A DNA stretch of 64,000 nucleotides, from the IMG/VR virus record IMGVR_UViG_3300009551_000049, positions 1,196-65,195 of that record; one strand, 5' to 3'. Every line of letters begins with the position of its first letter. Positions within the stretch are counted from its first letter, which is position 1. Source of the stretch: a virus (Duplodnaviria; Caudoviricetes). The notes below the pieces were generated by a model, which saw nothing but the letters and a program-made list of their open reading frames with translations, did no database searches and was not told where the DNA came from. This document shows positions 1 through 64,000 of the stretch, piece by piece. The position numbers and the translations under genes are program-made.

Positions 1-1996
1 GCACGGGCTTTTACCTTCCGTTCCTGAAACCATAACCCCCCAGAAAGGAGTCCCCAATGCCAGCCAAATCACAAGCCCAGAGAGCGTTCTTGAATCTCAA
101 GTACGGCCACAAGTGGGTGAAGAAACACGGATTCGACAACAAGGGCAAGCTGCCGAAGCACGTCCCGAAAAAACGCAAGTTGTCCCTTCGCCGGTCGAGG
201 CGCAAAGCGTACTAACACCGCCGCCCGCGCCCGAGCCGGTCGTATCACCGACCACCAAGCCGGTTGATGTCATCCAGAAAGTGCTGGCCATTCCGCCAAA
301 GGATTTGATGGCCAGCTTTCCGATGGGTGAAAACAACCTCACAGGCAGTGCGTACCGCCTTGGCCGCAACCTCACAAGCCCTGATGAGCTTACGGCCTTG
401 CAGGACGCCCAGACGGAAACCAAGGCCCGTGTGGACAAGTTCAGGAAAGATGGCGACCTGAACAACGCGATGATTGAAGCCGCGCGCCACCAGTTTTTTA
501 ACGAGGCGTATCAAGCGGCTACCGGCACTGGTAGCGCGAGGCTCGCGCTTGCAAAAGACCCGAACTACAAGCCTCCGTTTCCTGTGCCTGCTGAAAAACA
601 GTCAGCAGTTTCCGTGGCGCAACCAGAAAAAACGCCAGTTGCTTCCGATATTGAGCTTGCACGTCAGACACTAGAAAAAGAAGGCAAACTGACAGTCTCG
701 TTAGTACAGCGCAGAAATAAACTAGGATATGTCAAATCTGCCGCTGCGGTTGATGCGTTGGCTGCGAATGGTGAAATTGTAAAACAGCCGGATGGAACAT
801 GGGTAAAATCTCCTCCACGCGAAATAATCGAGCCATCTCAAGACACCCAAGTTGGCGAAAACGCGGCTGGCGAAAAACTGTACGAGCGCAAGGATGGTTC
901 GAGATACCGGATACAGGGCGGCAAACCCAATTTCGGCGGCGACCTCGCGCCAAAGCCTGCGGTTGAGAAAGCGGCTCCTGTTGCTGCTGAATTGAAAGTT
1001 GGCGATCCAATAAAACTCATGGGTGTTGACAGCGTTCTTGCCGATACGCACACCGAGGACGGGATGAAGTATGAGATTTTCAACGGTGCCGCGCTTGGCG
1101 AGAAAAGGGCGGCGATTCGCGCCACAAACCTCGACACCGGCAACATCACAACCCTCAAGCAGTATCCCGACTACGATGCCGCAATGAAGGATTGGAATGG
1201 CGTGGTGAAGCGCGAAAAGACATGGGAGGAAACCGCCCGTGGCCGCAGCGTCTATAAATCCAACCTCGCCACTGAAAATGCCAAGGATGAAAAAGTCGTT
1301 GCTGCGATGAAGGCCGCGCCTTCGTATCCTAAGTTAAAAGCCGCTTACGATAGATTTCGCCGCAGCTTGTATGGAAAATCGTACAATCCGACAGTCATCG
1401 AAACGAAGCCTTGGGATATGCTGGATTCCAGTTCCGGCGTGATGAACGCCAAAAGCGCGATGGCAAAGACGTTGCGTGAACTGGAAAGCAAAGTGTTCGC
1501 CGAATCTGGATTGCCTCGCAAAAAGCCTGACTCGAAGTTTCGCGGCGGCACGGGTGTTGATTGGGATAAGGTTCAGGTCGAAAAGCCCAAACCCGCCGAA
1601 TCAGCCGCCGTTCCAAACCACATCCAAATTCGTCAGGAGGGCCAGCGTCAATTCGAGTTCGACAACAAGTACGCGAAGCTGATGAAGGCTGGAAAAGGCG
1701 AAAAGGATGCTGCTGCCAACGAGTTTTCACCGGAGGATGCAAAGACTGCACTGGCAAGGCTTGAGGCCGCGCCGGGATTTGATGCAGAGGCAAAGGCATC
1801 ACTTGAGCGTCGAATCGGTGGCGTATCTGAAACCCCCAAACTCGCCGTCGAAAACGGATACGAATCACCCGAGGCGTTCGCCGATGACTTCGCCAAAAAC
1901 CGTGATGCCGAAGTGAACGAAACCGAGGAGGAATTTTTGAACCGGAGGCATTGCATGGGCACCATCCCGAGCCGGAAATCCATGCTCAACGAATAA
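1..1996 (+). CDS. Large virion cargo/ejection-type protein, 5'-truncated by the window, with an internal FtsK-gamma-like winged helix
   Basis: Frame 2 is open from base 2 (HGLLPSVPETITPQKGV...), so the gene starts upstream of the GTG at 113. Rich in Ala/Pro/Glu/Lys. Segment LARQTLEKEGKLTVSLVQRRNKLGYVKSAAAVDALAANGEI matches the FtsK gamma pattern (S.S.LQR.L.IGY.RAA...D.LE..G.V). Confidence 0.7.
   Translation, partial: HGLLPSVPETITPQKGVPNASQITSPESVLESQVRPQVGEETRIRQQGQAAEARPEKTQVVPSPVEAQSVLTPPPAPEPVVSPTTKPVDVIQKVLAIPPKDLMASFPMGENNLTGSAYRLGRNLTSPDELTALQDAQTETKARVDKFRKDGDLNNAMIEAARHQFFNEAYQAATGTGSARLALAKDPNYKPPFPVPAEKQSAVSVAQPEKTPVASDIELARQTLEKEGKLTVSLVQRRNKLGYVKSAAAVDALAANGEIVKQPDGTWVKSPPREIIEPSQDTQVGENAAGEKLYERKDGSRYRIQGGKPNFGGDLAPKPAVEKAAPVAAELKVGDPIKLMGVDSVLADTHTEDGMKYEIFNGAALGEKRAAIRATNLDTGNITTLKQYPDYDAAMKDWNGVVKREKTWEETARGRSVYKSNLATENAKDEKVVAAMKAAPSYPKLKAAYDRFRRSLYGKSYNPTVIETKPWDMLDSSSGVMNAKSAMAKTLRELESKVFAESGLPRKKPDSKFRGGTGVDWDKVQVEKPKPAESAAVPNHIQIRQEGQRQFEFDNKYAKLMKAGKGEKDAAANEFSPEDAKTALARLEAAPGFDAEAKASLERRIGGVSETPKLAVENGYESPEAFADDFAKNRDAEVNETEEEFLNRRHCMGTIPSRKSMLNE
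57..215 (+). CDS. Overprinted 52-aa basic protein MPAKSQAQRAFLNLKYGHKWVKKHGFDNKGKLPKHVPKKRKLSLRRSRRKAY
   Basis: Shine-Dalgarno AAAGGAG at 44-50, ATG at 57, TAA at 213-215. It lies in the +1 frame inside the large ORF. The MPxKSxAQ start is typical of small basic phage proteins. Confidence 0.65.
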   Translation: MPAKSQAQRAFLNLKYGHKWVKKHGFDNKGKLPKHVPKKRKLSLRRSRRKAY

Positions 1997-1997
1997 T

Positions 1998-2378
1998 ATG
2001 AGAATCTTAATCGAAACAATTCCTCACGCATCGCAGGCTTACCCGACTGTGGGCGACTGGCGAAGGGATTCCGATGGCACATTGCACATCAAGGTAAGCG
2101 AAGAAATCGGCGACAAGTTCGCACTGCTGGTGGCCTTGCATGAGCTTATTGAGGTCACACTTTGCGAGGAACGGGGTGTAACTTGCGAACAAGTGGACGC
2201 CTTTGACAAGGAATTCGAGGCCATGCGAAAAGAGGATGATGACAGCGAGCCGGGCGACCACCCAGAAGCCCCGTACCGCAGGGAGCATTTTTTCGCCACC
2301 AGCATTGAACGCCTGATGGCCGCTGAAATGGGCGTTGACTGGCAAGCCTACGATGGCGCAATAATGAAACTGCCATGA
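1998..2378 (+). CDS. Small HExxE putative metal-binding/zincin-like protein
   Basis: Motif ALHELIE plus downstream EPGDHPEAPYRREHFFATSIE; its stop overlaps the next start (ATGA). Confidence 0.7.
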   Translation: MRILIETIPHASQAYPTVGDWRRDSDGTLHIKVSEEIGDKFALLVALHELIEVTLCEERGVTCEQVDAFDKEFEAMRKEDDDSEPGDHPEAPYRREHFFATSIERLMAAEMGVDWQAYDGAIMKLP

Positions 2379-3676
2379 GCGAAGATTTATCAAGCAGGAC
2401 TTTTTGCGTTTTTGACCACTTTGGTTTGTTTGTGGGTTTGGCCCAACGGCTTTCCGAAAGTGGGGCGCGCGTCCTATACTGTACTCCCGTGGATCGGTAT
2501 GACCGCATCACCGAGGCGGCGGTAGGCGAGGGGCTGAAAGGAATCGAACACGTTGAGGAGTTTTGGAAGTACAAAAGCGAAATCGACTGCTTTGTTTTTC
2601 CTGACATCCGGCACAGCGGACTTCAAAGCGAACTTCGGTCACAGGGGCTACCCGTCTGGGGAAGCCATGACGGGATGGAGCTAGAACAGGCCCGCATCTT
2701 TTTCCTTAAAAAACTCGACGAGCTTGGGTTGGACGTTCCGCCATACCAAGTCATCGTCGGCATGACAAATTTAGGCCTTTTCCTGAAGGATAAAAAAGAC
2801 ATCTGGATAAAAACCTCGAAGTGGCGCGGCACATGGGAAACAACCCATTGGCGGGACTGGAAAAAAGACCACCAGCGGCTTGATTACTGGTCTGTGAAAT
2901 ATGGCGGACTCAAAGAGCAGATAAAATTTATCTGCTTCGAGAAAATCGAAACCGACCTTGAAATTGGTGCCGATACATATTGCGTGGACGGTCAATGGCC
3001 ATCGCATATGCTTCACGGCATCGAGCGCAAAGATGCCGCCTATTTTTCAGCCGTCACCGAACGCGAAAAGATGCCAGAACAGCTATTGCCCATCATGGAG
3101 GCGTTGTCGCCGTATCTCAAAGAGGTCGGTTATCGCAACCAATGGAGCATGGAGGTTCGGGTTACGAAGGACAAAAATTACTTCATTGATGCCACCTGTC
3201 GTGGCGGGTTGCCTTCCACCAATAGCTTTCTCGCGGCAAAGAACGTGGCCGAGGTAATCTATTATGGTGCGCGCGGCGAATTCGTTGAGATTGATTACGG
3301 CTTCAAATTCAGCGCAGAGTGCATGGTAAACGCCAAGGCTGACTCCGACACTTGGATTTCGCTGGAGCTTGACCCGAAGGTGCGGGCCAACTTTTTGGCC
3401 CAACAATGTTGTGAAGAAGACGGGCTGCTCTGGTATCCCCCGCTGGACGGTGGTGGCAATAACCTCGGCTGGCTCCGGTCGGTCGGTAACACGCCCAAGG
3501 AGGTTCTTGAAAATATGAACAAGCTGGCGGATGCCCTGCCGGACGGCGTTGATGCCCAAGTCGAGGAGCTGGCGGATGTCATCCGTGAAATAGCGTCCGA
3601 ACAGGATCAAGGGATTCATTTCACCGATGCCCCGATGCCCGAACCAAGCGTAGTGCTTGAACCCTCCAAAAAATGA
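2375..3676 (+). CDS. ATP-grasp ligase, phosphoribosylamine-glycine ligase (PurD)-like
   Basis: LPVWGSHDGMELEQARIFFLKKLDELGLDVPPY, WIK, FEKIETDLEIG, GIERKD and FIDATCRGGLP follow the GARS/ATP-grasp pattern. Confidence 0.75.
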   Translation: MSEDLSSRTFCVFDHFGLFVGLAQRLSESGARVLYCTPVDRYDRITEAAVGEGLKGIEHVEEFWKYKSEIDCFVFPDIRHSGLQSELRSQGLPVWGSHDGMELEQARIFFLKKLDELGLDVPPYQVIVGMTNLGLFLKDKKDIWIKTSKWRGTWETTHWRDWKKDHQRLDYWSVKYGGLKEQIKFICFEKIETDLEIGADTYCVDGQWPSHMLHGIERKDAAYFSAVTEREKMPEQLLPIMEALSPYLKEVGYRNQWSMEVRVTKDKNYFIDATCRGGLPSTNSFLAAKNVAEVIYYGARGEFVEIDYGFKFSAECMVNAKADSDTWISLELDPKVRANFLAQQCCEEDGLLWYPPLDGGGNNLGWLRSVGNTPKEVLENMNKLADALPDGVDAQVEELADVIREIASEQDQGIHFTDAPMPEPSVVLEPSKK

Positions 3677-3837
3677 GCAGAATGCCTATATTAAAAAATA
3701 CCTGCGTCGTCCGCTGCGAGTGCGGATGCAAGCGCGATGTACGAACCAGTCCGCGCTGGCTAAAGAGCGGCAGGCATGTTTTCTTTGAGAAAGCCTGCAA
3801 TATAAGATTCAATAGTGAACATCCGAACAAGCCATAA
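3673..3837 (+). CDS. 54-aa Cys-rich protein MSRMPILKNTCVVRCECGCKRDVRTS..., possible Zn ribbon
   Basis: Translated by hand. ATGA overlap upstream and TAATG overlap downstream; fills the gap exactly. Confidence 0.65.
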   Translation: MSRMPILKNTCVVRCECGCKRDVRTSPRWLKSGRHVFFEKACNIRFNSEHPNKP

Positions 3838-6800
3838 TGATTAAGTGTCCTCCAAAAAATTACGCTTTCGGCCTGCTCAAAAGCGGCCTCGGTGAAGCCC
3901 GCGCCCACATCGCCTACCAACGCAATGGATTTGAAGTGCCTGAAATTGAGAAGGCGTTGGACTTGCTTGGAATGGACAAAGAGGCATGGCGCGACAGCAA
4001 AGGCCGCACACTGCATCAGGTGAAAGCTCTGAACGCTACTGCTAAAACTGTTCGTGAATCTGGGGGGCCGATTCTTCCAAAATCTGAACCATCCGCACCT
4101 TCTGGAATTGCCCCAGAATCAAAAGTGCGCGTAGGCAAAGACCCGAGGCTTCACACCGTGGTTCGGGAGCTTCCAAAGTCACAAGGCGACCTGCCGGACG
4201 AGAAATTTTATGAAGTCAGAAACGACAAAACCGGAGAAGTCCAGACGGTCGAATCGAAAGACATTACGCCCGTCACTGAGCGGACTGCTGCTGAAAAATC
4301 TGCTGTTAAGCCCGATAGCCTTGACGACCAATTGCGGTCATACAAGCTCGACCCATCAGCATTCCCAGACGCCGCCAGCAAGCGGGCCGCACTGAAGCGG
4401 GCGAAAGCCACATCCGAACCGGCGGCAAATCTCGGAGAAGGCTTGCCCGCCGGTCAAGGTTCATCTGATGCCCAGATACTTGAATCAATCAAGGGCGAGC
4501 CTACTCACGGATTCAGGGTCAATGTCATCTCGCGGGATCAGGCCGAACAAATCACCAGCAGGCCCGAGGCGCGCGGCTACGGCGGTTTCTTTGGTAACGG
4601 CGAAATCTATTTCGTGCGCGAGAACGTGAACACGAAAAATCCCGAGCTGGTACGCCAGTTGTTACGGGAGGAAATCGGCCACGGACTTTTACGCACCGAG
4701 AACGGGGCTAAATTGCTGGAAGAAGTCTTTGGCCGCGCCCGCCGTGAATTGACGGAGGCTGAAAAGGCTCCGCTCCGTGCCGCTGGTTACAAAGAGCATC
4801 AGTTGCTTGACGAGTTCATTGCCAAGTCAGCGCGGGAGAACCGGCCTTGGTGGTCGGAGGTCATTCTTACCATCAAGTCTTGGCTGGCCAAGCTCGGGTT
4901 GAATCTTTCCAACGAAGATGCCGCCCGCTTGCTGCTACGTCGAATCAAGGAAAATCAATCCAGTCAAATTGAAGGCGTCGACATTGCACCGGGCCAGCCC
5001 GTGCCACCGGACGAAGCCTTGGATGAAGAAAAACCACCCACGATCCAGATTGCCGGTCGCACCTATGTTGTCCCAGATGAAACGCTGATTGCGTCCAAGT
5101 TCACACCTGAACAGATTGAAGACGGCAAGAAACGCGCAACCGCCGTTGCCGCTAGTCTTAAACTTCCGGGCAACGTGGATACGCGCGCAGACGGCTCGCT
5201 TTTCAACGTGGACGGCGACTCCAATGTTGGCAGCGATGGCAAGCCGGTTTTCGACTATTCCACCGAAGTCAGCAGGCTGCGCGATGAGCTTGTCAAAGCG
5301 CATCAGGCCAACGACGAGGTTTTGACCGCCCAGTTGGTCAAGCTTATCAATTACAACCACGATGAGTGGCCAAAGCTAGTGGCCAAGCCGCTGGCGGATG
5401 AATTGAGGGGGCTGGCGGCGGCAAAGTCGAGCTTCTATGGCCAAATGTTGCGGATGATAAAGGGCGCGGCGGTGTCGAAAGACCTGCGCTCCATCGCCCG
5501 TAATCTTGATTTCTCACTGAAGCGTCTTTACTCCGCCAATTTCGGGGGCGATGCGTATGAGACTTTTGTAAGCCGTATCATACAAAACTTTCGTGACTAT
5601 TTCACGCCCGAGCAGTTGGACAAATTTGGCACCGACAATCCCAATCTGGTGGAACAGGTTGAATTGCTGGCCGCGACCGCACGGGCGGAAACTGCGAACC
5701 GGCTGTACCGCCAGATTCAGTCCAAGCTGAACCCTAAGAATATCACGCCCGCCAAGCTCGAAAAAAATGCCATCGCGCGCGAGGAATTCGAGGCCTTGAT
5801 TCAGCAGCTTGAAAAAATCGGCGTGGACATCCCCGAGAAAAAGAACGCGAAGATGTCCGCGCGCGAAAAACTGCTGTTGCTGGTCAAAGACAAAACCATC
5901 GAGAAGGTGAATGCCGATGTCGAAGCGGCCATCAAATACGGTTTGAGCGAAGCGGGCAAACAGGCTGCTCGCAATGAACTGCTGGGCAACAAGGCCGCTA
6001 TCGAGGAGCTGGATGCGCGCTACCTTGCGGGCGAGGAACCGACGCCAGAGCAGATTACCAAGGGTCTTGAGTTACAGGCTTTCCGTGGCATCAAAGGGCT
6101 GCGCGATACATGGCTTAGTTATGATCCGGTGACGACCAAGCTGGTACAGGACATTGTTAAGGGCGATTTCAAGGGCGTTCGTTTCGGCATTCCGAAAAAG
6201 CAGCCGGTGGACACCCGTTTGAGCCTGACGGAACTGGCCAAGCAGCCGGATGCCGAGATTACCCGCGTTCTGGATGCGTACCTGAAGAACATCGAGGACA
6301 ATCTGGACATCGCGGGCGCATCGCCGGAAACACGCCAGCGCATCCGTGACACGGTTCAAAAACAGGTTGCCGACCAGATTGAAAACGTCATCCGCCCCAA
6401 GGTGCGCGACATCATGTTTAGCGCGCCCAAGGAAAAAGGCTCGGCCAAGACTGACGAGCAAAAGCTGGCGGAGCAAATCAACGCCGGGTTGTTCAAGGAT
6501 GAACGGCTGAAGGTACCGGAGATGGTTGAGCACGTGGCGGGCAAGAGCCTTGTCAAAAAATTAACGCCGAAAGTTGGCGATTTGGCACGGGTTATTCTGG
6601 ATACGCCATCGTTCAAGCAGGCGGACATGGAGAAGCAGATTGCCGACAAGGTTGTTTCCGACCTCGGAGTTACACCCGATCAGGCTGAGAATCTTGCCAA
6701 AGTCATTTACGCTTCGCTGAAGCCGAAGATTACCGAGGCCCGCGCTGCCGCCCAAGAAAAAGCGGTGAAGTCGATGACACCGCGTGAGCAGGCGGTGATT

Positions 6801-9362
6801 CCAAAGACGGATACAAAGCTGTGGGACAACATCACCCAGTTTTTCAACGCCGGGGGCAAGGACTACGAGGAACTGCTGAAGCGTGTTGCCGTCATTCGCG
6901 GTCTGCCCGTGCCATCCGCTGTTGAGATGGCCAAAATGAAGGCTTTGGCGGACAAAATCGACCGCCTCACAAATTTAAGCCCCGATGCGGAGGAAAAAAT
7001 CCGCAACGATTCCAGCTTGAATGATGCGGAAAAGGCACAGGCGATTGATAACGAGCGCAACAAAATCGAGGCCATCAACGCCTCTGAAATTGGACGCGCC
7101 ACCCGTCAAATGGCCGTGGAATGGGCGAAGTTCTCGAAGCCGTACAACTGGCTTCAAAAGCGCAATATCGCCGATGCCGGATACGAGCTGGCCACGGCCA
7201 ACCTGCTGGCAAAATTCGGATTCCCCATCCGGCTGGCAACGCATATCACGACCCAGTTGCTTGTCAGGACGCCCATTCGTCCGCTGGCCGTAGCATTGGA
7301 ACAGTTTTATGCCGACCGTGCGGCGGGCAAGCAGACCGAATTTTTCTCTGACGCCTACAACGCTGTCAGGGAGACTTTTGACCAGACTTTCAAGGCCGTG
7401 CCGCAAGCCCTGCGGGCAGGCCGGTCACAGTTGACCGCGCGCGGCGAAGTAAACTCGTCGCGGCTAGCGGCGGGTGTCAACGCACTGGAACGCATGGCGA
7501 CACAGGCCAAGGAATACGCGAAGAAGGGCGATTATGTCCGGGCGACCATGCTTTATACCGTGGCCTCGCTGCGGATGGCCCAGCGTGTTGTCAGCGGCAT
7601 CGACGCTTTTCAGGGCGAGTTCGTCGAGATGCAGGAATTGAGGCATCAAATTTTCATCGAACTGGCCAAGCAGGGAAAATCCCGCGCGGAAATCGAGATG
7701 CAGATGGAAAACATCTTCGGCAGCATGGCTGCGGACTGGGCCATTGCACTGGCCGATGCCCGCCGTGGATTTGACGAGTTCGACATCCTGAAGGACTCCA
7801 AAAACTTCGTGCGCGAACAGGCGTTGACCGAGGCGGCTGACCGGCTGTTGAAAGAGCGGATGTATCAAAAGGCCGAACTGATGGGTTTGCCCTCGGACTC
7901 GATGCGGGCGTACATCCTGCGACAGCGCATGGCGGAGGCTTGGCAGACGGCGACAAAGACAGGGTTGGGCGGTGCGCTCACCAAGGGCATGGTAGCCGCC
8001 CGTCAGTTTGCAACCGAAAAAGGCCTGCCATTCCTGCCTGTGGAATTCTCTAACGCGATTGGCGCGGGTGTGAATTATCACCTGATGCTCACCCCGTTCT
8101 ACAAGCTCGCGCTGGGCAAGGTCGATGCCGCCGGGGTCGGCGAGTCCGCTTGGAACGAAACCCGGCTGGATCGGACAAACCGGCAGCTCATGGCCCTTGC
8201 CGGAACCATGCTGGGGGGCACGATGGCCGCGCTGGTGCTATCCGGCCAGCTCCGGGTGCAACTCCACAGCCCAACGGACAAGAAAGAGCGCGAGAAGTTT
8301 ATTGCCGAGGGCCACAAGGTCGGTACGGTCGAATGGATGCTGCCGGATGGCAACTTCATACCCTTCAGCCTCACCGTGGGGCCGTTCTCGCTCGTTTCGC
8401 CGTATCTGGCGGCAGCGGGCCAAACCGTGCATCTGGTACAGTCACGGGAGAAGAAGCAGGCCGCTCTGGACGCGCAGGCGGCTAAGACCGGCCTTCCAGC
8501 GGGCAAGATAGACCCTGTGACAGTAACGGACGTTCTGGGCGTGGCCGGGCAGGCTGTATGGGCCTCCCTGCTTGGTGGCTCGACCGCCGGGGGCTTGGTG
8601 TCGTCTTACTCCGAATTCCAGACTCCGAATGCTAATAAGGCGGTTTCCGCCACGATTGCCCCGCTCCTGCCGTACATTCCCATGCTTCAGGAGGTATCGC
8701 GCATGATTGGCGTGGGGCTGGACTCCAAGACCGCCACGGTCTTTGACTACCTGCTTCCGCTGCCAACGTCAGGCGCACGGGCCATCAACGCGCTGGGCGA
8801 CCCTGTACGAACGCCGGATGCTATCCAGAGAGTCATTCAGGCGATTACTGCCGGAACATACCCCGGCATCGTTTCCAGCAAACCGGACGAATCGTATGAT
8901 TATGAGACACGCTCGGCATATTCTGCCCTGCTGGCCACCAGATACGCCCCGCCGGAGATAAATCCGGCCAAAGGGTACGCTATCGGCGGCACCTTCAGGC
9001 CAATGACCCAGCCCGAGCTTGAGCAGTACACGGAATTGCGCGGGCAATACCTGAAAGAGAATCTGGCAGCACTCGGAGCCAGCGCGACCAAGCAACAGGT
9101 CAGGGCCGCGTATCAGCAGGCCAACGCGCAGGCTTTGACTGACATGGGTATCACCACCGCGCGATCCACGGCGGCGACCTCTGGGACTGCTGCCGCGGCA
9201 CCCGCCGGACAGCGCAGGCTGTCCCTTGGCCGGAGCCGGTCGAGCGGGCTGAAAGTCAGCCTAAAAAAACTTCACCGCACAAAAATTCGCAGACCGCGTT
9301 CACTTCGCCTGCGTAGCTCCAAAAAATCGCGCCTGCATCGTCCAAAATTAAGCTTTACATGA
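3837..9362 (+). CDS. Giant (1841 aa) virion cargo/ejection or large polyvalent protein
   Basis: Very long, helical and Ala-rich. Degenerate zincin segment LLREEIGHGLL...LLDEFIAK...WWSEV; hydrophobic segments near the C-terminus; Arg/Lys/Ser-rich tail. Confidence 0.7.
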   Translation: MIKCPPKNYAFGLLKSGLGEARAHIAYQRNGFEVPEIEKALDLLGMDKEAWRDSKGRTLHQVKALNATAKTVRESGGPILPKSEPSAPSGIAPESKVRVGKDPRLHTVVRELPKSQGDLPDEKFYEVRNDKTGEVQTVESKDITPVTERTAAEKSAVKPDSLDDQLRSYKLDPSAFPDAASKRAALKRAKATSEPAANLGEGLPAGQGSSDAQILESIKGEPTHGFRVNVISRDQAEQITSRPEARGYGGFFGNGEIYFVRENVNTKNPELVRQLLREEIGHGLLRTENGAKLLEEVFGRARRELTEAEKAPLRAAGYKEHQLLDEFIAKSARENRPWWSEVILTIKSWLAKLGLNLSNEDAARLLLRRIKENQSSQIEGVDIAPGQPVPPDEALDEEKPPTIQIAGRTYVVPDETLIASKFTPEQIEDGKKRATAVAASLKLPGNVDTRADGSLFNVDGDSNVGSDGKPVFDYSTEVSRLRDELVKAHQANDEVLTAQLVKLINYNHDEWPKLVAKPLADELRGLAAAKSSFYGQMLRMIKGAAVSKDLRSIARNLDFSLKRLYSANFGGDAYETFVSRIIQNFRDYFTPEQLDKFGTDNPNLVEQVELLAATARAETANRLYRQIQSKLNPKNITPAKLEKNAIAREEFEALIQQLEKIGVDIPEKKNAKMSAREKLLLLVKDKTIEKVNADVEAAIKYGLSEAGKQAARNELLGNKAAIEELDARYLAGEEPTPEQITKGLELQAFRGIKGLRDTWLSYDPVTTKLVQDIVKGDFKGVRFGIPKKQPVDTRLSLTELAKQPDAEITRVLDAYLKNIEDNLDIAGASPETRQRIRDTVQKQVADQIENVIRPKVRDIMFSAPKEKGSAKTDEQKLAEQINAGLFKDERLKVPEMVEHVAGKSLVKKLTPKVGDLARVILDTPSFKQADMEKQIADKVVSDLGVTPDQAENLAKVIYASLKPKITEARAAAQEKAVKSMTPREQAVIPKTDTKLWDNITQFFNAGGKDYEELLKRVAVIRGLPVPSAVEMAKMKALADKIDRLTNLSPDAEEKIRNDSSLNDAEKAQAIDNERNKIEAINASEIGRATRQMAVEWAKFSKPYNWLQKRNIADAGYELATANLLAKFGFPIRLATHITTQLLVRTPIRPLAVALEQFYADRAAGKQTEFFSDAYNAVRETFDQTFKAVPQALRAGRSQLTARGEVNSSRLAAGVNALERMATQAKEYAKKGDYVRATMLYTVASLRMAQRVVSGIDAFQGEFVEMQELRHQIFIELAKQGKSRAEIEMQMENIFGSMAADWAIALADARRGFDEFDILKDSKNFVREQALTEAADRLLKERMYQKAELMGLPSDSMRAYILRQRMAEAWQTATKTGLGGALTKGMVAARQFATEKGLPFLPVEFSNAIGAGVNYHLMLTPFYKLALGKVDAAGVGESAWNETRLDRTNRQLMALAGTMLGGTMAALVLSGQLRVQLHSPTDKKEREKFIAEGHKVGTVEWMLPDGNFIPFSLTVGPFSLVSPYLAAAGQTVHLVQSREKKQAALDAQAAKTGLPAGKIDPVTVTDVLGVAGQAVWASLLGGSTAGGLVSSYSEFQTPNANKAVSATIAPLLPYIPMLQEVSRMIGVGLDSKTATVFDYLLPLPTSGARAINALGDPVRTPDAIQRVIQAITAGTYPGIVSSKPDESYDYETRSAYSALLATRYAPPEINPAKGYAIGGTFRPMTQPELEQYTELRGQYLKENLAALGASATKQQVRAAYQQANAQALTDMGITTARSTAATSGTAAAAPAGQRRLSLGRSRSSGLKVSLKKLHRTKIRRPRSLRLRSSKKSRLHRPKLSFT

Positions 9363-9383
9363 CCGTGCAACTTTTGGCATGGT
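9352..9383 (+). promoter_or_regulatory. Putative promoter for the RNA array (TTTACA ... TGGCATGGT)
   Basis: TGGCAYGGT at 9375-9383 lies within the imperfect palindrome ACCGTGCAACTTTTGGCATGGT; the same motif precedes four other starts. Confidence 0.5.
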
Positions 9384-9387
9384 TGAA

Positions 9388-9462
9388 GCGTGGCCCGAAT
9401 AACGGAGCGTTACCGTAACTACGAAGTCTTTTGGATGGAGTGTGCAAGCGCAGAGGCCACGT
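9388..9462 (+). ncRNA. Structured ~75-nt element 1 (closed multi-stem, no CCA)
   Basis: GCGTGGCC (9388-9395) pairs with GGCCACGT (9455-9462). Internal hairpins ACGG-AGCGTTA-CCGT and GTGT-GCAA-GCGC. Confidence 0.4.
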
Positions 9463-9463
9463 T

Positions 9464-9541
9464 GTAAGCGTAGGAAAGTCTGGTTAATCCGCCGCGTTTG
9501 GGACGCGGAAACCGCAGGTTCAAATCCTGCCGCTTGCACCA
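9464..9541 (+). tRNA. tRNA-Pro(UGG)
   Basis: Acceptor GTAAGCG/CGCTTGC, anticodon arm CCGCG-TTTGGGA-CGCGG, T arm GCAGG-TTCAAAT-CCTGC, encoded ACCA. Confidence 0.93.
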
Positions 9542-9549
9542 ATTTTAAC

Positions 9550-9684
9550 CGGGGGATAGTGTAAGAAGTTTGCGAGATAGACAGCGTTGTTCTAGAGCAA
9601 TGTTGGAACGGCGTGAAATCCTCGACTTACAAGCACACACGGCTTTGGGCCGTAAAGTTACGTGAAAATCGTATCCTCCGACCA
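9550..9684 (+). ncRNA. tRNA-like RNA (135 nt) with a ~65-nt structured insertion in the D-loop; anticodon loop CTTTGGG
   Basis: Acceptor CGGGGGA/TCCTCCG + ACCA; D stem GTGT/GCAC; anticodon stem (C)ACGG/CCGT(A); T arm TACG-TGAAAAT-CGTA. Confidence 0.7.
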
Positions 9685-9713
9685 ATTTGAACGCATCGGT
9701 ATCCGGGCGTTCA

Positions 9714-9787
9714 TGGGGCGGACAGAGCGCGGAAGACGCCTTGGAAAACAAGCAGGGCAGTCACGGGCTTGCTAGTTGCCCCGACCA
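9714..9787 (+). ncRNA. 74-nt tRNA-sized element with acceptor stem and ACCA end but no canonical T or anticodon arm
   Basis: TGGGGCG/TGCCCCG + ACCA; internal hairpins GCG-CGGAAGA-CGC and CTTG-GAAAA-CAAG; preceded by hairpin TGAACGC/GCGTTCA (9688-9713). Confidence 0.5.
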
Positions 9788-9792
9788 ATTTT

Positions 9793-9867
9793 GCGGGTGT
9801 AGTTCAGTGGCTAGAACATCTGTTTTCCAAACAGAGTACGGCAGTTCAATTCTGCTCACCCGCTCCA
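9793..9867 (+). tRNA. tRNA-Gly(UCC)
   Basis: GCGGGTG/CACCCGC, anticodon arm TCTGT-TTTCCAA-ACAGA, T loop TTCAATT, U73 + CCA. Confidence 0.93.
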
Positions 9868-9873
9868 GATTTA

Positions 9874-9978
9874 TAGGACGGTACGACGAGCCTTATCAGC
9901 TTGCACGACCGCCCTTGGGTGAAACGAGATGTGGATTGAGGCGTGATTGCCGAAATGAAGCTGAACACAGTAGCCCTA
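9874..9978 (+). ncRNA. Structured ~105-nt element between tRNA-Gly and tRNA-CAU
   Basis: TCAGCTT (9896-9902) pairs with AAGCTGA (9958-9964); TAGG/CCTA outer stem; internal hairpins CGCC-CTTG-GGTG and GGC-GTGATT-GCC. Confidence 0.4.
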
Positions 9979-9986
9979 AATTTAAA

Positions 9987-10062
9987 TGGCTTGTAGCTCA
10001 ATGGTTAGAGCAGGACACTCATAATGTCTTGGTTCTTGGTTCGAGTCCAAGCAGGCCAACCA
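9987..10062 (+). tRNA. tRNA-CAU, probably Ile2 (lysidine type) rather than Met
   Basis: TGGCTTG/CAGGCCA, anticodon arm GGACA-CTCATAA-TGTCT, T loop TTCGAGT, ACCA. The overall sequence resembles the ileX-type tRNA. Confidence 0.88.
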
Positions 10063-10070
10063 GTTTTAAT

Positions 10071-10163
10071 GCGAGTAGAGGCGATTAGAAGCGCGACGGC
10101 TTGCAAGACCCGTATTCCGGGGATACTCCGTCAAATCGGGTGCAAATCCCGACACTCGCACCA
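10071..10163 (+). ncRNA. tRNA-like RNA (93 nt) with an aberrant or branched anticodon arm
   Basis: Acceptor GCGAGT/ACTCGC + ACCA; T arm TCGGG-TGCAAAT-CCCGA; D-like GCG-ATTAGAAG-CGC; GACGG/CCGTC encloses 28 nt (CTTGCAAG...GTATTCCGGGGATAC). Confidence 0.65.
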
Positions 10164-10170
10164 ATTTTAA

Positions 10171-10557
10171 ATGAGTCAACACGACCCAGACGGGCCAAAG
10201 AACCTCGGAAAACTTTTCGGGGACATGAATGACTACATCCGGCAGCATAGTCGTGGCGAGCTTCCGGCGCAGAAGGCCAAGGCTTCAGAAAAGCCGGTCA
10301 TGCCCCACAATGTCTGCCGCGTTTGCAACAAGCCTTTCAACCATTCCCGCATTATCGTTGAGCGACCGATTGTGACCGACCCGTGCCCGCAGTGTAACAC
10401 CCTGCTGAAAGATGGATTCACCGCGCTTACCGATGGCTCGCGGTTTGCGTTTGTAAAGATGCCGCCCACCTGTGCCGACATGGTTGGAATGATTGTTGAC
10501 CTGAGCAAAGAGGAAATGGATCAGGTCGAGAAAAAGAAAAATGAAAAGACAAGCTGA
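10171..10557 (+). CDS. Zn-finger protein (CRVC...CPQC)
   Basis: Two CxxC pairs; follows the RNA array. Confidence 0.7.
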   Translation: MSQHDPDGPKNLGKLFGDMNDYIRQHSRGELPAQKAKASEKPVMPHNVCRVCNKPFNHSRIIVERPIVTDPCPQCNTLLKDGFTALTDGSRFAFVKMPPTCADMVGMIVDLSKEEMDQVEKKKNEKTS

Positions 10558-10897
10558 TGTTCTGAAATGGGCACCCCCGTTTTTGGTTTATGCCCTCGCG
10601 CGCGACGAAAAAGGACGCGGACTGACCGCCGACCAAATCGCCGCCAGCGCGGGCATGTCAAAACGCAATGTGGTGCGTATCTCGCAAATGCTGAGTTGGG
10701 ACGCCGTGAAGGCTGGCACCATCGAGGCGTTCATGCGCGGGTGTAATTTCACGGCTGCTAAACAGGTCGATTACATCCGCAAGACCACTGGCACGAACAG
10801 AAAGTTTTCCCACCTTTCAAAGCTGCGGATGAAAAGTTTTGAGGAACGCATTGTGGCCTTTAATGTGTTGCATGAATCGAAGAAAGCCAAAAAATAA
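10541..10897 (+). CDS. Helix-turn-helix protein
   Basis: GLTADQIAASAGMSKRNVVRI is an HTH pattern. Confidence 0.65.
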   Translation: MKRQADVLKWAPPFLVYALARDEKGRGLTADQIAASAGMSKRNVVRISQMLSWDAVKAGTIEAFMRGCNFTAAKQVDYIRKTTGTNRKFSHLSKLRMKSFEERIVAFNVLHESKKAKK

Positions 10898-10899
10898 CC

Positions 10900-11430
10900 A
10901 TGAACCAGAAAGACAAGCCGGTTAAATACTGGGTCACAATTTCGATGATCGAAGGCTATATCGCAATGTGGTCAGTTCGCCAATCCCCATACCACCAGCC
11001 GGATTACCTGCTTGGCGTCATAAAACAATTTCGTGATTCGGTAAGGCCATTATTTGACGCAAATGAAATGCTCCAGATAAGCAGGACTGACTTACGGGTT
11101 TTGCTAAACAGCCACCTTCTGACCCAGCGGCAAGTCCAGCTTTGGAACGAACGTAAAAACGGTAACCAAAATCCGATTGGGTTCGTGTCGCGTTACGACA
11201 GGCCTGACCCAGACAATGATTTCATCGACCTCCACGCGCTTTCAAGAAACATTGAAATGGGAGTTTTCCGTGAATGTGAGCACGATGCTATTTCTGACCA
11301 CAAAATAACCCAAGATTGGAGACGTGGTTGGCTTTCAAGAAAGCTGTTCCGGCTCAAGCAGCGAATTTTCAAGACATCAACGCCATCACCCGAAAGTCCA
11401 TCTTGTACCAGTGCGTGTCGCCCCCAATAG
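10900..11430 (+). CDS. Hypothetical protein
   Basis: 176-aa ORF in the operon; converges on and overlaps the tail gene. Confidence 0.55.
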   Translation: MNQKDKPVKYWVTISMIEGYIAMWSVRQSPYHQPDYLLGVIKQFRDSVRPLFDANEMLQISRTDLRVLLNSHLLTQRQVQLWNERKNGNQNPIGFVSRYDRPDPDNDFIDLHALSRNIEMGVFRECEHDAISDHKITQDWRRGWLSRKLFRLKQRIFKTSTPSPESPSCTSACRPQ

Positions 11431-13219
11431 CGGGTGACCCGTCCGCGTTGAGAATGGTAATCTCGAAATAAAGATAGTTCCCCTGCTCGTAGCAATCCCA
11501 GTGTGCGTCTTGGGATGGAATCTCACCAGCCGCCTCAAGTTGCGCGGCTGTTAGGCTCTCGGGGCATTTCAACACCAAGTCAGGCGTGATGGAATGCCAC
11601 ACAATCTGGCAATACGTGGTGTTGTTGGGGTCGGTGTACTGATGGCTAGTACCGATCCGCAGGCGCGCAATGCACGGGTTGTCCTGCTTTGCCGTGTATG
11701 CCCCAACGGTAAGCCGGTCGATGATTTTGGCGATGTCAAACAGGCCGATGGGAATGACACCGCGCAGCAGGCTCGTAAATCCGGTCGCGTTCCAGACAGG
11801 GTTGGTGATGTTTTCGGAAACAGGCGGCGTAGGGTCGGTTACGCTCGGTATCTGGGTGACGAATTCGCGCGACAAAACACCGTTCAGTTGCTTGAGCGCA
11901 TAATCCACATTTGAACACGCCACAAGCAGTTGAAGCGTGTTACAGTCCGCCGTGCCGGTCGGGTTCGGTATGTAGTCGCAGAACGAGCTGAAGCCCGTAT
12001 CCATGTAATAGCCGGTCAAAAACTTCGTGGATAAAATCATCGACTGGTTATTGACACAGCCACGACCGACAGCGGGCCAACTTACCCAGATTTCATTCGT
12101 GATTGGCTTGAAGGCGGCGACCATCGAGTTGCAGCAATTCGGATCAACCTTTCGCGTCCGGTCGGAGTAAACCAGCCCCGTGGCCTGCCGCAGCCATTCC
12201 GGTGCCTCGGGCGCGGGCAGGTATTGATTGTAGGTGTAAAACGATTCGCGCGAACCGTAGTAAAGATTTTGGCCATCGGATACCAGCGAATCAGGGTACA
12301 CCAAGCAACCGGCAAAGTTCTTTGGCTCGGTATAAACACGGATGAAGGCAAGGGCGGTGTTAGCCACGGCATCAACCGAGATGGTGCTTTTCCAGATTGA
12401 TTTCTGGGTGAAAATATAGAGGTACTGACTTAACTCGATGGCCGCAATGATTTGCTCGGTGCCACCGAGGTCTTGAAAATTGGCTATCGAATCCGTTCCG
12501 GGTGCCCAACTTTTCGGCAGGTTCAAATCAGAGTACCGCACCCGGCTTGGAAATGACTGACCGCCCTCGACCGTATTCATCAGGATCATCAATCCCCCAA
12601 ACTCGACGACCACACGGGCCTTGGTCAAACCCAGCGTTCCAGTCAGGTCGGATATGGTCACCGCCGATGACGCGCCAAGATCATACGAATATACGTTGTC
12701 CTTGTTGTTGGTGAAAATCACCGTGTTATTGAGAAATGCACCGCGCATCTTCGCGCTGCCTGATAGGCCGGTGAGTACGTCCACCCAAAGTCCGGTAGGC
12801 TCTACAAGGTAGGAGATTTCAGACTCGGTACACGCGAATAACGTCCTGACACCGGCATTGCTTTCAACCTGTAGCATCGAAGTGACCGGCTTGCGGGTGC
12901 CGACACCGCGCTGGTGAAAATCCCAGTTGATGTACTCCATGCAATTCCAAACGCCGCCTGAAAAAACACGCTGGCCGGTCGGGCAAATGAGCTGGCCTTC
13001 CGTTGGTGCCGTATGAGTGGCTACACGGTAACTAGCGAGAAATCTTTCAAATCCGCATTTTCGGGTAAGCCTGCCGTTGTCTGAAACCGACCAGTTTTGC
13101 TTCTCTTTAAATCCCGCATCCGGCACCTCTGTTGGCCTAAACCGGGCGTCAAGCTGCCCGGTCAGCGGTGACATTGAGATTGTTTGCCAACGAGATTTGG
13201 TCTTGGAGGCCATTTCCAC
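11369..13219 (-). CDS. Tail tubular/stabilisation protein (P22 gp10 / T7 gp12-like beta-propeller); start may be ATG 13213
   Basis: Patterns NWSVSDNGRLTRKCGF, RVRYSDLNLPKSW, LYIFTQKSIWK and NEIWVSWP; last gene of the structural operon. Confidence 0.75.
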   Translation of the reverse strand: MEMASKTKSRWQTISMSPLTGQLDARFRPTEVPDAGFKEKQNWSVSDNGRLTRKCGFERFLASYRVATHTAPTEGQLICPTGQRVFSGGVWNCMEYINWDFHQRGVGTRKPVTSMLQVESNAGVRTLFACTESEISYLVEPTGLWVDVLTGLSGSAKMRGAFLNNTVIFTNNKDNVYSYDLGASSAVTISDLTGTLGLTKARVVVEFGGLMILMNTVEGGQSFPSRVRYSDLNLPKSWAPGTDSIANFQDLGGTEQIIAAIELSQYLYIFTQKSIWKSTISVDAVANTALAFIRVYTEPKNFAGCLVYPDSLVSDGQNLYYGSRESFYTYNQYLPAPEAPEWLRQATGLVYSDRTRKVDPNCCNSMVAAFKPITNEIWVSWPAVGRGCVNNQSMILSTKFLTGYYMDTGFSSFCDYIPNPTGTADCNTLQLLVACSNVDYALKQLNGVLSREFVTQIPSVTDPTPPVSENITNPVWNATGFTSLLRGVIPIGLFDIAKIIDRLTVGAYTAKQDNPCIARLRIGTSHQYTDPNNTTYCQIVWHSITPDLVLKCPESLTAAQLEAAGEIPSQDAHWDCYEQGNYLYFEITILNADGSPAIGGDTHWYKMDFRVMALMS

Positions 13220-14136
13220 TACAGTAGCGGGATTTCAAACTTTTTCAACAACCATTCAATATCGTTGACAAACAGGCTTTTATTTCGCTCTCGTTCCAGT
13301 TCAACCAGCCGCCAGTCTTCCCGCAGTTTCTCGACGGCCTGATTCGTGTCGAAGCATCTCGGCAGCGCGGCAATCATGCGGTCTGCTATCGAGCGCGGGA
13401 ACATGGTTTCAATCAAAAAAAGCTTGTTGTATATCAGCGTCCAAAGCGAGTTGTGGAACGGCAGCTTTTCGCCATCGCGGAACCGATGCCATGTGACAAA
13501 GTTTTTCATCAGCCGGACATCCGATCCAGAAAGCCAGAATTTCAGGCTCATCAGTTGCTCCTCGACGCCCCAAACGCGAAAATGATTCATGCCGCCCAGT
13601 TCAAGAAAACGCTTCCGGGGCATGACGTAATTCGCGCCCATGACACACGAAATCTCCTCCATGTCATCGCGTTCACCGGCCCAGACGCCCTCCAAAACCT
13701 GATTTCCGCTGCCGTCCGGCTGCTTGCCTATAAACTGGAGGTCTGCCCCGTAGTAAGTACCGGCAGGTTGTCCAAATGGCTTTACCTTTGGAGTGAATCC
13801 CTTACACACCCCACAGAAAAGAGCATCCGGATACTGCATAATGCCACTCATCACATCGCTTACCCATCCGTCTTCAAAGCGGACGTGAGAATCTGTCATT
13901 ACCAGATAATCGCCATCAGCAATCTGCGCCCCCACATGACGGGAGCCGCCGGAGCCGATACGGTAAAAATTACGATGCAGCACAACATTCAGGTCATCGG
14001 GTACAACCACATCATACGCGCTACAGTCATCTATCACAACAATCTGGGTAGTTGGCGCGGTCTGGCGTATGCTCCTGATGGTGGCCAGCAATTCCTCTTG
14101 GTCGTTTACGGTGGGAATGACAACTGAGATTTTCAT
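13219..14136 (-). CDS. Glycosyltransferase resembling polypeptide GalNAc-transferase (GT27/GT2)
   Basis: SVVIP..N, VVIDDCS, MTDSH (DxH), WGVEEQLMSLKFWLSG (cf. WGGENLELSFRxWxCG) and WHRFR (cf. GHVFR). Confidence 0.85.
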   Translation of the reverse strand: MKISVVIPTVNDQEELLATIRSIRQTAPTTQIVVIDDCSAYDVVVPDDLNVVLHRNFYRIGSGGSRHVGAQIADGDYLVMTDSHVRFEDGWVSDVMSGIMQYPDALFCGVCKGFTPKVKPFGQPAGTYYGADLQFIGKQPDGSGNQVLEGVWAGERDDMEEISCVMGANYVMPRKRFLELGGMNHFRVWGVEEQLMSLKFWLSGSDVRLMKNFVTWHRFRDGEKLPFHNSLWTLIYNKLFLIETMFPRSIADRMIAALPRCFDTNQAVEKLREDWRLVELERERNKSLFVNDIEWLLKKFEIPLL

Positions 14137-14141
14137 GCTCG

Positions 14142-14912
14142 TTATTTCAAAATATCCACTTCAGCAGACTTGTCCGCCCAGTGGAAAAAATGCCTCAACT
14201 TGACCGGAAAATTACGATGCGCCTGAAGCCGTTTCCAGTCCTCAATGGATTGCTCGCCATAGCCGTAGAATTTCAGTTTGGCCATGACATTGGCCTCGTC
14301 GTCCCAGCTATGATGGTCGAAAACAAGGTCAAGCTTTCTGGTCTGCTCGCGGGTCAGGCACGGCCCCCGGTTGCTGCCAAATACCGGCGGCTCATGCGAT
14401 GAGAAAGTCCAGCCCGGATAATACCGGAAGGCGCGCAACCACTCGCCCGGCCTGTTACCGTATCCATTGTCGCCGATTGTCACCAGATTCTTGCCGACGA
14501 AATACCGGCAAAAGAAAAAGGCCCGCATCAATTCGCGGTTTGATTCAAAAAGACCGAGAATTTTTTCAAGCTGTGGTGCCGTCCAGTATTCGTCCACATC
14601 CATTTGCAGCAGGGCGCACTGGTCGGGTATCAGGTTGATGCAGGCATTACACATCTCGACTTTGCCATTCCAGAGCTGCTTACGGATTATCCTGACGCGC
14701 GGATGACCTAAAATCCTGTTGAGATACTCAGTCGTGCCGTCCCTTGAAAGGCTTGGCTCCTGTGGTTTGCACCATGAAGTACACCGGATGTTTGCCGCCG
14801 CGCCCTCGGCAATGCGCCACTCCCAATCACATTGCAGCTTCTCGAATTCATACAGATGCCTTTGAATATGGGGCATTCCGTCTTTGACTATCGTGAAGAT
14901 GACGAGCCTCAT
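14142..14912 (-). CDS. GT-A fold glycosyltransferase (GT2-like)
   Basis: FTIVKDGMPHI, SRDGTTEYL and LQMDVDEYW (DxD). Confidence 0.75.
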   Translation of the reverse strand: MRLVIFTIVKDGMPHIQRHLYEFEKLQCDWEWRIAEGAAANIRCTSWCKPQEPSLSRDGTTEYLNRILGHPRVRIIRKQLWNGKVEMCNACINLIPDQCALLQMDVDEYWTAPQLEKILGLFESNRELMRAFFFCRYFVGKNLVTIGDNGYGNRPGEWLRAFRYYPGWTFSSHEPPVFGSNRGPCLTREQTRKLDLVFDHHSWDDEANVMAKLKFYGYGEQSIEDWKRLQAHRNFPVKLRHFFHWADKSAEVDILK

Positions 14913-15607
14913 CAGATCATCCCCCGCTTGCGTAGTTCATCCAATTCAGAGTGAGTCCATTTCTGGGCGTAAAAAACAGGCCGGTCAAAATCAATGGGCC
15001 GATTCCGACCATACTGCATGTCAAACATGAACCAAGTGGCAGGGTTCTGCTGTGCCAGCCGTAGGAAAATATGTTCACCAAGATTGGCCTCACAATTTTG
15101 CGGGCCTTGGCCCAAGAACAGCCGAACGAATTCAGGAATGTACCAGTGACGGACGAGAAACAGGCTTTGCTCACAGGGCATCCAGTCACATTTTCCGAAG
15201 ATAATTCCAGCGTCCTTGATTTCAGAATACATCTGCTCAATGACCGGCCCGAATGCCAGTACGTCCTGCTCAAAAAAAACAAAGTCCTTTTCGTCGTTGT
15301 AGGCATCCATCGCCAACGCGCATACCGCGCCCGTCCATCCTGAAAACTTGTGCTTTTTAATACCATGCAACAGCACATGACAATTCCCGAGGTCGCCAGT
15401 GTAATAGTTCACTTCGACCGGCAACGATGCAGGAATCCAACAGCCAGCGACCGGCGGACGCGCCCCGCTATCGGCCTTGATTACCACCTTGGCCGGAGCG
15501 GGATTAAGCTTGGCAATGTTTTCTATCCAAGTCTGAAAGAATGTGTCAGCCCCGCGTGAGAATTCCCAGTGGTAGCCGGAGCCGATGATGTAAGGCTGTG
15601 GATTCAT
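14912..15607 (-). CDS. Putative GT-A glycosyltransferase
   Basis: DFVFFEQDVLAFG (DxD-like); context within the glycosylation cassette. Confidence 0.5.
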   Translation of the reverse strand: MNPQPYIIGSGYHWEFSRGADTFFQTWIENIAKLNPAPAKVVIKADSGARPPVAGCWIPASLPVEVNYYTGDLGNCHVLLHGIKKHKFSGWTGAVCALAMDAYNDEKDFVFFEQDVLAFGPVIEQMYSEIKDAGIIFGKCDWMPCEQSLFLVRHWYIPEFVRLFLGQGPQNCEANLGEHIFLRLAQQNPATWFMFDMQYGRNRPIDFDRPVFYAQKWTHSELDELRKRGMI

Positions 15608-15610
15608 ATA

Positions 15611-15694
15611 TTATTTTCTACCAATTAAACACATGACAAAAATCCACAATATAGTTGCGGCCATAAACCCGCATGTAAAAGATTCCCAGTTCAT
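15611..15694 (-). CDS. 27-aa membrane peptide MNWESFTCGFMAATILWIFVMCLIGRK
   Basis: Translated by hand; ATGA overlap with the epimerase stop; fills the gap. Confidence 0.55.
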   Translation of the reverse strand: MNWESFTCGFMAATILWIFVMCLIGRK

Positions 15695-16668
15695 ATCGTT
15701 TTCACAATCTGCCTGATAGCGTGTTTAACAGCCTCGTCCGATGAGCGTTCAAGGCTAAAACCAGCCTCATTTAACTTTGCCATGTTCATGCGCGAGTGTG
15801 GCACGTCACCAGCCCACCCCGCTAGGTCTGATCCGTAATTCACTTTGCATTTGTGAATTTTTGGGATTTTTCCGGTGGCGTAAATTTCGCTTATCAGCTC
15901 TTCGACAATGAACCTGACATTGGTTGCTCCAAACGGGGCAAGATTGTACGGCGCAACCCATGTATCAGGCGCATCGTTCAAAATTTTGATGCCATGTAGC
16001 AATCCGGCCACCACCTCCTTGACGTAAAGATACGGCTTAGACTGCCCGCCATTGCCAAGTACGTCAAGATGGTCTGGATGCTCTTTGAGCTGTTTGATGA
16101 AATCGAAAATGCAACCATGAGTCGCGCGTTCTCCGACCACGTTGCCAAACCTGAAAATCACGGACGAAAACCCGAACGTCCCGCAGAACGCCGAAATGAG
16201 GGCTTCCGAGGCCACTTTGCCCGCCCCATACAGGCTGATAGGCAATCGCTCCCCAACGCCTTCTTTGCAGACGGTAAATCCAGAGTCTCCGTAAACCGTT
16301 CCCGAGCTGGAGAAGATGATTTTTTTGGCACCAGCTCGACGCATCGCTTCCAGCACATTATATGTAGCGATAGTCTCAAGTTCCAAATCCAAGCGGGTGT
16401 TTTCGATTCCGCGACGGGCATCTGGATTAGAAGCCAGATGGAAAACACACTCAACGCCATCGAAATGTTTGTCATAAATTGGATTAACGAGGTCAAGCCG
16501 GGCAATTTCAAGTCGTAAATCGTCTTCATGCTGGCCCAAATGTTCCCTGCAACCAGACGAAAAATTGTCGATAACGACCACTCTTTCAGTCTGCACGTCG
16601 GCGAGCAGCGCATCAATCAAATGTGATCCGATAAAACCCGCGCCTCCGGTTACAAGGTAATTTTTCAT
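15691..16668 (-). CDS. NAD-dependent nucleotide-sugar epimerase (GalE-like extended SDR)
   Basis: VTGGAGFIGSHL, FSSSGTVYG, YGAGK (YxxxK), FRFGNVVG. Start ATG 16668 overlaps the upstream stop. Confidence 0.92.
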   Translation of the reverse strand: MKNYLVTGGAGFIGSHLIDALLADVQTERVVVIDNFSSGCREHLGQHEDDLRLEIARLDLVNPIYDKHFDGVECVFHLASNPDARRGIENTRLDLELETIATYNVLEAMRRAGAKKIIFSSSGTVYGDSGFTVCKEGVGERLPISLYGAGKVASEALISAFCGTFGFSSVIFRFGNVVGERATHGCIFDFIKQLKEHPDHLDVLGNGGQSKPYLYVKEVVAGLLHGIKILNDAPDTWVAPYNLAPFGATNVRFIVEELISEIYATGKIPKIHKCKVNYGSDLAGWAGDVPHSRMNMAKLNEAGFSLERSSDEAVKHAIRQIVKTI

Positions 16669-17243
16669 TTGTTCTTGTTCCAACTCCCGTCCCAGTGATG
16701 GACGCAAAAGCTGCTTGGATGGGCCTTTTTTCTCTCTGGCGGAAAGTCATAAAAAAACGGGTAAATCCAAGGCGTAGGAAGTACCTCAAGACCGTCTCGC
16801 GGAGCCTCCGTCATCAGAAAAACTCCCTCGGCTGCGTTCTGGGTCATCAGCCTGTTTTGAAATTGTATCTGCCACTTGATCCAAGGATGCCCGGCGACCG
16901 CACCAAAAACTGCATTGCAAAGCCTGTCCTCATCCTGACGGGCGGCGAATGCCTTATGGTTTAGTAATGGAGTGAATGGCTTCAATACCTCAACATCGGT
17001 ATCCATCCAGATTCCACCAAGCTGATTCACTGCATGAAGACGTACAATGTTTGAAACACCAGCCCAATTCACACACTTTGATTTCAGGTGGTCGAGGTCT
17101 AGGCCAAGCCTTTTGGTACTATTTTCATTAAAGATAAATATTTCCCAATCGCGGTGATGCCTGCGAACGCTGGACATCATCTGCCGTATATGATTTGGAG
17201 GGTCTTGGCCAAACCAGCATTGAATTATGCGCTTCGGAATCAT
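16665..17243 (-). CDS. GT32 (OCH1/Gly_transf_sug-like) glycosyltransferase
   Basis: MIPKRIIQCWFG, SNIVRL, GGIWMDTDVE, HHWDGSW. Confidence 0.88.
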   Translation of the reverse strand: MIPKRIIQCWFGQDPPNHIRQMMSSVRRHHRDWEIFIFNENSTKRLGLDLDHLKSKCVNWAGVSNIVRLHAVNQLGGIWMDTDVEVLKPFTPLLNHKAFAARQDEDRLCNAVFGAVAGHPWIKWQIQFQNRLMTQNAAEGVFLMTEAPRDGLEVLPTPWIYPFFYDFPPERKKAHPSSFCVHHWDGSWNKNK

Positions 17244-17800
17244 TTTGTTCTCAGGCAATACGATTTGAAATCCTCGTTGTCCAGATGGGTGATGCGCCAG
17301 CCATGCGACTTGCAGAAATCATTGACGGCCTCGACGACGCCAAAATTCCACTTTTTAGCCTGCTCGTTCTGGGTGTAATCGTGGCCCATTAAATACCCAT
17401 TGGGGCCAACTACACGACTCCATGCAACCAAGTCGGAGTAGCAGGCTTCATAGAGATGGTCGCCATCAATGTAAACGGCTGTCAGTGCGCCATCCATAAA
17501 CTGCTTTGCGGCGTCCAACGAGTCGGCGCGCAATATCGTGTAACGACCTCCTTGAGAATGGCCACGGATGTTGTGCTGGGTTTCACGAAGATTGGCTTCA
17601 TGGTCATCCTGCTTTAACGGATCGTTATACTCCGGCCTCGGTTTCCAGCTATCTATCAGATAAACATGCCGGAAATTCGGCATACTCAGGATTTCGTTGC
17701 TGAGATACCCGCGCCAGACACCAATTTCAGCAATGGTGCTGTTCATCGGCAGGGTGCGGATGAGGTCTAGCCGGGTTGGTACATGAATGATTTCGCTCAT
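17240..17800 (-). CDS. Class I SAM methyltransferase (Methyltransf_24-like)
   Basis: AEIGVWRG, YLIDSW, VYIDGDHLYE, GHDY. Confidence 0.85.
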   Translation of the reverse strand: MSEIIHVPTRLDLIRTLPMNSTIAEIGVWRGYLSNEILSMPNFRHVYLIDSWKPRPEYNDPLKQDDHEANLRETQHNIRGHSQGGRYTILRADSLDAAKQFMDGALTAVYIDGDHLYEACYSDLVAWSRVVGPNGYLMGHDYTQNEQAKKWNFGVVEAVNDFCKSHGWRITHLDNEDFKSYCLRTK

Positions 17801-17802
17801 GG

Positions 17803-18354
17803 TCAAATTTTTCTGAAGGCTATGAAACCACCGGCCTTGGATTCAACCTCAATACCGTGCTTTGTGGACGCTTCCATGATTTCGTTCAGGGCGCGCGTAC
17901 CACCTTGAAAATCGACATGGCCGTAGTCATGGAACGCCATGATTCCACCCTCGGTAATCATCGGCCAAAATTTATCGAAAGCGGCCATTGTGTTTTCATA
18001 GGTATGGTCGTGGTCAATGAAGCACCAGCAAAATTGGGGGTTTGTTTTTAATTTTGGAATCTCTTTGAAATCTTGATTTAAAACGCCGACTTTGTGGCCT
18101 TCGCATAAACCGTATTTATCCAAATTTTCTTTCAAGGTTTCGACCTGTCCGCATTCGACACAAATAAGCGTCTTCCATGAAGGCAATACTGATAGCGTCA
18201 AAAGCGCACTCAGACCATTCAAGGAGCCGACTTCAATAGCATCGCCAAGAATGTTCGTTACCTCAAGGACACACAACTGTAGGGCTATGCGCTCCTGTTC
18301 TGAAATATAGCCGACGACTTCAGGAAATTTTCCACTGGTGTTTAGGGGGTTCAT
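17803..18354 (-). CDS. Class I SAM methyltransferase (Methyltransf_24-like)
   Basis: IEVGSLNGLS, FIDHDHTYE, GGIMAFHDY. Confidence 0.85.
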   Translation of the reverse strand: MNPLNTSGKFPEVVGYISEQERIALQLCVLEVTNILGDAIEVGSLNGLSALLTLSVLPSWKTLICVECGQVETLKENLDKYGLCEGHKVGVLNQDFKEIPKLKTNPQFCWCFIDHDHTYENTMAAFDKFWPMITEGGIMAFHDYGHVDFQGGTRALNEIMEASTKHGIEVESKAGGFIAFRKI

Positions 18355-18358
18355 AACT

Positions 18359-18829
18359 TCACTTTGTCAGCCGGATGCGAAATGATTCAAGTTCGTCCTT
18401 CTCAATCCCAATCACACGATGATGGCCATAGATAATTGGCCTGAATTCGTTGTTTCCTGCATTGATGTCAATGTCTTCTTCCATATCTTTGAATCCGGCA
18501 AGCGTACAAACAGTTCCCAAGCTATCCCGAGTCCACGCCGTCATGTGGCCATGACCTAGAATGATGTCTCGCGCATGATCCGGTTCAAGGTAATCCAAAA
18601 CCGGCATGGACACATGCAGAACACCGCCGGTCTTCAGTATGCGCTTGGCTTCAAGCAGGAACCGGAACATGTCCGGCGCAGAAACATGCTCAAGACAGTG
18701 CTCAATCAGAATTTCATCAACCGCTCCATCATTGTACGGAAGCCGCTTGGTCACGTCCACATCAGCATCGTGATTCGACCAGCCTTCGAGGATGTTACCG
18801 CCGCAGCCAAATTGGACTTTAAGGCTCAA
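18359..18829 (-). CDS. Class I SAM methyltransferase (Methyltransf_11-like)
   Basis: QFGCGGN, LPYNDGAVDEI, HCLEHV, RILKTGG. Confidence 0.85.
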   Translation of the reverse strand: MSLKVQFGCGGNILEGWSNHDADVDVTKRLPYNDGAVDEILIEHCLEHVSAPDMFRFLLEAKRILKTGGVLHVSMPVLDYLEPDHARDIILGHGHMTAWTRDSLGTVCTLAGFKDMEEDIDINAGNNEFRPIIYGHHRVIGIEKDELESFRIRLTK

Positions 18830-19080
18830 GATTTTCCTTTCTCGCGTTCGATGAGCATTGCTTGAGCTATTCCATATGCTCCTTGCGCTACAAATGCAGG
18901 GTCGGTTTTACTAATAGATGCACACCGATCAATCATCACAGACAACGCCTTTGCTGCGAAGTAGTCCAACAGGGTCATGCCTTGATGTGGCCTTGTACCG
19001 CGTGGAACACCATTCAATTCGTACTCAGCAAATTCGCTTGGAAACGCTGGCCCGCCATCATTGGTATTATCGTTTTTCAT
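18826..19080 (-). CDS. Small conserved phage protein (DGGPAFP ... GMTLLDYFAAKA family)
   Basis: Recognisable GGPAFP/GMTLRDYFAA motif of a common small phage family. Confidence 0.8.
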   Translation of the reverse strand: MKNDNTNDGGPAFPSEFAEYELNGVPRGTRPHQGMTLLDYFAAKALSVMIDRCASISKTDPAFVAQGAYGIAQAMLIEREKGKS

Positions 19081-19306
19081 TTTTTGAGTATTCTGGGTAA
19101 AGCCTACGGTCAACGATGGCGGCGATTTCGTGCATCTGACCGCTGTTCAGGTATCCGCGCTCGTAGGCCGAGGTAATCACGCCTTTGACGAACTTATTGA
19201 CTGGGGAGCGAAACCAAAACATGAACGTTCGACCCCAAAACCCAAGCGACTTCTTGTAGCGAAAGTCGATTTGCTTCTGGCCTTGGTTGGCGAATGAATT
19301 AACCAT
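19067..19306 (-). CDS. Hypothetical protein, probably leaderless
   Basis: ATG lies 7 nt after the TGGCACGGT motif. Confidence 0.6.
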   Translation of the reverse strand: MVNSFANQGQKQIDFRYKKSLGFWGRTFMFWFRSPVNKFVKGVITSAYERGYLNSGQMHEIAAIVDRRLYPEYSKNEKR

Positions 19307-19313
19307 AATTTAG

Positions 19314-19342
19314 ACCGTGCCAAAAGTTGCACGGTTTGTCCA
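19314..19342 (-). promoter_or_regulatory. TGGACA...TGGCACGGT putative promoter with palindrome ACCGTGC-N8-GCACGGT
   Basis: 22-mer nearly identical to the one at 9362-9383. Confidence 0.55.
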
Positions 19343-19346
19343 GCAT

Positions 19347-19904
19347 TTATTTGGATTTACTTTGCTTGCCCTTCGATACCATATCATCTGAATTTTCTTG
19401 ATTTGTGCCAGCCCAAAGATGGTTCGGATTTACACATGGTCGGTTGTCGCAACTATGGCAGATACAGGGTTTTCTTTTTGGAATTTTACCAACAAACCAT
19501 TGATACATCAGCCTATGAGCATGGGTGGATTTTTTATTTATGCTAAAATAGCCATAGCCCTTATTGGTAATTGCACTTTTCCAAATCCAGCAGTCATTAT
19601 CTCCAGAAACCTTGACCAGAAGTAGAAACCTTTCCTGAATTGATTTTGGAAACTGACATTTTTCATTACAAAACACCCTTTTTGGACGCCTGATATAAAT
19701 GGCCTTCTTCAAGACTGTTTTTCCGCATGAAAAACAGACAACCTCGATCAAATCAGTCGAACGGCTAATGAAGGCTTTTCTTCGGCCTTCCTCCAAGCGC
19801 GCCGTTGCGACGGGCAGCAGACTTTTTCTTTTTGCTTCGGCTTCGACCGCCAATTTTACCGCCCTTCTTGCCAAGAGCAACGGCGTGAGGGTTTTTAAAC
19901 TCAT
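19347..19904 (-). CDS. HNH homing endonuclease
   Basis: [36 protein letters not shown]; N-terminal CxxC; AT-rich. Confidence 0.9.
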
Positions 19905-19935
19905 TCATAAAATATCCCAAAGCGGTTACGGTTTG

Positions 19936-22260
19936 TCAAATGCAGTTTTCTTTTGTGAATTTCAATTCTGGCAAATGTTTTTCGGCAAAAGCGCGCCAAA
20001 TTAAGCGGTTGTGCTGATTTGCTGGAGATACATTTACATAATCAGGCCGCGCCCAGTAAGATTCGTGAGTGATATGGTAGATATATCCGCGAGGGAACTC
20101 CGCTGGGAAAATGTGACGAATGAAGCTCTCTCTGGTAGATTTCATCCCGTGATAAAGGCGTATCAGGGCAGTCATTGCGACATCCCAATCAGATGCGCCT
20201 AAAATAAAGTCTCCAATTTCATCCCAGTATTCTAAAAGCCAAGACTTTTTGAAAGCGAACAAATCCCGACCAAAATGGGGCGGTGTGATTTTTGCCATCT
20301 CGATTGGATTTAATGTCCGCATTGGCAATGCCCTGTTAATATCGCATCTCTGACTGCATACAGCGTCATAAACACTGACATAAAATTGAAGAACGTCAGG
20401 TAATTCGGCGTGAAGTATGTTGTCGTCATTGGTAAAAAAAATGATGTCATCATATTCCGCCTGATCCATCGCGTTTTTAAGCACGTCCTTGAGATACGGC
20501 AGCGGTCGCTTTTCGCCAATGTCCTCTGCGGTGCGCGGATACTTCCACAAATGGGCCGGAAGCATCCTGCCCGTCGAATACAATAAGTCCCACGATGACT
20601 GGGCGACCTTTTTACGGTTTGCCACGTCGATATTTTCTTCTTCGTGCCGCTCGGTGGCATGGAAAATCCGACGTGTTGGCGGGTATTTCACGGGATAATT
20701 CTTGGCGAAGAAGGAAAGCGCGCGTTTAATTGCGGCATCTGCCATCTTATGAATAGCCGCAAGGACGACTTCTGGAGTAGCTTTGTCGTATTCAATACGC
20801 TCGACACAATTGCACCTAAGAACGCTTCCAGCCCAAGGCAGCGGGTTGACCAAGGCCACCACGGGCACTACGGAGGCGGCGGCAAGGTGGATAACAGCGG
20901 TGTCGATGGCCACCACCCCAACCGCCTTGTCCATCAGTCCGATGATGTCGTAAATTTTCTCTGCCCGGATAGCGTTCAGGTCGATGACGTTCATATAACC
21001 GCCCCATTTTGACCTGATGGCGTCCAGAACAGCTACGCCGCCCGGAAACGGGCTACTAACCGAAGACGTGACCTGAACCAAAAGCATCGGCTTTCCGTTG
21101 TCCAGCTTGGAAATCAACTGGGCCTCGCGCTTTTTATCGCGGAGGTCAAAATTCAGCTCAAAGGTCGGATCAGTGAACCGACACAAAAACCCAAGTTCCC
21201 GCCAACTTTCCATGTTGTAGCTGGCGCAACGCTTTTCTTGCGTATGATTCTTACCCCAAATCTGGCCGCGCAGCACGATTGGGAACCGGCGGCGGGCCAT
21301 CTGCATGGCCGTATCGAGCCGGTCATACGAAAGGTCAACAATTTCAGGAATCACATAGCTGACACCTTCAAGGATGGAGGCGAATTCGCGCGCCACCATC
21401 AGATGCGGCTTGGCGTAGTTTTCCGCAATATGTCGGCAGATTGGCAGAAGGTTTGCTATGTCTCCAAAGCGGCCCAGCTCGACAATGCACACGCGCTGCT
21501 TGTTCTGGGACTTCTCGAATTCGCGCGCCTTGAACTCCTTGACCAAAACGGTCAAATCCTGTGGATCGGCTGGAATCAAATTGATGATGCCCTTGGGTTC
21601 AAGATTGTTGGTGAACCGGCGGTACAGGTCTTCCGCCACGCGCTCGTAGGCTGGCTTCAATGAGCCTGTGTCTTCTCCGAGACCGGAGACGTGGTATGCG
21701 CCATTACCCCAGCAATAGATGAAGCTCATGTTATCCTCGGGCAGATTAACCCTCTGGCCGGGGCACAGCCCGGTGACGCGACCGACAAAATGCTTGTCCT
21801 CTCCAACCGAAAGCTCGTTGTATTTTCCGGCCTTTTCCCAAGCGGGCTTGGTGAAAGCGAACGTGTTGTACGAGCCGCTCATGTGCTTCAAAATCTTTCC
21901 ACCCTCGGAATAGAACTGGTTTTCAAACCAGACCCATTCAATCCCATCGGTGAAGTGTTCTGCGAAATTAGAGAAGTGAAATGGCATCACCAAATCATCG
22001 TCGTCATGCGTGACTATGATTGATCCCGTAGCGGCTTCGACCCCGATGTTACGGCAGGCACCGAGCGAAGGCGGGCGTTTATTGAGGTTCAATATCCTTA
22101 CGAGCGGATGCTGGAATTCAAGCGTTTGCTCAGTACATGAATTGACCACGACAAGCTCCCTGTTTTCGTAGTCTTGGGCGAGGAAATCGCGGAGCGCAGT
22201 TTGAAGATGGGAAACACGGCCAAAGGTGACAGTTATGGCTGAAATTTTCGGTTTATCCAT
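19936..22260 (-). CDS. Tri-domain glycosyltransferase (GT2 + GT9/heptosyltransferase-like + GT-A-like)
   Basis: N-terminal QDYENRELVVVN...THDDDD...GED; middle LGRFGDIANLLP...IDTAVIHLAAA; C-terminal IIFFTNDDNIL...GRDLFAF...GASDWD. Confidence 0.8.
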   Translation of the reverse strand: MDKPKISAITVTFGRVSHLQTALRDFLAQDYENRELVVVNSCTEQTLEFQHPLVRILNLNKRPPSLGACRNIGVEAATGSIIVTHDDDDLVMPFHFSNFAEHFTDGIEWVWFENQFYSEGGKILKHMSGSYNTFAFTKPAWEKAGKYNELSVGEDKHFVGRVTGLCPGQRVNLPEDNMSFIYCWGNGAYHVSGLGEDTGSLKPAYERVAEDLYRRFTNNLEPKGIINLIPADPQDLTVLVKEFKAREFEKSQNKQRVCIVELGRFGDIANLLPICRHIAENYAKPHLMVAREFASILEGVSYVIPEIVDLSYDRLDTAMQMARRRFPIVLRGQIWGKNHTQEKRCASYNMESWRELGFLCRFTDPTFELNFDLRDKKREAQLISKLDNGKPMLLVQVTSSVSSPFPGGVAVLDAIRSKWGGYMNVIDLNAIRAEKIYDIIGLMDKAVGVVAIDTAVIHLAAASVVPVVALVNPLPWAGSVLRCNCVERIEYDKATPEVVLAAIHKMADAAIKRALSFFAKNYPVKYPPTRRIFHATERHEEENIDVANRKKVAQSSWDLLYSTGRMLPAHLWKYPRTAEDIGEKRPLPYLKDVLKNAMDQAEYDDIIFFTNDDNILHAELPDVLQFYVSVYDAVCSQRCDINRALPMRTLNPIEMAKITPPHFGRDLFAFKKSWLLEYWDEIGDFILGASDWDVAMTALIRLYHGMKSTRESFIRHIFPAEFPRGYIYHITHESYWARPDYVNVSPANQHNRLIWRAFAEKHLPELKFTKENCI

Positions 22261-22302
22261 TTCCAGACCATGCCATATTTGGCTCGCTCAATACAAGCGT
22301 AA

Positions 22303-25300
22303 TCATGCAGACGTGATATTGAGCGTAAACCCGCCGACAATCTTGCCGATGCTGAGTGCTTTGGTGTCCTGAACCCAGAGTGTCCATGCCCCGTTCGGAT
22401 TACCACCATTGAAAGCAGCCAGTGTGTTGTTTGGCGCACCGGACGGACAAGGCAACGGGAACGGGAAAAATGGCCCAATCTGGGTTGGCTTAAACGTGCC
22501 TGAAGCCATGCTGGAACCATTCAGAGAGCTTCCAGCGGCATCGTCAAAAACAAGATTGATGCCGGTGACATTGATGGAGCCGCCGCAATTACGCATCAGG
22601 TTTACCAGCACACCGTCCGGCGACATGAGCATGATTGAAACATCGGTTGGAAACTGATGCTGAAACCCGCTGATGGTGGCCGTGACCTTGGTGATATGCC
22701 CCGTGAGGCCGGAGACGCATTTCACAGCCGGATACGGAGTAGCCGCCGAATTGTCGTTGATCGTGATTTGACCCGCGCTGGTGTCCGTACAGCTACAGGA
22801 AAGAGCTGCATTGGCCTGTGCCGTGGCCTGCGCCAATGCCTGAGTCTGGGCATCCTGCTGGCTGATTAAGCTGATGTATGTAACGCTCTTGGTTACAGAT
22901 TGGCCAGTCTGTCCGACCGGGCAATTTGCGGTGTAAGCTTCAGTGGCAGAATACGAATTGATGCACTGGATGGCAGCATTTGCCAGAGCGGTCGCGGCGG
23001 CGAGTGCTTTGGCATCAGCGTCCGCCTGAGAAACAAGGCTGGTTGCCGTCGCGCTCTTGCACAATGTCGGGCTTGGCGCAAAAATCACGCCTCCAAAACT
23101 TGCCCTTACAAACGTGGCCTTGGTCTTGTCATAAACAAGCTTGAAGTATTTAAACTGCGCCGGGTCAAACGTGCAACAGTTGGCAAGCTTGACCGTCATA
23201 TCAACATCGCCATTTGGATTGGCTGGGTAGCCACGGTCAGAAGTCAGGAAAATTTTTTGCCAAGTGATACCATCATTCGATCCGTTGACCGACAATGTAA
23301 AATTATCGACGCTTGTGAACGTCCAGCAAATGATGTTTAAAATTGGAGGCGTGGCAAAATTAAAATACGTTCCATCCGCTGCCGAATTTTGGGTAAAAGA
23401 TGGCAGCGCGCCTTCGTCGGCTAACACCTGAGTTCCTCCATTTGGGCACTGTACGCAAGCCTGCTGGGTGCTTGCGTATTGCTTGGGCGGAGTATATCCG
23501 GGCACTTCGATGTTTGGCAACGGATTCGGGTCTGGCAGTTGAACGGGTGGCGGTGTATCGAGACATCCGGTGCCATAGCAATTGTATCCGCTGATGTAAG
23601 AGAAAACCGCGCCTGCCCCAAACATTTGAAGCTTTGATACCGCAACGCCAATAAACCCGGTGGACGTAGTTTTTGTGATGTAAATCCGGTAATTGGTGAA
23701 TGCTTGAGGCGATGCGACATTAAATGTGAGCGCGTCCGCCGCCTCGGTTCCGGTAAATACAACCCCGGTTCGACTATCAACCGTAGTCCAATCCGTGCCA
23801 TTGTTTGAGCCTTGAAAAAGCCAGTCTGTCGGAATCAATTGAGGGTCAATGTAACTTGCCCGCATCAGATACGATCCGACTACTTTTGGGGAATCAAATT
23901 CGTAGGCCAGCCATTGTGGAACATCTTCCCCAGTCGCCCAAAATGTCGCCGTTGGGTCGGGGCCATCTTGGTCATCAAAAGCCTGAAACGGGTAATAAGA
24001 ATTGTTGGTGGATGAGGCAGACGCAATACCGCTTGGGGTGGTGTCGTCTGTCATCGCAGGAATCAATGCGCCTTCGCTTCCGTATCCAGTTTGAACATAG
24101 GTGGTGCCAATGCCACAGGCAGGCGGGACGTAAACCACATTCTCGGTTGAAAACCCATCGCTCAAAATGTTTATGATATTGGTCGTATCATCGAACGAAA
24201 CATTATCGAGTAACGCCCCGGCAGAAGCCGCGCCCGACGAGGCCGATGTCTGCTGAAACCTGATCCAGACAGAGATATTATCGGGGGCCGTAAATGTGAA
24301 CGACTGGGGCTGAAACGGTTGCTGGTAGTCATTTATTGTCACCGATTGATTCAAGTAATTGACCTGAGAGCCGGTGGTATTTTCAGACGGCGCAACCGAA
24401 CAGGCGTCAATCGTGCCAACCAAAAATGCCGCCAGCATGTCAGTTTCGCTCATGTGGTCAACATAGGCGGGTGCCGTGGGGGCGATGGTGGCGATAAGAT
24501 AGTACGCGCTATCTGGACTCTCTCCGGTTGTGCGGTAGATGTTTATCGCGGTCGCCGACGCGGAAGCTGTGGCTTGGACTGTGATGGACGCATTTGCTGT
24601 TGTCGGCGTTGCCGACGAAACAGGGCTTGATGCGGTTTCACCATTTGCATTGACGTAGGTGTAAACATATTTGTAAGTCGGAGTTCCAACCAGCGGTGTA
24701 CCGGATTCGTTCACCGTCAGAACCGGAGCAACGTCCGGGTTGGGAATGCCATCATTATTGCGGCCAAAAATTCGCATGTTGACCGTGCTTGAAGTTCCTG
24801 CCGCGCGCTGGTTTCCGGCCAGAACCAAGGAAAGCCGGTAAGAGTGTCCTTTGGTAAGGGCAAACGAATTCTTGCTTTCCATTATTCCGTTGTGAGGAGC
24901 ACTCGAACCCGCCAGCTCCACGTAAAGCCCGTTACCGGGCAGAAAATCAAGAAATCCGTTGCCAATCAAATCAACATGACCGCTGATGACATTCCAATTT
25001 TTGAACTTGCAGTAATCCAGCTTTCCCTTGGCTTCAAAATCGTCACCGACCGGCGCACAGTTACCAGCGCACAGATAGCCACGCAACCCGTTGATAGCCC
25101 GCAGGGCATCAGTATCAACGCCGTTGTAACTGTTCACAAAAAAACCGCCGGTCGAAAAAGTTTCCAACAATGAAAATGCAGTTCCGGTGGCACGAACACC
25201 AAGACAAAGTACAACCCCGCCCGAGGACTTGAATGCAGCCAGCGCGGCCAGCGCATCACTGGCATCATTCGCTGTGGCGGACGAGTCCTCGCCATCGGTC

Positions 25301-26040
25301 AAAAGCATCAAAACCTTTTGGTCAACCGAAACTGATCCAAGCGATGCAATCGCAGAATTGGCAGCGACTTTATATCCAGTCAATTGACCGGCTGTGGTGA
25401 TTGTGTCAACCAGTGCGGAAACCGAGGCCGCGTTTGAAATCGGGGCGGACAAAACCGTGTATCCAGTGTCATAAAAAACAGCAAGTCCGACCAAATCCTT
25501 TTGCGTGTTCACCGAATTTATGAACTGCTTGGCGGCGGCTTTTGCAAAATCAATCTTCTGAGAATAAGACCCGCCGAAAGCCTGAGTCATCGACTTGCTG
25601 ATGTCGATGACGACCATTATGCCGACTGCAATATCTGCACAGCAATTGACCCCACCCAATACCGACAAGCTCGCACTGGCAGTCAGGCCCGTGTAGGAGG
25701 CGGTGATGACAGCCTCTCCATCAGTTAATCCGGTGGCATTTCCTGAAGATGACCCGACCACGGCAACGTCTGGATTTGAAGTGGTAAAAACGGTCTGGTT
25801 GGTCACATCCTTTTCTTGACCATTGCTGACAATAAAAGCCTTGAATTGAACACTGCCAAGCTGGCAGCAAAGCGAGACTTCAGGCTTGATGATGAGTTGG
25901 GAAGATACGCCACAAACATTCGGGTTTAGCAGTGCAAAAACCGGATCGTTACAGCGCGCGTCCGGCGGGGGCGGCGTATTGGAGCACGGCTGATTTGTGA
26001 TTCTGCCTAGATTCATACATTCAAATTGTAAGTGCCGCAC
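22303..26040 (-). CDS. Multi-domain virion adhesin/tail protein (Ig-like Big_2, vWA, discoidin F5/8-like, DUF5977-like repeats, proprotein convertase P-domain)
   Basis: DVTNQTVFTTSNPDVAVV (Big_2); VIDISKSM and LLTDGED (vWA MIDAS); PQWLAYEF...FQGSNNGTDWTTVD (F5/8); SQADADAKA repeats; ITINDNSAATPYP...H.FPTDVSIMLMSPDG (P-domain). Confidence 0.82.
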   Translation of the reverse strand: MRHLQFECMNLGRITNQPCSNTPPPPDARCNDPVFALLNPNVCGVSSQLIIKPEVSLCCQLGSVQFKAFIVSNGQEKDVTNQTVFTTSNPDVAVVGSSSGNATGLTDGEAVITASYTGLTASASLSVLGGVNCCADIAVGIMVVIDISKSMTQAFGGSYSQKIDFAKAAAKQFINSVNTQKDLVGLAVFYDTGYTVLSAPISNAASVSALVDTITTAGQLTGYKVAANSAIASLGSVSVDQKVLMLLTDGEDSSATANDASDALAALAAFKSSGGVVLCLGVRATGTAFSLLETFSTGGFFVNSYNGVDTDALRAINGLRGYLCAGNCAPVGDDFEAKGKLDYCKFKNWNVISGHVDLIGNGFLDFLPGNGLYVELAGSSAPHNGIMESKNSFALTKGHSYRLSLVLAGNQRAAGTSSTVNMRIFGRNNDGIPNPDVAPVLTVNESGTPLVGTPTYKYVYTYVNANGETASSPVSSATPTTANASITVQATASASATAINIYRTTGESPDSAYYLIATIAPTAPAYVDHMSETDMLAAFLVGTIDACSVAPSENTTGSQVNYLNQSVTINDYQQPFQPQSFTFTAPDNISVWIRFQQTSASSGAASAGALLDNVSFDDTTNIINILSDGFSTENVVYVPPACGIGTTYVQTGYGSEGALIPAMTDDTTPSGIASASSTNNSYYPFQAFDDQDGPDPTATFWATGEDVPQWLAYEFDSPKVVGSYLMRASYIDPQLIPTDWLFQGSNNGTDWTTVDSRTGVVFTGTEAADALTFNVASPQAFTNYRIYITKTTSTGFIGVAVSKLQMFGAGAVFSYISGYNCYGTGCLDTPPPVQLPDPNPLPNIEVPGYTPPKQYASTQQACVQCPNGGTQVLADEGALPSFTQNSAADGTYFNFATPPILNIICWTFTSVDNFTLSVNGSNDGITWQKIFLTSDRGYPANPNGDVDMTVKLANCCTFDPAQFKYFKLVYDKTKATFVRASFGGVIFAPSPTLCKSATATSLVSQADADAKALAAATALANAAIQCINSYSATEAYTANCPVGQTGQSVTKSVTYISLISQQDAQTQALAQATAQANAALSCSCTDTSAGQITINDNSAATPYPAVKCVSGLTGHITKVTATISGFQHQFPTDVSIMLMSPDGVLVNLMRNCGGSINVTGINLVFDDAAGSSLNGSSMASGTFKPTQIGPFFPFPLPCPSGAPNNTLAAFNGGNPNGAWTLWVQDTKALSIGKIVGGFTLNITSA

Positions 26041-28016
26041 AGGTTATTTTGTGCGCGCTGTTGAGCGGTTCCAGCAGCCAGTGAGTTGGCATAATTGATG
26101 GCGGCGGCATTAGCCGCCGCCTGAGAAACGGTCGATGTGTACTTGCCTGCACCGACATTCACGGTGACAGTTGCCGTGCAATAACCTCTTACACCCAAAT
26201 TTAAGGTGATAGATTTTGTCACCGACTGGCTGGTATTGTAGAACGTGGGCGAAACAGAGTTGCAAACCAGTGCAGCGTTTGCTTGCAGGGTCGCAGAATT
26301 CAAAGCTTGGGCATCAGCGTCCGCCTGCGAAAGCGTCGAGCTGAAGGTGTGGGCTGCAACCGTCTTTGTGACCGACGCGCCAGTTTGACCCGCCGGGCAT
26401 ACGGCAGTGTACGTCTGGGCAGAATTCCAGAACGTGCAAGATAGCAGAGATTGAGCCTGCGCCTGAGCAGCGGCAAGGGCTTGGGCGTCCGCTTCAGCTT
26501 GAGATATGGTCGAAGTAAACTGACCGGCGGGTATATTTACGGTCTGCGGCGTTCCGTCCGGGTTCGGGGCAATGCCGTTACCGGCGCAGACAGCCGTGTA
26601 GCTCTGGGCGGCATTAGTATAGGTCGTTGGCGGGGTATTGCAGTTCAATTGGGCCTGCGCTTGGGTCTGGGCCTGAGCCAATGCCTTGGCATCCGCGTCC
26701 GCCTGAGATATCGCACTGGCCACCAAGCCCGCGCTGATGGTGATAGTAACCGGATTGCCAGTCGAACCCGCCTGGCAGTTCGCAGTAAAAATCTGCTGGG
26801 TGTTGTAGAAAAGGGCGTTTGTCGCCGCCGGATTCGATTGGCGGGCAAAACTGGCCTCGTCTCCACGAACACGGGTTTCTTCACGGCATTCGTGAATCAA
26901 TTTGGCTCGGGACTCATTGTAATCCGACTGGGCGGAAGCCGCCGCCTCGTAATCGCGCTCGTAATTCTTGAGATGATCCCAGCGCACAAAATGGCGAATG
27001 GCCTCGGCAAGCATCGGGTCATCATCAACCGGATCGCCATCCGACCAGTTGCGCTTGATGCCATCCCACTTCACCACGACATACTCAGTGCTGTTAATCC
27101 AAGGAACGATATAGATTTTTTGACGCTCCAAAGCCCAAAGTCCGCGCTCGGCCCGATGCTTTTTATCTGTGTCTGACTGTGGATAATGGTATCCAAGCGG
27201 AAGCAGCGGGAGTCCGGGGGGCACGTTCGCATCGGTCGGAACCGGCGGTTTCAAGTCAAAGAAATGCCACCAGTTTAAGCAGCCGTGGTGATGCCTTGAA
27301 GCCGCCCAGTATTTTTGGACATACGCCGGTTCGGTCTGCTTGTATTCAATCTCCGAGCACCAGTCTATTTCCGGCGTGGTCACGTCCATCGGGTTGAAAT
27401 TCCTGACGTTTACCACGATATTTGCGCTGCCAGAGGTTGCGACAGGGAAATTGAACGGCTTCACCGAAACATAAACCTGTGTGCCCGGAGCGTTTGAAAT
27501 CTGCTGGGTCTGGTTGGTGTTCTGGTCGGATACATAAACCTTCCGGTCGAAAGATTTTACCGTACCGCTTACATCCGTGTAGCTGACAGTGACCAGAAAA
27601 TACTGGGCCACCGGCTTTGTGCTTGAGCCTTGGCCGACAATTTCAACAACGAAGGCGTCAGACGGAATTATTGTGCCGATTGAGGCGGGAGCGGTAGGCG
27701 CATCTCCGATGTTTGGAGTGAGCGTGGTTGAAAATAATACGGTGCCGGTCGGGGCCGGAACCGGCTTTGAATTCACCACCGAAATCTTTTTGATGCGACC
27801 GCGCGGAGCGTCGAAAGTGGTGATCCCGCAATTGTAGAACGTGGCACACTGGGGAAACACCGAGGTATTGTCCTGCTGCAAACAGTCACACCATTGCTGG
27901 AGGTCAATGATGGCGGCTAGAAAGGCGGCGTCGTGGGCGGCTACAAGATTCGACGCCTCGCCACTTGGAAACAAAATGCTCCTCGCGTCCGATTTTAATG
28001 TCCCCCAAGTTGCCAT
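26013..28016 (-). CDS. Virion protein: adaptor-like N-terminus plus four DUF5977-like repeats
   Basis: MATWGTLKSDARSIL start typical of head-tail adaptors; repeats FYN..Q..TA.C....VT..AG.F.STISQADADAQA. Confidence 0.65.
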   Translation of the reverse strand: MATWGTLKSDARSILFPSGEASNLVAAHDAAFLAAIIDLQQWCDCLQQDNTSVFPQCATFYNCGITTFDAPRGRIKKISVVNSKPVPAPTGTVLFSTTLTPNIGDAPTAPASIGTIIPSDAFVVEIVGQGSSTKPVAQYFLVTVSYTDVSGTVKSFDRKVYVSDQNTNQTQQISNAPGTQVYVSVKPFNFPVATSGSANIVVNVRNFNPMDVTTPEIDWCSEIEYKQTEPAYVQKYWAASRHHHGCLNWWHFFDLKPPVPTDANVPPGLPLLPLGYHYPQSDTDKKHRAERGLWALERQKIYIVPWINSTEYVVVKWDGIKRNWSDGDPVDDDPMLAEAIRHFVRWDHLKNYERDYEAAASAQSDYNESRAKLIHECREETRVRGDEASFARQSNPAATNALFYNTQQIFTANCQAGSTGNPVTITISAGLVASAISQADADAKALAQAQTQAQAQLNCNTPPTTYTNAAQSYTAVCAGNGIAPNPDGTPQTVNIPAGQFTSTISQAEADAQALAAAQAQAQSLLSCTFWNSAQTYTAVCPAGQTGASVTKTVAAHTFSSTLSQADADAQALNSATLQANAALVCNSVSPTFYNTSQSVTKSITLNLGVRGYCTATVTVNVGAGKYTSTVSQAAANAAAINYANSLAAGTAQQRAQNNLCGTYNLNV
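26040..26815 (-). repeat. Four tandem ~60-65-aa DUF5977-like repeats
   Basis: Repeated SAISQADADAKA / STISQAEADAQA / STLSQADADAQA / STVSQAAANAAA. Confidence 0.8.
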
Positions 28017-28459
28017 TATTGAGTTTTGGCTTCAGTTTTGGTTTTGACGGGCTGGCCGGAGGCGGGCCGGAAAGGTGTGGTATCGACGACTTGACCAGCT
28101 TCTTTTGGAACACGGTCTGCTTGGCGAACTGGACTGTTAGCCTCCGCAGCCGCAGCCGCTTTTTTTTGCGGGAACATTGGCGGGAGCGGGCGCAATTTTT
28201 CGGGCTGCAAGAATACTGCGGATACCTTCCCGTTCTCGTTTTTTTTTATTGCCTCGTATTCCTCCTCGTTGATGAGAGCGATGCCGCCCCGGTGCTGCTC
28301 GATGGCAAGATGCAGAGCCTCGGCAAGTTTCGGATCGTCCTTGGTGTCGTCGAAACGCAAAACACCTTGGTTGGAAGAATTGACCTCGAATGTAACTGGC
28401 TGGTTGTTGTAATAAAACGGATTGCTGGCCAGTTCTTTTTTGAAGTATTTGAATGCCAT
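28016..28459 (-). CDS. Hypothetical virion-associated protein
   Basis: Lies downstream of the capsid gene and has its own promoter. Confidence 0.65.
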   Translation of the reverse strand: MAFKYFKKELASNPFYYNNQPVTFEVNSSNQGVLRFDDTKDDPKLAEALHLAIEQHRGGIALINEEEYEAIKKNENGKVSAVFLQPEKLRPLPPMFPQKKAAAAAEANSPVRQADRVPKEAGQVVDTTPFRPASGQPVKTKTEAKTQ

Positions 28460-28468
28460 AACGATTCG

Positions 28469-28497
28469 ACATTAAATCCTCACCAAACCATTTGCAA
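28469..28497 (-). promoter_or_regulatory. Sigma70-type promoter TTGCAA-17-TAATGT
   Basis: Directly after the capsid terminator and upstream of ATG 28459. Confidence 0.5.
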
Positions 28498-28499
28498 TG

Positions 28500-28532
28500 A
28501 AAAACGGCGCAGCCGGGTTGGCTGCGCCGTTT
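28500..28532 (-). terminator. Intrinsic terminator after the major capsid gene
   Basis: Perfect stem AAACGGCGCAGCC/GGCTGCGCCGTTT with a T-run on the minus strand. Confidence 0.85.
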
Positions 28533-28548
28533 ATATTCACCCAACGGC

Positions 28549-30270
28549 TTAATGATAGGTCGTGGTGGTCGTCGTGCTGGTGCCGCCGTAGTTCGCGCCG
28601 TTGTCAATCAGCGGCTCAATTGCGGACGAATCCCAGTTCTCAATGATGAGATTCGACTTCGGGCACTCCACAACCACGGTGTACGTGGTGGACATCAGGG
28701 TTTGTTCCTGAGTCGGAACCTTCATCACACAAGCAAAGCTGGAGTTGATGGACTGGAGGTTTTTCAGATCACCAGTCTTGGCGATGATTTTGTTTGTGGC
28801 GAGGATGCCGGGATATATCCCAGCAAAGTCTAAAATCCACAGCACCCTCGCCATAGTCGTCTGCCCCTTCATGGCCGCAGCCGAAATGTAGTCATCAAAG
28901 AAGTTGTGGGTCACCACGTTCAATTTGACATTCGGCCACTGGAGCTGGTACGTGCGGTAGGCGAAGCCAAACGCGGCGTCCTTGGTCTGGATGGCCAGCG
29001 GCCCGTTGAATTCTTTCACGGCATTTTCAATCGGCAGGGTCATCCGCAAGGTGTTGTTCGTCTTGCCGGAATAATACTTAATCATGGCCTGATTGATGGC
29101 CTCCGCCGTAACGGAGTCGGTGAACAGGTCGATGGACGACGCCTTGCCATTGTTGTTCTGGCGGACGCGCATGATGTTGTAAATTTCTCGGAACAGGGCG
29201 GGCAGGTTGAGGCCACCGCCCTGAAGATCAACCACGCGGTTGCACTGGGCCATCTGCTCGTAAATGCCGATGACATTCGCGCGCTTGCCCTGACAGGTCG
29301 CACCGTCCACACCGAGGCCGAAGGCAGACCCGTCATAAGCGTCGATTTCGGCGAGGTTGTTGTACGTCGAGAGCGACTGGTTGGGCAGCGGCTTCGAGAA
29401 AAACATATTGTGAACCATCTGCTTCTGGAACGACCGGCCCAACTGCTTGTTGCGCTGGATGTCATCGAGGTCGCCAAACTCCGCGTACAGCGGGTTGTTT
29501 TCCAGCAACAGGGCGCGCCACTTGTCGTAGTTCGAGGACTTGCAAAGCGACGTGCGCGTGGTTTCAAACCAGAATTCCGTGTTTTTCCAGTTGATGTACG
29601 CCGGGTCTTCGTTGCAGAACTTTTCGTAATCACCCACGTTGTTGGTGCCCACGGTCATAATGCCATTGACCGGGTTGGCCAGCTTGTCCACGCTCAGAAA
29701 CGAATTCGTGTTCTGCGAGGAAAGCACCAGATCGGCGGTGCCGTCGCCGTTGTCGGTCGCGCTGACAATGGCCCAAGCCGTCACCGACTTGCTGCCCGCG
29801 TTCGTCCGGGCGTCGATGTAAACACGGCGGTTGGCCGGGAAAAGACGAAGATCAATCGGGATATTGGAGCTGGACGTGATTTCAACAACCCAGTTGCCGC
29901 CCGAGGCGCGGCCATTGCCGACCAGCCAGTATTCGTCATTGATGGGACTATACTGCCGGGCGAGCACAAAGGGCATGATTTCAATGGTGCCGCCGCCCGA
30001 GTTGCGCGTTTGGATGCGCTTCGACATATTGACCTTGTTGGCCATCAGGAAATCGTACATCCCGTTCTGCTGGGCCTCGCACATCTTGATTTCCATATCG
30101 TGATGGAGCAAGGCCTCCATGACGCGGTAATTCGCGCCGGACATATACACGCTGGTCAGGTCACCGACTTCCAGCGGAATGGCTTGGCAGAGGGTCACCG
30201 AGCCGCATTGCTTGATGTTTGTCGAAATTGCGGGCGCGCATTTCGAGAAGGAGTTTGCAGAGAGTGCCAT
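28549..30270 (-). CDS. Major capsid protein (573 aa) ending in GGTSTTTTTTYH
   Basis: Position portal-scaffold-MCP, strong codon bias, flanked by terminators. GIYEQM and YTVVVECPKSNLIIEN fit HK97-fold capsids. Confidence 0.75.
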   Translation of the reverse strand: MALSANSFSKCAPAISTNIKQCGSVTLCQAIPLEVGDLTSVYMSGANYRVMEALLHHDMEIKMCEAQQNGMYDFLMANKVNMSKRIQTRNSGGGTIEIMPFVLARQYSPINDEYWLVGNGRASGGNWVVEITSSSNIPIDLRLFPANRRVYIDARTNAGSKSVTAWAIVSATDNGDGTADLVLSSQNTNSFLSVDKLANPVNGIMTVGTNNVGDYEKFCNEDPAYINWKNTEFWFETTRTSLCKSSNYDKWRALLLENNPLYAEFGDLDDIQRNKQLGRSFQKQMVHNMFFSKPLPNQSLSTYNNLAEIDAYDGSAFGLGVDGATCQGKRANVIGIYEQMAQCNRVVDLQGGGLNLPALFREIYNIMRVRQNNNGKASSIDLFTDSVTAEAINQAMIKYYSGKTNNTLRMTLPIENAVKEFNGPLAIQTKDAAFGFAYRTYQLQWPNVKLNVVTHNFFDDYISAAAMKGQTTMARVLWILDFAGIYPGILATNKIIAKTGDLKNLQSINSSFACVMKVPTQEQTLMSTTYTVVVECPKSNLIIENWDSSAIEPLIDNGANYGGTSTTTTTTYH

Positions 30271-30430
30271 AAGTTTTATGTTCTAATTTCTTGCGTCAAA
30301 ACTTACACATTCTGTCAAACGAAAATTGAATAATTTCAAAGTTTTTTCGACCGTGCCAGATTTTGCATTGAGCAAATCGGTTGGAAATTAAATCATTAGC
30401 CGTATTTATTAAACGATTTCGACATAAGCT

Positions 30431-30466
30431 AAAATGGCCATTCCGAGATTTCTCGGAATGGCCATT
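30431..30466 (-). terminator. Inverted repeat/terminator after the scaffold gene
   Basis: AATGGCCATTCCGAGA-TT-TCTCGGAATGGCCATT, a 16-bp perfect inverted repeat. Confidence 0.75.
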
Positions 30467-30482
30467 GATAAAAACAGGTCTT

Positions 30483-31856
30483 TCAGGTTGATTTGCCTAG
30501 AAAGCTGTTGGTGAATTTCTGCTGTGGATCGGCTTCAATCACCTTGCCACCCTTGCCATCATCGCGCGGGCCGGTGGCGACGACCGGCGTATTTGGCTTC
30601 AATTCCGGCTCGTCTTCGACCACGACCGGAGCGGGTTTTGAACCAGCGACCGGAGCGGGCTTGCCGTTCAACTGGATTCCACGTGCGGTGGCCTGACGCT
30701 CAAACTTTTCGCGCTCCGCCTTGATTTGGGCCTTGGCCTGAGACAAGGTGGCCTTGATAAGCAGCCGCTCGATGTGAGATTGTTCGAGTGTCCAGTAATT
30801 TTTCCGCTCCTCGGGTTTCAGGTTCCAGAATTTTTCACCCGGCATGAACTTTTTACCATCGGCATCAAGCTGCTTTTCCGGCGGCTGGTTCAAAAGCCGC
30901 TGTTCCGTGTTCAACACGAAGTTATTTACGGTGACATGCAGCGGGTTTTTGGGGTCAAACGGCGTTAGCAGGTTGAACAGCTTGAAGTTTTCTTCAACCA
31001 GCTTCTCGGTCAGGTCGCCAGAATTGATGGCGATTTCGGTCGCAACCGGATCGGCGGCGGCTATGGCCTGCGCCTCCTTGGTGTTCTGGCTCCCATCTTC
31101 GTTCAGGAACTTCTCGAATCCGTCACCAAGCTGTTTGAAAAAATCCACTGCGGACTTGGCCCGGACGGCGGCTATCGCCGGTTCGGCCTTGCGAAGATTT
31201 TCGGCCTGCTCAATCTTCGTAAATTTTTCATCCGTCTCCTTCGACTTTTTGGAGATGACTTCATTCGCCTTGATGTCGGCCAGAGCGTCGGTGTAATGCT
31301 CGTCATCCCAGTCCAGACCGGCCTCAAGGTTCTTCTTGAAATCCTTGTGCTCGTCAGCGTCTTCGTCGAACGTCTCACCCGGATGATCCGCCTCCCACTT
31401 GTCGGCGTATTCCGCGAGCTTGGTCAAAGACTCCTCGTACTTTTTGGAGATGCCCTTGTACGCCTCCGAATCCGGGTTCAGCTCCTCCATCCGTCTGAGG
31501 ATGTTGATGCGCTTTTGCTCATCCGGCGGCAGCGTTGATTTTTGAGTCTCGTCCGGCTTCTTTTCGTCGGCCTTTTTTTCCAGAACGCTGGCCACACCGC
31601 GAGCGGCGGCTTCGGTCACTTCGGCCAGACTCGGGGCGGCTGGCGCGACCACGGGCGCGGCCTTGGCTTTCGGTTTGGGCTTCGGGGCGGGCGCGGCAGC
31701 GGCGGGCTTTGGCGGCTCATCGGTCTTTTTATCGACCAGCGGCGTTTCCTTGCCGAGAAACGAGCTGGTGAATACGTCGATTGGTTTCCCCTCGGCGAGC
31801 TTGTCAGCCGATGGACTGCTTGGTTTGTCTTTTTTTTCGATTACGGTTGTTTCCAT
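30483..31856 (-). CDS. Putative capsid scaffolding protein
   Basis: Charged and Pro/Ala-rich; lies between portal and capsid; FT(S/N)SFLGK repeated near both ends. Confidence 0.65.
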   Translation of the reverse strand: METTVIEKKDKPSSPSADKLAEGKPIDVFTSSFLGKETPLVDKKTDEPPKPAAAAPAPKPKPKAKAAPVVAPAAPSLAEVTEAAARGVASVLEKKADEKKPDETQKSTLPPDEQKRINILRRMEELNPDSEAYKGISKKYEESLTKLAEYADKWEADHPGETFDEDADEHKDFKKNLEAGLDWDDEHYTDALADIKANEVISKKSKETDEKFTKIEQAENLRKAEPAIAAVRAKSAVDFFKQLGDGFEKFLNEDGSQNTKEAQAIAAADPVATEIAINSGDLTEKLVEENFKLFNLLTPFDPKNPLHVTVNNFVLNTEQRLLNQPPEKQLDADGKKFMPGEKFWNLKPEERKNYWTLEQSHIERLLIKATLSQAKAQIKAEREKFERQATARGIQLNGKPAPVAGSKPAPVVVEDEPELKPNTPVVATGPRDDGKGGKVIEADPQQKFTNSFLGKST

Positions 31857-31859
31857 AGG

Positions 31860-32153
31860 TCATGCTGGGTTGACTTTGGTGGTTGTTATTACGAACTCCT
31901 TGTACTCGCGGACTTCCTTCAGGACTTCCAACGCGGTCTGATAGCGAATGGCTTTCTTTAAATCGTTTTCAGCGGCTTCCAACATGGTCGGAAACTGGCC
32001 CATCTGCATGGCGCTTTCAGTCGCCTTGACAGAATGCTCCGTAAGCTTAGAGAGAATGACGCGCTCAAGATTCTTGAATTCATCGCGTCCGAAAAGTGTT
32101 CTGATGTCAGCCTGACGGTTGGCCTCCAGCGGAGTATTTTCCAATGTAATCAT
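31860..32153 (-). CDS. Small protein following the portal
   Basis: 97-aa helical ORF, ATGA-coupled to the portal gene. Confidence 0.7.
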   Translation of the reverse strand: MITLENTPLEANRQADIRTLFGRDEFKNLERVILSKLTEHSVKATESAMQMGQFPTMLEAAENDLKKAIRYQTALEVLKEVREYKEFVITTTKVNPA

Positions 32154-34600
32154 GCGGGTGATACGGGCTCGGGTGCCGGAGCCGGAACGGGTGAAGCCGT
32201 GCGTTTCAACAGGGCTTCAATCTGTTGTACCAAAGCTCCAAGTTGCTGAATCTGTTGCTCCTGTTTTACGATTTCATCAGCTACCGGCTTGGCAAATTTT
32301 TCCTGAACCATCGTCATCACCGCCTGCTCAAGTTGCGGGACAAGGTGGGCAAGCTGCGATTGAATATCAGGCTGAGGCGCGGGTTGTCCGGCGGGCGCGG
32401 GTTGGGCCGGTGCCGCACCGGGGGCAGGCTGACCGGGCTTCGCCTGTGGTTGCGAAGTAATGGGTTCGCCTGTCTCGGGATGAACCGGGGCACCGGGAGT
32501 AACCGTCTTGGGCGCGTCTGCATTGAGCTTGAAATCTTTGTCCGCACCCGCGAGCTTTGCCGCCTGTTCGAGCAATGAGATGACGCGCTTGGCACCGATG
32601 GGTTGAAAAATCTCCTCATGTGATGCGATGATGCCGATGACATTGAACATCGCCTGCGCCGTCTGCTGGTCGGTATCCTGCTCATGGTCGCCACCCGTGC
32701 GCGCGAACTGGTCAAGCCGGAGCTTTGACTTGTGGCCCTTGACGTGAATTTTTCCTTTTGAGCGTCCGGTGATTGTAAAACCAAGCTCATCAATGATCCC
32801 CTCGACACCGGGAATATCGTCCGAAACCTCGGATTCAAATCCTGCATCCATGTAAGAACGCGCGGCCTCGTAAATCTGTTTCTTCCAAGCATCGCGCCCG
32901 GCGTCGATGGCCGACCCGGTGTAATTCGTTTTCTGGTCGGAAGACTGGTTGACAGTTTTAATTTCCTCGGCTGACTGGTAATGCTTCGCCGTGGAACCAA
33001 CCTCCTGCGCGGTGAACTGCAAAACCCGCTCCATCAGGTCAAGAATCGTGCCCATCATCTGAACCATGTCTTGAATCGAGCGGTAATTGAGCTGGACGGA
33101 AACAAAGGCGTCTTTCGGGTTGTTGCCCGACCGGCTCGTTTTCATCGAGTTGTACGGGATGAAATTTAGGCTGCGATAACGACCCTCGCCAAGATTTTTC
33201 AACTCGTCGATGTCATCTTTGTCCACCATGTTGGTGTCATAATAGATGACGTTCGACAAATTTTGTTTTGCCGTAAGCATCATCTGACTGACGATGTTTC
33301 CAAGATGGTCTTGCCAAGGAATCGTCTCCAGACCGAGGCCGGACTGCCTGCCCGATTTCGAGTCGTAGTTGTAACCCATGAACCAGCTCGGGACATACGC
33401 GCAGGGTTCGGCCCAGATGATCGTCGAATCGTTGGCGACGTAAAAGCGATGCCAAACATAATGGTCATACGTCTTGACCAGCTTGTTTACTTTCTTGCCG
33501 GTGGCATCCGTGACAGTTTCGTATTTGCCCAAGTCCCAGTCACGAGGCCGGAGCTTCATAAAAAACTGGGTGAAGAAAACCGCCTTGTCGCGTTCGGACG
33601 AACTGTAAAGCGCGGCCTTATCTTCGCGCTTCATTTCCCCATCCAACCCAACAGTCGGAAATTTCAGACGGCAGGGATAAAACTCGTTGAAATAATTTCC
33701 AGCCAGTTCGTGATTGAACCAGTTCGTTCCATACGTGATGCGGCTGCGGTTCCAGAAATTACGGTTGTCGAGCAGCTTGCTGTACGGGACGACATCCCAA
33801 AAATAAGCGAACTCACACCCGCTGTCAGAATTCAGCGAAGTCAGAGGATGATACAGGTCATACCCCATTCGCGTGGGGTGCGGGAAGATGTACCGCAAAC
33901 CCTCCTTGACCGTGACCTTTTTGAACTTAGGATTTTCCTTGGTGGAATCCTCGTCAACCTCCATCTGTTCCTCGCAATCCCATTCTTCGAGCGGGAAGGA
34001 AAGTGCCAGACCGTATTTCACGGTCTGCTTGATGGCCTGATCCAAATATGCAGCGTATCCGTAGTCGGTCGAAATTTTACTTACAAGGTCGGTGATGACT
34101 TCGGAGATGACGCGATTCTTGGCCGTCTTTTTCAGAGGCTTGTACGGCAGCAACGGGGTGGTGTTGCGCTCGTTAAACAGCGTGGCAATGCGCGCATCGC
34201 AGTAAGATTTTACAATCGGAATCAGGACGTTGAAAAAAACCGGCACGTTCAAAACCTTGGCCTGTTTTCCATCTTTCAGATTTACATCAAGAAAAAGGTC
34301 GCTCTCTTTGAGTCCCCACTTGGCGACATCGGCCAGCATCTCCTCGGCCTTCTCGTATTTCTTTGCCAGCAGATGCCGGACAAACGTGGCCGTGGTCTGG
34401 TTAAACGGGGCGTCGTAGGCGATGTCAACGGCGGCGTAGGTCTGCCATTCGGAAAGGTTCCGGTTGAAGCCGTCTTTCACCCGGTTGGTGATGAGGTCGA
34501 TTAACTTCTGAACACGACCCGGCTTCTCCGGCATCGTAAAAATCTTTTTGTAATCGCCTGACGATATGCCGTGTGCCTTGAGTACCTTCGGGTCTGGCAT
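32150..34600 (-). CDS. Portal protein
   Basis: 816 aa, first large gene of the head operon. Features QTVKYG, ERVLQFTAQEVG..SAEEIK and a Gln/Pro-rich C-terminal barrel as in P22-like portals. Confidence 0.72.
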   Translation of the reverse strand: MPDPKVLKAHGISSGDYKKIFTMPEKPGRVQKLIDLITNRVKDGFNRNLSEWQTYAAVDIAYDAPFNQTTATFVRHLLAKKYEKAEEMLADVAKWGLKESDLFLDVNLKDGKQAKVLNVPVFFNVLIPIVKSYCDARIATLFNERNTTPLLPYKPLKKTAKNRVISEVITDLVSKISTDYGYAAYLDQAIKQTVKYGLALSFPLEEWDCEEQMEVDEDSTKENPKFKKVTVKEGLRYIFPHPTRMGYDLYHPLTSLNSDSGCEFAYFWDVVPYSKLLDNRNFWNRSRITYGTNWFNHELAGNYFNEFYPCRLKFPTVGLDGEMKREDKAALYSSSERDKAVFFTQFFMKLRPRDWDLGKYETVTDATGKKVNKLVKTYDHYVWHRFYVANDSTIIWAEPCAYVPSWFMGYNYDSKSGRQSGLGLETIPWQDHLGNIVSQMMLTAKQNLSNVIYYDTNMVDKDDIDELKNLGEGRYRSLNFIPYNSMKTSRSGNNPKDAFVSVQLNYRSIQDMVQMMGTILDLMERVLQFTAQEVGSTAKHYQSAEEIKTVNQSSDQKTNYTGSAIDAGRDAWKKQIYEAARSYMDAGFESEVSDDIPGVEGIIDELGFTITGRSKGKIHVKGHKSKLRLDQFARTGGDHEQDTDQQTAQAMFNVIGIIASHEEIFQPIGAKRVISLLEQAAKLAGADKDFKLNADAPKTVTPGAPVHPETGEPITSQPQAKPGQPAPGAAPAQPAPAGQPAPQPDIQSQLAHLVPQLEQAVMTMVQEKFAKPVADEIVKQEQQIQQLGALVQQIEALLKRTASPVPAPAPEPVSPA

Positions 34601-34604
34601 AGTT

Positions 34605-34964
34605 TTACTCTCCCATCAAACTTTCGATGGCAGGATTTTTCTTGCCGGTGTAACCGCCCTCGCCGCCAGCGGTTTCCTCCTCGCCGCTGATTTCATCGCC
34701 CGCGCCCTCCTCGCCCTCGGAGGCCTTGGCATCAGTGACGCCGGTAACCTCGAACTCGCCGGGGGAAATCTGAGTGATTTCCAGAGTGACGGCGTACTTT
34801 TCGCCGTCGCCCCATGCGTCGATTTTATCCGCCCACTTGGGGTCGGACGGGTCGAGCGAAAGCCGGTTGTCAACCGATCCGGGTTCACGTCCGGTGACGC
34901 CGCCGCCACCAGCCGTGTTGTCAGTTCCGGGCGCGGCAGCGAGAAGAAGGCGGGCAAGTTTCAT
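34605..34964 (-). CDS. Acidic hypothetical protein at the start of the structural operon
   Basis: 119 aa, Glu/Gly-rich. Confidence 0.65.
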   Translation of the reverse strand: MKLARLLLAAAPGTDNTAGGGGVTGREPGSVDNRLSLDPSDPKWADKIDAWGDGEKYAVTLEITQISPGEFEVTGVTDAKASEGEEGAGDEISGEEETAGGEGGYTGKKNPAIESLMGE

Positions 34965-35002
34965 GGGTTTTTGAAATTTAAGGTTGAACTATCTTCGAGG
35001 CG

Positions 35003-35032
35003 ACTGTAACACTGGTATAACGAAAACGTCAA
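35003..35032. promoter_or_regulatory. Overlapping divergent promoters: TTGACG-18-TACAGT (minus) and extended -10 TGGTATAAC (plus)
   Basis: Located in the 77-bp gap between the head operon and the terminase. Confidence 0.5.
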
Positions 35033-35041
35033 CAGCGATTT

Positions 35042-38011
35042 GTGGAGACTTCCCAATACCTATTAAAACCCCTGAATGAAAAAGGCAGGGCTTTATTATC
35101 CCTGTGCAAGAAAAAGCGGCTGGTTTTGGCGACCGGCACAAGGCTCAGTACGAAGTGCGTTTCGCCAGATACGCTCATTTGCACAGAAGACGGCATTGTT
35201 TCAATAGGGGGTTTGGCAAAATGTGCCGAAGGGGAATCCGTCTCAATTTCTAAAAAAGTCCTCTCATTCAATCCAAAGACGAACCAGATTACAAAATCAG
35301 ACGCCATTGAGTTTTATAGCTCTGGGTTCAGAACCGCGTTAAAAATCAAAACTGTGTTGGGTTATGAACTAATATGCTCTCAAGAACACCCAATTTGGTC
35401 TGAATTTAATGGCGAAATGAAATTCAGGACTTCCACCGAAATTAAAGAGATTTTGATGGCTGGTGGAAAGGTCTGGCTGCCGCTATCAAAAAACGATCAG
35501 TACCCGGAGGTTGAAAAATTCAAGTCTGTTGAAATCGAGTGGTTGAACAGAAACGACCACTACAAAGTCAGGGCCATGCAAAGGATACAGAAGGCGATAG
35601 ATGGGGGTGCTAAAAGCATCTCACAGATTATGAAGTCGGCCAAGTCCGCGCTTCCAACAGTTCGCGCCTACCTGAACAATCCAAATCATACAATCCATAG
35701 CAGGCAGTCAATCCTTATTGATGACGACATGGCTTATTTTATCGGCCTGCTGGTCGGAGATGGTTGCTATACAAAAAAAGTTCTTGAGGCAGCAGCTATC
35801 GGTTTTTCGTCAAACGACCAATTCTTGATTGATTTTGTAAAAAAGATTTCGGAGTCGAGATTTAAAAACACTACTTTCAGCCATCGCACAGGGTGCGATT
35901 GGGTCATCAAATCAGCCCCACTCAAGGCATTGTTAAAAATTTCCGGCATGGCTGGAAATTATTCGCATGAAAAGTTTGTTCCAGATTTTGTGTTTGGGTC
36001 ACCCAAGTCCGTTGTCCGCGCATTCTTGCAGGGGCTTTTTGATACAGATGGAACGGTTTGTAAAAATGGTCAACCAAGATACTGCTCAACGAGCGAGCGT
36101 TTGGCCAAACAAGTTCAAGACCTTTTGCTTTATTTAGGCGTTAGAAGTTCAAGGGTTTTTAGCAGAAATAACTTTAAGGGTGCTTGGATTTTGTCCGTTC
36201 TGATGGAGGACGAATTTGCATCCAAGGTCGGGTTCAGACTTGAGAGAAAACAGTTGAAACTTTTTACCCAAAAAAAGTTCAGCATGAGCCGACCTGCCTT
36301 CGCGCCTTCTTTACTCAAAGTGCTTGAGCAATTAAAAGATAACCGAAAATCTCGCGGAGTACCAAAGCTTCCGAGAATCGTTCATTTGAGAACGATTGGC
36401 GGGTTGTTGCGGCAAAATCTGGCGTTGTCGCACAAGCGAATAATGCCGTTCATGCAGGCTATAAGGTGCGAAACCGAGCCTTCATTTCAAGCGCATTGGA
36501 TCGGCGGGAATGTTTTCTGGAATCAAATTGAATCGTGTGAAAAAACCGAAAGTGAATTGGTTGACATTTATGTTCCAGAAACAAATTGCTTCATTGGAAA
36601 TGGATTTATCAACCACAACACAATGGGTTGTCTCCACGTCCTGTGTGACCACGCTTGGAATACGATGCTCGGCAACATCGTCCTCATCACCATCAGCCAG
36701 AGCGCGGGCATCAACAGCGGTGTATGGGAGCAACTCACGCAAATGGTAATCCCCGCCTTCGGACTTAAATACGCGAAAGACCCGTATAACCAAGGCGCGT
36801 CCAAAAAACCTTGCTGCGAAGTCTGGAACCGGCATGGTGGAAAAACAAAAATCATGCTCGAATCCCTCAAGGACGAAAAAGAAGTCGAGGAGCGTTTCAA
36901 AAACAAATCGTACTCGATGATTTTCGTGACCGAGCTGGACATCTTCAAATTTCAAAAGACATTCCTGACATGGGCGGCGGCTTTGCGTATGCCCCATCTC
37001 GGGCTAAACGAGCATCTGCTTTTGGCCGACTGCAATCCGGCGGATGAGGGCACCGCGCACTGGATTTACAAGATGTGGTACGAGCTTCGCATTGACCCCG
37101 ATTGCCGCCCTGAGCTGCGGGCGATACGCGACCAGCTTGGCCTGTTGGAATTCAACTTGGATGACAACAATTATTCGACCAAGGAGGAAATCGAACTCAT
37201 CAAATCGCAGTACGCGGACTCGACTGACCTGTATGACAGGTACATCAAGGGACTGTGGGTCACCGCGAGCGAGAACGCGCTTTTCAGGTCAGTATTTAAG
37301 GAGCAGATTCACATCATCGGCGACGTGGCCACCCGCACAAATCCCAGCCCGTCCATCCTGATTCCAGAGCCGGAGTGCTTCGAGTTGTACGGCGGCTGGG
37401 ACATGGGCGTTGTGAACAGCGCGTTTGTCGTCATCGAAAAGGTTGTGCGTAACGTGGGCGGAAGGTCGGTGCCGTTTTTCAAAATCCTTGATGAGCTGGT
37501 GTTGGTGGATCAGGATTTTTTGATGTCCGCATACGTCGAGGCCGTGATGGAAAAGATGAAGTTCTGGGAGGACTTCATCGGCAAGCCGGTGCAATGGACT
37601 CACTGGAGCGACCGGAGCGCGTTTGATTTTCACGACAAGCTGGCTGGCCGGTATGACCATCAGGAGGTTGCGGACGTGTCCGGCGGCAAGATTCAGTTGA
37701 TGGCCGCGATGGACGGACGGCGCACAAACGAAACCGTCAGGCAGCGCATCGACCTTTTCCGAAAGCTGCTTTTCCAGACCCGCGTATTTTTCTCAGCCGA
37801 AAAAACACCCATGTCGATTGAGATGTGCAAGTCGCTTAAAAAAGGGCGTGGCCAGTTTTCAACCATCCAGAAGGATTCCAAGCACAAGCACGTATTCGAC
37901 GCCATCACCTACGCCATCGCCACGGAATGTTCGGAGGAATTAAACCGCAACGTCATCGGGCAATTGCACCCGCAAACATCTGAGTCCGGTCTGGTCAGGG
38001 TCGAGCTATGA
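35042..38011 (+). CDS. terL: Terminase large subunit containing an intein
   Basis: Walker A-like GTRLSTK|T, Walker B MIFVTELD, DCNP coupling motif, nuclease GGWDMG and HKHVFDAITY. Confidence 0.85.
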   Translation: METSQYLLKPLNEKGRALLSLCKKKRLVLATGTRLSTKCVSPDTLICTEDGIVSIGGLAKCAEGESVSISKKVLSFNPKTNQITKSDAIEFYSSGFRTALKIKTVLGYELICSQEHPIWSEFNGEMKFRTSTEIKEILMAGGKVWLPLSKNDQYPEVEKFKSVEIEWLNRNDHYKVRAMQRIQKAIDGGAKSISQIMKSAKSALPTVRAYLNNPNHTIHSRQSILIDDDMAYFIGLLVGDGCYTKKVLEAAAIGFSSNDQFLIDFVKKISESRFKNTTFSHRTGCDWVIKSAPLKALLKISGMAGNYSHEKFVPDFVFGSPKSVVRAFLQGLFDTDGTVCKNGQPRYCSTSERLAKQVQDLLLYLGVRSSRVFSRNNFKGAWILSVLMEDEFASKVGFRLERKQLKLFTQKKFSMSRPAFAPSLLKVLEQLKDNRKSRGVPKLPRIVHLRTIGGLLRQNLALSHKRIMPFMQAIRCETEPSFQAHWIGGNVFWNQIESCEKTESELVDIYVPETNCFIGNGFINHNTMGCLHVLCDHAWNTMLGNIVLITISQSAGINSGVWEQLTQMVIPAFGLKYAKDPYNQGASKKPCCEVWNRHGGKTKIMLESLKDEKEVEERFKNKSYSMIFVTELDIFKFQKTFLTWAAALRMPHLGLNEHLLLADCNPADEGTAHWIYKMWYELRIDPDCRPELRAIRDQLGLLEFNLDDNNYSTKEEIELIKSQYADSTDLYDRYIKGLWVTASENALFRSVFKEQIHIIGDVATRTNPSPSILIPEPECFELYGGWDMGVVNSAFVVIEKVVRNVGGRSVPFFKILDELVLVDQDFLMSAYVEAVMEKMKFWEDFIGKPVQWTHWSDRSAFDFHDKLAGRYDHQEVADVSGGKIQLMAAMDGRRTNETVRQRIDLFRKLLFQTRVFFSAEKTPMSIEMCKSLKKGRGQFSTIQKDSKHKHVFDAITYAIATECSEELNRNVIGQLHPQTSESGLVRVEL
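35156..36619 (+). mobile_element. Intein (488 aa) with LAGLIDADG homing endonuclease, inserted in the terminase Walker A
   Basis: Starts CVSPDT; block B CSQEHPIW; FIGLLVGDG and FLQGLFDTDG; ends FIGNGFINHN followed by Thr+1; lower GC. Confidence 0.95.
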
Positions 38012-38376
38012 AAAAGATTCGCATCGCCACCGCCATCATCGTAGCAATCGGTTCCTGCATTCTTTCGCCGCGCGAATCATGGGGGCGTATCACCGGCACG
38101 ATTGCCCTGCTGTGGAACATAGCCCGCAAGAAAACGCACCTTGCGTCAGCCGATGTCTTAAAGCGAAGACTGGATGCCTGTGAAAAATGTCCGCTGTTTT
38201 ATCCGCGCCTACGAACTTGCGGAACCCCACTGGTCAAAGACTTGAGGGGACTTGGTTGCTATTGCAATATGGATTTGAAGGCCCAAATAAAAGAAGCGGG
38301 TTGCTGGGGCGACGACAATCTTAATTCTGATTTCAGTTTTGGCTGGCAAAAAGATGACACAAATGGCACGGTCTGA
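38008..38376 (+). CDS. Cys-rich protein (DUF6171-like)
   Basis: RRLDACEKCP...TCG...GCYCNMDLKA...C. Confidence 0.55.
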   Translation: MKKIRIATAIIVAIGSCILSPRESWGRITGTIALLWNIARKKTHLASADVLKRRLDACEKCPLFYPRLRTCGTPLVKDLRGLGCYCNMDLKAQIKEAGCWGDDNLNSDFSFGWQKDDTNGTV

Positions 38377-38378
38377 GC

Positions 38379-38942
38379 ATGGCGACACGATCCAAAAATG
38401 CGGTAATCAAAGATTTAAAGTCGGTAACGTATATCAACGAGGAGGGGAAGGAGGTTTCAATACCCGAAAGCGAAATCAACCGATTCGTGCTGATTTCAAA
38501 CCTTCAGATGAAGAAGGGTTTCAACAAGGAGGGCTTCATTGACAAGATGGCCGCTGGATACCTGATGGATTCCGAAACCGTCCGCCGGTTCCTTGTCGTT
38601 AACGGGCTGAACCAGATGAAAAAGATGGAAGACGTGGCGGAGGAAATTCGCGTGAGGGTTGTAATCAAGAAGGCAGCATTTTCTGAGGACGAGGTTGCCA
38701 CCATGAAAGTCATCTGCGACGTGGCCAAGGCTTTCAACGAAATGTCTGAGAGTATCATCAAAATTGCCGGAGCGCGGACGAACCGCACCAAGAGCCTGCC
38801 CGCACTGCATCTTCCTGATGGCGTGGCACCGCAAACGGCACCCGGTTTTTACAGCCAAAACAAAACCGATATTCACGTCCATGTTGATGGGAAAAATGGC
38901 GAGAAACCTGCGGTGAATGTTGAAGAAGCTCCAGTAGCGTAA
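38379..38942 (+). CDS. Hypothetical protein, possible terminase small subunit
   Basis: Helical core with a C-terminal beta strand (DIHVHV); near terL; ATG 6 nt after TGGCACGGT. Confidence 0.4.
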   Translation: MATRSKNAVIKDLKSVTYINEEGKEVSIPESEINRFVLISNLQMKKGFNKEGFIDKMAAGYLMDSETVRRFLVVNGLNQMKKMEDVAEEIRVRVVIKKAAFSEDEVATMKVICDVAKAFNEMSESIIKIAGARTNRTKSLPALHLPDGVAPQTAPGFYSQNKTDIHVHVDGKNGEKPAVNVEEAPVA

Positions 38943-38960
38943 AATAATTTCAAAAACCTA

Positions 38961-38990
38961 TTGACGCTAGGTGGGGCAGTATGGTATCAA
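38961..38990 (+). promoter_or_regulatory. Promoter TTGACG-18-TATCAA for the replication operon (leaderless ATG 38998)
   Basis: Preceded by an AT-rich UP-like tract. Confidence 0.55.
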
Positions 38991-38997
38991 TCGGTGC

Positions 38998-39165
38998 ATG
39001 GCAAAGACCGACTCTCGTACTTACGTTAAAATAAACAACAAGAACGCTCGTTCTTTGAGGGCTTACAAAGTCCGCACAAACAATCCCGCTACACTTCCTG
39101 CGCTGGTCAATTGCGCCCTTGAATTGGGAATCCTCCAGCTTCCTGAAACGAAATACGGAAAATGA
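38998..39165 (+). CDS. Small protein, possible ribbon-helix-helix regulator
   Basis: RTYVKIN...ARSLRAY...LPALVNCALELG shows a beta-alpha-alpha pattern. Confidence 0.45.
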   Translation: MAKTDSRTYVKINNKNARSLRAYKVRTNNPATLPALVNCALELGILQLPETKYGK

Positions 39166-39557
39166 GCGGCATATCTACATCTCGCGCCCTGCTGGATGCC
39201 CATGTTCGGGCCATCGGTCATACTACCGCTGCAATTGAGATTGCAGAAAAGTGCAAAGGTTGCTTAGTGGTTTCACACCAGCCGCAAAAGAATGAAATCT
39301 GGATGCGCCTTAGCAGGAACTCCGGTGTATCTGTTTTAACATTAGCCGACATTGAGCACGGGCGTATGATTGGCTTAAGAAAGCCAATCATAGTTGACCA
39401 CCATGCTTATGCTGTGCTTCTGAGTGAAACATTGGCCGAGGTTGATGAAATCCTAAAGTCTTCGCGTAAAACATCACTTGAGCTAGAGGCGGCGTTGAAT
39501 TTAATTCATGGTCTGCAATTAAAACTTTCAAAGAAATCAAAGTCCCGCCGTAAATAA
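39162..39557 (+). CDS. Hypothetical protein
   Basis: Coupled ORF containing IGHTT and KPIIVDH. Confidence 0.65.
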   Translation: MSGISTSRALLDAHVRAIGHTTAAIEIAEKCKGCLVVSHQPQKNEIWMRLSRNSGVSVLTLADIEHGRMIGLRKPIIVDHHAYAVLLSETLAEVDEILKSSRKTSLELEAALNLIHGLQLKLSKKSKSRRK

Positions 39558-39560
39558 TTT

Positions 39561-40328
39561 ATGAAACCCGTTGATAAAAATTCTGACTTACAGCCACCGC
39601 TTGCCGTGATGGCACCCGAACCAAACAGCGTTGGCCAGCCCCAGCCCAATGTTGCTGAAATGCTTCAGTCTGTAATCAGAGGTGGGGTAACGACCGAAAA
39701 TGCAGCAGCTCTCGAAAAGCTGGTTGGCCTTTATGAACGGATGCAGGATCGGGACGCTGAAAAAGCTTTCAACACCGCTTTCGTAAATCTTCAAGCCGAG
39801 ATGCCGGTCATCGTCGCCAAGTCCATCATCCCCAATCGCGGCAAATATCAGAAGTTTGAGGACATCATGGATGAAATCGCACCCCTGCTGAAAAAACACG
39901 GCTTCTCTGTTTCGTTCACGATGGACACGAAGGAGAACCGGATTCTTGAAACCTGCCATCTGCGCCATGTCTCCGGCCATTCCCAATCCAATTCATTCGC
40001 TGTGCGTACCCGCAAGGCCGACAGCGATACCCAAGCTGATTGCATGGCGGCGACCACGGCAAAACGCAACGCTCTTTGCAATGCGCTCAATATCGTCATC
40101 CGTCAGGATTGCTTGAATGAAGAAAATGACGCTGGTATCGAGGGCGACCCAAATTCAAAAATTTCATCCGCTCAAGCTGATGAACTTGAACGCAGGGTAA
40201 AAATGTCTGATTCCAATGTCGCCGCGTTCCTGAAATTCGCAGGCGCAGAAAAATTTTCTGAAATTCCGGCATTCAAATACGACATGTTGGACGCCATGCT
40301 CAAACGCAAAGAACAGCAAGGGCGATGA
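39561..40328 (+). CDS. ERF-family single-strand annealing protein
   Basis: AFNTAFVNLQAEMP, KYQKFEDI, PLLKKHGFS, LRHVSGHS, TTAKRNALCNALNI. Confidence 0.85.
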   Translation: MKPVDKNSDLQPPLAVMAPEPNSVGQPQPNVAEMLQSVIRGGVTTENAAALEKLVGLYERMQDRDAEKAFNTAFVNLQAEMPVIVAKSIIPNRGKYQKFEDIMDEIAPLLKKHGFSVSFTMDTKENRILETCHLRHVSGHSQSNSFAVRTRKADSDTQADCMAATTAKRNALCNALNIVIRQDCLNEENDAGIEGDPNSKISSAQADELERRVKMSDSNVAAFLKFAGAEKFSEIPAFKYDMLDAMLKRKEQQGR

Positions 40329-40504
40329 CTGCCAAGCGTCTAATGCAGGCTGCTTCGGAAGGAAAGGCTGTGATTGGCCATAGCCACCTTGGATGCGGAG
40401 ACAGGCACCAGCCCGCCGCGTTCGTTGCCAGTATGCAATTCAGGTACGTCATGCAACATATCGACCAGCTTAAAATTTACAAACCGAAATCAAAACCGAA
40501 ATGA
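40325..40504 (+). CDS. Small hypothetical protein (59 aa)
   Basis: Translated by hand; ATGA-coupled at both ends. Confidence 0.6.
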   Translation: MTAKRLMQAASEGKAVIGHSHLGCGDRHQPAAFVASMQFRYVMQHIDQLKIYKPKSKPK

Positions 40505-40677
40505 AAAAGTTTTTCATCTGGTGGCATCGTCGTCGTGCTGCAAAGCATGGCGCATGGGCGGCATGTGGTGGAAGCAGAAGCCGCGCCCTTGAGCCATTCA
40601 TAGGCCACGATGGCAGTTGGCACGTCCACTATAAAAACTGGCACCTTGAGCAAATCAAACGCTTGGAATCAAAATGA
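40501..40677 (+). CDS. Small hypothetical protein (58 aa)
   Basis: Translated by hand; ATGA-coupled at both ends. Confidence 0.6.
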   Translation: MKKFFIWWHRRRAAKHGAWAACGGSRSRALEPFIGHDGSWHVHYKNWHLEQIKRLESK

Positions 40678-41438
40678 AAATTCACGCTCACTTTCAGCAA
40701 AAAACCGGAGGCGACCCCACGTTAGAATGGCAACTGGCCAGAGTCGGCATATTCACGGCCAGCGAATTCGATTCCTTGGTGTCGCCAACTGGCGTGATCC
40801 GAAAGGGTGAGGGGGTTGAAACTTACCTGTGCAAGAAACTTGCCGAGCGTTGGATTGGCGGACAGCTTCCATCATACACCGCGTTTGCAATGGAACAAGG
40901 CACCATCCTTGAGGAGCAGGCCATTCCCTACGCCGAATTCGAGTACAGCATGAAAATCCGGCAGGTTGGGTTTGTTAGCACTGATAACGGTCGGGTCGGG
41001 TGTTCACCGGACGGCCTCATCGGCTTCGATGAATCCAAGCTCAGGCCGACCGAGGCCAGTCCCTACGTTTTGAATGGGAACGAATCGGGCATTGAAATCA
41101 AGTGCCCAAACCTCGACACACACATCAAGTATCTGCTGGCCGGTAAGCTGCCGACTGATTACATCGCCCAAGTTCAGGGGTCAATGTTCATCACCGGATG
41201 CAAGACGTGGCATTTTCTCAGCTACCGCAGGAATCTGCCCGCCCTGCATCTGGTCATCGAGCAGGATTTGAAGTTTCAATCCGCGCTTGAAACGGCTCTG
41301 GACGAATTCACGGCCCGGTTTGATTTAGCTATGGCCAGACTGGTCGAGATTAACGGCGGCGAGCCTGACCCAAAGCAGCGTGGTACCGTGCCGTTCAAGA
41401 TTGAAAAATACGTCTCTGGCGTGGACATCGTTCCATGA
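40674..41438 (+). CDS. YqaJ/lambda-exonuclease family exonuclease
   Basis: EWQLARVGIFTASEF, MEQGTILE, GCSPDGL, IEIKCP, YIAQVQ. Confidence 0.92.
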   Translation: MKIHAHFQQKTGGDPTLEWQLARVGIFTASEFDSLVSPTGVIRKGEGVETYLCKKLAERWIGGQLPSYTAFAMEQGTILEEQAIPYAEFEYSMKIRQVGFVSTDNGRVGCSPDGLIGFDESKLRPTEASPYVLNGNESGIEIKCPNLDTHIKYLLAGKLPTDYIAQVQGSMFITGCKTWHFLSYRRNLPALHLVIEQDLKFQSALETALDEFTARFDLAMARLVEINGGEPDPKQRGTVPFKIEKYVSGVDIVP

Positions 41439-41614
41439 GCGAGCTTAACCAACGTCTAATCGCCATCGCCCGCGCGGTGGCAGACACCAAGCGCAGGCGC
41501 GTGGCCGTAATCATCCATGAACCGAAAGAACGTCAGCGCGTGGCCTACCTTCAGCACGATGCAGAGCGGGTCGATGCAATGGCGGATGACTGGGCTAGAA
41601 ATCCCATAAAATAA
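41435..41614 (+). CDS. Small hypothetical protein (59 aa)
   Basis: Translated by hand; coupled to its neighbours. Confidence 0.55.
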   Translation: MSELNQRLIAIARAVADTKRRRVAVIIHEPKERQRVAYLQHDAERVDAMADDWARNPIK

Positions 41615-42496
41615 ATGAAGCTTTACGCAATCAGAGGTTGGGGTGTCCATTTTGAGAACAACCGTTCGAGAACGGTGATTTCGCTGGACTGGATTTCTGT
41701 GCCAAATCGGCACGATGGCGAGCATTACACCCAGATTGTCACCAGCGAAAACGGGGCCGAAATCTTCGCGGGATGGATTCTGATCCTTCAGGTGGCCTCA
41801 AAATGCAATCCGAGGGGTGTTTTAGTCAGGGACAACGGAATTCCCCACGACTCCGCATCCCTTAGTTTAAAGACGCGCGCGCCAAAGTCATGGTTTGACA
41901 AGGCTTTCAGGTTCCTTGAGGCAAACACAGACTGGTTTGAAGTCACCGACCTGACAGGCTCCTATCAGCCACCTGTCAGGCAAGTACCAGCTAACTGCGA
42001 AGAAGGGAAGGGAAGGGAAGGGAATAGAAGGGAAGGGGAGGAGGGTGACGGACTGCCCAAAGAGGCTTCTTTTTGGAACAACAATTGCGGAACGCTGCCG
42101 AAGGTTTCAAACGTAAGCGCAGGCCGGAGAACCAAGCTCAACCAGCGCAGGCAGGACAAGTTCTGGGTGGCCAACTTTGAGACAGCGGTGGTACGGGCAT
42201 CAAAGTCTGATTTTTGCACGGGCAAGAACGACCGGACTTGGAAGGCTGATTTTGATTTCATCCTGCAACCGGACGCGGTTTCAAAAATCATGGAAGGAAA
42301 GTACGACAACCGGGCACCGTTGCCGAACAGGCCTGCAAAAAATCAAGACCAGTGGAACCTGTGCAATGGCCGGTACAACCTCGAAAACGGCCCGAGGCGC
42401 GAACACTTCCCGGATCAAAAATCTTTTGACAACCATCTTGGGTGGTACAACGACTGGAAACAAAAACGACTCGCTTTAAAAGCTAAATCCGTATGA
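41615..42496 (+). CDS. Phage replication initiator (O-like)
   Basis: EGKGREGNRREG linker; C-terminal WKADFDFIL...KIMEGKYD; directly upstream of dnaB. Confidence 0.8.
   Translation: MKLYAIRGWGVHFENNRSRTVISLDWISVPNRHDGEHYTQIVTSENGAEIFAGWILILQVASKCNPRGVLVRDNGIPHDSASLSLKTRAPKSWFDKAFRFLEANTDWFEVTDLTGSYQPPVRQVPANCEEGKGREGNRREGEEGDGLPKEASFWNNNCGTLPKVSNVSAGRRTKLNQRRQDKFWVANFETAVVRASKSDFCTGKNDRTWKADFDFILQPDAVSKIMEGKYDNRAPLPNRPAKNQDQWNLCNGRYNLENGPRREHFPDQKSFDNHLGWYNDWKQKRLALKAKSV
41945..42045 (+). repeat. Probable origin: CCTGACAGG/CCTGTCAGG inverted pair followed by GGAAG-type purine repeats
   Basis: Lies inside the initiator gene, as in lambdoid origins. Confidence 0.5.
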
Positions 42497-43971
42497 TTGA
42501 TTCTGTTTCAGATGCAGCAGGCGGAGGCGACGATTTTAAACGCCGCCGTAAAAAATCATTGTCAGAACTCGGGGCGTCTTCACTCGACCGCCTACCACCC
42601 CACGATTTACAGATGGAAATGGGCGTCATCGGCTGCGTCATGCTGTCACCACGGGAATGCTTGTCAGAGTGCGTGACCACCCTTAAGGACAGTGGCAAGG
42701 ACGCATTTTATGATGTCCGGCACCAGTACATTTACGAAACGCTGGTAAAATTATTTGAGGCCGGAAAGCCAATCGACATCATAACCGTCCAGCAGGATTT
42801 GAAAGACCGTCAGTTGCTCGAACAGATTGGCGGAATTAGCTACCTGTCGCAGATTCAAGACAGCGTACCCAGCGCGGCAAACCTGAGCTACTACCTCGGG
42901 GTCGTGAAGGAAAAATATCTTTTACGCCTGATGATCCAAACTTGCTCCGGCGTGGTCGGGCGCATCTACGATTACGAGGGCGAGGTTGACGCGCTGCTTG
43001 ACGAGGTTGAAAAAGAAGTGCTCAAAGTGGGCGACCTCCGCCGTGGTAGCGACGATATAAAATCAGCCAAGGAGCTGGTCAACGATTCGATAACTGAGAT
43101 TGAAGGCCTGTTCAATCGCAAGGGCGCAATCGGCGGCATACCCACCGGGTTCCCTGACTTCGACAAAATGACGGACGGACTTACCGAGGGCATGTACGTC
43201 ATAGCGGCCCGGCCCTCAATGGGAAAGACCTCGTTCGCCTGCAACATCGCCGAACACATCGTGCTGGAATCCAAGCTGCCGGTCGGAATATTCAGCCTTG
43301 AGATGAGTGCGGCATCCCTGATGTTACGCATCAACTGTTCCGCCGCCCGCGTAAATCTTCGCCTGATACGCGACGGGTTTATGAACGGGGGTGATTTTTC
43401 AAAGCTGATGACATCCTCGGGCAAGCTTTCAGTCTCAAAGCTGTGGATCGACGACACCGCCGGTCTTTCCATAAACCAACTGCGCGCTCGTGCCCGGCGC
43501 ATGGTTCAGCGTTATGGCATCCGCGTTCTGGTCATCGACTATCTCCAGTTGCTTCACTCGACCAATCGCAAGGCCAAAAGCAGGCAGGAGGAAATTGCTG
43601 ACATCTCATCCGGCCTGAAGTCGCTTTCAAAGGAGTTGCACATTCCAATCATCGTTCTGGCGCAGCTAAACCGAGACATCGAGCGCGACAACAAGGGAAC
43701 CAAAAAGCGCAAGCCGCGCATGAGCGACCTGCGGGAATCTGGATCACTAGAGCAAGATGCTGATTTGGTCGGTCTGCTATACAAGCCGAATGTGGCGGAC
43801 GATGACGAAGAATCGGACTCAGATTCAGCGGATGGAATTGCCGTGAATCTTTTGATTGCAAAGCAGCGCAACGGCCCGACCGGAGATGTGTGTTTCACAT
43901 TCTTGAAGGGCATAACACGATTTGAGTCCGCTGCAAAATTTTCAAACGAAGACGTTCCTGACGGTCGGTAA
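42493..43971 (+). CDS. dnaB: Replicative DNA helicase
   Basis: AARPSMGKT, FSLEMS, IDYLQL, LAQLNR, DLRESGSLEQDAD, IAKQRNGPTG. Confidence 0.97.
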   Translation: MIDSVSDAAGGGDDFKRRRKKSLSELGASSLDRLPPHDLQMEMGVIGCVMLSPRECLSECVTTLKDSGKDAFYDVRHQYIYETLVKLFEAGKPIDIITVQQDLKDRQLLEQIGGISYLSQIQDSVPSAANLSYYLGVVKEKYLLRLMIQTCSGVVGRIYDYEGEVDALLDEVEKEVLKVGDLRRGSDDIKSAKELVNDSITEIEGLFNRKGAIGGIPTGFPDFDKMTDGLTEGMYVIAARPSMGKTSFACNIAEHIVLESKLPVGIFSLEMSAASLMLRINCSAARVNLRLIRDGFMNGGDFSKLMTSSGKLSVSKLWIDDTAGLSINQLRARARRMVQRYGIRVLVIDYLQLLHSTNRKAKSRQEEIADISSGLKSLSKELHIPIIVLAQLNRDIERDNKGTKKRKPRMSDLRESGSLEQDADLVGLLYKPNVADDDEESDSDSADGIAVNLLIAKQRNGPTGDVCFTFLKGITRFESAAKFSNEDVPDGR

Positions 43972-43991
43972 ACCAACAACCAAATAAAATT

Positions 43992-44432
43992 ATGGCCAGC
44001 TTTAACCGCGTGATACTGATGGGCAACTTGACCCGCGATCCAGAATTGCGTTATACACCGAAAGGGACGGCCATCGCCAAGATTGGACTGGCGGTGAACC
44101 GCGTCTGGACGAATGAGGCAGGCGAGAAGAAAGAGGAGGTAACTTTCGTGGATGTGGATTGCTTTGGCCGCACGGCTGAAAATGTCGGTCAATACATGAA
44201 AAAAGGCAGGCCTATTATGATTGAGGGCCGGTTGAAACTCGACCAATGGGACGACAAGGCGACTGGAGCCAAGCGTTCAAAGCTGGGTGTCGTGGCGGAA
44301 ACAGTCCAGTTTCTCGGTGGCAAGGATGACGCGCCAGCCGCTCCGCGCACCGCGCGTCCTGCTACCACCGCGCCCGCGTCTGAACCTGTGGAAGGCGACG
44401 GCCCGCCGGAATCGGATGATGTCCCCTTCTGA
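43992..44432 (+). CDS. ssb: Single-stranded DNA-binding protein
   Basis: MASFNRVILMGNLTRDPELRYTP...DDVPF. Confidence 0.97.
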   Translation: MASFNRVILMGNLTRDPELRYTPKGTAIAKIGLAVNRVWTNEAGEKKEEVTFVDVDCFGRTAENVGQYMKKGRPIMIEGRLKLDQWDDKATGAKRSKLGVVAETVQFLGGKDDAPAAPRTARPATTAPASEPVEGDGPPESDDVPF

Positions 44433-44440
44433 GTATTTTT

Positions 44441-44632
44441 ATGACCAAAGAGGCCACCAGAGCGAAGCAAGTCGGCGTGTTATACATGCGCGTCTGCTAT
44501 GCCGAGGACTTGGTACGCAAGGTAAACGACCGCCACCACAAGGACGGGATTGTAAACCAAAAGTCACTCGACGACATCGACGAGCTGCTGGCCGAAGGTA
44601 GGCAGGCCATAAAAATTTTGAGAACCACATGA
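44441..44632 (+). CDS. Small hypothetical protein
   Basis: ORF within the operon. Confidence 0.6.
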   Translation: MTKEATRAKQVGVLYMRVCYAEDLVRKVNDRHHKDGIVNQKSLDDIDELLAEGRQAIKILRTT

Positions 44633-45003
44633 TCGATAAAAAAACCAGAGTGCGTCAGGTGTTCGGTCGCCAGCGGATTCAGGCCGGTGACAAGACTTAC
44701 GTTTTCGAGATGAGCAAGTCCGGCGTGTCGGTGTGTGCCACTGGTCGCGGTCAGGTCGAATCATCTAAAACATTTGCAGAGCTTTTGTCGTTCATAGCCG
44801 GTGTCGAATTGATGCCGTGCGTGGTTGTTGATTTCGACACCGTTGAAAAAGTAGATGATGCAATTGAAGCCTGTTATCGGGAGCGTCAATCTATCGTGGA
44901 GAAAATAGAAACATTGGAAAAGGTTCAGATTGCAAAAATATCTGAAACGCTGCGCCGCCTTGGCACTATTCGGGCAACGCTTCAAACCGGAAAACTCCTG
45001 TGA
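44629..45003 (+). CDS. Hypothetical protein
   Basis: Coupled ORF with a coiled-coil C-terminus. Confidence 0.6.
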   Translation: MIDKKTRVRQVFGRQRIQAGDKTYVFEMSKSGVSVCATGRGQVESSKTFAELLSFIAGVELMPCVVVDFDTVEKVDDAIEACYRERQSIVEKIETLEKVQIAKISETLRRLGTIRATLQTGKLL

Positions 45004-45542
45004 AAAAGTATCACAAATTTCCGCATTCTTGCTCGGTACGCAACTGCCGCCGGAAAGTTGGCCTGTCTGAAAAGAGCGACAAGTGTTACAAACACCGGCT
45101 GCGGGCATGGAAGGAAAAGCATCCCCATGCCTATGCTTGGGGGAAATTGAAGCGCAGGGCGCGGGCGCGCGGGATTAAATTCACGCTCACCATTCAGGAT
45201 TACAAAGACCTGATGGCCGGTCTGGATTTGACCAAGCTTGTCAGTCACACATCGCTTTCCATCAGCGTGGATCGGGTGGAAAATTCTTTGGGGTACTACC
45301 GATGGAATGTCCAGAGGATGACCCTGAAAGAAAACTCCAGAAAGCAATACGTTCCTTACTGGTCAAACGGCATGAGACATCATCATACGCCGGAAGAAAT
45401 CCGCCATCTCGATGTTGAGTATCGTGACAGATGCGAAAATCTTGCGGATGAAATCGGTCGGACATACGAAAAAGGCAGCGTCAAATTTTGGGAAGTATTC
45501 CGCAGAAAAAAAGTCGCCATGTTTGAATCCTTAACTGTTTGA
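45000..45542 (+). CDS. HNH-like (His-Me finger) endonuclease-related protein
   Basis: RARARGIKFTLT...SVDRVENSLGY...NVQ.....NSRK. Confidence 0.65.
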   Translation: MKKYHKFPHSCSVRNCRRKVGLSEKSDKCYKHRLRAWKEKHPHAYAWGKLKRRARARGIKFTLTIQDYKDLMAGLDLTKLVSHTSLSISVDRVENSLGYYRWNVQRMTLKENSRKQYVPYWSNGMRHHHTPEEIRHLDVEYRDRCENLADEIGRTYEKGSVKFWEVFRRKKVAMFESLTV

Positions 45543-45546
45543 AATT

Positions 45547-47292
45547 ATGAAATTGAACCTATCTGACACATCTGATGCCGCGATTGATTTGGGCGTCTTG
45601 TTAAAAACTCGGCTGTTGATCCAAACAAACAGCGGCGGCGGAAAAAGCTGGCTGCTGCGACGGCTGGCCGAACAGGCTTTCGGCAAAGTACAGGTCATCA
45701 TCATTGACCCTGAGGGTGAATTTTCAACGCTGCGCGAAAAGTTTGATTACGTTCTAGTTGGCAAGGGCGGCGAGACGCCCGCTGATTGCCGCTCCGCCGC
45801 TATGGTCGCGCACAAGCTGCTTGAGCTTCATGCCTCGGCAGTGTGCGACCTCTACGAGATGAAGCCGCAGGACAGGCACCACTGGGTAAAGCTATTCATC
45901 GACGCCCTGATTGATGCCCCTAAAAACCTCTGGCACCCAGTTATCGTAATCGTGGATGAGGCGCATGTTTTTTGCCCCGAATCAAAGGCGGGCGAGAGCG
46001 AGGCCAGCGGTTCGATGATTGACCTCGCCACTCGGGGTCGCAAGCGCGGTTACTGCGCCGTGTTCGCCACCCAGCGGCTTGGTAAGTTAAAGAAGGATGC
46101 CGCTGCCGAACTTACCAATGTTATGATTGGTCAGACCTTCATTGACATCGACCGCGACCTGGCGGCTGATTGTCTTGGAGTATCCGGCCCGGAACGCCGG
46201 GCATTCGACAACGAAATAAAAACTGTCCAGCAAGGCAACTTTTATGCTCTGGGCCGGGCGATTTGTACCACCCGCACCAAGGTTCAAGTCGGCAAAGTTC
46301 AAACTACACATCCTGAAATTGGTGGTAAAAAATTCAGCGCGGAGCCTCCGCCCCCGTCTGAAAAGGTCAAGCTGATGATGCCGAAGCTTGCCGACCTTCC
46401 AAAGGCGGCTGAAGAAAAGGCTAAAACTGAATCTGAGTTGCGAACTGAAGTGAGGGTACTCCGGCAACAATTGGCGGATGCTAAACGAACCAACCCAGTT
46501 GAAAAAAGTATTACCGAAATCAAAAATGTGCCCGCTTTGACCGATGCGGAGCGTAAACGTCTGACCAAGGCCATCGAGACGGGCGACAACATCATTTGCA
46601 AGTATGAGGTAATTCAAAACCTGATTGGAAATCAGGACAGTGACATGATTGACCTGAGGTCAGACTTGAGGTTTTTCAAAGACCTTTTGACCGGAAAATT
46701 GACGCCACCAAAACAGTTTAGGCCCGCGCCATTGACGCGGCAGACTTTCCCGATAGTGACCATGCACCGTGAAAAAATTGCGTCCGTTCAAACCAATGGC
46801 GACATATCTCCGGTTGGCCAACGTATCCTGAACGCGCTTGCTGAAATGGAAATGCTTGGCACAAAGACACCGGATCGAGAGCTTGTCGCCCTACTCGCAG
46901 GTTACACACATCTGCTTTCCAAAGGATTCGTAAATGCAGTGGGCGAGCTACGCACCGCAGGTTTGGTGTCGTATCCTAACTCTGATTCAATCCAATTCAC
47001 CGATGCTGGCCGTGAAAAGGCCCAGTTCCCTTCGAGGCCGAGCACTTCGGAGGAGATTCAGAACCGCGTTTGCAATCTGATTGGCGGCAAGGCCAGTCAG
47101 ATTTTGCGCCCGCTTATTGACAACTATCCCAATCCATGTGCCCGGACTGACATCGCGGCGGCGGCGGGATACACACATCTGTTGTCAAAGGGATTTGTGA
47201 ATGCTATTTCAAGACTTCGCACACTCGGGTTTGTGGAATATCCTGACAGTCAGAGCATCGTCGCCACCAAAATCTTGTTTCTCAATGATTGA
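45547..47292 (+). CDS. HerA/DUF87-like P-loop ATPase with two C-terminal winged-helix repeats
   Basis: NSGGGKS, IIDPEGE, VDEAH, RGRKRG, ATQR; duplicated GYTHLLSKGFVNA..LRT.G.V.YP. Confidence 0.85.
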   Translation: MKLNLSDTSDAAIDLGVLLKTRLLIQTNSGGGKSWLLRRLAEQAFGKVQVIIIDPEGEFSTLREKFDYVLVGKGGETPADCRSAAMVAHKLLELHASAVCDLYEMKPQDRHHWVKLFIDALIDAPKNLWHPVIVIVDEAHVFCPESKAGESEASGSMIDLATRGRKRGYCAVFATQRLGKLKKDAAAELTNVMIGQTFIDIDRDLAADCLGVSGPERRAFDNEIKTVQQGNFYALGRAICTTRTKVQVGKVQTTHPEIGGKKFSAEPPPPSEKVKLMMPKLADLPKAAEEKAKTESELRTEVRVLRQQLADAKRTNPVEKSITEIKNVPALTDAERKRLTKAIETGDNIICKYEVIQNLIGNQDSDMIDLRSDLRFFKDLLTGKLTPPKQFRPAPLTRQTFPIVTMHREKIASVQTNGDISPVGQRILNALAEMEMLGTKTPDRELVALLAGYTHLLSKGFVNAVGELRTAGLVSYPNSDSIQFTDAGREKAQFPSRPSTSEEIQNRVCNLIGGKASQILRPLIDNYPNPCARTDIAAAAGYTHLLSKGFVNAISRLRTLGFVEYPDSQSIVATKILFLND

Positions 47293-47701
47293 CCTTTCAA
47301 CAACTGAAGGATTGCGCGCGGCTGGCTATGTCGAGATAAAGCCCGGTCAGTGGCATCGCCCAAAGTTTCTGCCGCCGGTTGTTAACGAACCGGAAACCAT
47401 CAACGTGCCAGTCAATGCAGAGGGCAAATTGCATGAGCAGATTATGGATTGGTGTGATACGCAATGGCCTCGCGTGAAATACATCCACGCCCGCATGGAT
47501 CAAAGGTCTTGCATCGCAGTTGGCGCACAGGATTTCACGCTATTTCTTCCGAATGGCAGAACACTCTGCGTGGAGTGCAAGGCCAAGAGCAAGAAGCTCG
47601 AACCCGACCAGCGTAATTGGCACAAAGAAATGGCTATGGTCGGTCACAAGGTTCATACGGTCTGGTCGTTTGAAGATTTCAAATCACTGTTAAATAAATA
47701 A
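47285..47701 (+). CDS. VRR-NUC nuclease
   Basis: GAQDF, CVECKA, L..DQ..W, VWSFEDF. Confidence 0.82.
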   Translation: MIDLSTTEGLRAAGYVEIKPGQWHRPKFLPPVVNEPETINVPVNAEGKLHEQIMDWCDTQWPRVKYIHARMDQRSCIAVGAQDFTLFLPNGRTLCVECKAKSKKLEPDQRNWHKEMAMVGHKVHTVWSFEDFKSLLNK

Positions 47702-47703
47702 TT

Positions 47704-48375
47704 ATGTCTCTATTTTTTAAAGACGATTTGTGCGAAATCCATAATGGTGATTCGCGCGATTTGCTTCCAAGCATGCCTAGCGGAATAGTTATCACTGACC
47801 CGCCATTTAACATTGGATACAAGTACGACCAACACAAAGACAGGATGCGGCTTGACGAATATCAAAATCTTTTGAAAGCAACCCTTGTTTGCCCGTGCGT
47901 TATTATCCACTATCCAGAGCAAATTATTTCTGCCAGCGTGATATTATCTGAAATACCGACTCGAATTGTAGCTTGGGTTTACCCTTCAAATACTGGCCGG
48001 ATGTATCGGAGCATTGCATGGTTTGGAAATGTTCCAAATTTCAAACGGGGGGGGCAACCTTACAAAAACCCGAAAGACAAACGGGTAAGGAAATTGATAG
48101 CCGCCGGTCGTCAGTGTCGCCTTTACGATTGGTGGGAAATCAATCAGGTCAAGAACGTAAGCAAGGAAAAAACTGGTCATCCGTGCCAGATGCCGCTCGA
48201 AGTAATGATGAGAATTATACGCATTACAGATTGCAAGCTAGTTATCGACCCATTTTGCGGGAGCGGAACCACTTTGCTTGCTGCAAAAAAGCTCGGAATA
48301 AAATCTATCGGAATAGACAAAAGCCCGGCCTATTGCCAGATAGCTGCCGACAGGGTGATTCGCAACACGTTTTAA
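47704..48375 (+). CDS. DNA N6-adenine/N4-cytosine methyltransferase (beta class)
   Basis: TDPPF, HPCQMP, DPFCGSGTT. Confidence 0.92.
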   Translation: MSLFFKDDLCEIHNGDSRDLLPSMPSGIVITDPPFNIGYKYDQHKDRMRLDEYQNLLKATLVCPCVIIHYPEQIISASVILSEIPTRIVAWVYPSNTGRMYRSIAWFGNVPNFKRGGQPYKNPKDKRVRKLIAAGRQCRLYDWWEINQVKNVSKEKTGHPCQMPLEVMMRIIRITDCKLVIDPFCGSGTTLLAAKKLGIKSIGIDKSPAYCQIAADRVIRNTF

Positions 48376-48376
48376 T

Positions 48377-48580
48377 ATGAGTAATTGCCCATATAGCGAT
48401 ACTCATCCACAGTGTATGAACGGTAACAGTTGTGTATGCGGTTACCGTTTCGAGTCCGAAAAATCACCATGCTGGAAAGAGAATTTCAAAACGGGCGAGA
48501 CGTTCCATATAAAAAGCGTCCGGTTTCAACTAGCCGCCATCAGCAAGCGGGGTCTTGTATTGAGGAGGGTAAGCCCATGA
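48377..48580 (+). CDS. Small Cys-rich protein
   Basis: ORF fills the gap; ATGA-coupled downstream. Confidence 0.55.
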   Translation: MSNCPYSDTHPQCMNGNSCVCGYRFESEKSPCWKENFKTGETFHIKSVRFQLAAISKRGLVLRRVSP

Positions 48581-49500
48581 AGCTTCTTATTATCGACGGC
48601 AGCAACATCGTGATGCGCGCTTCATTCGGCGGAGAAATTGGAGTCGAGCAATCCGTTAAAACCGCGACGGGCATGATTGAGCGGGCGATACGCGATTTGG
48701 AGGCAACGCACTTCATGGTTGCGATGGATTGTCCCGGCGTGGAGACATGGCGCAAAAAACTTTTCCCGGAGTATAAGGCGCACCGGATGACCGACACCCG
48801 GCCTTGGATCGAGGGCGCGGCAAAAGAATGGTCTGGCATGGGATGGTGGGTGGAATCTGTTGGGGGATACGAGGCCGACGATGTGATTGCCACCATCAGC
48901 GCGCGGGCGCAAGGACAGTTCGAGGTTTTGATTCTGTCCAGCGACTCAGACCTGTTGCAGCTTTCAAGTCCTGATGTTTGTGTGTGCCGACCTATGAACG
49001 GTGGCGGTGTTTCGGCCATGACCGTTGAAATGGTGTGCAAAAAATATGGCATCGCATCACCCAAGCTGCTGGTGGATTTGAAGGCCATGACCGGCGAGCC
49101 GGGCGACAACGTGCCGGGCGTGGAAGGAATCGGGCCGGTGCGCGCGGCAAAGCTGCTGGCGGACTACGGAACAATTGAAGACATCATAGTTGCTGGCACA
49201 TTTGATACATGCAAGATGTCACAAAAAGTTGCAACTCAAACTGAAACCGCCTGCATTGCCAAAAAACTAATCACGCTCGACGCATCCGCTCCGGTTGAAA
49301 ACCTGCTGCTGAAATTGTTTTGCCTCGCCGAAGGATTGAAGATGGTAACCAGCCCGATGACTGATGCTGAACAGAACGAGTTTATTTATCACTATTCCGA
49401 AAGGCTCAGAAATCTTTGCGGCCAGTTAAAACCAAACCAGCAGCAAATCAGCATGGCCATCAAGGATGCTGAATCAGCGGTGGACAGAATGAGATTATGA
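48577..49500 (+). CDS. 5'-3' exonuclease/flap endonuclease (Pol I N-terminal domain-like)
   Basis: LIIDGSNIVMRA, YKAHR, YEADDVIAT, SSDSDLLQL, DNVPGVEGIGPVRAAKLL. Confidence 0.92.
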   Translation: MKLLIIDGSNIVMRASFGGEIGVEQSVKTATGMIERAIRDLEATHFMVAMDCPGVETWRKKLFPEYKAHRMTDTRPWIEGAAKEWSGMGWWVESVGGYEADDVIATISARAQGQFEVLILSSDSDLLQLSSPDVCVCRPMNGGGVSAMTVEMVCKKYGIASPKLLVDLKAMTGEPGDNVPGVEGIGPVRAAKLLADYGTIEDIIVAGTFDTCKMSQKVATQTETACIAKKLITLDASAPVENLLLKLFCLAEGLKMVTSPMTDAEQNEFIYHYSERLRNLCGQLKPNQQQISMAIKDAESAVDRMRL

Positions 49501-49958
49501 AAATCGTAGCCTTTATGCAAAATATGTGGTTGAAAAACCCTGATAGTTTTCACCGCAACATGGCCGGTATAAAAGACGTGGCGGAAAAGGAAAAGTACCG
49601 CCGTCGCATCATCCATTACGCGCTATTCGCTGGATGCCTAACAGGTCGCAGGTTGAAATATGCTTTTGAAGAAGATGTATGCAGACGCATTATTTGGGAG
49701 GAGTCCACACGCGAAATAGCCAGCGACCCGCGTAAAATCTTCCCCGCCCAGCCGGAGCATATCAAGGCTGTGCTTGAGATTGAAAAACCTGACGTGGTTA
49801 TTACGTTCGGGAAAATCGCCAGCAATGCGCTCGCACCATTATGGAAGGGCCGTATAGTTACCTGTATCCATCCAGCGGCCCGTGATCCATTGATACTTTC
49901 AAAGCTAAAGATAGCGGCGGAAGATTTGAAAACCCGCCAGCAGTCACTTGCTCTATGA
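49497..49958 (+). CDS. Uracil-DNA glycosylase-like protein
   Basis: TGRRL, KPDVVITFGKIA and HPAAR (UDG motif B); motif A is divergent. Confidence 0.65.
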   Translation: MKIVAFMQNMWLKNPDSFHRNMAGIKDVAEKEKYRRRIIHYALFAGCLTGRRLKYAFEEDVCRRIIWEESTREIASDPRKIFPAQPEHIKAVLEIEKPDVVITFGKIASNALAPLWKGRIVTCIHPAARDPLILSKLKIAAEDLKTRQQSLAL

Positions 49959-50161
49959 GCCGCACAGCCTTAATCCTGAAGCCTTACGACCACGCGAAGG
50001 CCGCGCAGAACCGGAAGGGCTGGATTGCCATAGCCCAGCGCGTGATAAACGGTGATTATAATAAGGCGGACGGTACAACCGTCCACAGCCTTTCGATTGG
50101 ACTTCGAGGATACAACGACGAGATTTGCCAGCGGGCACTTCAGATGCTTAAAAAATTATGA
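49955..50161 (+). CDS. Small hypothetical protein
   Basis: Coupled ORF. Confidence 0.6.
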   Translation: MSRTALILKPYDHAKAAQNRKGWIAIAQRVINGDYNKADGTTVHSLSIGLRGYNDEICQRALQMLKKL

Positions 50162-50706
50162 CCGATAGCGATTACATAAAGCAGGCGGAAAAGATTGACC
50201 CGCAGAAAGCAGCAAGGATGCAGCGGCAGTTCAACCAGCTCTGGGCATTGTCGGAAGTCACCTGTCATTGCAAAGCCACGGTTCACTTCATGTCCGCGTT
50301 CCGCTGCCTTTACTGCGGTGAATTTTTCTGCATGGCCTGTGCCGAAGTCCATTTCGGCCAGACCCAACGTGACTGGATGAAACAACGCCACCCCGATGTA
50401 TTGAAGCAGCTCGACGGCGAGGCGATGTTGAGTATTACAAGCAACCGGAAAGCCGCACACTGGCATGAGTGTAGAGAACCTCAAAAAAGTTTTTTCTCAG
50501 GCGACTCCGCACGACATCGCCGAAGGCCGCGATTCCTACCCGAGATACCGGCGCATCATGGAGCTGATGGGGGCCAAGCACGGGTTCGACCACCGCACCG
50601 CCGCCGCCGTGTTCTGCGCCCTCAGCCCAAACAACGACTACTACGGAAACCTGCGGGACGCTTCCACATTGCTGCGAGCGAAGCGAGCTTTGAAAAATTT
50701 GGATGA
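50158..50706 (+). CDS. Zn-finger protein (CHC...CLYC...CMAC..HF); 3' part overlaps the next gene
   Basis: Cys/His cluster in the N-terminal ~100 aa. Confidence 0.55.
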   Translation: MTDSDYIKQAEKIDPQKAARMQRQFNQLWALSEVTCHCKATVHFMSAFRCLYCGEFFCMACAEVHFGQTQRDWMKQRHPDVLKQLDGEAMLSITSNRKAAHWHECREPQKSFFSGDSARHRRRPRFLPEIPAHHGADGGQARVRPPHRRRRVLRPQPKQRLLRKPAGRFHIAASEASFEKFG

Positions 50707-51121
50707 TTTTCGGGTGTCCACCTACGGTAACAACAAGCGCAAGGCATGGGCCTTGGCGGGCGGTGCCGATCCGTTGGAACTTATCAAGGCACCTAAGACA
50801 CGTTCCTTTTTTCTTAACGTGTGCGACCCCGCTGACCCAGTGCCCGTCACCGTGGACGGCCACATTTACAACTGCTGGAACGGCAGGCGTGTGAATCTCG
50901 TAGGCCTGCGCGGGTTGCCCGACTACGACGAGGTTGCCGAGGGTGTGCGGTGTCTGGCCCGCGAACACGGCATGGTGCCCTGCCAGATGCAGGGTGTGCT
51001 GTGGATGACGTGGAAGCGGATGCACGGCATCCTGATTACGCCCCAGACAACATTCTGGTGTGATGATTTGATTTACGCGGATGTCGGATTTCAGAAACAA
51101 GTCGAACTGGAGCCAGCATGA
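50465..51121 (+). CDS. HhH-GPD-like DNA glycosylase-fold phage protein
   Basis: AAAVFCALSP...N, PKTRSFFLN, VTVDGH, QMQGVLW. Confidence 0.6.
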   Translation: MSVENLKKVFSQATPHDIAEGRDSYPRYRRIMELMGAKHGFDHRTAAAVFCALSPNNDYYGNLRDASTLLRAKRALKNLDDFRVSTYGNNKRKAWALAGGADPLELIKAPKTRSFFLNVCDPADPVPVTVDGHIYNCWNGRRVNLVGLRGLPDYDEVAEGVRCLAREHGMVPCQMQGVLWMTWKRMHGILITPQTTFWCDDLIYADVGFQKQVELEPA

Positions 51122-51549
51122 AAATAACCATCAATCGTCAAATGAGAATCATCTTGGAGATGATTGAAATGTACCAGCGTTCCCATACTCATCTCGTTGG
51201 TAAATTTAAGGGGCGCATTCCGCCGGGAAAAGCTCTTGATGAAATCAATGCCCTGAAATCAGTGCTTGATACTTTAGGCATGTTCACAAACAAAAAAAAT
51301 AAAATGAAAACTAGAACTTGGCAGTTCGGCACCCGTATCAACGGCGTGGTTCAGGAGGTCATCGAAAGCAAGGACGCGCTATGCCCGCGCATGACGTTGG
51401 TGCTGGGCGATGGCGAGGGGTTTGTCATCATGGGTGTGACCCACGAAGTCATGCCGATGAAGCGACAACCAGCGACCATCGAATTTACCAAGGGCGGGCC
51501 GACCGGCGGATACTGGCGCATCGTCAAACCGGAGGAAAAACCGGCATGA
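51118..51549 (+). CDS. Hypothetical protein (possibly two fused small genes)
   Basis: Internal AATAAAATG restart at MKTRTW. Confidence 0.55.
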   Translation: MKITINRQMRIILEMIEMYQRSHTHLVGKFKGRIPPGKALDEINALKSVLDTLGMFTNKKNKMKTRTWQFGTRINGVVQEVIESKDALCPRMTLVLGDGEGFVIMGVTHEVMPMKRQPATIEFTKGGPTGGYWRIVKPEEKPA

Positions 51550-52109
51550 AGCGCAAGATTTTTGAAATCCGGCTGCGTTACCGGCCCATACCGCTGGCAC
51601 CTGTGACGGAGCGCATCTGTCTTTACGAGCGCGCGCTGGCGTTCAAGACCCAGAAGGAATTGGGCGATTACCACACAAAGAACTGCCCGTCCTGCGCCAT
51701 CTACCGCAAGTGGCTGTGTCCGGTGTGCAACGGTTATCATTTTCTGGCCAAGGAGATGCCCGGCTCGGGCGGATCATCGGGCAACCAGCGGGAGAACACC
51801 ATGCACCTTCCGCGCGCGGAATGGGAGGGACGCATCAAGCCCGAGCTGCCGGACACCACGCTGTATGTCCTGCGCTTCACGGTTGAAGACCAGCAGAAGT
51901 TTCCCTACCCGCTGGCCGAGATTGTCCGTCGGCTGCGCGAGGACGGCGCGCCCGTGGAACTGGATACCGAGCAACTGACTTACAACCGGCGGCACGGCGG
52001 CACGGGAGATAGCGGGCGGTTTGCGCTCTGCAATCTCCATCAGAGGCGGGATGAGAACGGCGACATACTTTACGGCTGGCACATCACAACAAACACCAAA
52101 TCAAAATAA
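51546..52109 (+). CDS. Hypothetical Zn-binding protein
   Basis: ATGA-coupled start at 51546; CPSC and CPVC. Confidence 0.6.
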   Translation: MKRKIFEIRLRYRPIPLAPVTERICLYERALAFKTQKELGDYHTKNCPSCAIYRKWLCPVCNGYHFLAKEMPGSGGSSGNQRENTMHLPRAEWEGRIKPELPDTTLYVLRFTVEDQQKFPYPLAEIVRRLREDGAPVELDTEQLTYNRRHGGTGDSGRFALCNLHQRRDENGDILYGWHITTNTKSK

Positions 52110-52110
52110 T

Positions 52111-52197
52111 ATGATTCACTCACCTATATTTTGGATGGTATTGATTTTCATTTCTGGAGTCTGGCTTGGGAGATTCTTGCAACGGAGGGGGCTATGA
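52111..52197 (+). CDS. 28-aa membrane peptide MIHSPIFWMVLIFISGVWLGRFLQRRGL
   Basis: Translated by hand; coupled to its neighbours. Confidence 0.5.
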   Translation: MIHSPIFWMVLIFISGVWLGRFLQRRGL

Positions 52198-52454
52198 ACC
52201 GCATCAAATTCATCTTCGCTTGGTATGACCTTTGGGTTGGGGTTTACTATGACCGGAAGGCGTACAAACTTTATATCCTTCCGTTGCCCATGCTTGGCGT
52301 GGTCATCGACTGCCTTGGTTATTATGCCATCCGTTCACCGTATGTTGCCGATGGGCCTGTCGGATATTGCACTTCTATTGGCGTAAATGGTGGCGATGTT
52401 GACCGTCATTGCACCCTGACAAAAATCAGCAAGCGTGAATTTTTGAAACATTAA
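52194..52454 (+). CDS. Small protein with FAWYDLWVG motif
   Basis: Motif common in small phage proteins. Confidence 0.65.
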   Translation: MNRIKFIFAWYDLWVGVYYDRKAYKLYILPLPMLGVVIDCLGYYAIRSPYVADGPVGYCTSIGVNGGDVDRHCTLTKISKREFLKH

Positions 52455-52455
52455 A

Positions 52456-52725
52456 ATGATAACAGCCGACGAAATCAAAAACGGAACAGTCTGGCGCGCG
52501 GCGGAACCGATGTGCTGGACTGTGGTGGTTCAATGGGTGGACAGAAACGGCTGGCTGGTTCTGGGCGAGCCGGATCAGTCGGCGCACGGCGGTACGTGCA
52601 TGATGCCGCATGTCCGTGACGGGCTTGTGCTGCGGACACAGCAACAGGTGGCCGACCTGTTAAACCGATGGCAGGCGACCAGACTGCCGTGCATGATGGT
52701 CATCATTCCAATACCAAAAATCTGA
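52456..52725 (+). CDS. Hypothetical protein
   Basis: ORF within the operon. Confidence 0.55.
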   Translation: MITADEIKNGTVWRAAEPMCWTVVVQWVDRNGWLVLGEPDQSAHGGTCMMPHVRDGLVLRTQQQVADLLNRWQATRLPCMMVIIPIPKI

Positions 52726-53012
52726 TGAACGCTCGCCGTAAATTAAAACTCAGGACAAGACAGGCATGGCGACGGGCCTTGGCCGTCCGCAATGCCAACC
52801 ACGGCCCCGCCGTAATAACGCCGTGCCAGCGGTGTCAACGTCCATTCATGCCGGAGTGGAATGACCGGCTGGGATTTTTCTCGCGTTGCTGCAAGACATG
52901 CTCGGTACGAAACTTTTTTGATGGTCTGGAATTGCCCACGCCGCCAGAGCTGCTTGACCGGCATACCGTGCATCCGACCCTGACCGATGAAGAATGGCGT
53001 AGAAAACTTTAA
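52725..53012 (+). CDS. Small Zn-ribbon protein
   Basis: CQRC...CKTC; TGATG coupling. Confidence 0.55.
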   Translation: MNARRKLKLRTRQAWRRALAVRNANHGPAVITPCQRCQRPFMPEWNDRLGFFSRCCKTCSVRNFFDGLELPTPPELLDRHTVHPTLTDEEWRRKL

Positions 53013-53021
53013 CCATAATTT

Positions 53022-53261
53022 ATGACTTCTGACAACGAATCCGAGGAATCGAAGCGCATACAAGACGCGGTGAAAGTCCTGAGCGAGCACTTCGATTCGG
53101 TGATGATTTTTGCCACCCAGAGCACGGACACTAGCAACGGCACCCGCCACTGGATACACGGTGCCGGTAATTTCTTCACGCGCTACGGTCTGGTCAAAAA
53201 CTGGGTCATCGGCGAGGAGGAAAAAACGAGGCAGGACATCCGTGACCAGCGAGGCGGGTAG
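53022..53261 (+). CDS. Hypothetical protein
   Basis: LSEHFDSV.IF...GNFFTRYG. Confidence 0.65.
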   Translation: MTSDNESEESKRIQDAVKVLSEHFDSVMIFATQSTDTSNGTRHWIHGAGNFFTRYGLVKNWVIGEEEKTRQDIRDQRGG

Positions 53262-53264
53262 CAG

Positions 53265-53351
53265 TTATATAAAAAGTGAGATGACCGACAGCGCGAAGCC
53301 GATGACGAAAAACGCCGTCAGTCCGATCCATTTTAAAAGCTGCCAGTCCAT
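53265..53351 (-). CDS. 28-aa membrane peptide MDWQLLKWIGLTAFFVIGFALSVISLFI
   Basis: ATG follows the stop of the upstream ORF; single hydrophobic helix. Confidence 0.5.
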   Translation of the reverse strand: MDWQLLKWIGLTAFFVIGFALSVISLFI

Positions 53352-53352
53352 A

Positions 53353-53823
53353 TCAGTAGATGGCATCAGCCTCATGCAGCATGGCAAAGACCTTGCCGAT
53401 GTCCTCGCCGGGCCGCGTGTTGAGTTCGTTGTGGACTTTCTGGCCTTCATCCTGCCAGCGGTAATGCTGGTGACCCCCGGCGTCCGGGCACTTCAGCTCG
53501 ACGTATTGCATCGCCCAGTTGCCGTCATTGTGGAAATTGAACGACTGCCAGTTAACGGATGGTGAACACGCAATCCAGCCATGTCGGGGTTGACCCCTTA
53601 CGAACACCCAGACGGGTTCACACCAGACCTCCTCGATCATCTGCTTGGTGACACCGGGCGACAGCGGGGCATTCGTGTCCCGCATCATCAGGTAGAATGG
53701 CTGGCGGGTGCCATCATGTCGGATGGCCGTGAGATACACCTTGTAAACCGGAACGCCCAGCTTGGGCTGGTGGAAAGTCGCCAACTGGATGACGGCGATG
53801 CCGCCGATGACATCTTTGCTCAT
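53353..53823 (-). CDS. Hypothetical protein
   Basis: Coupled leftward ORF. Confidence 0.6.
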   Translation of the reverse strand: MSKDVIGGIAVIQLATFHQPKLGVPVYKVYLTAIRHDGTRQPFYLMMRDTNAPLSPGVTKQMIEEVWCEPVWVFVRGQPRHGWIACSPSVNWQSFNFHNDGNWAMQYVELKCPDAGGHQHYRWQDEGQKVHNELNTRPGEDIGKVFAMLHEADAIY

Positions 53824-54005
53824 TGGATAGACCTTCTGATTTGCCGCATGTATTTACGGCGACGTTTTCGGGTCAGGCTAAAGCTGTGAACGAAGCATTT
53901 TATTGCGTTAGCAACCATTGGTTCGGTGTGAATTTCAATCACTTCACGCCTTGGCATCTTTCGCACCAAGTCAAAAATGGAATAAAGATTTAATGCTTCG
54001 CTCAT
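53820..54005 (-). CDS. Small basic protein
   Basis: ATGA-coupled. Confidence 0.55.
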   Translation of the reverse strand: MSEALNLYSIFDLVRKMPRREVIEIHTEPMVANAIKCFVHSFSLTRKRRRKYMRQIRRSIQ

Positions 54006-54205
54006 GGTTTTTTAATATGCCGTCGAATTTGGCCAGTCGCCCGGTTATCCCGCCAAGCACGCATGACGAGCGTACCGCCCTTGACAGTGAAGTTGAGCCG
54101 GTGAACCAGCCCGCAGTCACAGCAGGCCATCTTGTAATCCTCCCGCCGCCATTTCACCAGCACACGCTGGCCGGGCTGAACCTGTGGGTACGAGACTTTG
54201 GCCAT
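54002..54205 (-). CDS. Small protein with CCDCGLVH motif
   Basis: Common phage motif. Confidence 0.7.
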   Translation of the reverse strand: MAKVSYPQVQPGQRVLVKWRREDYKMACCDCGLVHRLNFTVKGGTLVMRAWRDNRATGQIRRHIKKP

Positions 54206-54206
54206 A

Positions 54207-54455
54207 TCATTTCACCCACAGAAATTGGTTGCCACAGTTCGGGCATTTGACATGCCGGGTGGCCATACCCGGCTGGGTGTCGCGGTCAACGAGTTCCTGC
54301 GTTTCGCCCTCCGCACACTCGACCTTGCATTTGCATTCCTGACAGGTGCCCTGTAATTTTTTAACCTTCCGGCCCTGCTTCAGAATCTTCATACCTCGAG
54401 CCTGCCACCGACTGCCGGGCGTGTCACCCTCATTTTTTATTTTTCGACCCTTCAT
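54207..54455 (-). CDS. Zn-ribbon protein (CQEC...CPNC)
   Basis: Two CxxC pairs. Confidence 0.6.
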   Translation of the reverse strand: MKGRKIKNEGDTPGSRWQARGMKILKQGRKVKKLQGTCQECKCKVECAEGETQELVDRDTQPGMATRHVKCPNCGNQFLWVK

Positions 54456-54456
54456 T

Positions 54457-54990
54457 TTACTTCACAGAAGGCTTGGGCTTTAAATCGGGGCCGGGCTTGC
54501 GCCATCCAATCGCCCGCCCAACCTTCATCTTTGGCGTGGCCAGCGCGCGCTCCTCAGTCCAGCCAAGGTAATAAACCCGGTTCACGACCACGCGGTAAGA
54601 AAGTCCAGCGCGAATCGCCCGCTGCCGAAGGCTGTCGGGATCACGCACCTGACCCTTGGTAGAACGCCGGTTGGACTGCTGTTCTGACATGGTAGCCCAC
54701 CGGCAATTGTCCGGCTCGTAATTGCCATCGTTATTCTTGCGCTCAATACTATTCTGAGTGCCCTGAGGTTGCCCCATGTCATCCACAAAGTTATCGAATC
54801 CAGCGCGCCCCCGCCAACGGTCGCAAATCGTAATGCCACGCCCGCCGTAAAATTTATAGCCTTGGCTTTTGGGATTGTAGCATCGCTGGTGCATACCCAT
54901 CCATTTTACGTACATCACCGTCTTCTTTCCATTTATGGACGTTGGATGCTTGCCAGACTTCCAGCCAACTGGTCTTCCACGTTTTGACAT
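54457..54990 (-). CDS. HNH homing endonuclease-like protein
   Basis: W.GM.QRC, YGGRGI.IC.RW, SIERKNNDGNYEPDNCRWAT..Q..N. Confidence 0.88.
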   Translation of the reverse strand: MSKRGRPVGWKSGKHPTSINGKKTVMYVKWMGMHQRCYNPKSQGYKFYGGRGITICDRWRGRAGFDNFVDDMGQPQGTQNSIERKNNDGNYEPDNCRWATMSEQQSNRRSTKGQVRDPDSLRQRAIRAGLSYRVVVNRVYYLGWTEERALATPKMKVGRAIGWRKPGPDLKPKPSVK

Positions 54991-54996
54991 TGATTA

Positions 54997-55026
54997 AAGA
55001 TAACATTGCAGCAACCTTTAAATCAA
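54997..55026 (-). promoter_or_regulatory. Promoter TTGATT-18-(TG)TATCTT, leaderless ATG 6 nt downstream
   Basis: Seen on the minus strand upstream of 54990. Confidence 0.55.
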
Positions 55027-55237
55027 CATAAAAATATAACAATCATCATAACTGTAATTCCTAGGATTCGATTTGCCGCATTTTGTTTCCGGGTGTCACT
55101 GACGGTTCAATAGGTAACTGAACGCACAGGCTGACTAAGGCAGCGCGCAGGGCTATGCCCTGTAGTCGAAGTCTTATATGTGGGTGAATAGTGCCGAGGA
55201 TTGAGAAGGCTCCTATCATCGTAAGAACCGACGACCA

Positions 55238-55265
55238 CCCGTACCCCCAAAACCCTCCCCACCCC
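55238..55265 (-). other. G-quadruplex-type motif GGGGTGGGGAGGGTTTTGGGGGTACGGG
   Basis: Five G-tracts with loops of 1-4 nt in the largest non-coding region. Confidence 0.6.
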
Positions 55266-55647
55266 TTTAAGGTTTATCAAATTGATTATTGTTTTACAAT
55301 GTCCATTATGATTAGACCACACCACAAGCGACAACAAACCGAAGCCCAACAACTTACTACAAATCGGACATGAATTGCCTCGGTTATCTTCAGCGATCCA
55401 TCAAAGCGGGCACCACAAGCGAGGCCAAAACACCACCTGTTGTGGTGTCGAAGTCGAGAACGAAGGCCAGCCCCGACGGCGGCGGCGCACGGCCAACTGT
55501 CAACGGCTGGAGGCCAGCGGAGATTGAGAACTGAAGTCCGGCAAGCATCGCTTACCACTGCTTACCAGTACTGACTACGCTCCTTGTCGGCATTTGGGAC
55601 GCGACATTTTGAAACGCGAATCACACTGTATGCTTCTGCTTCTGCTT

Positions 55648-55696
55648 GCGTGACGCTACGGCTTGTCACGCGTAGCGTCACGCTTGACACGCGTGA
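55648..55696. repeat. 13-bp perfect inverted repeat and GTCACG/CGTGAC iteron-like repeats
   Basis: GCGTGACGCTACG-N10-CGTAGCGTCACGC at 55648-55683; further copies in the loop and promoter spacer. Confidence 0.75.
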
Positions 55697-55711
55697 CTGG
55701 TCGGGTATGAT
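55684..55711 (+). promoter_or_regulatory. Promoter TTGACA-16-TATGAT, leaderless ATG 55718
   Basis: Near-consensus sigma70 elements. Confidence 0.65.
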
Positions 55712-55717
55712 TCGTTT

Positions 55718-56239
55718 ATGGCCTTCGTGAAACTTGATTGTGGGATGTTGGATTCGACCATTTGGCTTGACCGCGAGGCGCGGGAATTGTTTATCACCGC
55801 ACTGCTCATGGCCGTACCTTTTGAGCTGAAGGAACCCGCACCACAGATAAGGGTGCAATCGCTGGAGGAAACTGGCTTTATCGTCCCGCCGGGCTGGTAT
55901 GGCCGGGTGGAGGCCGCTGGCTCCGGGATCATCCACCGTGCGGGCATGGAGCTACAGGCGGGCATGGCCGCGCTCGTCCGGCTGGGCGAGCCTGAAGTTG
56001 ACAGCCGCACGCCCGACTTTGAGGGCCGCAGACTGGTACGCGTGGCGGGCGGTTACCTCGCTCTAAACTTCGCCCGCTACCGGGAGAAGGATCATACAGC
56101 CGCCGAACGATCCAAACGCTACCGCCAGCGCAAAATGACACGACCACGCCGCAAGGGGCCGTCACCGCGCGAGGTCGAAGCCGTCAAAGCTCTGGAGGCC
56201 GGGGACGAACGACGATTCGACCAGCTTACCGGCGAATAA
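55718..56239 (+). CDS. Protein resembling the N-terminal domain of phage replication initiators
   Basis: FVKLD.G.LDSTIW, SRTPDFEGRRL.RV.GG...LN...YR, AERSKRYRQRK. Confidence 0.6.
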   Translation: MAFVKLDCGMLDSTIWLDREARELFITALLMAVPFELKEPAPQIRVQSLEETGFIVPPGWYGRVEAAGSGIIHRAGMELQAGMAALVRLGEPEVDSRTPDFEGRRLVRVAGGYLALNFARYREKDHTAAERSKRYRQRKMTRPRRKGPSPREVEAVKALEAGDERRFDQLTGE

Positions 56240-56288
56240 ACCTTTCCCAGTCTTCCGGCGCACCCGCCAAAATAAATCAACTTTGTGC

Positions 56289-56316
56289 TTGCATTAGTAA
56301 TATACTATTGTAATGT
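56289..56316 (+). promoter_or_regulatory. Early-type promoter TTGCAT-16-TAATGT
   Basis: AT-rich tract upstream of a run of small genes. Confidence 0.5.
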
Positions 56317-56365
56317 AGTATCAAGTCCGGGCGATAAAGCCCGGATGGTAACAAAAAGCGAATCA

Positions 56366-56578
56366 ATGAATGTTGAAACAAAAATCTTCTTGGCTTTAGG
56401 ATTAGACAAAGCGCACACCATCCGCAAAATTGCGGCAACCGTGGCTTATCGCTATTGGATGGAAATGCACCGCTTTGGCTGGTTTAAATCAAATCAGGAC
56501 AAACTGACAAAGCTGGTCAAACGCTTTCGCTTGGGCGATTGGATTTGCGCCCTGTCCGCCCATTATCCCGTTCGCTGA
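56366..56578 (+). CDS. Small hypothetical protein MNVETKIFLAL...
   Basis: ATG follows the leader AACAAAAAGCGAATCA. Confidence 0.6.
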   Translation: MNVETKIFLALGLDKAHTIRKIAATVAYRYWMEMHRFGWFKSNQDKLTKLVKRFRLGDWICALSAHYPVR

Positions 56579-56652
56579 ATTCCCGCCCCCTGTCCATCGG
56601 CAACGGTGGACAGCAGACGGTAATTAAGCCGCAAACAACAAAAGCGAATCAT

Positions 56653-56799
56653 ATGACCAAAATTAAACCAACCAAGGAGGACGCCTTGCAGGAGTCTGCA
56701 AAGAAAGCCCTCAAATCACTTCCGCGTGTCCGTGTTGAGCAATGTATGTACGTCAGTCTGGACACCCTCAGAATACGCGGACTTGAAACGCGAGCTTGA
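56653..56799 (+). CDS. Small hypothetical protein MTKIKPTKEDAL...
   Basis: ATG follows the leader AACAAAAGCGAATCAT. Confidence 0.5.
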   Translation: MTKIKPTKEDALQESAKKALKSLPRVRVEQCMYVSLDTLRIRGLETRA

Positions 56800-56920
56800 G
56801 AATTACGGCCCGCCAGACGCGCATTATCAGCTAGACATTCGCAAGCGTGTCACCAAAGCAGACCGCATCGAACGCGAACGCCAGCTAAAATAAAATCATC
56901 TGCCAAACCAAATTTAAAAT

Positions 56921-57166
56921 ATGAAAATCACTTTGTTGAATGGCAGATAATACAGCATCCGCGCATGGACTGGTGGCAAGTCTGATTATCGGGCTTGCAC
57001 CCACCCGGACTTTGGATGGCTCCGCCGCTGGTTTTTCCGCGAGGAGGTCAAGCGTTGCGGCGGGCTGGACTTCTGGCAGTGTGCGGGCACTTCCGCCTTG
57101 CAACGTGCCCGTATTTTCTGGAACCGCGCCAGCCTTGACGCGCTAGCAACCCTTGAACTGAACTAA
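56921..57166 (+). pseudogene. 81-codon ORF interrupted by an in-frame TAA at codon 10
   Basis: MKITLLNGR*YSIRAWTGGKSDYRACTHPDFGWLRRWFF...LELN; A-rich leader before the ATG; fills the gap to the next gene. Confidence 0.55.
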
Positions 57167-57192
57167 TTTTAACCAATAAACACAAGCATTTT

Positions 57193-58977
57193 ATGAACAC
57201 TGAAGAAACAACAGCAAAAGAATTCACAGGCGAAGCCACATATTGCCCCGAAGATAACAAGCTGCGTCTTTACGTTGGACGCGTTCCCCGCGAGGAGTAT
57301 TTAAAATTGAGGGCCGAAGGCTGGACGGCCTTGCCCAAGCAGCGCGAAACCGGGGGCGGAGACTTCGCAGCCATCTGGACGCCCGCTCGCCGCGACACCG
57401 CTTTAGAATACGCCGGATTTATCGGCGATGAGGACAAAGGCCCGGAGGAGCGCGCAGCGGACAGGGCCGAGCGTTTCAGCGGCTACCGTGACAAACGCAC
57501 CGTCGAAGCCTGCGGACACGCGGACAGGTACGAGACCGGGCCGAGCGCACACGGTTTCCAATCGCAGGCACGGGCCGAGCGCGCAGCCGCCCGCCATGAC
57601 CGCATTGCCACCCGTGCCGGGGATTCATGGTCTAAAGCCGAATACTGGACACGCCGCACCGCTGGCGTCATCGGACATGCGCTTTACAAGTCAACGCCGG
57701 GTGTGCGTATGGGCCGCATTAAAATCATTGAGGCGGATTTGCGGCGGATCGAAAAACAGCGGGCTGAGAACGCCGCATTTTTTGAATCGTGGCGCGACAT
57801 TTCGACCATGACCGATGCCACCCAGCAAAACGCATTTGCAAAGCGGCTGGCCAGCTCATGTTATGGCCGGATGGATTACACCCACCCGCGCACGGGCAAA
57901 ACCGGCAGTTTGTGGGAATTTATCCGCGATGACGCTGCCGACCGGATCACGGGCGCGGAGGCTGCGGCCCTTTACCTCGCGGCCCATGCCGACCCCAAAA
58001 AGCCGGAATGGAACGAAACGCGCTCAGGTGAATGGGTGGCGCATTACAATTTGCGGCTGGCTTATGAAAACCAAATGTGCGAGGCCGCAGGAGGCCGGGC
58101 CGCGCTGGTCGAGATGGTGCCTGGCGGTTTCGTCGGCTCATATCAAATCCGCAAGGTATGCAAGTCGCCTGTGACCGGCCTTGTCGTTTCGGTTGAAGTC
58201 ATGGGAACGCATACCGGCTATACCAAGGAAAGCGGATACACCGAGCGCGCCACCCGCCCCGCGCCCGTCCTGTTCAACATCGAGCGGCTGACCGCCGAAG
58301 CCTACCGGCCCCCAACGGCGGAGGAGCTGACCGCGTTTAAAGCCGCGATGAAGGCGGAGAAAGCCGCCAAGCCCAAGGCCATCAAGCCGCCCTTGATTAA
58401 CCCTACCGACGCGGACGCGGAACGCCTACAAGCGGTTTGGAACGAGCGCGAGCGGGCCGCATACGCCGCCAGCATGGAACGCCAGTACGGGGCAAGCATG
58501 GTCGCAAGCTGCCTGAAGGATTGGAAACCATCGACGGTTTGCCGGATCACGCAAGCCGCCTACTCCGCGAATTCAAAAGGCAGCTACGCGCGGGCGGAGA
58601 CAAAAGAAATTTGCTGGCATGGTGTCATCAAACCTCGCCAGTATTTTCACAGCTACGAAAAGCAGGCGAAAGACAACGCGGAACGCGGCCCCGTGGTGTG
58701 CGAACTGCGAACCACATCGAGCGACGGCCACACCTACGGCGCAAAGCGGGTAATTGTCCTTACTGACAAGGCGCAAAAGACTTTTCCCGCCGAAATCTGG
58801 CAGCAATTCAAACCCGCTGAAAGCGTGATAAAGTCCCTGTCTTGCGCGCTCAAGCTTTGGGTGTGTGGTTGCGGGCACCGGGAAGAAACTTCAAAAACCT
58901 ATGATTGCAAGGTTTGCCCGAATTGTAACCGGCTGATGCGTGACGAAAAAGGCGAAGTTTGCACCACCAAAAAATGA
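57193..58977 (+). CDS. DUF3560 domain protein
   Basis: ATYCPEDNKLRLY, WTPARRD, ERAADRAERF, AEYW..R, RIKIIEADLRR, W..HY..RLAYE. Confidence 0.8.
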   Translation: MNTEETTAKEFTGEATYCPEDNKLRLYVGRVPREEYLKLRAEGWTALPKQRETGGGDFAAIWTPARRDTALEYAGFIGDEDKGPEERAADRAERFSGYRDKRTVEACGHADRYETGPSAHGFQSQARAERAAARHDRIATRAGDSWSKAEYWTRRTAGVIGHALYKSTPGVRMGRIKIIEADLRRIEKQRAENAAFFESWRDISTMTDATQQNAFAKRLASSCYGRMDYTHPRTGKTGSLWEFIRDDAADRITGAEAAALYLAAHADPKKPEWNETRSGEWVAHYNLRLAYENQMCEAAGGRAALVEMVPGGFVGSYQIRKVCKSPVTGLVVSVEVMGTHTGYTKESGYTERATRPAPVLFNIERLTAEAYRPPTAEELTAFKAAMKAEKAAKPKAIKPPLINPTDADAERLQAVWNERERAAYAASMERQYGASMVASCLKDWKPSTVCRITQAAYSANSKGSYARAETKEICWHGVIKPRQYFHSYEKQAKDNAERGPVVCELRTTSSDGHTYGAKRVIVLTDKAQKTFPAEIWQQFKPAESVIKSLSCALKLWVCGCGHREETSKTYDCKVCPNCNRLMRDEKGEVCTTKK

Positions 58978-59609
58978 AGGCCGAAACATTCAACCGTTTG
59001 CATACGTTACGCATGGAAAATGACGCGGCCAAGTACGCACAGGACGAACTTAGGCCGCGCTTTGACCGCTTGGCGGGTCGGCATGAGAACGGCACCGCCC
59101 CGCGCGCGGTGTCCGCCTTCCAGCTGTTCCAGACGCCGCCGGACATCGCCGCCCGGCTGGTGTCCGCGTCGGGGGCAAACCGCAGTTGCCGGGTGCTTGA
59201 ACCCTCAGCCGGTCTAGGCCGCATTTTGGACGCGCTGCAAAAGTCCGGGGCGTGGGATATAACCGCCGTCGAAATGGCCGCGAATATCGCTGGGGAACTT
59301 TACGCCCAATGCCGCCCCGAGCTGAAGATTTTACAGCGCGACTTTTTGACGGTCATACCAGAGGAAACGGGGTTATTTGATTGCGTGGTGATGAATCCCC
59401 CATTTCATCTCCGGGCCGACATCCGCCACATTTTACACGCCCTGAAGTTTTTACAGACTGGCGGAACGCTGGCTGCACTCTGCCTTGATACGCCGCACCG
59501 CGAAAAAGCCTTGCGGCCTATGTCCTCCAGCTGGGAGAAACTACCGGCGGGAACCTTTGCCAAGGAGGGAACGTACGTTCCGACCGTGCTTTTGACGATC
59601 CGCAAATAA
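58974..59609 (+). CDS. Adenine-type SAM methyltransferase (gamma-like)
   Basis: FQTPP, VLEPSAGLG, VMNPPF; ATGA-coupled to the DUF3560 gene. Confidence 0.85.
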   Translation: MKAETFNRLHTLRMENDAAKYAQDELRPRFDRLAGRHENGTAPRAVSAFQLFQTPPDIAARLVSASGANRSCRVLEPSAGLGRILDALQKSGAWDITAVEMAANIAGELYAQCRPELKILQRDFLTVIPEETGLFDCVVMNPPFHLRADIRHILHALKFLQTGGTLAALCLDTPHREKALRPMSSSWEKLPAGTFAKEGTYVPTVLLTIRK

Positions 59610-59680
59610 TGACCGGCCCTGACGCCGATAAAAAATGAATCCCCAGCCGTACACCACGACCAGTGAACCGTGACTGAATT

Positions 59681-60058
59681 ATGAAAAACACCCCAACCCC
59701 AACCGATGCCGCCACGCCCATGCTTAAAGTTCTTGAAAAACCGATGTCCATTCGCCTTGTTCAAAGCGACGACAAAACGGTGGCAATAATGCAAGGCGAC
59801 GACGACTCGCGGGAAACAGACTTACAATGGGCTAACAGAATCGTCCGCGCCGTCAACTTGCTGGCCGCGTATGAGGCGATGGCGGTGATGACAGAGAAGT
59901 TGCGCCTCGCAATCAATCCGTTACTGGTTGAACTACCGGACAAATCGGTTGTGAACGGCGAGGATAATTTCCCGTTTCGCTTGAAGATTTTAAAGCTGCA
60001 AGTCGAAGCTGAAACAGCCCTCGCCCAACTCGCCAAGCTCAAGGAGGAATTGAAGTGA
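59681..60058 (+). CDS. Hypothetical protein
   Basis: Contains ANRIVRAVN, a motif of small phage proteins. Confidence 0.6.
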   Translation: MKNTPTPTDAATPMLKVLEKPMSIRLVQSDDKTVAIMQGDDDSRETDLQWANRIVRAVNLLAAYEAMAVMTEKLRLAINPLLVELPDKSVVNGEDNFPFRLKILKLQVEAETALAQLAKLKEELK

Positions 60059-60492
60059 ACACAAATCTCCGCCAGTTCAAAACCTGCGCCGGATGCAAAG
60101 CTGGCGTGCTGTCGCAAGGACAACCGTTTAGCTGCGCCCTTGGCTTCAAGGTCAACGGCAAGACCTGTGTTCCGCTTCAAGCCTGTGTGAAGCCCAGAAC
60201 CATCACCGACCTGACTGAAGCCCGTAAGCACAATTGGGAATCACACAGGCTACTTGGCTATTGCTCAAATGATCCCACGATAGTAACTGGCGAAGACCCG
60301 GCTCTAAAACAAATTTACAGAATCGGACTAAATGCCGTCGAATTTGGCTACCGCCAATGCGAGAAGGGCAACAATCTGGAAACCGCCTTGGAAAACTTCA
60401 AGGCAGTTACCAATTCGCAACAACCATGTCCGAATTGTGCCAGCACCACCCACCCGCCGGGATGCTGTGCAAAGGATGGTCACGGCGGATGA
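60055..60492 (+). CDS. Cys-rich hypothetical protein
   Basis: GTGA-coupled ORF. Confidence 0.55.
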   Translation: MNTNLRQFKTCAGCKAGVLSQGQPFSCALGFKVNGKTCVPLQACVKPRTITDLTEARKHNWESHRLLGYCSNDPTIVTGEDPALKQIYRIGLNAVEFGYRQCEKGNNLETALENFKAVTNSQQPCPNCASTTHPPGCCAKDGHGG

Positions 60493-60800
60493 ATTTGACC
60501 GTGGAAATCGAGGACTTATGAAAATCAAAGCACATTTGCAGCGCGCACGAAGGGCACTAGATGCTGATGCGAAAGCGGGCAGTGTGTGGCGAGCTGGTCA
60601 GGCCGACACGCTTAGAAACTGTCTTCTCCCCCAGCCACCGGCAAACGCGGGACGGATAAACGCCACGCCGGTTAAAATAAGTTCGCGGGTCGGTAACCGC
60701 GCCACGGTCTTTAATTTGGCGGCAATGACGCCCCCAAACCGCGCGCTTGGACGGCATTCTATGTCTAAACGAGACAGGCGCGCGGTCACAATTTGAAATT

Positions 60801-61235
60801 ATGAAAACCAAAAAAACAAACTGGATACCACGCCGCCGTGGTAAAACCTACTGCTCGTCCGCCTGTGGATCGGGTTGCACATGGGCTGATTATATGTCAG
60901 CAAAACGCACTGGCGAGCGCGTCCGCAAAATGATGGACACCCCGAACGATTGGGAAGTCGTCGTTTGGGAGAACGGCGGATGGTTCTGGAAGCTCAAGCA
61001 TATCATGGGCCATTTGTCCCTATGGTCGGATTGCCATCGCCTGAGCACTTCGCCAAAATTCCACGCCATGTTGAGCACGGATGCGGACGCTATGGGTTGT
61101 GACCACACTTGGTACGACAGCCAGCGGTTTGAGAATCCTAACGAGGCGGTTAAACATCGCCTGAAGCTCGCCGCCAGCAAGATGGACGGCATCAACAAGC
61201 TGCTTTTCAAATTCAACCCGCTGCGTGTCAAATGA
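60801..61235 (+). CDS. Hypothetical protein (YCSSACG.GCT motif)
   Basis: ATG 60801 follows an AT-rich leader. Confidence 0.65.
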   Translation: MKTKKTNWIPRRRGKTYCSSACGSGCTWADYMSAKRTGERVRKMMDTPNDWEVVVWENGGWFWKLKHIMGHLSLWSDCHRLSTSPKFHAMLSTDADAMGCDHTWYDSQRFENPNEAVKHRLKLAASKMDGINKLLFKFNPLRVK

Positions 61236-61492
61236 AATTCGAGGAGCTGTCCATGCGCGCGGCCAATGTTGGGGGCAGATTGTATTCTGTTAAAACCGGC
61301 CAATATGAGGGCCATACTTATATCATGGCCAGCAAGCGCATGATACGCGAAGCGATAAAAGATGGCTCAATCAATAAAATCATTGGGGCTGGTCGAATCA
61401 CTATTAACGAGCTTCGACGGTATGCAGGCCTTAAACCTGAAACTATCAAAAGATGTCCTTGCTGTAACCAAACTATAAAATCAAAACCATGA
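61232..61492 (+). CDS. Small protein with an RNA polymerase alpha-CTD-like HhH motif
   Basis: NKIIGAGRITINELRRYAGL. Confidence 0.45.
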   Translation: MKFEELSMRAANVGGRLYSVKTGQYEGHTYIMASKRMIREAIKDGSINKIIGAGRITINELRRYAGLKPETIKRCPCCNQTIKSKP

Positions 61493-61875
61493 AACACAAC
61501 ACCATCTCCGATGGCAAGCAGCTTGTCCTGCTGGCAAACCCTGACGAACGGGACGTTATATCCATGTTCGACAACCCTAATAACGTGCCGATGGCCACGG
61601 TCAAAAAGCATCTCGACCCGCTGCTTGGGCAGAACGGTCTGGAATGGAAGGTGTGCGACACGCTGACCATTTGCCGGATCGGAGAGCCACAGACCGAAAG
61701 AGGCTCGGACGCCGATGAATGGGTTTACCTTGGCCGTTTTCCAGCCCCCTCGGGCACTACCTACAGGTGGTATGCGCGCGTCACAGATGTCTGGCATTAC
61801 AACGGCTCGCCTGGCCAGTTGCTCCTTCAACTGCGCGACCAAGGACAGGCCATATTTGAGGGCGGTGCGGTATGA
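61489..61875 (+). CDS. Hypothetical protein
   Basis: Coupled ORF. Confidence 0.6.
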   Translation: MKHNTISDGKQLVLLANPDERDVISMFDNPNNVPMATVKKHLDPLLGQNGLEWKVCDTLTICRIGEPQTERGSDADEWVYLGRFPAPSGTTYRWYARVTDVWHYNGSPGQLLLQLRDQGQAIFEGGAV

Positions 61876-62069
61876 AACCAGCGGTCATGTGCCGGGTGCC
61901 CGCGTTCTGCGACGAGGTTTCAGCCAAATCGGGCCTTCCCGTGCAATCCCGACTGGATGGGCCGGTTAAGGTCGTGACTTTCGACGGGCGCGACCACCGA
62001 TTTACCGTGACTGAATACGAGCGCATCCGGGGCCAGTTGCCGGGCCGGGTGTTTTTGGAGCAAATCTGA
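61872..62069 (+). CDS. Small hypothetical protein
   Basis: Coupled ORF. Confidence 0.55.
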   Translation: MKPAVMCRVPAFCDEVSAKSGLPVQSRLDGPVKVVTFDGRDHRFTVTEYERIRGQLPGRVFLEQI

Positions 62070-62104
62070 TTGACTTTAGGTATATAAACCATTATTCATA
62101 CACC

Positions 62105-62266
62105 ATGAAAGAAATCAAACTTCCTGAATTCAAATGCCTGCGCTGTGACCATCCTTGGAACCCACGGCTTGCCGCCCTGCCCGCCGTCTGTCCGCGCTGC
62201 AAATCGCCCTACTGGAACAAGCCACGGTCAAAAAAGGCGGGGCCGGTGGCAAAAAAAACAGGCTGA
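62105..62266 (+). CDS. 53-aa Zn-ribbon protein MKEIKLPEFKCLRCDHPW...CPRCKSPYW
   Basis: Translated by hand; preceded by TTGACT (62070) and TATTCA. Confidence 0.75.
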   Translation: MKEIKLPEFKCLRCDHPWNPRLAALPAVCPRCKSPYWNKPRSKKAGPVAKKTG

Positions 62267-62267
62267 T

Positions 62268-62567
62268 ATGTTAATGACCATCAAAAACATCGCGCACCAC
62301 GCCGCCATACCCGATGGCGAATTGCGCGTGGTGCCCAGCCGGGGCGGTAAGTCATTTCTCATCATCGCGGCCAACGGTCAGGCCATCGCTGAAACGGTGC
62401 CGACTCAAAATCCACGCAAGAGCATGGCACGGGCCGCGCTGCTTGCCCATTCTCTGAATTCGTTTCCTCGCTCCATCCAAGCCTTGTCAGCCTGCAAGGA
62501 TGCTGGCCTCCACACTGCTGGAAAAATCATTGAGTCTCTCGAAGACATTTCCAAAATCGGAATATGA
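62268..62567 (+). CDS. Hypothetical protein
   Basis: ATG immediately after the previous stop. Confidence 0.55.
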   Translation: MLMTIKNIAHHAAIPDGELRVVPSRGGKSFLIIAANGQAIAETVPTQNPRKSMARAALLAHSLNSFPRSIQALSACKDAGLHTAGKIIESLEDISKIGI

Positions 62568-62761
62568 TTTCATCCGACAAAGACCTAGAAGCCATTTCCG
62601 CTTGCGTGGCCAGTTCGGTATCAGGAGGGCGCGTATTAATAGTTGCAACCAGCAAATCCAAGGCAAGAATCATTTGGACAGACATCCAAACTATCTGCGA
62701 AATGACTGGAATCAATATCCGAAAAGTCTCCAAAAATTTGAAAATAAGCTGGTCAAAATAA
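62564..62761 (+). CDS. Small hypothetical protein
   Basis: Coupled ORF. Confidence 0.5.
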   Translation: MISSDKDLEAISACVASSVSGGRVLIVATSKSKARIIWTDIQTICEMTGINIRKVSKNLKISWSK

Positions 62762-62868
62762 TTTATGAAAATCCACGAAGCCTTGCTCCTCTGTCTGTTC
62801 ATGGTGGTAAACGTCGCCACTGATACCGCCGTCATGGCCGCTGAGTTTATGCGCCTCGGCCTTGCCAA

Positions 62869-63120
62869 ATGAGCCGCCTACGAGCAACCGGACTTGGGAG
62901 CAACCAAGACCCAGACGACTGGCGGGAACAGCGCGTGGATCGGGATCGCGAGGCCGGACTTCGAGCCACCGAGATATTTTGCATTTTGCCGGATGGTCGT
63001 GAGGAGGTCTTTTTGCGCTATCCTGAAAACTCAAAGCAGGCATTGGAGCTTATCAGAGAGGTTTTAAAGCTGAAAAAGAAGCGGGGATCAAAATGCCCGT
63101 TCGGTTATAGGAATGTTTAA
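62869..63120 (+). CDS. Small hypothetical protein
   Basis: Coupled ORF. Confidence 0.55.
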   Translation: MSRLRATGLGSNQDPDDWREQRVDRDREAGLRATEIFCILPDGREEVFLRYPENSKQALELIREVLKLKKKRGSKCPFGYRNV

Positions 63121-63122
63121 TT

Positions 63123-63449
63123 ATGAGCACCACCCAACAACAGATTGAGGAGAAAATTGCCAAAAGATATTCCACAATTTACGACTTCAACGGTTCGTCC
63201 AAAGAACAAATAGCAAATTCATTCAAAGACGCCATTGGAGAAGCCACCCAACCATTGCTGGAGAGGGTTGCGGAACTTGAAGATGTTATTCGCAGAGAAG
63301 CGTGGCTTGAGAATGCCAACAAAGAAGGGTCTGGAATCCAATCACCTTATGTCGGATGGGATGAGTACCAGAAACTCCAATCCCAACTCACCACCCTCGA
63401 AGCTGCGTGTGCGGAGCTTGAGAAGCAGCTTGCTGATAAGAAAAAATGA
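63123..63449 (+). CDS. Coiled-coil hypothetical protein
   Basis: Coupled ORF. Confidence 0.6.
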   Translation: MSTTQQQIEEKIAKRYSTIYDFNGSSKEQIANSFKDAIGEATQPLLERVAELEDVIRREAWLENANKEGSGIQSPYVGWDEYQKLQSQLTTLEAACAELEKQLADKKK

Positions 63450-63805
63450 AAACTTTTTATACAGCGAGCAAAGTGAAACACGCGCCATTATGGTTGAGTC
63501 TTCGGAAACACGGCTATACCATCACCGCGACATGGATTGACGAGGCTGGAGAAGGGCAGACGGCAGACTATGCCGAATTGGCAGAGCGATGCCTAAATGA
63601 GATAAAGGCGTCTGACTTCCTCTTACTTTACTGCAAACCGGGTCAACTTTTGAAGGGCGCATTAATTGAGGCGGGGGCGGCACTGGCACTCGACAAAGAA
63701 GTCCGATGCGTGGGAAATTGCCACACAATCAGCCGTGTTTTCAAAAGCCACCCTCTTTGGAAAAGATACCCCAACATCCTTTCAGCTATATCTGATGCAA
63801 AATAA
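63446..63805 (+). CDS. Nucleoside 2-deoxyribosyltransferase-like protein
   Basis: FYTAS, TATWID, CLNEIKASDFLL, GALIEAGAALAL.K.V. Confidence 0.75.
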   Translation: MKTFYTASKVKHAPLWLSLRKHGYTITATWIDEAGEGQTADYAELAERCLNEIKASDFLLLYCKPGQLLKGALIEAGAALALDKEVRCVGNCHTISRVFKSHPLWKRYPNILSAISDAK

Positions 63806-63809
63806 TCAT

Positions 63810-64000
63810 ATGAACACACCAATTGCAGACAAACTTCTTGAAGAATTTAATCCAGAAAACCCAAAGCCGTATTTTCATAAAGCAAGAGAACAGGTGGCTC
63901 TGCTAGAAAACGAGATTGCGTGTCAGATAACCAGCGCCACCTTACGAGATGATGCGTGGTTTACGGCATTGGTCAGAGCATACACCATTGCTTATAAGCA
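63810..64000 (+). CDS. Hypothetical protein, 3'-truncated by the window
   Basis: MNTPIADKLLEEF... is open to the window end. Confidence 0.55.
   Translation, partial: MNTPIADKLLEEFNPENPKPYFHKAREQVALLENEIACQITSATLRDDAWFTALVRAYTIAYK

Follow-up and report, generated by a model that had tools for sequence, protein, structure and literature searches.

A candidate stable RNA with a tRNA frame and a long D-position arm in the tRNA cluster of a tailed phage

Between two tRNA genes of a tailed phage lies a stretch of 135 nt, here called X1, that can be folded like a cloverleaf in which a long structured arm takes the place of the D loop. The locus raises the question of what such a sequence is: a tRNA with an intron, the remnant of a tRNA, a chance fold, or an RNA in its own right. 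The window analysed here, the whole stretch of 64,000 nt, covers nearly the whole of a 65,195-base IMG/VR virus record. The only sequencing run listed for the stretch is a DNA run, labelled as a rhizosphere metagenome, from which this DNA may have come; the listing has no RNA run. The genes of the window are those of a tailed phage of bacteria and include a DnaB helicase, a 5'-3' exonuclease, a virion protein and an intein with a LAGLIDADG endonuclease; the intein splicing domain and the endonuclease lie in a 989-aa ORF (35042-38011).

The tRNA cluster follows a 1841-aa ORF (3837-9362) on the + strand, in the order tRNA-Pro, X1, X2, tRNA-Gly, spacer, tRNA-Met and X3 (Table 1). Besides the three canonical tRNAs, it contains four stretches, between or after them, that are not named by any detector at default settings, namely X1, X2, the spacer and X3. 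ORFs across the cluster have no credible family, the best being a 23-residue phrog match over tRNA-Met, and a search for relatives of a neighbouring 128-aa ORF found none. The promoter-like motif upstream of the cluster contains GCAACTTTTGGCA; the window has this sequence twice in exact form, each time ahead of a gene block, the second copy lying at 19318-19334 on the minus strand. A scan of positions 9200-10400 with the sigma-70 consensus gave 0 sites, and no terminator-like site was found between the units of the cluster. Some 740 nt downstream of the cluster, at 10900-11430, a homologue of Tad5, an inhibitor of type I Thoeris, is encoded (Pfam E = 9.3e-30).

Table 1. Features of the tRNA cluster and parts of X1 (positions in the window)
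Feature	Position	Strand	Basis or remark
Promoter-like motif upstream of the cluster (TTTACA, 18 nt, CATGGT; TTTGG before CATGGT)	9354..9383	+	conserved in 4 relatives
tRNA-Pro(UGG), canonical, G1-C72	9464..9541	+	ARAGORN; Rfam tRNA 62.2 bits; sequence ends
X1, probable 135-nt tRNA-like unit ending ACCA	9550..9684	+	sequence, fold, closure statistics
Long D-position arm of X1 (predicted)	9559..9636	+	4-bp base, AAGU/ACUU, CGAG/CUCG, apical hairpin; probabilities 0.77-1.0
Anticodon-position hairpin of X1 (predicted), ACGGC-UUUGG-GCCGU	9639..9653	+	probability 0.85-0.94
T-position hairpin of X1 (predicted), UACG-UGAAAAU-CGUA, 2 nt shorter than a T arm	9659..9673	+	probability 0.23-0.65
X2, 5' hairpin and long hairpin closed by 8 bp, ending ACCA	9685..9788	+	MFE -47 kcal/mol, z = -3.97
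tRNA-Gly(UCC)	9793..9867	+	ARAGORN; Rfam
Unstructured spacer, possibly a decayed unit	9868..9986	+	z = -1.05; 3' end 77% like X3 end
tRNA-Met(CAU)	9987..10062	+	ARAGORN; Rfam
X3, sub-threshold tRNA-like unit with anticodon-loop insert of ~21 nt, ending ACCA	10071..10163	+	Rfam tRNA 18.9 bits
First downstream ORF	10171..10557	+	no terminator between ORF and cluster; homologues in relatives

Relatives of the phage were found through the 1841-aa protein and comprise three viral contigs and one metagenome contig. The promoter-like motif stands in the same place, upstream of the homologous operon, in all four of them and, as judged by eye, precedes the homologues of the first downstream ORF. The tRNA cluster is absent from this site in the four relatives, and 0 of the 3 full relative records contain a tRNA. 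The slot between the large gene and the homologue of ORF 10171 is empty in relatives or holds other cargo, and the tRNA cluster is thus accessory cargo in a variable slot. In relative L004 the slot (5549-6854) encodes a phage metallopeptidase and an Rv2179c-like 3'-5' exoribonuclease; in relative L005 (1718-2758) it encodes a 346-aa protein with a weak DHHA1 match.

With regard to X1 itself, the sequence and limits described in an earlier note agree with the DNA, and the predicted fold also bears out the cloverleaf-like topology proposed there, in which a large structured arm occupies the D position. RNAfold gives a four-way junction with an MFE of -43.5 kcal/mol, unchanged when X1 is folded inside the 781-nt presumed precursor instead of alone. 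The acceptor helix (9550-9557/9673-9680) has 8 bp with one G-U and pairing probabilities of 0.73-1.00, and is followed by ACCA at 9681-9684. One unpaired base separates this closing helix from the D-position arm, the base of which is a D-like stem of 4 bp, GUGU/GCAC (9559-9562/9633-9636, probability about 0.8). The stems AAGU/ACUU and CGAG/CUCG, both already drawn from the sequence alone, have ensemble probabilities of about 0.77 and of 0.82-0.93, respectively. The arm is capped by an apical hairpin of 12 bp (9584-9595/9603-9614), with five G-U pairs, the loop AGCAAUG and a probability of about 1.0. The 10-bp apical hairpin that had been suggested (9582-9591/9596-9605) can be drawn, but it has an ensemble probability of 0.00 and lies 4.9 kcal/mol above the 12-bp register. 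Five or six unpaired bases lie between the anticodon-position and T-position hairpins, the latter of which is weak, with 3-4 bp, and directly adjoins the 3' strand of the closing helix. The four cloverleaf helices, which the earlier note had considered placeable as acceptor, D stem, anticodon arm and short T arm, are thus all found in the right order and with near-right spacing, the T helix being the weak one (0.23-0.65). The proposed anticodon loop CTTTGGG is present in the sequence, but a loop of 7 nt requires the stem to be limited to 4 bp; with 5 bp the loop has 5 nt, and in the MFE structure it is closed to 3 nt.

The other unnamed stretches of the cluster show diverse structures. X2 is strongly folding, is not a cloverleaf, and its positions 9741-9750 are perfectly complementary to nucleotides 29-38 of tRNA-Gly (9821-9830), covering the whole anticodon loop; one such 10-nt match was seen in 861 nt, which by a rough estimate is near chance expectation. 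X3 remains below the 29-bit cutoff of the Rfam tRNA family and is called as tRNA-Ala(UGC) by ARAGORN only with -i -ps. Its insert of roughly 21 nt follows position 37 of the anticodon loop, and derivatives of X3 carrying deletions are called only at -ps90 or lower (12/260). X3 lacks the G3-U70 pair, and no bulge-helix-bulge was seen by eye; its T loop, UGCAAAU, has a G at position 55, as in X1. The spacer has no significant fold, and its last 22 nt resemble the end of X3, with CCTA in place of ACCA, so that from its sequence it may be a decayed unit.

Searches for homologues of X1 were extended to several collections. A blastn search with positions 9545-9792 against 50,697 phage records (E<=10) returned 3 matches of 23-29 nt, which were taken as noise. 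Scans of IMG/VR for exact patterns of X1, one 27-mer and two 18-mers, gave 0 matches each, as did scans with exact 25-mers from the tRNA-Pro and tRNA-Gly genes nearby; these collection scans find exact matches only and may omit near-identical records, and diverged homologues are outside their reach. A gapped scan of IMG/VR with the acceptor ends of X1 and a variable gap found 2 matches that were judged to be chance, in stretches without tRNAs and unlike X1. The gapped acceptor-end pattern had 0 matches at the length of X1 in 185,579 species genomes and one at the length of a tRNA, which is no tRNA. Within the window there are no other copies of the insert. In the one DNA run with the stretch, neither strain variants of X1 nor joints across it were found, and only the source contig spans X1. 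In all, these searches found no homologue of X1, and hence no covariation or other sign of selection.

Is there a discrete RNA at all? The fold could be a chance feature of leader or spacer sequence between two tRNA genes, and several figures agree with this view. X1 is a single sequence. It folds better than its shuffles (z = -2.98, with 0 of 200 as good), but this z is reached or exceeded by 7 of 110 random windows of the phage, and 1741 of 8391 phage windows of 135 nt (21%) have an MFE at or below that of X1. Moreover, a loose closure of 7 bp with at most two G-U before NCCA occurs 1.15 times per kb in the genome and would be expected 0.29 times in the 251-nt gap. With the features actually present, an 8-bp closure with at most one G-U followed by ACCA, the expectation in this gap is 0.010, for criteria that were picked after X1 had been seen. 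The strongest non-random feature of X1 is its 3' punctuation, ACCAATTT. This motif has 8 copies in the window, counting both strands, and 4 of the 8 are the 3' ends of tRNA-Pro, X1, X2 and X3, all on one strand and within 630 nt. X1 furthermore starts 8 nt past the CCA that ends tRNA-Pro, and the order and spacing of its four helices would also be difficult to reconcile with chance. The fold energy alone is insufficient, but the fold statistics, the expectation for the closure and the ACCAATTT punctuation together make it likely that X1 is a discrete tRNA-style unit, built and ended like its tRNA neighbours. The statistical support for the unit is moderate, and a chance origin appears quite improbable.

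If X1 is a unit, it could be a working tRNA for glutamine or proline or a frameshift suppressor, in which the D-loop insert is spliced out as an intron or kept during decoding. The acceptor end agrees with this: where a tRNA has a 7-bp stem, a discriminator and CCA, X1 has 8 bp, then A, then CCA, its C1-G72 and A73 fit the acceptor identity of ProRS, and its loop contains both UUG and UGG. The remaining arms do not. The T hairpin has 4 bp and the loop UGAAAAU, and the anticodon hairpin can be drawn with a stem of 5 bp and 5 nt in the loop, or of 4 bp and 7 nt. Known +1 suppressor tRNAs have an anticodon loop of 8 nt, a length that the loop of X1 never reaches. No match to X1 was found with the Rfam tRNA model (RF00005, family cutoff 29 bits) at E<=10 in a 1-kb search, nor any + strand call with ARAGORN on 9550-9684 from the default threshold down to 70%. 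An insertion alone does not hide a tRNA from the Rfam model, since the model gives 44.1 bits to a 116-nt tRNA of Aeromonas phage avDM6 that is unannotated and carries a large insertion. The latter tRNA (L014 3633-3748) is missed by ARAGORN and lies in a gap of that phage's tRNA cluster, where a 147-nt hairpin (L014 4027-4173, z = -5.1) is found as well.

Removal of the insert does not reveal a tRNA either. Single-segment deletions that leave 68-95 nt of X1 yield 1358 derivatives, and ARAGORN called 0 of them at the default, 95, 90, 85 and 80% thresholds. As positive controls, the window's three canonical tRNAs were given the X1 arm in their D loop; 271, 286 and 305 of the 1358 deletions recovered them. 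Of 40 random 135-nt windows used as controls, 5 had one or more calls at 80%. In the MFE structure the arm is joined through a symmetric 2x2 AA/AA internal loop and not through a bulge-helix-bulge, and no intron family of Rfam, including any group I signal, matches X1 at E<=10. Archaeal tRNA introns at non-canonical sites and bacterial group I tRNA introns share with X1 the extra sequence that interrupts a tRNA-like gene, but the insert of X1 is far below the size of a group I intron, its 'spliced' product is no tRNA, and the phage looks like one of bacteria (DnaB, 5'-3' exonuclease, Tad5). With no detector call, bulge-helix-bulge, group I signal or 8-nt loop, the earlier suggestions of an unusual intron and of a frameshift-type tRNA both lose their support. 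X1 would be unable to read codons, since the anticodon loop is too short and the T arm, with its loop UGAAAAU, is 2 nt short and non-canonical; it is thus probably not a decoding tRNA, and the view that it works as one is scarcely credible. Other known RNAs were considered as well. ARAGORN at default found no tmRNA, and Rfam at E<=10 lists neither tmRNA nor the Y-RNA-like YrlA for X1. Readings as SRP, 6S or a riboswitch had no Rfam matches. Mimicry of a CRISPR repeat by the apical hairpin, judged on known repeat sequences, was dropped, with no CRISPR-DR or tracrRNA match in Rfam at E<=10.

The resemblance to tRNA may nevertheless reflect ancestry. X1 has C1-G72, A73, U8-A9 and UUUGGG in its loop, the last of which is also found in the anticodon loop of the neighbouring tRNA-Pro. 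According to the accessible text of one source, G72 and A73 belong to the proline identity elements of bacteria, and in E. coli C1-G72 is a strong determinant (PMC9976931). Among 15 phage tRNAs compared, only the tRNA-Pro of T4 and of KaAlpha begin with C and end with G followed by A. The combination of C1-G72 and A73 with a loop that contains UGG suggests that X1 descends from a bacterial-type tRNA-Pro(UGG). X1 and bacterial tRNA-Pro(UGG) also have in common U8-A9, the UUUGGG loop, a variable region of 5 nt and CCA. X1 differs from it in that an arm of ~70 nt replaces the D loop, that the anticodon arm and the T arm have 15 nt each instead of 17, the latter without GTTC, and that Rfam and ARAGORN do not detect it. 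The T loop, UGAAAAU, fits the form U-G-N-R-A, which we take to be the consensus of T-loop motifs. The phage's own canonical tRNA-Pro(UGG) (9464-9541) has G1-C72, unlike the C1-G72 of bacterial tRNA-Pro and of X1.

Two readings of such a tRNA derivative have to be weighed. X1 could be a decaying pseudogene, a former copy of tRNA-Pro with an insertion and small deletions that is carried as inert spacer of the operon and has no role of its own. This would agree with its rejection by every tRNA detector and with an anticodon arm and a T arm that are each 2 nt below canonical size. X3 is degenerate too, and the adjacent spacer resembles a unit that has decayed further. The cluster is missing in all four relatives examined and so is dispensable for the phage group, and no conservation of X1 could be demonstrated. 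Decay accounts less well for the state of what is left. The acceptor helix is intact, with ACCA retained, and the good pairing of the inserted arm (0.77-1.0) is the reverse of what random decay would leave. Unlike the spacer (z = -1.05), X1 (z = -2.98) and X2 (z = -3.97) beat their shuffles, and T4 rnaC, discussed below, shows that the same layout can be conserved across genera. A pseudogene is the main alternative, if a rather doubtful one. The explanation that we favour, with roughly even chances of being correct, is that X1 gives a stable RNA which derives from a tRNA, does not decode and is excised by the tRNA-processing enzymes. It would be of the kind found in T4, new in sequence and probably separate in origin.

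According to this favoured explanation, X1 would be transcribed from the promoter-like site at ~9354-9383 within one precursor that contains tRNA-Pro, X1, X2, tRNA-Gly, the spacer, tRNA-Met, X3 and mRNA, and would be freed by the tRNA-processing enzymes of the host. On the 5' side, the 8-bp acceptor-like helix and ACCA would direct RNase P to cleave before C9550, and on the 3' side an endonuclease and trimming would act in the AAUUU spacer after CCA. X1 would then persist as a CCA-ended RNA of 135 nt, with the D loop replaced by an arm of roughly 75 nt.

A broader and unlikely proposal is that phage tRNA operons repeatedly evolve tRNA-framed 'display' RNAs, decoys or effectors in which the acceptor end is kept and one arm becomes an effector hairpin. 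The retained acceptor end would allow the host to process and protect such an RNA, and X1 with its D-position arm and tRNA-Pro acceptor identity, X2, and X3 with its anticodon-loop insert would be three of them in one operon, placed in a variable accessory slot directly upstream of the Tad5 homologue; T4 rnaC would be an independent case. They might bind a tRNA-directed host factor or serve as its decoy, for instance ProRS, RNase P or a defence enzyme that cleaves tRNAs or modifies CCA.

The favoured explanation of X1 rests on one sequence, and is therefore a lead rather than a result. If it holds, an unrelated soil phage would carry a sequence-unrelated RNA of the same layout as the T4 RNA discussed next, which would mean that the layout itself is under selection, and X1 would provide a second, independent system for studying the function of these RNAs.

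The closest known system is found in the tRNA cluster of T4, where rnaC (species 1, 139 nt) and rnaD (species 2, 119 nt) are annotated. Small stable non-tRNA RNAs from the T4 tRNA precursor have been known for decades: as far as the accessible text of the sources goes, rnaC is made from the same precursor as the tRNAs, a single transcript that gives rise to 8 tRNAs and the species I and II RNAs (PMC2330249), and the function of RNAC and RNAD is still given as unknown (PMC3014915, PMC9697503, PMC12685909). Homologues of rnaC were found by blastn in 748 phage records, from which five diverse copies (T4, IME523, KM16, KaAlpha and NM4.3) were aligned. RNAalifold predicts 46 pairs for this alignment, 19 of them with compensatory changes, and the consensus fold combines an acceptor-like closing stem with a D-position arm of ~74 nt, an anticodon-position hairpin of 10 bp and a T arm of canonical form. 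The large D-position arm on a tRNA frame that the earlier note described for X1 therefore has an analogue of the same layout, supported by covariation, in the T4 tRNA cluster. In Klebsiella phage KaAlpha an unannotated rnaC homologue lies between tRNA-Trp and tRNA-Gly (L009 324-471), and in most of 40 records among the matches listed rnaC is unannotated or overlaid by a 'hypothetical protein'. A search for rnaC-like RNAs in 6 other phage tRNA regions gave 0 matches at E<=0.01.

A covariance model built from the five-copy alignment was run with filters off on positions 9000-10600 of the window. It scores 19 bits on tRNA-Met, 11.6 bits on tRNA-Pro and 10.1 bits on X3, and since it also matches ordinary tRNAs, rnaC is itself tRNA-like. 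On X1 it finds fragments of 1.2 and 0.7 bits on the + strand and an 8.2-bit match on the wrong strand. The model thus does not match X1, which is not a member of the rnaC family. X1 and rnaC share no sequence or profile similarity, the rnaC model giving at most 1.2 bits, and a MAFFT alignment of both is meaningless. The T arm of rnaC is canonical (UUCGAAU), its closing stem has two U-U mismatches, and it ends in UACAA without an encoded CCA, whereas X1 has a degenerate T arm, a perfect closing stem and an encoded ACCA. Engineered 'tRNA scaffold' RNAs, in which the graft replaces the anticodon arm and the remainder is canonical, resemble X1 in that a foreign hairpin is set into a tRNA frame to have it processed and stabilised by the cell. 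In X1, by contrast, the D position carries the graft and the remaining parts are degenerate, and it is X3 that has an insert in the anticodon loop. X2, in turn, bears a loose resemblance to T4 rnaD, with a 5' hairpin and then a long hairpin closed next to ACCA. Judged by its predicted layout, X1 is a structural analogue, not a homologue, of T4 rnaC. Both lie inside a phage tRNA cluster, have similar lengths (139 and 135 nt) and form a four-way junction with an acceptor-like closing stem, a D-position arm of ~74-78 nt, a hairpin in the anticodon position and a T-position hairpin by the 3' strand.
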